A stretch of 16,724 bases of DNA from a virus (Duplodnaviria > Heunggongvirae > Uroviricota > Caudoviricetes), in the IMG/VR virus record IMGVR_UViG_2671180460_000005. The stretch is one strand, 5' to 3'. Made by a program: the position numbers and the translations under genes. How positions within the stretch are numbered: the stretch's first letter is position 1; the number at the start of each line of letters is the position of its first letter. This document shows, piece after piece, positions 1 to 16,724 of the stretch. Below the pieces are notes generated by a model. It had not been told where the DNA came from and did no database searches. It worked only from the letters and a program-made list of their open reading frames with translations.

Positions 1-8219: not shown

Positions 8220-8764
8220 AAACGGGGGCTGAAGCCATCCGGGCGCTGGCCACACAACTTCCGTCGTTTCGTCAGAAACTGAGTGACGGCTGGTATCAGG
8301 TACGTATCGCCGGGCGGGATGTCAGCGAGTCCGGAGTAACGGCACAGCTCCATGAGCCGTTACCGGACGGTACGGTGATCCACATTGTTCCCCGGCTTGC
8401 CGGTGCAAAGCATGGCGGAATTTTTCAGACCATCCTGGGGGCTGTGGTTGTTGCGGTAGCCTGGTGGAATCCCGCGGGCTGGCTGGGTGCGGCAGCACTT
8501 ACGGGGATGTATGCCGCCGGGGCCAGTATGATCCTCGGCGGGATAGCGCAGATGCTGACACCGGCCATCAAAACGCCGTCCATGGAGTCCGCGGATAACG
8601 GCAAACAGAACACCTTTTTTTCCTCGCTGGATAATATGATCGCCCAGGGGAATCCGTTACCGGTACTGTATGGTGAGATGCGAGTGGGGTCGCGTGTGAT
8701 TTCACAGAGTATCAGTACTGCTGATGAGGGTGATGGTGGTCAGGTTGTGGTGATTGGTCGCTGA
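8117..8764 (+). CDS. I: Tail tip assembly protein, lambda gpI-like
   Basis: Product MAATHTLPLASPGMARICLYGDLQRFGRRIDLRVKTGAEAIRAL... and C-terminus ...NGKQNTFFSSLDNMIAQGNPLPVLYGEMRVGSRVISQSISTADEGDGGQVVVIGR match lambda gpI as I recall it, with a hydrophobic Gly/Ala-rich middle segment. ATG at 8117 is the first start after an in-frame stop; an alternative ATG lies at 8156. Confidence 0.88.
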   Translation: MAATHTLPLASPGMARICLYGDLQRFGRRIDLRVKTGAEAIRALATQLPSFRQKLSDGWYQVRIAGRDVSESGVTAQLHEPLPDGTVIHIVPRLAGAKHGGIFQTILGAVVVAVAWWNPAGWLGAAALTGMYAAGASMILGGIAQMLTPAIKTPSMESADNGKQNTFFSSLDNMIAQGNPLPVLYGEMRVGSRVISQSISTADEGDGGQVVVIGR

Positions 8765-8783
8765 TGTAAAACGTTTTATGTGA

Positions 8784-8809
8784 AACCGCCTGCGGGCGGT
8801 TTTGTTGTT
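8784..8809 (+). terminator. Terminator-like hairpin with weak T-tract between I and J
   Basis: ACCGCC (8785-8790), loop TGCG, GGCGGT (8795-8800) gives a 6-bp stem, followed by TTTGTTGTT (8801-8809). The T-tract is interrupted, so termination may be weak. Confidence 0.4.
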
Positions 8810-8824
8810 AATGGAGCCAGATAA

Positions 8825-11800
8825 ATGGGTAAAGGTGGCAGCAAGGGGCACACTCCTCGCGAAGCGAAAGATAACCTGAAATCCACGCAGTTACTGAGCG
8901 TGATTGATGCGATCAGTGAAGGGCCGATTGAAGGACCGGTGGACGGAATGAAAAGCGTGCTGCTGAACAGTACGCCGGTGCTGGACAGTGAAGGTAAGGC
9001 CAATTTCTCCGGGGTCACGGTGGTGTTCCGTGCCGGTGAGCAGGAGCAGACTCCGCCGGAGGGTTTTGAATCCTCCGGCTCCGAGACGGTGCTGGGTACG
9101 GAAGTGAAATACGACACGCCGATCACCCGGACCATCACATCAGAAAATATCGACCGCCTGCGTTTTACGTTTGGTGTGCAGGCTCTGGTGGAAACCACGT
9201 CTCAGGGGGACCGCAATCCGTCAGAAGTGAGATTACTGGCCCAGATCCAGCGTAACGGCGCCTGGGTGACAGAAAAAGACATCACCATTAAGGGTAAAAC
9301 CACCTCGCAGTATCTGGCCTCGGTGGTGGTGGATAACCTGCCGCCGCGCCCGTTCAGTATCCGGATGCGCAGGATGACGCCTGACAGCACCACAGACCAG
9401 CTGCAGAATAAAACGCTCTGGTCGTCATACACCGAAATCATCGATGTGAAACAGGGATACCCGAACACGGCACTGGTCGGCGTACAGGTGGATTCAGAGC
9501 AGTTTGGCAGCCAGCAGGTGGGCCGTAATTACCATCTTCGTGGACGCATTCTGCAGGTACCGTCGAACTATGATCCACAGACGCGGCAGTACAGCGGTAT
9601 CTGGGACGGGACACTTAAACCGGCATACAGTAACAACATGGCCTGGTGCCTGTGGGACATGCTCACCCATCCGCGTTATGGCATGGGACAACGTCTCGGG
9701 GCAGCGGAGGTGGATAAATGGACCCTGTATGTTATCGGTCAGTACTGTGACCAGTCAGTACCGGATGGCTATGGTGGCACGGAGCCGCGTATCACCTGTA
9801 ATGCTTATCTGGCATCACAGCGTAAGGCGTGGGACGTTCTCAGTGATTTCTGTTCGGCGATGCGCTGTATGCCGGTATGGAACGGACAGACGCTGACGTT
9901 CGTGCAGGACAGACCGTCGGATAAGGTGTGGACCTATAACCGCGGCAATGTGGTGATGCCGGATGATGGCGCGCCGTTCCGTTACAGCTTCAGCGCCCTG
10001 AAAGACCGCCATAATGCCGTGGAGGTGAACTGGATTGACCCGGATAACGGCTGGGAGACGGCGACGGAGCTGGTTGAAGATACGCAGGCTATTGCCCGTT
10101 ACGGTCGTAACGTCACGAAGATGGAGGCCTTTGGCTGTACCAGTCGGGGGCAGGCACACCGCGCCGGTCTGTGGCTGATTAAAACGGAACTGCTGGAAAC
10201 GCAGACGGTGGACTTCAGCGTGGGTGCAGAAGGGCTTCGCCATGTACCGGGTGACGTCATTGAAGTCTGCGATGATGACTATGCCGGTATCAGTACCGGT
10301 GGTCGCGTGCTGGCGGTGAACAGCGAGACCCGGACGCTGACGCTTGACCGTGAAATCATGCTGCCATCCTCCGGCACCACACTGATAAGCCTGGTTGACG
10401 GAAAGGGTAATCCGGTCAGCGTGGAGGTCAGGTCCGTCACCGACGGCGTGAAGGTGAAAGTGAGCCGGATTCCTGACGGCGTTGCCGGATACAGCGTATG
10501 GGGGCTGAAGCTGCCGACGCTGCGCCAGCGCCTGTTCCGCTGCGTGAGTATCCGTGAGAACGATGACGGCACGTATGCCATCACCGCCGTGCAGCATGTA
10601 CCGGAAAAAGAGGCCATCGTGGATAACGGGGCGCACTTTGACGGCGACCAGAGCGGTACGGTGAAGGGTGTCACGCCGCCAGCGGTGCAGCACCTGACTG
10701 CCGAAGTCACCGCAGACAGCGGGGAATATCAGGTGCTGGCCCGCTGGGACACGCCGAAGGTGGTGAAGGGCGTGAGCTTCCTGCTTCGCCTGACCGTGGC
10801 AGCGGATGACGGCAGTGAACGGCTGGTCAGCACAGCCCGGACGACGGAAACCACATACCGCTTCAGGCAACTGGCGCTGGGGCATTACACGCTGACGGTC
10901 CGGGCGGTAAATGCGTGGGGGCAACAGGGCGATGCGGCGTCGGTCTCTTTCCGGATTGCCGCACCGGCTGCGCCGTCACAGATTGAGCTGACGCCAGGCT
11001 ATTTTCAGATAACGGCGGTCCCGAAACTGGCTGTATATGACCCGACAGTGCAGTTTGAGTTCTGGTTTTCGGAAACGCGGATTGCGGATATCAGGCAGGT
11101 TGAAACCACAGCCCGCTATCTTGGCACGGCGCTGTACTGGATAGCCGCCAGTATCAATATTAAGCCGGGCCATGATTATTATTTTTACGTTCGCAGTGTG
11201 AACACAGTCGGCAAATCGACATTCGTGGAGGCCGTCGGTCGGGCGAGCGATGATGCCGAAGGTTACCTGGATTTTTTCAAAGGCCTGATAACCGAATCCC
11301 ATCTCGGTAAAGAGCTGCTGGAAAAAGTCGACCTGACGGAGGATAACGCCAGCAAACTGGAGCAGTTTTCGAAAGAGTGGAAGGACGCCAACGATAAGTG
11401 GAATGCCATGTGGGGCGTCAAAATTGAGCAGACCAAAGACGGCAAACATTATGTCGCGGGTATTGGCCTCAGCATGGAGGACACGGAGGAAGGCAAACTG
11501 AGCCAGTTTCTGGTTGCCGCTAACCGTATCGCGTTTATTGACCCGGCAAACGGGAATGAAACGCCGATGTTTGTGGCGCAGGGCAATCAGATATTCATGA
11601 ATGACGTGTTCCTGAAACGCCTGACGGCCCCCACCATTACCAGCGGCGGTAATCCTCCGGCATTTTCCCTGACACCTGATGGTCGGCTGACGGCGAAAAA
11701 TGCCGATATCAGTGGTAACGTGAATGCGAACGCCGGGACGCTCAGTAATGTGACGATAGCTGAAAACTGTACGATAAACGGTACGCTGAGGGCGGAAAAA

Positions 11801-12223
11801 ATCGTCGGGGACATTGTAAAGGCGGCGAGCGCGGCTTTTCCGCGCCAGCGTGAAAGCAGTGTGGACTGGCCGTCAGGTACCCGTACTGTCACCGTGACCG
11901 ATGACCATCCTTTTGATCGCCAGATAGTGGTGCTTCCGCTGACGTTTCGCGGAAGTAAGCGTACTGTCAGCGGCAGGACAACGTATTCGATGTGTTATCT
12001 GAAAGTACTGATGAACGGTGCGGTGATTTATGATGGCGCGGCGAACGAGGCGGTACAGGTGTTCTCCCGTATTGTTGACATGCCAGCGGGTCGGGGAAAC
12101 GTGATCCTGACGTTCACGCTCACGTCCACACGGCATTCGGCAGATATTCCGCCGGATACGTTTGCCAGCGATGTGCAGGTTATGGTGATTAAGAAACAGA
12201 CGCTGGGCATCAGCGTGGTCTGA
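8825..12223 (+). CDS. J: Central tail fibre / host specificity protein, lambda gpJ-like, 1132 aa
   Basis: ATG at 8825 with GGAG (8813-8816) upstream. 1132 aa, the same length as lambda gpJ. N-terminus [18 protein letters not shown] and C-terminal roughly 250 aa (...[56 protein letters not shown]...[14 protein letters not shown]) closely resemble lambda J as I recall it. FN3-like segments in the middle. Confidence 0.95.
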
Positions 12224-12239
12224 GTGTGTTACAGAGGTT

Positions 12240-12264
12240 CGTCCGGGAACGGGCGTTTTATTAT
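12240..12264 (+). terminator. Terminator-like hairpin with T/A-rich tract after J
   Basis: CGTCCG (12240-12245), loop GGAA, CGGGCG (12250-12255) gives a 6-bp stem with one G-U pair, followed by TTTTATTAT (12256-12264). Confidence 0.45.
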
Positions 12265-12284
12265 AAAACGGTGAGAGGTGAACG

Positions 12285-12905
12285 ATGCGTAATGTGTGTA
12301 TTGCCGTTGCTGTCTTTGCCGCACTTGCGGTGACAGTCACTCCGGCCCGTGCGGAAGGTGGACAGGGTACGTTTACGGTGGGCTATTTTCAGGTGAAACC
12401 GGGTACATTGCCGTCGTTGTCGGGCGGGGATACCGGTGTGAGTCATCTGAAAGGGATTAACGTGAAGTACCGTTATGAACTGACGGACAGTGTGGGGGTG
12501 ATGGCTTCCCTGGGGTTCGCCGCGTCGAAAAAGAGCAGCACAGTGATGACCGGGGAGGATACGTTTCACTATGAGAGCCTGCGTGGACGTTATGTGAGCG
12601 TGATGGCCGGACCGGTTTTACAAATCAGTAAGCAGGTCAGTGCGTACGCCATGGCCGGAGTGGCTCACAGTCGGTGGTCCGGCAGTACAAGGGATTACCG
12701 TAAGACGGAAATCACTCCCGGGTATATGAAAGAGACGACCACCGCCAGGGACGAAAGTGCAATGCGGCATACCTCAGTGGCGTGGAGTGCAGGTATACAG
12801 ATTAATCCGGCAGCGTCCGTCGTTGTTGATATTGCTTATGAAGGCTCCGGCAGTGGCGACTGGCGTACTGACGGATTCATCGTTGGGGTCGGTTATAAAT
12901 TCTGA
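12285..12905 (+). CDS. lom: Outer-membrane beta-barrel protein of the Ail/Lom/PagC/OmpX family (lysogenic-conversion moron)
   Basis: ATG at 12285 with GAGAGGTG upstream. N-terminal signal peptide MRNVCIAVAVFAALAVTVTPARA followed by EGG. Alternating hydrophobic beta-strand pattern and C-terminal ...VGVGYKF ending in Phe, typical of small outer-membrane barrels. Same position (between J and stf) as lom in lambda. Confidence 0.9.
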   Translation: MRNVCIAVAVFAALAVTVTPARAEGGQGTFTVGYFQVKPGTLPSLSGGDTGVSHLKGINVKYRYELTDSVGVMASLGFAASKKSSTVMTGEDTFHYESLRGRYVSVMAGPVLQISKQVSAYAMAGVAHSRWSGSTRDYRKTEITPGYMKETTTARDESAMRHTSVAWSAGIQINPAASVVVDIAYEGSGSGDWRTDGFIVGVGYKF

Positions 12906-12931
12906 TTAGCCAGGTAACACAGTGTTATGAC

Positions 12932-12958
12932 AGCCCGCCGGAACCGGTGGGCTTTTTT
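12932..12958 (+). terminator. Intrinsic terminator after lom
   Basis: GCCCGCC (12933-12939), loop GGAACC, GGTGGGC (12946-12952) gives a 7-bp stem with one G-U pair, followed by TTTTTTGTGGGG (12953 onward). Confidence 0.6.
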
Positions 12959-12969
12959 GTGGGGTGAAT

Positions 12970-15294
12970 ATGGCAGTAAAGATTTCAGGAGTCCTGAAAG
13001 ACGGCACAGGAAAACCGGTACAGAACTGCACCATTCAGCTGAAAGCCAGACGTAACAGCACCACGGTGGTGATGAACACGGTGGGCTCAGAGAATCCGGA
13101 TGAGGCCGGGCGTTACAGCATGGATGTGGAGTACGGTCAGTACAGTGTCATCCTGCAGGTTGACGGTTTTCCACCATCGCACGCCGGGACCATCACCGTT
13201 TATGAAGATTCACAACCGGGGACGCTGAATGATTTTCTCTGTGCCATGACGGAGGATGATGCCCGGCCGGAGGTGCTGCGCCGTCTTGAACTGATGGTGG
13301 AAGAGGTGGCGCGTAACACGTCCGTGGTGGCACAGAGTACGGAAGACGCGAAGAAATCAGCCGGCGATGCCAGTGCATCAGCTACTCAGGTCGCGGCCCT
13401 TGTGACTGATGCAACTGACTCAGCACGCGCCGCCGGCACGTCCGCCGGGCAGGCTGCATCGTCAGCTCAGGAAGCGTCTTCCGGCGCAGAAGCGGCATCA
13501 GCAAAGGCCGCTGAAGCGGAAAAAAGTGCCGCAGCCGCAGAGTCCTCAAAAAACGCGGCGGCCACCAGTGCCGGTGCGGCGAAAACGTCAGAAACGAATG
13601 CTGCAGCGTCACAACAATCAGCCGCCACGTCTGCCTCCATCGCGACCACGAAAGCGTCAGAGGCCGCCACTTCAGCACGAGATGCGGTGGCCTCAAAAGA
13701 GGCAGCAAAATCATCAGAAACGAACGCATCATCAAGCGCCAGTAGTGCCGCTTCCTCGGCAACGGCGGCAGGAAATTCCGCGAAGGCGGCAAAAACGTCC
13801 GAGACGAATGCCAGGTCATCTGAAACAGCAGCGGAACGGAGCGCCTCTGCCGCGGCAGACGCAAAAACAGCGGCGGCGGTGAGTGCGTCAACGGCATCCA
13901 CGAAGGCGACAGAGGCTGCGGGAAGTGCAGTATCAGCATCGCAGAGCAAAAGTGCGGCAGAAGCGGCGGCAATACGTGCAGAAAATTCGGCAAAACGTGC
14001 AGAAGATATAGCTTCAGCTGTCGCGCTTGAGGATGCGGACACAACGAGAAAGGGGATAGTGCAGCTCAGCAGTGCAACCAACAGCACGTCTGAAACGCTT
14101 GCTGCAACGCCAAAGGCGGTTAAGGTGGTAATGGATGAAACGAACAGAAAAGCCCCACTGGACAGTCCGGCACTGACCGGAACGCCAACAGCACCAACCG
14201 CGCTCAGGGGAACAAACAATACCCAGATTGCGAACACCGCTTTTGTACTGGCCGCGATTGCAGACGTTATCGACGCGTCACCTGACGCACTGAATACGCT
14301 GAATGAACTGGCCGCAGCGCTCGGGAATGATCCAGATTTTGCTACCACCATGACTAACGCGCTTGCGGGTAAACAACCGAAGAATGCGACACTGACGGCG
14401 CTGGCAGGGCTTTCCACGGCGAAAAATAAATTACCGTATTTTACGGAAAATGATGCCGCCAGCCTGACTGAACTGACTCAGGTTGGCAGGGATATTCTGG
14501 CAAAAAATTCCGTTGCAGATGTTCTTGAATACCTTGGGGCCGGAGAGAATTCGGCCTTTCCGGCAGGTGCGCCGATCCCGTGGCCATCAGATATCGTTCC
14601 GTCTGGCTACGTCCTGATGCAGGGGCAGGCGTTTGACAAATCAGCCTACCCAAAACTTGCTGTCGCGTATCCATCGGGTGTGCTTCCTGATATGCGAGGC
14701 TGGACAATCAAGGGGAAACCCGCCAGCGGTCGTGCTGTATTGTCTCAGGAACAGGATGGAATTAAGTCGCACACCCACAGTGCCAGTGCATCCGGTACGG
14801 ATTTGGGGACGAAAACCACATCGTCGTTTGATTACGGGACGAAAACAACAGGCAGTTTCGATTACGGCACCAAATCGACGAATAACACGGGGGCTCATGC
14901 TCACAGTCTGAGCGGTTCAACAGGTGCCGCAGGTGCTCATGCCCACACAAGTGGTTTAAGGATGAACAGTTCTGGCTGGAGTCAGTATGGAACAGCAACC
15001 ATTACAGGAAGTTTATCCACAGTTAAAGGAACCAACACACAGGGTATTGCTTATTTATCGAAAACGGACAGTCAGGGCAACCACAGTCACTCATTGTCCG
15101 GTACAGCCGTGAGTGCCGGTGCACATGCGCATACAGTTGGTATTGGTGCGCACCAGCATCCGGTTGTTATCGGTGCTCATGCCCATTCTTTCAGTATTGG
15201 TTCACACGGACATACCATTACTGTTGACGCTGCGGGTAACGCGGAAAACACCGTTAAAAACATCGCATTTAACTATATTGTGAGGCTTGCATAA
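12970..15294 (+). CDS. stf: Side tail fibre protein; lambda Stf-like N-terminal and shaft regions, different C-terminal receptor-binding region with His-x-His repeats
   Basis: ATG at 12970 gives [26 protein letters not shown]..., which matches the lambda Stf N-terminus as I recall it; GTG at 12964 is an in-frame alternative. Long Ala/Ser/Thr-rich repeat shaft, then the conserved fibre motif [24 protein letters not shown], then ...[40 protein letters not shown]... as in P2 H-type fibres, then a C-terminal block with eight H-x-H motifs. Confidence 0.92.
13320..14040 (+). repeat. Ala/Ser/Thr-rich low-complexity repeat region encoding the Stf shaft
   Basis: About 240 codons dominated by GCN, TCN and ACN codons, with recurring units such as AKTSETNA (near 13577-13602 and 13787-13812) and SSETNASS. 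It generates long spurious ORFs in the other frames and on the minus strand. Confidence 0.8.
14770..15213 (+). repeat. His-x-His repeat array encoding the Stf distal tip
   Basis: Eight H-x-H motifs (HTH, AHAH twice, HSH, AHAH, AHQH, AHAH, HGH) embedded in Gly/Ser-rich spacers, with recurring nucleotide units GGTGCNCATGCNCA. Confidence 0.8.
14806..14886 (+). repeat. Tandem 30-nt (10-codon) repeat inside stf
   Basis: GGGACGAAAACCACATCGTCGTTTGATTAC ([10 protein letters not shown]), then GGGACGAAAACAACAGGCAGTTTCGATTAC ([10 protein letters not shown]), then the partial unit GGCACCAAATCGACGAATAAC (GTKSTNN). Confidence 0.85.
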
Positions 15295-15875
15295 TGGCAT
15301 TCAGAATGAGTGAACTACCACGGACCATAAAAATTTATAATCTGCTGGCCGGAACCAATGAATTTATTGGTGAAGGTGATGCATACATTCCACCTCATAC
15401 AGGTCTGCCAGCAAACAGTACCGATATTGCACCGCCAGATATTCCGGCTGGCTTCGTGGCTGTTTTCAACAGTGATGAGGCATCGTGGCATCTCGTTGAA
15501 GACCATCGGGGTAAAACGGTTTATGACGTGGCATCAGGGGATGCATTATTTATTTCTGAACCCGGTCCGTTACCGGAAAATGTCACCTGGTTATCCCCGG
15601 ATGGAGAGTATCAGAAGTGGAACGGTACAGCCTGGGTGAAAGATGCAGAAGCAGAAAGACTGTTCCGGATCCGGGAGGCGGAAGAAACAAAAAACAGCCT
15701 GATGCAGGTAGCCAGTGAGCATATTTCACCGCTTCAGGATGCTGCAGATCTGGAAATTGCAACGGAGGAAGAAACCTCATTGCTGGCGGCCTGGAAGAAG
15801 TATCGGGTGTTGCTGAACCGGGTTGATACATCTTTAGCGCCGGAAATTGAGTGGCCGCAGCAACCTGTCAGTTAA
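15294..15875 (+). CDS. tfa: Tail fibre assembly chaperone, Tfa-like
   Basis: ATG at 15294 overlaps the stf stop as TAATG. 193 aa. It sits directly downstream of the fibre gene, and its N-terminal half (...[29 protein letters not shown]...[14 protein letters not shown]...) resembles the lambda/T4 gp38-type Tfa family as I recall it. Confidence 0.85.
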
Positions 15876-15882
15876 AGCATTG

Positions 15883-15903
15883 CCGGCGAAAGCTGGCTTT
15901 TTT
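15883..15903 (+). terminator. Terminator-like hairpin (GAAA tetraloop) with T-tract after tfa
   Basis: GCCGGC (15883-15888), loop GAAA, GCTGGC (15893-15898) gives a 6-bp stem with one G-U pair, followed by TTTTT (15899-15903). Confidence 0.5.
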
Positions 15904-15915
15904 GGGGAAAAATTT

Positions 15916-16724: not shown

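Follow-up and report, generated by a model that had tools for sequence, protein, structure and literature searches.

A mosaic tail-tip gene J with a lambda-type receptor-binding tip in a lambdoid Escherichia coli prophage

The tail gene cluster and the J gene

The stretch of DNA analysed here, a window of 16,724 nucleotides from the IMG/VR virus record IMGVR_UViG_2671180460_000005, contains a lambdoid tail gene cluster in which every gene from Z to tfa is an intact ORF. Gene J, encoding the tail tip or central tail fibre protein, lies on the plus strand at 8825..12223, with the stop codon ending at position 12223, and its ORF translates into 1132 aa plus stop. The product is a full-length gpJ with a C-terminal Ig_GpJ_C domain and the other five gpJ domains (FNIII-A_GpJ, Phage-tail_3, Ig_J, Ig_J_second and Phage_Tail_Tip), the same six Pfam domains as in the gpJ of the lambda prophage of E. 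coli K-12. Ig_GpJ_C (PF12421, Pfam E = 2.8e-73) is the receptor-binding Ig-like domain and covers aa 1001-1132 (11825..12220, plus strand), within the "specificity region" that PMC6646904 defines as aa 960-1132 of J (11702..12220, plus strand). The peptides quoted from this part of J in a preliminary description of the window are found in the translation of 8825-12223; the start it gave for the C-terminal segment, 11470, has to be moved by one base, since that frame contains stops and codon 883 begins at 11471. Two minus-strand ORFs antisense to J, at 11587-11892 and 11873-12340, were judged to be chance ORFs because the DNA is about 99% that of lambda, whose record shows no gene on the minus strand inside J.

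Downstream of J and on the same strand lie lom (12285..12905), encoding an outer-membrane protein of the Ail/Lom type (Pfam Ail_Lom) that differs by 2 aa from K-12 lambda Lom; stf (12970..15294), encoding a side tail fibre of 774 aa and of the Ur-lambda type (Pfam phage_tail_N, Phage_fiber_2 and Collar); and tfa (15294..15875), encoding a tail fibre assembly protein of 193 aa (Pfam Caudo_TAP) that is 92.7% identical to lambda Tfa. The stf and tfa genes of Ur-lambda occupy the same place after lom. We also observed, 3' of tfa, a second, unrelated Stf-like gene (15916-16724) that runs off the end of the window and that lambda does not have. Over its N-terminal 140 aa the product shares 41% identity with the collar domain of Stf (phage_tail_N), its best phage match is phiP27 at 50%, and in relatives the gene encodes 474 aa (L004:17092-18516) and is followed by a DUF4376 gene (L004:18524-19087). 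This gene may represent an alternative side fibre set with a third specificity.

The left part of the window is of another kind. Over positions 1-6295, from FI to the tape measure gene, the DNA has either no match to lambda or an identity of 64-72%, so that FI, FII, Z, U, V, G, T and H are all non-lambda-like, and the tape measure protein has 1009 aa against a lambda H gene of 2562 nt (about 853 codons). From I through K and L to M, resemblance to lambda declines step by step in the upstream direction, with protein identities of 75% for I and 56% for M. Judging from its gene sequences, the element is a mosaic lambdoid E. coli prophage different from phage lambda itself; it would not be assigned to Lambdavirus lambda, because the structural region left of about 6296 is not lambda-like.

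A mosaic breakpoint within J and its distribution among prophages

The J protein and its counterpart in lambda PaPa (NC_001416) are of equal length (1132 aa) and align without gaps, with 63 of 1132 residues differing; the genes are 92% identical in DNA across 100% of their length. The match to lambda gpJ is far beyond chance, as is also apparent from a phmmer comparison with the gpJ chains of PDB entries 8xcj and 8xck (E = 1.9e-159). The preliminary description had presented the C-terminus of J as nearly identical to that of lambda and the more N-terminal parts as more diverged, and the ungapped pairwise alignment bears out both statements: aa 883-1132 contain 5 differences from PaPa in 250 residues (98.0% identity; K954R, S965N, S970A, Y1111D and A1126T) and 4 in 250 from the lambda prophage of E. 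coli K-12 (KT232076), against 58 in 882 from PaPa for aa 1-882 (93.4%), a part that is still a close homolog of lambda J. Within the domain at 1001-1132, only 2 aa differ from PaPa and a single one, A1126T, from K-12 lambda. The contrast is stronger in DNA, where the last 491 nt are 99.4-99.6% identical to lambda (2-3 differences; 99.6% for K-12 lambda) and the first 2908 nt are 90.7% identical, the first 970 codons thus being 9.3% diverged from those of the K-12 prophage.

A maximum chi-square scan of the J-to-stf region against K-12 lambda placed a breakpoint at J nt 2908, in codon 970 (11732..11733; chi2 = 216). Identity to K-12 lambda is 90.7% to the left of this junction and 98.8% over the 3562 nt to its right, the first 389 nt past it having zero differences. 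Within J, 270 of 2908 bases differ on the left and 2 of 491 on the right (Fisher p = 1.5e-16); the left part contains 181 codons with synonymous changes only and 60 with amino acid changes, the right part a single synonymous-only codon. Such conservation of synonymous sites is unexplainable by selection at the protein level and points to recent recombination. The high-identity block extends to about 15300 and consists of the J tip, lom and stf (~3.5 kb), after which tfa has about 92-95% identity to lambda and the similarity stops near 15860. To the left, codons 1-970 (8825..11732, plus strand) form a J backbone of a diverged, non-lambda lineage, with DNA identities of 90.7% to K-12 lambda and 96.6% to the C5 prophage described below. 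The phage thus carries the host-recognition cassette of lambda, formed by the J tip, lom and stf, on a tail backbone that has diverged. The alignments of 434-type phages to J end at J nt 2946-2967, close to the junction, so that the region around codons 970-990 is a recurrent module boundary.

Among complete E. coli genomes, the closest relative is a prophage of E. coli C5, a strain from cow, which adjoins ssrA (NZ_CP010122). Its identity across the full window is 96.6%, and its genes, the second fibre gene among them, stand in the same order. The two J proteins agree in all of their last 250 aa, T1126 included; 26 aa differences are found elsewhere in J and 13 in Stf. Four other cattle prophages (NS-NP030, EC11, RM8082 and N61) differ from these two in having lambda-like J backbones (96.7-98.3%) and A1126. 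Most relatives of the window prophage come from cattle or farm sources. Of the 5426 complete E. coli genomes searched, 98 carry lambda tip DNA; most of the tip carriers among those listed are laboratory strains of the K-12 or DE3 type, and about a dozen are non-laboratory isolates, again mostly from cattle or farm sources.

At least 23 draft contigs at NCBI encode exactly the J protein of the window, GCA_009767495.1 being one of the assemblies concerned. On the right-hand side their neighbourhoods are of several kinds, with smpB/ssrA, a LytS/LytTR two-component pair, NiFe hydrogenase genes or a P4-like primase element. This variety (loci L004-L009) suggests several integration sites or rearrangements, and an identical J in so many contigs with varied surroundings indicates that the element is recent and mobile. 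These data bear on whether the receptor of J can be deduced at all, since that deduction would be void in a defective prophage whose J no longer served in adsorption. Many E. coli lambdoid prophages are cryptic. That the cryptic state is so common among them and that the window holds only the tail half of the element would both fit a relic; nevertheless, we regard this reading as extremely unlikely, given the intact ORFs from Z to tfa, the purifying selection on J evident from the 181:60 ratio of synonymous-only to amino acid-changing codons, and the recent mobility implied by identical J proteins in the draft assemblies. On the last two grounds, J looks functional and mobile.

The receptor-binding tip and its predicted receptor

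The distribution of tip identities was obtained by a tblastn search of aa 960-1132 against 50,697 phage records, an approach chosen because a search for homologous proteins with a 143-aa tip did not sample full-length J: it yielded only short fragments, several of which were frameshifted PaPa contaminants bearing the labels of other species. The specificity region is 97.7-98.3% identical to lambda records and at most 50.8% identical to the J of all other phages. Homologous tips were found in 256 phage records. Of these, 22 fall at 95-99% identity, all of them lambda or its laboratory derivatives, and 234 below 60%, with none in between; the best non-lambda match is phage 21 (50.8%), and phage 434 is at 41%. 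So placed, the J tip is assigned to the lambda group of tips.

The protein search also brought up fragments of lambda PaPa J (with Y1111 and A1126) that are deposited as proteins of Staphylococcus aureus, Cronobacter sakazakii and Pseudomonas aeruginosa, some with frameshifted N-termini; these most likely reflect lambda or vector contamination of assemblies. Of note, one fragment of a natural J tip from E. coli shares 78% identity with the tip of the window, with no indels and with D1111, and on this evidence can be classed as a diverged member of the lambda-type tips that the phage records lack.

For binding to LamB, the C-terminal 249 aa of lambda J suffice (Wang et al. 2000, summarised in PMC3509688), and indels at four loop hot spots of the tip (1012, 1048-49, 1077-78 and 1107) have been tied to lineage splits (PMC6646904). 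The window J, in its ungapped alignment to lambda, has no indels at any of the four. S1012 and D1107, both of which have to be altered before OmpF can be used, are wild type; the other reported host-range sites (I997, V1048, S1049, V1077, I1083 and L1127) are as in lambda. Other lambdoid J tips, such as those of phage 434, the A8 gpJ chimera and phage 21, share the Ig_GpJ_C fold, which likewise ends a conserved J backbone. Their identity in the specificity region, however, is only 41-51%, and they carry indels at the loop hot spots. The A8 gpJ tip, which uses OmpC instead of LamB (bioRxiv 10.1101/2022.09.30.509847; PDB 9wca and 9wcb), is 47% identical to the window tip and has indels around 1012, 1048-49 and 1107.

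An AlphaFold2 model of aa 960-1132 (pLDDT 83.4) has as its top Foldseek matches 8xck and 8xcj (TM 0.76-0.78, 98% identity), the lambda gpJ C-terminal fibre in its closed form without LamB and in the presence of LamB, respectively; the predicted fold thus matches the solved receptor-binding domain of gpJ. Short loops of the model at 1011-12, 1049-50, 1074-77 and 1104-12 fall on the four hot spots. The paper on the gpJ-LamB structure numbers no loop residues, and we infer from the model together with the mutational hot spots that these four loops would be L1-L4, which enter LamB.

Two of the residues that differ from PaPa lie in the domain itself. Codon 1111 (12155..12157, plus strand), Asp here and Tyr in PaPa, is in predicted receptor loop L4 (1104-1112). 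D1111 is common to the window, the K-12 lambda prophage and five wild prophages, so that Tyr1111 seems to be a change specific to the laboratory reference lambda PaPa. Codon 1126 (12200..12202, plus strand), Thr here and Ala in lambda, is part of the C-terminal tail that follows the final beta strand. The substitution is common to the window and the C5 prophage and is absent from lambda and the four other wild prophages; across 23 other natural tips that were aligned, this position is T in nearly every case ("KKxTAGISIS"), making the Ala of lambda the exception and the Thr of the window the family state. The remaining three substitutions, K954R, S965N and S970A, are in the fibre just above the receptor-binding domain. 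A deep mutational scan preprint and its supplement give no value for A1126T or for any variant at position 1111, and a literature search on A1126T and position-1111 substitutions found nothing relevant.

The tip of J tolerates little change: its fitness landscape is restrictive, and exchange of one residue can be enough to shift or abolish infectivity (bioRxiv 10.1101/2020.06.25.171868). A1126T, possibly with the changes at 954, 965 and 970, might accordingly have shifted specificity toward another LamB allele, toward irreversible binding or toward a second porin. The fixation of A1126T in the lineage of the window and C5, and its absence from lambda and the four other wild prophages, would fit such a shift, as would the reports that single J substitutions can change infectivity on LamB variants (bioRxiv 10.1101/2020.06.25.171868) and that reversible binding becomes irreversible through a single residue of LamB (PMC11101478). 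We nonetheless hold a shift to be very improbable. According to the alternating strand topology of the model, residue 1126 is predicted to sit on the fibre side of the domain, at the end opposite L1-L4; its Thr, as the family consensus, looks structurally neutral; and all hot-spot residues, S1012 and D1107 among them, are wild type.

Taken together, the identity of the tip to lambda records, its uninterrupted loops, the retention of S1012 and D1107, the fold match and the natural D1111 argue for a lambda-type, LamB-class tip, in agreement with the earlier proposal that the central fibre uses maltoporin. As the sequence criteria all place the tip in the lambda class, LamB use is a strong deduction from homology, and we consider it highly likely that J binds LamB as lambda does. 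The lamB gene of the host lies outside both the window and the other loci retrieved.

The same description had suggested that the side fibres provide a second specificity. Stf is intact, without the PaPa frameshift, and aligns without gaps with Stf of the K-12 lambda prophage, which is of the Ur-lambda type since its stf is intact (16 aa differences, 97.9% identity); a second specificity is therefore plausible on sequence grounds. Ur-lambda Stf binds OmpC and speeds adsorption but is not essential (PMC12617516), and the receptor of the side fibre here is probably also OmpC, a deduction made somewhat weaker by the two of the 16 differences that are distal in Stf, S704N and N753D.

A proposed origin and role of the host-recognition cassette

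Our current working hypothesis, which we hold with high confidence, is that the tail-tip protein J has a lambda-type Ig-like tip encoded by a mosaic gene, and that the host-recognition cassette was recently exchanged with a lambda-like phage. Codons 1-970 would stem from a lineage of J whose DNA differs from that of lambda by about 9%, and the stretch from codon 971 through lom and stf, with about 99% lambda DNA, would have been exchanged as a whole. The exchanged cassette would thus combine a LamB-binding tip, Lom and a side fibre of the Ur-lambda type, the receptor of which in lambda is OmpC. The complex of gpJ with LamB has been solved for lambda, with loops L1-L4 inserted into LamB (PMC11101478). 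If the present phage behaves likewise, its side fibres would first tether the particle to OmpC (PMC12617516), after which the J trimer at the tail tip would engage the LamB trimer, the four distal loops (L1-L4) of each domain entering its extracellular mouth. Loop insertion would then spread the base of the domains and twist the central fibre, and the tail tube would open for DNA ejection.

A further idea, which we think unlikely, is that the allele of the window and C5 lineage (T1126 with R954, N965 and A970) adapts the lambda tip to the LamB variants found in cattle-associated E. coli, for example through a change in affinity or reversibility. In that case the J tip, lom and stf would form a mobile cassette of three genes that spreads as one piece among lambdoid tails that are otherwise diverged.

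A lambda-type, LamB-binding tip is ordinary and already understood biology, and the sequence is already in public databases; the element that is new here is the mosaic breakpoint inside J at codon 970. For the most part, our results confirm an annotation, in that the receptor of the central fibre is predictable with high confidence as LamB and that of the side fibre as OmpC. They also indicate that the lambda tip is rare outside laboratory strains and that, on diverged backbones, it moves together with lom and stf in a single block that hardly varies. The locus thus provides a clean natural case of modular exchange of host-recognition genes, and the region of J around codon 970 offers a natural junction for the engineering of chimeric lambda particles.

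Follow-up and report, generated by a model that had tools for sequence, protein, structure and literature searches.

The gene that lies between the tail tip gene J and the side tail fibre gene stf in this stretch of phage DNA (16,724 nucleotides, hereafter the window) is the lom gene of lambda. It is probably a lambda accessory gene of the moron type, placed in the distal late tail operon and expressed in two modes. The gene and its flanking hairpins are already known lambda biology and contain no new element. A preliminary description of the window had presented lom as an insulated moron cassette, bracketed by terminator-like hairpins and expressed from the prophage. Part of that description stands: hairpins bracket the gene, lom has its own Shine-Dalgarno (SD) sequence, it is present in some relatives and absent from others, transcription in lysogens has been reported, and Lom has been listed among moron products (PMC3594210). 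The rest does not, as lom shows no compositional difference from its neighbours, the bracket contains no recognizable promoter, and similar hairpins occur beside other genes of the window.

The window is a lambdoid mosaic. By megablast, positions 8518–15856 align with the lambda genome (NC_001416) at 94% nucleotide identity and a constant offset of +6680, positions 6769–8444 align at 87%, and the rest of the window has no megablast match. Around lom the identity is ~99% (11800–13300; 99.1% over 11900–13300), and only 13 substitutions separate the two sequences in 12000–13300. The top E. coli genome matches to the window are prophages, at 99.4%. J, lom, stf, tfa and a second stf-like gene are all on the + strand. 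J (8825–12223, stop codon 12221–12223) encodes a tail tip/host-specificity protein of 1132 aa with Pfam Ig_GpJ_C and other J domains. Its C-terminal receptor-binding domain (RBD), which begins at ~11775 (J residue ~985), is an exchangeable mosaic module. Downstream of lom, stf (12970–15294) encodes a side tail fibre of 774 aa with the Pfam domains phage_tail_N, Phage_fiber_2 and Collar; it is intact in the window, whereas in the lambda reference it is broken into orf-401 and orf-314. It is followed by the tail fibre assembly gene tfa (15294–15875; Pfam Caudo_TAP, E 2.5e-43) and by a second gene for an Stf-like tail fibre (15916–16724), which has 41% identity to the Stf N-terminus (E 3e-29) and is partial, running off the end of the window.

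lom extends from an ATG at 12285 to a stop codon at 12903–12905 and encodes an outer-membrane β-barrel protein of the Ail/Lom/OmpX family, 206 aa in length. The preliminary assignment to lom was confirmed by the Pfam Ail_Lom profile (PF06316), which scored 185.4 bits against a cut-off of 23 (E 1.3e-54) and matched at full length (Lom residues 1–206, profile positions 1–199 of 199). 204/206 residues are identical to lambda Lom, the two differences being H27Q and M136R. Read by eye, the protein starts with MRNVCIAVAVFAALAVTVTPARA followed by EGG, a typical Sec signal peptide encoded by 12285–12353 and ending in ARA before E, and its C-terminus, GYKF, supplies the terminal Phe, an aromatic residue for outer-membrane insertion; both features had been noted before. 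Matches in the PDB included 9wso_C (Lom; E 1e-132), Ail (3qra; 2e-14) and the OmpX 1qj8 family (4e-10), and Lom is predicted to be an 8-stranded barrel of the Ail/OmpX type. A search for the partner of Lom in 9wso did not find that entry among the PDB matches of J or of Stf. The SD sequence previously attributed to lom was also verified. GAGAGGT (12273–12279) ends 5 nt before the ATG and is kept in nearly all lom types, and the GenBank record of lambda imm434 has a ribosome-binding site annotated at the equivalent place (18955–18959).

Both of the hairpins with T-tracts that had been described beside lom were upheld by a terminator scan, by folding and by their conservation in relatives. Hairpin 1 (12240–12264, + strand), which follows J, has a 6-bp stem (CGTCCG-GGAA-CGGGCG, 12240–12255) and then TTTTATTAT (12256–12264). 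Hairpin 2 (12932–12959, + strand), which follows lom, has a 9-bp stem (AGCCCGCCG-GAAC-CGGTGGGCT, 12932–12953) and then TTTTTTGT, and is situated immediately upstream of the stf SD (stf ATG at 12970). Each fits the form of an intrinsic terminator, with a GC-rich stem, a short loop and an adjoining U-tract, and hairpin 2 resembles a strong one. Folded alone, hairpin 1 gave −9.7 kcal/mol (z −2.1), a value equalled by 8/200 shuffles, and hairpin 2 gave −17.7 kcal/mol (z −3.4), with 0/200 shuffles as stable. The terminator scan of the window produced 33 sites, compared with 16.3 ± 3.9 in shuffles; both hairpins were among them, and hairpin 2 had the top rank in the window. Base for base, both are identical to those of lambda. 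The lambda-type hairpin 1 is the weakest of its family: its stem has 6 bp, one of them a G-U pair, compared with 8–10 bp in other types, and its T-tract is interrupted. Tandem terminators (t'J) were reportedly mapped to this region of lambda by Luk and Szybalski (1983). The GenBank lambda records, inspected for terminators and promoters, carry annotation of neither. Rfam returned no family below E 0.5 on 12100–13100, Trp_leader and isrA lying far under their gathering scores.

Such hairpins are not peculiar to lom, and comparable ones are found downstream of tfa and of the major tail and major head genes. Hairpin 3 (15882–15903, + strand), returned by the terminator scan after tfa, consists of GCCGGC-GAAA-GCTGGC (15882–15897) and TTTTTT. 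It sits 12 nt before the second stf-like gene (15916) and repeats the layout of hairpin 2, so that the arrangement of hairpin, T-tract and SD precedes this gene as well (15882–15916). Strong + strand hairpins are also present at 124–142, between the major head gene and an FI-like gene, and at 2671–2688, downstream of the major tail gene. Hairpins thus punctuate the distal late operon at every module boundary.

For comparison with relatives, 159 related IMG/VR loci were collected using Lom and Stf N-terminal domain queries, and J, lom and stf were mapped in each. Among the 80 loci selected by stf alone, lom was immediately upstream of stf in 76, J was directly upstream in 3, and 1 had another arrangement. 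The three main Lom types are ~99%, 60% and 46% identical to Lom of the window. Distinct spacers were counted in ~150 related prophage loci, and a GC hairpin with a perfect stem followed by a T-tract was found in 33/33 J-lom spacers and 29/30 lom-stf spacers. The stem of hairpin 1 varies in sequence by lineage with its pairing kept. Compensatory changes occur in 4/8 pairs (26 cells), and the observed covariation score was reached by 0/500 shuffles, slid controls being lower; two lambda-type rows of this alignment were out of register and were counted as unpaired. The lom-stf spacer is nearly invariant across Lom types, and so is the stem of hairpin 2, where only G-C to G-U changes were seen and covariation is uninformative. 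In one locus (L099) and in spacer variants of 149–151 nt, unrelated hairpin and T-tract sequences occupy the same place before stf.

The three stf-selected loci in which J adjoins stf (L094, L110 and L115) and the prophage of E. coli 1303 share a lom-less arrangement of J, a 58-nt spacer with one hybrid hairpin, and stf. Over the junction query L094 is identical to the E. coli 1303 prophage, and two more complete E. coli genomes match the lom-less junction contiguously. In the search of E. coli genomes with this junction, the best 3 matches were contiguous, and the next 12 listed were in two pieces that span ~672 nt more. Up to and including TTTTTTATT, the left part of the lom-less spacer can be aligned to hairpin 1 in relatives that carry lom. 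Its right part, TGTGGAACGAATATG, corresponds to the final stretch of the lom-stf spacer, and the joint falls within the T-tracts. The unit of presence or absence therefore consists of the SD, lom and hairpin 2, joined in T-tracts. In E. coli 1303 the stf beside the lom-less junction is a truncated pseudogene, and this junction may represent a secondary deletion instead of an ancestral empty site.

The joints at which alleles are exchanged were mapped by comparing the window with loci of other Lom types, in which Lom is 46–61% identical. Identity is high to ~11775, then 50–70% across the C-terminal part of J, the J-lom spacer and most of lom, until at ~12825 it rises to 88–96% and stays at that level past hairpin 2 into stf. 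A conserved junction block (12825–12969, + strand) comprises the final ~80 nt of lom and the 64-nt lom-stf spacer; it is continuous with the conserved 5' end of stf and forms the right-hand recombination joint for lom alleles. Given this jump in identity, hairpin 2 and the 3'-terminal ~80 nt of lom are part of the block conserved with stf. Hairpin 2 also remains beside stf in two loci where insertions part lom from stf (L023 and L060). It is inherited with stf under every Lom type and does not follow the lom allele. Besides those at ~11775 and ~12825, a mosaic joint lies at the J stop/hairpin 1. In Lom type 2, five J-RBD clusters are joined at this point to the same lom, and the hairpin-1 stems differ while the sequence from the T-tract on is the same, so the stem of hairpin 1 goes with J. 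In this data set lambda-type Lom was found only with the lambda-type J RBD, and strongly divergent Lom types were never associated with the same J-RBD cluster. Strict co-inheritance of Lom and J RBD was ruled out by the five clusters of Lom type 2, as the J RBD swaps independently.

A difference in base composition or codon usage between 12285–12905 and the flanking tail genes had been proposed as a check of the moron reading, with its absence to count against that reading, and none was found. lom has a GC content of 0.549 and a GC3 of 0.58, compared with 0.569 and 0.666 for J, 0.550 and 0.507 for stf, and 0.490 and 0.443 for tfa. Scored with tail-gene usage, the codon-usage likelihood of lom is at the 26th percentile of size-matched tail-gene chunks. 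GC and GC3 are within the spread of J, stf and the tail-gene chunks, and there is no compositional sign of foreign origin. PMC3594210, which lists Lom among moron-encoded proteins, defines a moron by its own promoter and terminator and its deviant GC content. lom is extra DNA missing from collinear relatives, though the lom-less state is rare (3/80), and it has a predicted downstream terminator of its own in hairpin 2, though this is inherited with stf; its composition is not deviant.

Only 20 nt separate the T-tract of hairpin 1 from the lom ATG. No promoter fits inside the hairpin bracket, therefore, and any lom promoter must overlap or precede hairpin 1. Sigma-70 promoters were sought by consensus and with a custom PWM, in the window as well as in loci that represent the other Lom types. 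The sigma-70 consensus scan found no + strand promoter near lom, and neither method found a site above chance in 11900–12284; a non-consensus or activator-dependent promoter may escape such a search. The weakness of the promoter evidence had been conceded from the start, with a TATAAA element at 12262–12267 and no good −35, and this assessment was correct. As a candidate −10 on the + strand, TATAAA has a PWM score of 4.64, which is no better than chance. Its best −35 partner, TCGTCC, fits the consensus at 3/6 positions, and although TCGTCC-17-TATAAA is at the 99.8th percentile of window positions, ~290 sites are equal or better. In the 3' end of J the best PWM scores belong to weak candidates at 11939 (CTGACG-17-TACTGT) and 12075 (TTGACA-16-AAACGT), which ~20 other places in the window equal. 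By PWM, none of the candidates keeps its position across the representatives of the Lom types, because the J 3' end is a hypervariable module. The only recurrent hit, TTTATT-17-AATTAT/AATCAT, was rejected since it overlaps the start codon and cannot serve lom. A literature search for 'lom promoter' returned a single paper (PMC2147009), a microarray study in which lysogens gave no lom signal and which describes the promoter as little known.

Published work places lom expression in both states of the phage. According to reviews and array work, lambda lom is transcribed at a low level in lysogens (PMC7067206, PMC1151598). According to PMC12366544 (2025), which cites ribosome profiling, Lom is constitutive from the prophage and rises dramatically late in infection. 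Given this rise, lom also belongs to the late transcript, contrary to the earlier proposal that it is independent of the late operon. The same paper reports that overexpressed Lom strongly protects against lambda-vir and not against T7, and proposes that Lom prevents non-productive adsorption. Promotion of adhesion by Lom has also been published. lomR, in the Rac remnant, is among the least expressed genes of K-12 (PMC10392735).

We felt that these data are best explained by an accessory gene with two modes of expression. In lytic growth, by analogy with established lambda biology, Q-modified RNA polymerase would traverse both hairpins, transcribing lom and then stf-tfa, and the SD of lom would drive abundant translation; Q and pR' are outside the window. 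In the repressed prophage, low, constitutive lom mRNA may come from a weak promoter that overlaps hairpin 1 or lies upstream of it, and hairpin 2 would end this mRNA before stf. Hairpin 1 would limit un-antiterminated transcription entering from J. The hairpins would be intrinsic terminators that mark the boundaries J/lom/stf-tfa/stf2; they also coincide with recombination joints. Weighing against this explanation are the lack of an above-chance or positionally conserved promoter, the array study with no lysogen signal (PMC2147009), the low expression of lomR (PMC10392735), the unremarkable composition of lom, and the doubt over whether the E. coli 1303 junction is an empty site.

Three other explanations were weighed. 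It is unlikely that lom is a purely late gene with no promoter of its own, in which case the lysogen signal would stem from spontaneously induced cells or leaky read-through, and the hairpins would provide no insulation, acting instead as intra-operon attenuators or 3' mRNA stabilizers that set the amounts of J, Lom and Stf. This would agree with the lack of an above-chance promoter or of space for one between hairpin 1 and the ATG, with a composition that matches the tail genes, with the fixed place in 76/80 stf-selected loci, like that of a regular operon member, and with the similar hairpins after other late genes. However, Lom is said to have been made in immune minicells by Reeve and Shaw in 1979, and Barondess and Beckwith reportedly recovered active lom-phoA fusions in lysogens in 1990. 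Transcription or translation in repressed lysogens is also stated in PMC7067206, PMC1151598 and PMC12366544. The remaining literature that favors a purely late lom comprises the array study without a lysogen signal (PMC2147009), the strong late-infection rise in PMC12366544, and the rare expression of lomR in K-12 (PMC10392735).

It is more improbable still that the promoter is in the 3' end of J and that hairpin 1 serves as a leader attenuator or 5' stabilizer of lom mRNA, with no role as an upstream insulator. It is true that a promoter would have to lie upstream of hairpin 1 or overlap it, that no hairpin 1 in the family is weaker than the lambda-type one, and that weak candidates are present at 11939 and 12075. 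These are matched in score by ~20 other window sites, however, the J 3' end is hypervariable, and a leader hairpin with a U-tract would terminate most transcripts. Finally, the hairpins might have no role in transcription and be only conserved linkers that provide homology for modular recombination, as might be read from the coincidence of mosaic joints with hairpin 1 and from the indel joint in the T-tracts. We give this very little credence. The compensatory changes in hairpin 1 suggest that selection acts on the structure of the RNA or DNA rather than on homology, unrelated hairpins with T-tracts stand at the same place before stf (L099 and the 149–151-nt variants), and the right-hand allelic joint is inside lom at ~12825 and not at hairpin 2.

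As a discovery, lom has little value. The gene, its place, its family and the fact that lysogens express it have long been known, and lambda has the same hairpins. Sequence alone puts any lom promoter outside the hairpin bracket. The comparative data do define a mobile unit of SD, lom and terminator joined in T-tracts, as well as allelic recombination joints at the J stop/hairpin 1 and ~80 nt before the lom stop. Lom, for which a block of lambda infection has recently been reported, is almost always linked to the receptor-binding genes. A tentative proposal, which we regard as possible but doubtful, is that Lom is no free-riding virulence moron and instead is a working part of the receptor-binding region that blocks adsorption of its own kind, is made in trace amounts in lysogens and in bulk late, and is type-matched to the adsorption apparatus. 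If true, this would explain both the fixed position of lom between J and stf in ~95% of relatives and the flanking terminators, which would form a two-level, Q-gated expression switch. A late adsorption block by Lom has already been raised in PMC12366544, and only the allele matching and the terminator switch would be new.

The closest known system is lambda lom itself (NC_001416, 18965–19585), which is the same gene in the same position between J and stf, with identical hairpins and SD. The intergenic sequence differs by one substitution, 12270 being G in the window and A in lambda. Elsewhere the differences are larger: the head and proximal tail genes of the window are not lambda-like at the nucleotide level, J is ~94% identical, and a second stf-like gene stands in place of ea47. 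lambda bor resembles lom in its reported expression in lysogens and its effect on host surface phenotypes (PMC7067206, PMC1151598), but it is a lipoprotein gene near the lysis genes, a region outside the window. With the Ail/OmpX/PagC/Rck family (PF06316), Lom shares the full profile match, the Sec signal peptide and the C-terminal Phe. Unlike Ail and OmpX, Lom is phage-borne and encoded within a tail operon, and it exceeds mature Ail or OmpX in length by ~50 residues, with an alignment that spans only Lom residues 52–206.

The morons of HK97 and HK022 as defined by Juhala and Hendrix, for which PMC3594210 gives a summary, are, like lom, extra genes between late genes that are adjacent in a few relatives, and they likewise have a downstream terminator, reported expression in the repressed prophage and a function in host phenotype. 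In contrast to them, lom has neither deviant GC content or codon usage nor a recognizable promoter, or room for one, inside the indel unit. Far from a sporadic addition, lom is carried by ~95% of relatives, and it doubles as a late gene with strong expression (PMC12366544).

Four of the prophage loci related to the window at J-lom-stf (L042, L043, L046 and L137) have a lom-stf spacer of 149–151 nt with an additional hairpin. The spacers of L042 and L043 also contain the extended -10-like element TGGTATAAT, and that of L137 carries TGTTATGAT. The element in these three loci is a candidate promoter for the tail fibre gene. In L023, an insert of ∼2 kb (3981–6007) separates lom from stf, and in L060 an inverted-repeat sequence lies upstream of 5547, on the 5′ side of a second stf copy. 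Both are possibly IS elements. In both loci the terminator-like hairpin of the lom-stf spacer (12932–12959 in the window) remains joined to stf. A J-stf junction without lom was found at L163, which is located in E. coli 1303 (NZ_CP009166, 1361629–1362790). The annotation gives the stf gene adjoining this junction as a truncated pseudogene, and the prophage thus appears to be in decay.

Type 2 lom alleles were compared between L140 and three other loci, L130, L064 and L125. Identity falls to 57% in a patch at lom nt ∼204–233, whereas the rest of the gene is 93–100% identical. The patch may encode a surface loop under diversifying selection. The structure of lambda Lom has been solved, with Lom as chain C of PDB 9wso. 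This entry was absent from the matches when J and Stf were used as queries.

Strong hairpins followed by a T-tract were also identified elsewhere in the window, one at 124–142, separating the major head gene from the FI-like gene, and one at 2671–2688, directly 3′ of the major tail gene. The ATG of the ORF at 2679–3098 falls in the loop of the latter hairpin. Since the family match of this ORF opens only at residue 11, its real start may lie further downstream. Rfam IS009 (RF02111) produced a 205-bit match at 15637–15835, wholly within the coding sequence of tfa, and the 'RNA family' here coincides with a conserved tail-fibre-assembly gene.

The phage of the window is a mosaic. Megablast gave no match to lambda across 1–6768, where the head and proximal tail genes resemble those of lambda at the protein family level only, and 87% identity at 6769–8444. 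Near lom, the sole intergenic difference from lambda is at 12270, between the T-tract of the J-lom hairpin and the Shine-Dalgarno sequence, where the window has G, in common with L090, and lambda has A. Beyond tfa, the window has a second Stf-like tail fibre gene (15916–16724) in place of the lambda ea47 region. Its identity to the N-terminus of Stf is 41%, a hairpin and T-tract of its own (15882–15903) lie ahead of it, and it is partial as it crosses the window end; mapping of the related loci located this same additional copy in L007, L086 and L090 as well. Finally, stf is divided into orf-401 and orf-314 in the lambda reference, whereas in the window it is a single intact ORF of 774 amino acids (12970–15294), and this phage should therefore produce side tail fibres.

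What the first reader, a model, noticed from the sequence alone, without database searches (positions are those of the whole stretch)
12970..15294. Side tail fibre is a three-part mosaic: lambda Stf-like base, P2 H-like middle, His-x-His tip
The first roughly 360 aa, including the Ala/Ser-rich shaft, follow lambda Stf. After the conserved junction motif [24 protein letters not shown] (about nt 14050-14120) the sequence switches to a segment (...[59 protein letters not shown]...) that I recognise from P2 H-type fibres. The C-terminus then carries an H-x-H repeat tip. The conserved junction motif is a known site for exchange between fibre genes of unrelated phages, so this gene records at least two horizontal exchanges and the receptor specificity cannot be inferred from the lambda-like N-terminus.
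Basis: partly seen in the sequence, partly recalled or inferred. Interest (0 to 1): 0.6.

Follow-up and report, generated by a model that had tools for sequence, protein, structure and literature searches.

The report
Intact Ur-lambda side tail fibre gene
This gene is an intact, near-identical copy of the side tail fibre gene (stf) of the original phage lambda, and its three-part patchwork ancestry is real but belongs to lambda Stf itself and has been described since about 1990, so the finding is ordinary.

Summary
[quoted passage not shown] There are no indels, 35 nucleotide differences (98.5% identity) and 16 amino-acid differences. It keeps the fourth C at 14153-14156 whose loss splits stf into orf-401 and orf-314 in laboratory lambda.

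- aa 1-354: a lambdoid collar domain and an Ala/Ser-rich shaft.
- aa 355-526: 80% identical to P2 H residues 168-339, with sharp borders.
- aa 527-774: 60% identical to the T4 gp37 tip (PDB 2XGF), with eight His-x-His motifs.

All three modules are already in Ur-lambda Stf, so no exchange has happened since lambda. The P2/lambda exchange is old (dS about 1.0, against 0.03 between this allele and Ur-lambda).

The receptor can be inferred. The tip differs from Ur-lambda at two residues outside the variable head and is under purifying selection, which points to OmpC, Ur-lambda's published receptor. Mosaicism, structure, receptor and permissive junctions (R393, S528) are all published.

The more unusual feature is a second fibre gene starting at 15916, outside the finding.

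The parts
12970..15294 (+). stf: intact side tail fibre gene, 774 aa, an Ur-lambda-type allele
   Evidence: colinear with Ur-lambda stf, no indels, 98.5% nt and 97.9% aa identity. dN/dS 0.28.
12970..13272 (+). N-terminal collar (tail-attachment) domain plus linker, aa 1-101
   Evidence: This is the first part of the PF08400 hit, which spans aa 1-134 with E 5.9e-74. aa 1-94 match the lambda Stf N-domain chain in cryo-EM entries 9E7M/9MGH with one substitution. Domain limits are taken from PMC12617516.
13273..14031 (+). Ala/Ser-rich proximal coiled-coil shaft, aa 102-354
   Evidence: In aa 120-354, 88 of 235 residues are Ala and 48 are Ser. The AAKTSETNA-type unit occurs three times. 12 of the 16 aa differences from Ur-lambda lie here; dN/dS 0.55.
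14032..14547 (+). P2 H-like module, aa 355-526: end of the proximal coiled coil, hinge and distal coiled coil. It opens with the PF03406 junction motif at nt 14053-14124.
   Evidence: 80% aa identity to P2 H aa 168-339 with no gaps. 79% nt identity, with the match ending abruptly at aa ~362 and ~524. dS about 1.0. Also 72-74% to the constant part of P1/P7 S.
14153..14156 (+). CCCC run: the site of the 1-nt deletion that splits stf into orf-401 and orf-314 in laboratory lambda (PaPa). It is intact here.
   Evidence: the window and Ur-lambda have CCCC, J02459 has CCC.
14548..15291 (+). T4 gp37-type receptor-binding tip, aa 527-774: collar domain, His-x-His needle, head
   Evidence: 60% identity to gp37 aa 811-1026. 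PDB 2XGF at E 8.8e-73. PF07484 Collar at aa 533-580. Eight HxH motifs at aa 601, 643, 657, 705, 719, 728, 737 and 746. Two substitutions vs Ur-lambda (aa 704, 753); dN/dS 0.09.
15294..15875 (+). tfa: tail fibre assembly chaperone, 193 aa. Its start overlaps the stf stop codon.
   Evidence: PF02413 at E 2.5e-43. 93% identical to lambda Tfa. 29% identical to T4 gp38, E 2e-17. The C-terminal half is 39% identical to P2 G.
12932..12953 (+). Terminator-like hairpin between lom and stf, followed by a GGGGTGA Shine-Dalgarno-like sequence before the ATG
   Evidence: 9-bp stem with 7 GC pairs, then TTTTTG.

Best explanation
The gene is a functional allele of stf, the side tail fibre of the original phage lambda (Ur-lambda). 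It sits in a lambdoid prophage of an Escherichia coli-like genome.

Inferred from near-identity to Ur-lambda, whose structure and receptor are published:
- Three chains form one fibre.
- The N-terminal domains of four trimers form a 12-subunit collar at the junction of tail tube and tail tip.
- An Ala/Ser-rich coiled coil, a hinge and a distal coiled coil project the C-terminal tip sideways.
- The tip is a gp37-type needle held together by His-x-His motifs. In T4 each motif triplet coordinates an iron ion.
- The tip folds with the help of the downstream chaperone Tfa and binds the porin OmpC reversibly.
- This speeds adsorption before the central fibre J binds its own receptor.

The three-module make-up (lambdoid base, P2 H-like middle, T4 gp37-like tip) is an old feature of lambda Stf itself. 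It did not arise in this prophage.
For: Shown here:
- Full-length gap-free colinearity with Ur-lambda stf, with 35 of 2325 nt and 16 of 774 aa different.
- The reading frame is intact at the PaPa frameshift site.
- The gene order J-lom-stf-tfa is the same, in one 4393-nt gap-free block at 97.6% identity to Ur-lambda.
- Selection is purifying: dN/dS 0.28 overall and 0.09 in the tip.
- There is no substitution between aa 493 and 703, which covers the region aligned to the variable head of gp37.
- Tfa is 93% identical to lambda Tfa.
- Module matches to P2 H, gp37 and PDB 2XGF/9E7M.
- dS is about 1.0 for the P2 module against 0.03 for window vs Ur-lambda, so the exchange long predates this allele.

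From papers:
- Ur-lambda Stf domain plan, four trimers, collar and OmpC binding (PMC12617516).
- OmpC, and working chimeras fused at R393 and S528 (PMC11338833).
Against: - Nothing here tests expression, assembly or binding.
- The allele has 16 substitutions relative to Ur-lambda. Two are in the tip (S704N just before an HxH motif, and N753D), so an altered preference among OmpC variants is not excluded.
- The prophage may be defective. The window holds only the tail genes.
- A second fibre gene with the same type of N-terminal domain follows tfa. It could compete for the collar sites.
Confidence: 0.93

Rival explanations
1. This is a newly assembled three-way recombinant: a lambda Stf base onto which a P2 H middle and a His-x-His tip were grafted in this prophage lineage, giving an unknown receptor specificity.
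For: Each module has a different set of relatives. The borders of the P2-like block are sharp.
Against: Ur-lambda Stf has the same three modules at the same positions, and the window differs from it by 1.5% with no indels. The P2 module is saturated at synonymous sites (dS about 1.0), so the exchange is far older than the split from lambda (dS 0.03).
Confidence: 0.02
2. The gene is a silent remnant in a decaying prophage and no longer makes a working fibre.
For: Only tail genes are visible in the window. Many E. coli prophage fibre genes are fragments: 4648 genomes match part of the gene but only 78 match at least 80% of it.
Against: The 774-codon frame is intact, and the late tail genes and tfa are complete. 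dN/dS is 0.28 overall and 0.09 in the tip. The identical protein occurs on 8 contigs from several assemblies.
Confidence: 0.05
3. It is a working lambda-type fibre, but the allelic differences have shifted it to another receptor or another OmpC variant.
For: There are two tip substitutions (aa 704 and 753) and 16 in all. Relatives with this tip family use different receptors: OmpC, OmpF, LPS (PMC9659904).
Against: The segment aligned to the gp37 variable head (about aa 660-700) is identical to Ur-lambda. Both tip changes lie in the needle part. N704 and the T4 residue at the aligned position are the same.
Confidence: 0.08

Closest known systems
Ur-lambda Stf (side tail fibre of the original lambda isolate; split into orf-401 and orf-314 in lambda PaPa)
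   Same: Same length (774 aa), same domain order, 97.9% aa identity, same neighbours (J, lom upstream; tfa downstream), and an intact frame at the PaPa frameshift site.
   Different: 16 amino-acid substitutions, 12 of them in the Ala/Ser shaft. The region downstream of tfa is not lambda's b region but a second fibre cassette.
Phage P2 tail fibre protein H
   Same: Residues 355-526 are 80% identical to H residues 168-339, including the PF03406 motif. A published functional lambda-P2 chimera is fused inside this shared block, at lambda Stf R393 (PMC11338833).
   Different: There is no similarity to the baseplate-attachment N-terminus of H or to its C-terminal receptor-binding part. Only the C-terminal half of the chaperone resembles P2 G. 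The tail types differ: siphovirus collar versus myovirus baseplate.
T4 gp37 distal long-tail-fibre tip (PDB 2XGF) with chaperone gp38
   Same: The last 247 residues are 60% identical. The seven HxH motifs of the gp37 tip all align, the C-terminus [11 protein letters not shown] is identical, and Tfa is related to gp38.
   Different: This protein has an eighth HxH motif in a 9-residue insertion, an extra GTKTTxSFDY repeat and a longer head segment; the alignment has 37 gap positions. The rest of gp37 (aa 1-800) is unrelated.
Longer Stf proteins of other lambdoid phages (mEp460, PhiR34_1, PhiR68_2; 1023-1134 aa)
   Same: They share the PF08400 N-terminal domain and Ala/Ser shaft, and some carry a tip about 71% identical.
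   Different: Their middle sections and lengths differ. Megablast similarity to them stops after roughly gene nt 850-915.

Membership tests
Lambda Stf (Ur-lambda-type side tail fibre) | PF08400 N-terminal collar/attachment domain | tested here: met
   E 5.9e-74 over aa 1-134. aa 1-94 match the lambda Stf N-domain in 9E7M/9MGH at E 6.4e-57 with one substitution.
Lambda Stf (Ur-lambda-type side tail fibre) | Full-length colinearity with Ur-lambda Stf | tested here: met
   774 vs 774 aa, no gaps, 97.9% aa and 98.5% nt identity.
Lambda Stf (Ur-lambda-type side tail fibre) | Position in the late tail operon after J and lom, followed by tfa | tested here: met
   Pfam assignments of the neighbours. 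Gap-free 4393-nt alignment to Ur-lambda from the end of J through tfa.
Lambda Stf (Ur-lambda-type side tail fibre) | Binds OmpC and accelerates adsorption | not testable with these tools
   Inferred from 99.2% identity of the last 244 aa to Ur-lambda and from published OmpC binding (PMC12617516, PMC11338833).
T4 gp37-type His-x-His needle tip | Sequence match to the solved tip (2XGF), including the collar domain | tested here: met
   E 8.8e-73 over aa 518-774. PF07484 at aa 533-580.
T4 gp37-type His-x-His needle tip | Series of HxH motifs aligned with those of gp37 | tested here: met
   Eight motifs are present. Seven align with the seven of the gp37 tip and one lies in a 9-residue insertion.
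T4 gp37-type His-x-His needle tip | Adjacent gp38/Tfa-type chaperone | tested here: met
   Tfa vs gp38: 29% identity, E 2e-17. PF02413.
T4 gp37-type His-x-His needle tip | Iron ions coordinated by the HxH triplets in a trimer | not testable with these tools
   Known for T4 gp37 (PMC11705849 citing Bartual 2010). Not measured for this protein.
P2 H tail fibre | H N-terminal baseplate-attachment region | tested here: not met
   No significant alignment outside H aa 168-339.
P2 H tail fibre | H C-terminal receptor-binding region | tested here: not met
   Only a chance-level match, E 0.017.
P2 H tail fibre | Shared middle shaft module (H aa 168-339) | tested here: met
   80% identity, 172 aa, no gaps. 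The gene shares a module with H but is not a member of the H family.

The most novel reading that the evidence does not exclude
This reading lies outside the finding's coordinates. The prophage carries two side-fibre cassettes in tandem: the lambda-type stf-tfa, and then a second fibre gene from 15916 followed by a DUF4376 gene. Both fibres have a PF08400 N-terminal domain, so both could dock on the same 12-site tail collar. That would give virions with mixed or alternative side fibres and hence two primary receptors. Within the finding itself, nothing new remains that the evidence leaves open beyond minor allelic variation.
Probability: 0.3. Interest if true: 0.4.

Novelty: already known. Interest (0 to 1): 0.1.

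Why it matters
It matters little as a discovery. The gene is a natural allele of one of the best-studied phage fibres. Its mosaic ancestry, structure, receptor and permissive fusion points are all published.

It is useful as an annotation correction. The reference lambda genome shows stf as two broken ORFs, which can make an intact copy look like a novel fusion.

The practical message is that this prophage's side fibre should be treated as OmpC-directed. Its module borders (about aa 393 and 528) coincide with the fusion points already used to engineer lambda particles with new host ranges.

Tried and rejected
- I looked for a breakpoint relative to lambda inside the gene. There is none: the differences are scattered point substitutions with no indels.
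- I looked for invertible-segment features, as in the P1/Mu/P2-like fibre C-termini. There are no inverted repeats of 18 nt or more in 12970-16724, and no recombinase gene within the window.
- Protein comparison with longer lambdoid Stf proteins gave ambiguous, overlapping alignments, because the Ala/Ser shaft aligns with itself in many registers. I did not use it for breakpoint mapping.
- tblastn of aa 1-357 covered only aa 1-150, because the low-complexity filter masks the shaft.
- The original papers (Haggard-Ljungquist 1992, PMC206541; Montag 1989, PMC210215) are not held in the library. They are cited only through PMC3945230 and PMC9659904.
- A literature search for lambdoid phages with two side-fibre genes found nothing.
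- I did not predict a structure. The tip is an intertwined trimer, for which a monomer model would be uninformative, and solved or published models of the near-identical protein exist.

Full report
**What is there.** The ORF at window 12970-15294 (+) starts with ATG behind a GGGGTGA ribosome-binding-like sequence and encodes 774 aa. An in-frame GTG at 12964 gives the 776 aa that the ORF list reports.

Pfam finds the following:
- PF08400, prophage tail fibre N-terminal domain, aa 1-134, E 5.9e-74.
- PF03406, phage tail fibre repeat, aa 358-396.
- PF07484, tail collar domain, aa 533-580.
- PF03335, a repeat at aa 638-651.

The neighbours are J (8825-12223), lom (12285-12905) and a tail fibre assembly gene (15294-15875, PF02413). 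This is the lambda order.

**Check of the observation.**
- The motif [24 protein letters not shown] is aa 362-385, nt 14053-14124.
- aa 355-526 align without gaps to P2 H aa 168-339 at 80% identity (E 3e-77). No other part of H matches.
- At DNA level, gene nt 1093-1568 are 79% identical to H nt 532-1007. Identity falls to background within about ten codons on each side.
- aa 528-774 align to the last 216 residues of a T4-type gp37 (phage RB55, species Tequatrovirus T4) at 60% identity, and to the solved gp37 tip 2XGF at E 8.8e-73.
- The tip holds eight H-x-H motifs, and 16 of the protein's 17 histidines lie in aa 591-774. Seven motifs align with the seven of the gp37 tip. The eighth lies in a 9-residue insertion.

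- A megablast of the gene finds 16 lambda-type phage records covering 100% of it at 98.4-98.5% identity.
- Against Ur-lambda (KT232076) the gene is the same length, has no indels, and differs at 35 of 2325 nt and 16 of 774 aa.
- The reference lambda genome (J02459, the laboratory PaPa strain) lacks one C in a CCCC run, window 14153-14156. That is why it is annotated as orf-401 plus orf-314. The window has the intact Ur-lambda form.
- The middle and the tip are the parts most like lambda. Window vs Ur-lambda shows 23 differences in gene nt 1-960, 3 in nt 961-1955, and 9 in nt 1956-2295.
- The similarity is part of one gap-free 4393-nt block at 97.6% identity, running from the end of J to the end of tfa.

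**The mosaic is real but old.** The modules have different relatives in the phage collection.
- N-terminal part: 302 records, almost all lambdoid or Stx phages.
- Middle: 175 records, including P2-like phages at about 81% and the constant part of P1/P7 S at 72-74%.
- Tip: 659 records, including T-even, FelixO1-like and other phages.
- The protein hits 52 PHROG families over different segments.
- Several fibres share only the 33-37 residues of the PF03406 motif with this protein and differ on both sides of it. That fits the motif's reputation as a junction.

Two further measures bear on age and origin.
- Synonymous divergence of the P2-like block from P2 H is saturated (dS about 1.0, third-position identity 56%). 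Window vs Ur-lambda gives dS 0.03. The exchanges therefore predate the lambda lineage by a wide margin.
- GC3 drops from 62% in the N-domain (J has 67%) to 47-51% in the distal modules and 44% in tfa. This is compatible with a different origin for the distal half.

**How it most likely works.** These points are inferred from near-identity to Ur-lambda.
- The cryo-EM/cryo-ET study of Ur-lambda (PMC12617516) describes four side fibres, each an Stf trimer.
- Its domain plan is: N-domain aa 1-91 forming a dodecameric collar at the gpV-gpM junction, linker 92-101, proximal coiled coil 102-393, hinge 394-422, distal coiled coil 423-525, and a gp37-like receptor-binding domain.
- The same paper and PMC11338833 state that Stf binds OmpC reversibly. 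PMC12617516 gives a 10-30-fold faster adsorption.
- The natural borders found here (aa ~362 and ~526) sit at or next to the positions where functional engineered chimeras were fused, R393 and S528.
- In T4 gp37 the HxH motifs coordinate seven iron ions (PMC11705849). By alignment, this protein would be expected to hold up to eight (inference).
- Tfa is 93% identical to lambda Tfa and related to T4 gp38. Published work shows lambda Tfa can replace gp38 (Montag 1989, as cited in PMC9659904).

**Is it functional, and does it have the same receptor?**
- dN/dS against Ur-lambda is 0.28 overall, 0.09 in the tip and 0.55 in the Ala/Ser shaft.
- There is no substitution between aa 493 and 703. That span includes the segment aligned to the variable head of gp37.
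- The two tip changes, at aa 704 and 753, lie in the needle part.
- The identical protein is encoded on 8 contigs from several assemblies.

I conclude that it is a working OmpC-directed fibre. Experiments are still needed to show this.

**Origin of the window.**
- The window equals contig LIVI01000058.1 (16724 nt) of assembly GCA_001420065.1.
- The closest complete genome is an E. coli strain from a cow (strain C5), at 96.6% over the whole window.
- Only window 6769-15856 resembles lambda, at about 93%. The left part is about 84% identical to mEp460-like phages.

**Comparison with what is known, and novelty.**
- The gene is a member of the lambda Stf family on every feature I could test.
- It shares a module with P2 H but is not a member of the H family: neither the N-terminal nor the C-terminal region of H matches.
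- It carries a gp37-type tip.
- All of this was described for lambda around 1989-1994. [quoted passage not shown]
- The structure, receptor and engineering use are recent and published.

Verdict: already known, low interest.

**Noticed outside the finding.**
- A second fibre gene starts at 15916 and runs off the end of the window, which is why the ORF list omits it. It has a PF08400 N-terminal domain (E 1.6e-52) that also matches the lambda Stf N-domain structure. The full-length homologue in E. coli C5 is 33% identical to Stf over the first ~245 aa.
- In longer contigs that encode the same Stf, the second fibre gene is 474 aa. It is followed by a DUF4376 gene and then ssrA/smpB, the prophage end.
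- Its nearest phage relatives are phiP27 L56/L57 and Rac-SA53 tail3/tail4. In both phages it is likewise the last cassette before attR and follows a first fibre cassette.
- In complete E. coli genomes, DNA matching this gene start (window 15860-16724) is found in 144 of 5426 genomes. Only two matches, in strains C5 and 2013C-3264, extend back to include the end of tfa.

Whether both fibres are mounted on one virion is open.

Noticed in passing
window 15916-16724 (+), running off the window end; full length in L010:8947-10371, followed by L010:10379-10942: A second side-fibre gene follows directly after tfa. It has a PF08400 N-terminal collar-type domain (E 1.6e-52), and its C5 homologue is 33% identical to Stf over the first ~245 aa. 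It is 474 aa in longer contigs, and is followed by a DUF4376 gene and then ssrA/smpB. Lambda has nothing like it at this position. The closest phage relatives are phiP27 L56/L57 and Rac-SA53 tail3/tail4, where it is also the last cassette before attR. DNA matching it is found in only 144 of 5426 complete E. coli genomes. It is possible that two fibre types share one collar.
   Followed up: partly
window 1-6768 versus 6769-15856: The tail region is itself a patchwork. The right part (L/K/I, J, lom, stf, tfa) is about 93-98% lambda-like. The left part (tail tube, chaperones, tape measure) is only about 84% like mEp460-type phages and does not match lambda by megablast.
   Followed up: partly
window 3405-6434 (+): The tape-measure ORF is about 1007-1009 aa (1007 aa as annotated in E. 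coli C5). Lambda gpH is 853 aa from my own knowledge, which I did not check here. If so, this phage would have a noticeably longer tail than lambda.
   Followed up: no
window 13382-14044 (-) and 13467-14417 (-): Long antisense ORFs of 220 and 316 aa lie inside the Ala/Ser-rich shaft. Lambda's record annotates an equivalent 'orf206b'. They are most likely by-products of the GCN-rich codon periodicity rather than genes.
   Followed up: no
window 12240-12255, 12932-12953 and 15882-15897 (+): Strong terminator-like hairpins with T-runs follow J, lom and tfa. Each fibre gene is therefore preceded by a terminator-like site and would need antiterminated late transcription. The region has 16 terminator-like sites against 4.2 expected.
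   Followed up: no
window 15514-15663 (tfa) and 11614-11763 (end of J): There are local dips in identity to Ur-lambda (87% and 90% in 150-nt windows, against 97-100% around them). These suggest small recombination patches in tfa and in the J C-terminal region.
   Followed up: no

Follow-up and report, generated by a model that had tools for sequence, protein, structure and literature searches.

A tandem 10-residue repeat in the side tail fibre of a lambda-type phage probably forms outgoing modules of a T4 gp37-type needle that are paired with returning HxH units

The window, by which we mean the whole stretch of DNA that was analysed (16,724 nucleotides; IMG/VR virus record IMGVR_UViG_2671180460_000005), carries the repeat under study in the first of two adjacent tail fibre genes:

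12970..15294, + strand: stf, side tail fibre gene, intact, 774 aa from the ATG (open reading frame list and translation)
15294..15875, + strand: tfa, tail fibre assembly chaperone gene (PF02413 Caudo_TAP, E=2.5e-43; phrog_105, tail fibre assembly)

The start chosen by the ORF finder for stf was a GTG at 12964, as against the ATG at 12970. The start of tfa shares one base with the stop of stf, and lom (phrog_108) was found upstream of stf, so that the order of the genes is lom-stf-tfa. The Pfam matches of Stf were PF08400, PF03406, PF07484 and PF03335, and its PHROG matches were tail fibre families. At the nucleotide level stf shared 98.5% identity with Escherichia phage Lambda KT232076 over 2331 nt, and 98.4% with other lambda records; 16 lambda-type records matched it over its full length with 98.4-98.5% identity. 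Stf and Tfa of phage lambda (Ur-lambda) resemble those of the window in the domain order, in the two full FDY units (10-residue units of the form GTKxTxxFDY, see below) and in having lom before and tfa after, and the nucleotide divergence between the two stf genes is about 1.5%. The reading frame in the window is intact, as in Ur-lambda, whereas the lambda PaPa records align over 2330, not 2331 nt. By every criterion that could be tested on the sequence, the repeat-bearing gene is lambda stf and its product a member of the gp37-type tip family. In a structural paper on Ur-lambda the Stf tip is described as homologous to gp37, and it was modelled there with AlphaFold3 only (PMC12617516).

A second coding or regulatory reading of the repeat region was considered and rejected. 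Two ORFs on the minus strand (14641-14904 and 14762-14998) and one in another plus frame (14633-14911) overlap the region and gave no Pfam match, and the promoter-like sites (1 vs 1.2 expected) and terminator-like sites (3 vs 0.8 expected) found between 14500 and 15400 were few, weak matches to the consensus.

The last 276 residues of Stf matched the receptor-binding tip of T4 gp37 (2XGF) with a phmmer E-value of 5.3e-73 (query 21-276 vs chain 18-242), in an alignment that runs from the collar through the two limbs of the needle to the C-terminal return segment. The T4 gp37 tip consists of a collar, a long six-stranded antiparallel needle and a small head (PMC6957217, PMC9659904, PMC12609058), and the chain in fibres of this type runs out to the head and then doubles back to the collar (PMC9659904, PMC12609058). 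Seven iron ions lie along the axis of the T4 needle, bound by HxH motifs (PMC6957217, PMC9659904, PMC12609058). The T4 head binds OmpC and LPS, and residues 1010-1026 of gp37 lie within the collar domain D10 (PMC6957217). The corresponding layout of the Stf tip, with the limbs named as outgoing (towards the head) and returning (towards the collar), is as follows:

14566..14709, + strand: collar domain, aa 533-580 (PF07484 Collar, E=7.8e-11; aligns to the collar of 2XGF)
14770..14778, + strand: HxH motif 1 (HTH), aa 601-603, outgoing, before the repeat (aligns with H883-x-H885 of T4 gp37)
14779..14805, + strand: degenerate leading unit SASASGTDL, aa 604-612, with TDL at the FDY position
14806..14835, + strand: outgoing unit 1, 10 residues, aa 613-622 (Tandem Repeats Finder; also found as residues 895-904 of T4 gp37)
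14836..14865, + strand: outgoing unit 2, 10 residues, aa 623-632 (at a 10-aa gap vs 2XGF)
14866..14895, + strand: outgoing unit 3, 10 residues, aa 633-642 (aligns with T4 GTKGTNSTGG, 905-914)
14896..14946, + strand: outgoing 14-residue unit with HxH motifs 2 and 3, in a 17-residue stretch, aa 643-659
14947..15081, + strand: head domain, aa 660-704 (low-identity alignment to the T4 gp37 head), where the chain would turn back
15082..15123, + strand: returning 14-residue unit with HxH motif 4, aa 705-718, partner of the outgoing 14-residue unit
15124..15231, + strand: returning array of four 9-residue HxH units, 36 residues, aa 719-754
15232..15291, + strand: C-terminal segment of 20 residues returning to the collar, nearly invariant in the family

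The collar domain is the proximal end of the receptor-binding tip. HxH motifs were located at aa 601, 643 and 657 on the outgoing limb and at aa 705, 719, 728, 737 and 746 on the returning limb, and the repeat (aa 613-639) lies on the outgoing limb between the first and the second of them. The sole match of PF03335 (Phage_fiber, a 14-residue repeat) in Stf was at aa 638-651, the 14-residue unit bearing HxH motifs; this family leaves out the 10-residue FDY units and the 9-residue returning units, and the FDY units at aa 613-632 had no match to any Pfam family in our scan. Tandem Repeats Finder detected the returning array at 15117-15186 (period 27, 2.6 copies), and this is the other tandem array of the window. 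The head is variable, with 55 head sequence clusters among 149 needles. An AlphaFold2 model of the Stf monomer (aa 499-774), made from a 44-sequence alignment, had a mean pLDDT of 52.6, with values under 50 and no secondary structure called in the needle.

A tandem 10-residue repeat had been described in the earlier note at 14806-14886, made of two full 30-nt units and the partial copy GTKSTNN, and our analysis confirmed both the coordinates and the peptides. Tandem Repeats Finder reported it at 14806-14874, with period 30, 2.3 copies, 80% matches and a score of 80. Units 1 and 2 were identical at 22 of 30 nt, the top identity between adjacent 30-mers in the window; in 200 mononucleotide shuffles of the window the corresponding value averaged 17.1 and never exceeded 20. 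A single residue separates the peptides of the two units (S to G), against three synonymous codon differences (ACC/ACA, TCG/AGT and TTT/TTC), bearing out the claim that the peptide is kept more than the DNA. Because the synonymous differences include TCG vs AGT for serine, the duplication must be old and the peptide must have been kept. The placing of the repeat just upstream of a His-rich tip was only partly right, since the HTH motif at 14770-14778 is 27 nt upstream and the repeat is therefore within the His-rich needle.

The outgoing array is really composed of four 10-residue units, namely the degenerate leading unit, units 1 and 2, and a trailing unit. The TDL of the leading unit corresponds to FDY, as indicated by the alignment of Felixounavirus ISAFDY with T4 SSTDL, and in longer arrays FDY units take turns with units whose last residues are TDL, PDL or VDL. 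At the other end, unit 3 retains GTK-T (the partial copy GTKSTNN, 14866-14886) and then leads to HxH motif 2.

T4 gp37 shares with Stf the 10-residue unit, the HxH motifs on both limbs and an assembly chaperone encoded downstream, whereas the head sequences differ. In the stem, the alignment of Stf to 2XGF contained exactly two gaps, one spanning 10 aa, at the second FDY unit, and one spanning 9 aa, at the returning PVVIGAHAH. T4 gp37 has one full FDY unit, two 9-residue intervals and 7 HxH motifs, while Stf has two, three and 8, respectively; outgoing unit 2 is the additional one, which sets lambda apart from T4 gp37 and from most prophage fibres of E. coli. The tips of Felixounavirus (Bas63-type) also resemble that of Stf in having a collar, an HxH needle and a head. 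They differ in that the leading unit ends in FDY, not TDL, in an extra HxH pair at the collar end and in another C-terminus. The authors who described them suggested that longer needles may have more HxH motifs (PMC12609058). When a Felixounavirus needle was used in a sequence search of the PDB, 2XGF alone was found for the needle part, and a longer solved needle was not found by sequence.

In the protein survey, 263 of 2590 homologues were read and the needles with both anchor motifs were parsed, giving 138 distinct needles from a sample that consisted mainly of enterobacterial fibres. Copy number among homologous fibre genes does vary, as the earlier note had anticipated: homologues carry 1, 2, 3 or 4 full FDY-type units. 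The distance from HxH1 to HxH2 and the number of trailing 9-residue HxH intervals were distributed in the following way:

HxH1-to-HxH2 distance of 32 aa: 2 trailing intervals, 72 of the 138 needles
HxH1-to-HxH2 distance of 41-42 aa: 3 trailing intervals, 57 of the 138 needles
HxH1-to-HxH2 distance of 52 aa: 4 trailing intervals, 5 of the 138 needles
HxH1-to-HxH2 distance of 62 aa: 5 trailing intervals, 1 of the 138 needles

Three apparent exceptions fitted the same relation on direct reading. Two of them (P0224 and P0260) are without HxH2, yet have 2 GTK units and 2 intervals; in the third (P0209), whose array contains an additional HDH, the distance sums to 52 aa and there are 4 intervals. 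The pairing was also obeyed in an independent set of 80 viral contigs, 78 of which were parsed automatically and two (L040 and L068) by hand, as well as in seven named phage fibres belonging to different groups, including a Yersinia phage fibre and two Felixounavirus fibres whose mutual difference is one FDY unit plus one 9-residue unit. Unit counts in the other named fibres were:

JK45 gp37 (Tequatrovirus): 2 FDY units, 3 intervals
Gifsy-2 Stf: 1 FDY unit, 2 intervals
P1-like JL22 Stf: 2 FDY units, 3 intervals
Phage Chuche fibre: 2 FDY units, 3 intervals

Across all sets, each extra outgoing 10-residue unit was accompanied by one extra returning 9-residue HxHxVxIGx unit, and no unmatched form was found among the 138 distinct needles, the 80 viral contigs and the 7 named phages. 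Because the unit counts were always matched, the second lambda array (15117-15186) can be taken as the partner of the 14806-14886 repeat, and the presence of two tandem arrays about 300 nt apart in the window is explained by the pairing of outgoing FDY units with returning HxH units.

A similar relation was seen for the 14-residue unit, which occurred on both limbs in 99 needles, on neither limb in 50 and on one limb only in none (149 needles). The FDY/HxH pairing held in all seven architecture classes, whether or not the 14-residue pair was there. The head family AQRAWRxGGGGNGVYIDRN was found on stems that had 1, 2 or 4 FDY units, with matching partners in every case; one head on stems of several lengths shows only that head and length are separable. 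The four-rung arrays of P0172, P0099 and P0175 had a two-unit periodicity on both limbs (in P0172, period 20 gave 16/26 vs 15/36 for period 10 on the outgoing limb, and period 18 gave 19/27 vs 22/36 for period 9 on the returning limb). The lambda-type arrays, unlike these, arose by a one-unit step. The needle of a Vibrio phage is built otherwise: both limbs have HxH units of 12 residues, and FDY units are absent.

These observations point to a reading that we hold to be probable: the repeat would consist of stacked structural modules on the outgoing strand of a T4-gp37-type needle, each forming a rung with a returning HxH unit. Each chain of the trimer would run from the collar to the receptor-binding head and back, so that the trimer makes an antiparallel needle of six strands, with metal ions in its core that the HxH motifs would bind octahedrally through His of the three chains. 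The outgoing 10-residue unit (GTKxTxxFDY and its degenerate forms) would lie alongside the returning 9-residue HxHxVxIGx unit, one of each making one rung with one HxH layer. Counted in this manner, Stf would have four rungs and 8 HxH motifs per chain, and T4 gp37 three rungs and 7 HxH motifs per chain. A unit would be gained or lost only together with its partner, because the two limbs must stay in register. The extra lambda rung would provide one more metal site than in T4 and would make the needle about 2.5-3 nm longer, a length estimated from 9-10 residues of extended strand.

A candidate register for the two limbs was obtained from the inter-strand contacts G921-F970 and H929-G964 of T4 gp37 (PMC6957217). 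The sum of the residue numbers is about 1892 in both contacts, and the numbering was checked against the sequence. Extrapolation from these two near-head contacts, assuming a continuous antiparallel register, would set the 10-residue unit of T4 (895-904) against the HxH6 unit (988-997), GTKGTNSTGG against the HxH5 unit and the leading SASASSTDL against the HxH7 unit. By analogy, the lambda pairs would be unit 1 with HAH737, unit 2 with HQH728, the trailing unit with HAH719 and the leading unit with HGH746. With units of 10 residues on one limb and of 9 on the other, the register must drift by one residue per rung. As regards packing, a plausible arrangement is that H, H, V and I of the returning strands are directed into the core and are faced by small residues (Thr, Ser and Gly) of the outgoing unit. 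The F and Y of FDY would then be close to the Gly that is conserved in the returning IGA/IGS, as in the G921-F970 contact.

The first unit, like the last HxH units, stands at a border of a DNA block that is exchanged between fibres. It is possible, though we consider it doubtful, that the conserved first unit is mainly a DNA-level crossover site at which, together with the conserved last HxH units, head cassettes are swapped, which would be compatible with a structural role. Of 5426 E. coli genomes, 3368 showed similarity to 14700-15250, and in most of the rows taken from along the ranking this similarity ended at query position 145 (14844 in the window); blastn similarity to one-unit fibres also ends at 14844. 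In the viral contigs, the DNA similarity of most fibres to the window covered 14566-14844 and 15145-15856 and excluded the centre, the 5' block thus ending at 14844 and the 3' block resuming at 15145, and in other prophage fibres it mostly began at 14559-14566. Different cores were moreover found between identical flanks, for example in P0007 vs P0016. However, an ungapped local alignment would also stop at 14844 if the fibres simply differed in length by 30 nt, and protein structure alone explains the conservation of the unit.

Because both arrays sit in one exchangeable cassette, the raw survey counts are inflated, and the truly independent events are far fewer than 138. A Fitch count on the tree of flanking sequences gave 26 changes of module number; we rejected this figure as a count of independent events, since identical flanks with different cores indicate recombination. 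The matched counts might then be a mere by-product of co-inheritance in one recombining cassette, with no structural need for register. This would agree with the different cores of P0007 and P0016, with the similarity to the window that leaves out the centre and with the fact that only seven architecture classes cover all the needles. We nevertheless regard it as improbable: the matching extends to all seven classes and to the Felixounavirus pair, no needle has the 14-residue module on a single limb, expansions by one unit and by two units are each accompanied by the proper number of partners, and a fold that doubles back (PMC12609058, PMC9659904) gives a direct physical reason for the matching.

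In the earlier note it was proposed that the copy number could tune the spacing between shaft and tip. The variation from 1 to 4 copies is in line with the proposal, but the repeat lies between HxH1 and HxH2 and never varies alone. That the repeat acts on its own as a spacer separating the fibre shaft from the His-rich tip, its copy number alone setting the spacing, is very improbable, given the HxH motif upstream of it, its position distal to the collar and inside the needle, and its variation only in company with the returning HxH array. What varies would be needle length, that is, the distance from collar to head and the number of HxH layers. The repeats had also been expected to form successive turns of a beta-structure. 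The regularity stands, as the homologous T4 gp37 unit lies in the regular, solved 2XGF structure; beta-helix turns are not expected, and by homology the repeat would instead be an extended strand of the six-stranded antiparallel needle (PMC9659904, PMC12609058).

In principle, sugar contacts are conceivable for units that are rich in Thr and Ser and have aromatic residues, and FDY units might act as surface elements that bind LPS or another receptor, their copy number tuning avidity. We find this most unlikely: the LPS- and OmpC-binding residues of T4 gp37 are in the head and tip, not in the stem (PMC6957217), and the sequence of the unit is nearly invariant across 55 head types, which points to a scaffold over a specificity element. 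A slippage-prone contingency tract with frequent length change, as a head-to-tail in-frame repeat within a host-range gene might suggest, was rejected as hardly credible, since the units are diverged (22/30 nt identical here, 17-26/30 in relatives, never identical), alignments to the 16 full-length lambda-type phage records extend over 2330-2331 nt and show no change in length by 30 nt, and the lambda-type protein clusters P0001-P0006 all have two units (6/6).

The stf gene, its homology to gp37 and the needle fold are already known and are textbook matter, and the repeat is an ordinary feature of a known protein. The paired-module rule, comprising the FDY/HxH and the 14-residue pairs, is a small, testable addition. 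The rule was not found in the literature searched, and the original 2XGF paper, which was outside that search, may already note the paired insertions. No mention of the FDY unit (FDYGTK) was found in the same literature either, the nearest statement being the remark on HxH number and needle length (PMC12609058).

The paired stacking of outgoing and returning modules, if correct, predicts 8, not 7, metal sites for lambda Stf, and in the design of chimeric Stf/gp37 fibres units would have to be added or removed on both limbs together. Needle length could furthermore be a selected, tunable trait, independent of head specificity, that sets the reach of the head through LPS, O-antigen or capsule to the porin; we put this forward as speculation and think it rather unlikely to hold. 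If length is indeed selected, the joint fixation of two separate duplications about 300 nt apart would be an unsolved step in the evolution of these fibres, and the pairing rule would be a direct recipe for engineering fibres of chosen length.

The side tail fibre gene stf (12970-15294, + strand) comprised 774 codons in an uninterrupted frame, as is also the case in Ur-lambda. In most lambda records the span aligned with stf was 2330 nt instead of 2331 nt, which is consistent with the known PaPa frameshift. The stop codon of stf and the start codon of tfa, the downstream tail fibre assembly chaperone gene, shared one base in a TAATG sequence at 15292-15296, and this overlap suggests translational coupling between fibre and chaperone. 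A record named Campylobacter phage CJLB-4 (MW057783.1, 48361 bp) was 98.4% identical to the stf of the window over its full length, and its annotation was of the lambda type; this record may represent a lambda sequence deposited under the name of another host. Within the Ala-rich part of Stf (approximately amino acids 330-346), a 21-nt tandem repeat was also present at 13957-14006 (2.4 copies, 79% matches), whose period of seven residues would suit a coiled-coil shaft.

The earlier note had reported a tandem 10-residue repeat (14806-14886), which consists of FDY units and lies on the outgoing limb of the Stf needle. Its structural partner turned out to be a second tandem array, encoding units of the returning limb. 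This array and the blocks of DNA similarity to other fibres were located as follows:

14566-14844, first similarity block, starting at the collar and reaching the first FDY unit
15117-15186, second tandem array, which has a period of 27 and 2.6 copies and encodes 9-residue HxHxVxIGx units
15145-15856, second similarity block, starting at the last HxH units and extending through tfa

For most of the other fibres, whether from prophages or phages, DNA similarity (86-91%) was limited to the two blocks; the needle centre together with the head therefore behaves as an exchangeable cassette. Similarity to 14700-15250 was found in 3368 of the 5426 complete E. coli genomes.

The tip of Vibrio phage JSF39 (PV834959.1) was distantly related, but its needle differed in design, having no FDY units and carrying HxH units of 12-13 residues on both limbs, with five motifs outgoing and four returning. 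Three homologous fibre proteins (P0180, P0085 and P0182) shared a single head-domain family (AQRAWRxGGGGNGVYIDRN...). The FDY units of their needles numbered 1, 2 and 4, and the nine-residue intervals 2, 3 and 5; therefore, head type and stem length vary independently among these proteins.

Follow-up and report, generated by a model that had tools for sequence, protein, structure and literature searches.

The stretch of viral DNA analyzed here (the window; 16,724 nucleotides, IMG/VR record IMGVR_UViG_2671180460_000005) carries a tail block of the lambda type with the gene order J (8825 to 12223), lom (12285 to 12905), stf (12970 to 15294), and tfa (15294 to 15875). [quoted passage not shown] The assignment is based on the translation, on Pfam, and on identity with lambda. 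Pfam finds the families phage_tail_N, Phage_fiber_2, Collar, and Phage_fiber in the product. The N-terminal anchor to the tail comprises residues 1 to 134 (12970 to 13371; PF08400, phage_tail_N, E = 5.9e-74), and the Collar domain at residues 533 to 580 (14566 to 14709; PF07484, E = 7.8e-11) aligns with the collar of the T4 gp37 tip structure 2XGF and marks the start of a gp37-like tip module.

The stf product shares 758 of its 774 residues (98% amino acid identity) with the lambda-type Stf of KT232076, and lambda Stf differs from it at 16 amino acids, 2 of which lie in the tip. At the DNA level, stf and tfa show 97.3% identity to phage lambda and phages closely related to it. The tip, residues 528 to 774, is separated from that of lambda by seven synonymous and two nonsynonymous changes (N704S and D753N), none of which hits a histidine. 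Among complete Escherichia coli genomes, strain C5 holds the closest counterpart, a prophage adjoining ssrA with 97.5% identity over positions 12964 to 16724. The PF08400 anchor, the near-identity to lambda Stf, and the place after J and lom were thus all found, and this sequence evidence identifies stf as lambda's own side tail fiber gene, present in its intact, Ur-lambda-like form in a lambda-like E. coli prophage. Shared with Ur-lambda are the eight identical HxH motifs described below, the order J-lom-stf-tfa, and an unbroken stf, unlike the stf of lambda PaPa, in which a frameshift leads to orf-401 and orf-314 (PMC12617516). Tfa departs from lambda at its C-terminal end, as does all of the sequence that follows, where a second fiber gene takes the place of the lambda b region. 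Three short open reading frames, at 14633 to 14911 (plus strand), 14641 to 14904 (minus strand), and 14762 to 14998 (minus strand), are rejected as genes; they lie inside the strongly conserved coding frame, and no reason was found to accept them.

Lambda carries four side fibers per virion, each of them a trimer, as described by cryo-EM, cryo-ET, and AlphaFold3, and these fibers quicken adsorption roughly 10- to 30-fold (PMC12617516). The same study reports "extensive sequence and structural similarity" between lambda Stf and the gp37 tip as well as binding of Stf to OmpC; according to its authors, the receptor-binding domain of gpStf still lacks an atomic structure, and the words iron and histidine do not occur in the main text. 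In a review, residues 578 to 774 of Stf are modeled on 2XGF as a collar followed by a needle of six strands and a head that binds OmpC, and parts of T4 and lambda fibers are reported to be exchangeable (PMC7291167). OmpC is the reported receptor for both lambda Stf and T4 (PMC12617516; PMC7291167), and its binding by the lambda side fiber is also found in PMC11338833. A study of an Alteromonas phage refers to HxH motifs as conserved "as reported in coliphage Lambda" (PMC11705849).

Histidine motifs and their alignment with the T4 gp37 tip

The distal part of Stf contains eight HxH motifs, starting at residues 601 (HTH; 14770 to 14778), 643 (HAH; 14896 to 14904), 657 (HAH; 14938 to 14946), 705 (HSH; 15082 to 15090), 719 (HAH; 15124 to 15132), 728 (HQH; 15151 to 15159), 737 (HAH; 15178 to 15186), and 746 (HGH; 15205 to 15213). 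Of the 17 histidines in the protein, 16 belong to these motifs. When the residues were shuffled 20,000 times each for the whole of Stf, its last 250 amino acids, and its last 175 amino acids, the mean number of HxH motifs per shuffle was 0.35, 0.95, and 1.4, respectively, with maxima of 4, 6, and 7; the number of eight was never reached. As the observed count lies above every shuffle, the motif cluster is real, and chance is ruled out. The original prediction placed eight HxH motifs at 14770 to 15213, which agrees exactly with the first and last histidine codons. Its location of them in the C-terminal 150 amino acids was too narrow, since residues 601 to 748 require the C-terminal 174.

A phmmer search with the last 274 residues of Stf against all PDB sequences matched 2XGF, the tip of T4 gp37 (residues 785 to 1026), with an E value of 5.6e-73. 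Residues 19 to 274 of the query, i.e., the C-terminal 256 residues, align with residues 18 to 242 of the chain, and the alignment extends from the collar to an identical C-terminal end, so that collar, needle, head, and C terminus of the T4 tip all have counterparts in Stf. The Collar domain precedes the needle in both proteins. All seven HxH pairs of T4 gp37 align with seven of the eight motifs in the window: H883/885, H915/917, and H929/931 correspond to the motifs at 601, 643, and 657 on the outgoing strand of Stf, and H966/968, H980/982, H989/991, and H998/1000 correspond to motifs on the returning strand. The T4 needle holds seven irons along its length, with H929 of three chains contributing to a single site, and the exchanges H929A and H931A are lethal, abolishing plaque formation (PMC6957217). 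The numbering of H929 and H931 in the aligned pairs agrees with that publication.

The outgoing needle strand of Stf, delimited by the T4 alignment, comprises residues 601 to 659 (14770 to 14946) and contains the first three HxH motifs and three D-x-G-T-K units. One of these units (residues 622 to 631), a third unit absent from T4, is a 10-residue insertion relative to it. The units, with the sequence FDYGTK, coincide with a 30-bp tandem repeat at 14806 to 14874 (2.3 copies, 80% matches; Tandem Repeats Finder). The returning strand, delimited in the same manner, comprises residues 705 to 748 (15082 to 15213) with the motifs at 705, 719, 728, 737, and 746. Here, a 9-residue insertion relative to T4, GAHAHSFSI at residues 735 to 743, holds the additional eighth motif, and the 9-residue G-x-H-x-H units of this strand are encoded by a 27-bp tandem repeat at 15117 to 15186 (2.6 copies, 67% matches; Tandem Repeats Finder, direct repeat family D1). 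Both types of needle unit are thus encoded by tandem DNA repeats. The Phage_fiber repeat PF03335 matches Stf with 29.5 bits (curated cutoff, 20), and its best stretch, residues 638 to 651, is the GAHAHS unit. While T4 gp37 shows seven HxH levels, Stf shows eight, owing to one extra module pair of a 10-residue D-x-G-T-K and a 9-residue G-x-H-x-H insertion.

Between the two strands lies the head, at about residues 660 to 704 (14947 to 15081), which varies more than any other part of the tip and aligns poorly with T4; its role in contacting OmpC is taken from the literature. The segment between the flanking HxH motifs is 48 residues long in Stf compared to 37 in T4 and is divergent, so that receptor contacts are not transferable residue by residue. 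The returning strand is followed by a conserved C-terminal segment at residues 749 to 774 (15214 to 15291), which leads back to the collar and is nearly identical to the C terminus of T4 gp37. Apart from the tip, the context of the two proteins is different: the Stf tip sits on the shaft and anchor of a siphovirus side fiber and the T4 tip on the gp37 rod.

The short tail fibers of the T4 gp12 type and their relatives have the Collar family PF07484 in common with Stf. The short tail fiber structure 9cuy was matched weakly (E = 6.8e-7) at query residues 28 to 136, corresponding to the collar region only, and the PDB phmmer search found no homology to gp12-type fibers over the HxH needle. Foldseek also matched 1ocy and 5iv5, in both cases with E values above 0.01 and starting from a monomer model of low confidence. 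This AlphaFold2 model of the tip, built from a 35-sequence alignment, has a mean pLDDT of 53.6 with values below 50 in the needle; moderate confidence is confined to the collar and the last strand. Low values in the needle are to be expected when a single chain is modeled from a fold that is interdigitated and obligately trimeric. Foldseek again ranks 2xgf_A first (E = 2.9e-19; ∼59% identity; TM-score, 0.30; rmsd, 27.5 Å); this match to a predicted model reflects the sequence, does not reproduce the fold, and offers no independent structural support.

Paired strand lengths in the needle family

The relationship between the two needle strands was examined in a survey of 265 homologues, obtained from a word-indexed search and an exhaustive search of representatives at 50% identity; in the exhaustive search, 1,709 proteins passed a threshold of E ≤ 1e-3 and 929 a threshold of E ≤ 1e-10. 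Paired lengths were counted in the 251 tips with a complete C terminus. In all 251, a first HxH gap of about 32 + 10k residues is paired with 2 + k trailing units of 9 residues, with no exception. A spacing of 32 between the first and second motifs occurs with two trailing units in 164 tips, and a spacing of 41 or 42 occurs with three units in 76 tips. Longer needles are rarer: 52 residues with four units (5 tips), 62 with five (1 tip), and 73 with six (1 tip). The shortest form, with 22 residues and a single unit, is found in 1 tip. Three of the 251 tips fall outside these spacings, namely, P0209, P0223, and P0258. P0209 has an extra HxH motif within a 52-residue segment and four units, and the rule still fits; for P0223 and P0258, the parser gave no outgoing spacing. 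The same balance applies to the HxH units of 14 residues, which are present in equal numbers on both strands in 251 of 251 tips (none in 92, one in 158, and two in 1).

T4 belongs to the 32/2 class with seven motifs, and lambda and the window belong to the 42/3 class with eight; the needle of the window is built with an additional 10/9 module pair and a single 14/14 pair. Across the surveyed tips, the classes range from 4 to 10 HxH motifs, and the head, measured between the third and fourth motifs, ranges from 32 to 70 residues. Variation in the number of motifs is also known from the literature, where T4-like phages have 7 to 9 and Bas63 fibers have 6 to 7, tracking the length of the needle (PMC6563267; PMC12609058). 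These gp37-type needles are reported with the same motif and fold, and the window represents the class with eight motifs.

The histidines themselves are almost invariant. In 247 tips, those at positions −29, −27, −36, and −38 from the C terminus are conserved at 100% and those at −45 and −47 at 99.6%, with 7 to 10 different identities found for the residue between the paired histidines. In the same 247 tips, most positions of the C-terminal segment that corresponds to residues 749 to 774 are conserved at 95 to 100%.

An out-and-back needle requires that the outgoing and returning strands lengthen together, and the covarying strand lengths, an indirect test, support this antiparallel topology for the family. 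The HxH spacing of Stf was therefore found to be compatible with the gp37 needle fold, so that the incompatible spacing named in the original prediction as a ground for refutation was not found, with the 42/3 class obeying the paired-length rule established on 251 tips. No intermediate with mismatched strands occurs among these tips, which suggests that needles of this kind are unable to fold. The needle may well act as a strictly modular ruler, in which a metal level would be gained or lost only through the simultaneous addition or removal of 10/9 or 14/14 units, and lambda Stf would then represent a T4 tip that is longer by one step and carries eight metals.

Tfa, predicted metal sites, and alternative readings

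The tfa gene (15294 to 15875, plus strand) encodes a tail fiber assembly protein of 193 amino acids (PF02413, Caudo_TAP, E = 2.5e-43). Its ATG overlaps the stop codon of stf by one base (TAATG), which suggests translational coupling. Tfa shows 93% identity to lambda Tfa and 28.7% identity to T4 gp38 over 93% of its length. The C-terminal part matches the Tfa of phage Mu (5YVQ; E = 5.3e-9), unlike the N-terminal, fiber-specific part. The same Mu structure has served as the template for a model of lambda Tfa (PMC7291167). According to PMC9659904, which cites Montag et al. 1989, Tfa can stand in for gp38 in the folding of gp37. By its family and its homology, Tfa is assigned as a chaperone of the Caudo_TAP type and a homologue of gp38.

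The distal tip of lambda Stf is, very probably, a collar, needle, and head of the gp37 type with eight metal levels and a Tfa chaperone. Three Stf chains would extend from the collar, fold into a small head in contact with the receptor (OmpC in the case of lambda), and turn back, so that the needle has six strands. Six imidazoles from the three chains would surround a single buried metal site of octahedral geometry at every HxH level; in T4, this metal is iron. The eight His6 sites of a fiber would act as rivets in the needle on which the head domain is presented. The product of tfa would be the dedicated chaperone of this tip. The trimeric state, the bound metal and its identity, the binding of OmpC, and the need for Tfa are expected for Stf from homology and the literature. 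The two further elements of the original prediction, a T4 gp37-like tip at the C terminus of Stf and a tfa gene directly downstream, are borne out by the 2XGF match, the complete alignment of the seven ligand pairs, the Collar domain, and the gp38-type gene whose start overlaps the stf stop. Its proposal of a tip grafted onto a lambda-type fiber does not hold in the sense of a new graft, as the gene in its entirety is the stf of lambda, whose kinship with gp37 has been described before.

The region consists of tandem DNA repeats of 27 and 30 bp and matches the 14-residue Phage_fiber repeat, and no metal measurement for lambda Stf was found in the literature examined (PMC12617516). These points would also suit a β-shaft that is held by packing and hydrogen bonds, in which HxH is a mere signature of short repeats and lambda Stf is free of metal. 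Such a shaft is very improbable given that the homologous T4 segment, which is ∼59% identical, holds its seven irons by these same residues and that the loss of H929 or H931 is lethal (PMC6957217). The nearly complete conservation of the histidines next to a freely varying middle residue also fits ligands better than packing. A different departure from T4 would retain the needle fold and the His6 sites and fill them with a metal other than iron, such as zinc or nickel, or leave some of them empty, including the eighth. Sequence cannot tell which metal binds. The T4 short tail fiber, a related protein that contains a collar, is described as zinc binding through histidines, which counts in favor of another metal. 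The closest solved relative, however, has iron at all seven sites (PMC6957217), and the geometry of the G-x-H-x-H units is conserved, which makes other metals or empty sites in Stf rather unlikely.

A role of the motifs outside the structure of the fiber has been discussed for marine phages with HxH, where fiber iron would act as bait for recognition by siderophore receptors of the host (the "Trojan" or "Ferrojan horse"), and lambda is cited there as a phage with conserved motifs (PMC11705849). For the window, this idea is scarcely credible: the lambda side fiber is reported to bind OmpC, a porin rather than a siderophore receptor (PMC12617516; PMC11338833), the paired-length rule puts the HxH motifs in the core of the needle along the shaft and away from the head, and the needle histidines of T4 are described as critical for the folding and structure of the fiber (PMC6957217). 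The gp37-type needle with eight His6 sites is the preferred reading for the Stf tip.

The kinship of Stf with gp37, the binding of OmpC, and the exchange of Tfa and gp38 are already known from the literature, and as a discovery the locus carries little weight, being a textbook case of tail fiber module sharing between lambda and T4 met again. The additions made here are small and are drawn from sequence comparison: the exception-free pairing of length modules, and a predicted number of sites that is explicitly put at eight. Neither the exact pairing rule nor direct proof that lambda Stf binds eight metals was found in the literature examined, and showing by experiment that a lambda fiber contains about eight metal ions would close a small gap. 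For fiber engineering, the paired-length rule indicates which insertions and deletions in the needle should be tolerated. The tip module starts at approximately residue 528 of Stf, which is the existing point of fusion, S528, in chimeric lambda fibers (PMC11338833).

A second fibre gene downstream of tfa

Immediately 3' of the tail fibre assembly gene tfa lies a second side-fibre-like gene (15916-16724, plus strand), which continues beyond the 3' end of the window. It carries an N-terminal phage_tail_N anchor (E=1.6e-52) with 35% identity to the anchor of the side tail fibre protein Stf, followed by an Ala/Glu/Gln-rich stretch. The counterpart in strain C5, the closest E. coli genome, is a 474-aa protein, after which come a DUF4376 protein and ssrA/smpB. 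In lambda, by contrast, this position is occupied by the b region. The prophage may thus hold two alternative side fibres with a common attachment domain.

The stf reading frame and its repeats

The stf gene forms one uninterrupted reading frame (12970-15294), in contrast to the lambda PaPa records (J02459 / NC_001416), in which the annotation divides this region into orf-401 and orf-314. That split in the standard lambda sequence is a known frameshift of laboratory lambda. Within stf, the two types of needle unit, the D-x-G-T-K units of the outgoing strand and the G-x-H-x-H units of the returning strand of the T4 gp37-type tip, are visible as tandem DNA repeats, the first type with a 30-bp period at 14806-14874 and the second with a 27-bp period at 15117-15186. 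No intermediates with mismatched unit numbers were found among 251 homologous tips with a complete C-terminus (survey P0001-P0265); the copy numbers of the two types co-vary in every case.

Gene overlap and mosaic junction

The stop codon of stf and the start codon of tfa overlap by 1 base in TAATG (15292-15296), an arrangement suggesting that translation of the fibre and of its chaperone is coupled. Nucleotide homology to lambda stops at ∼15856, about 20 bases short of the end of tfa, and the final residues of Tfa differ from those of lambda Tfa; a mosaic junction therefore lies here.
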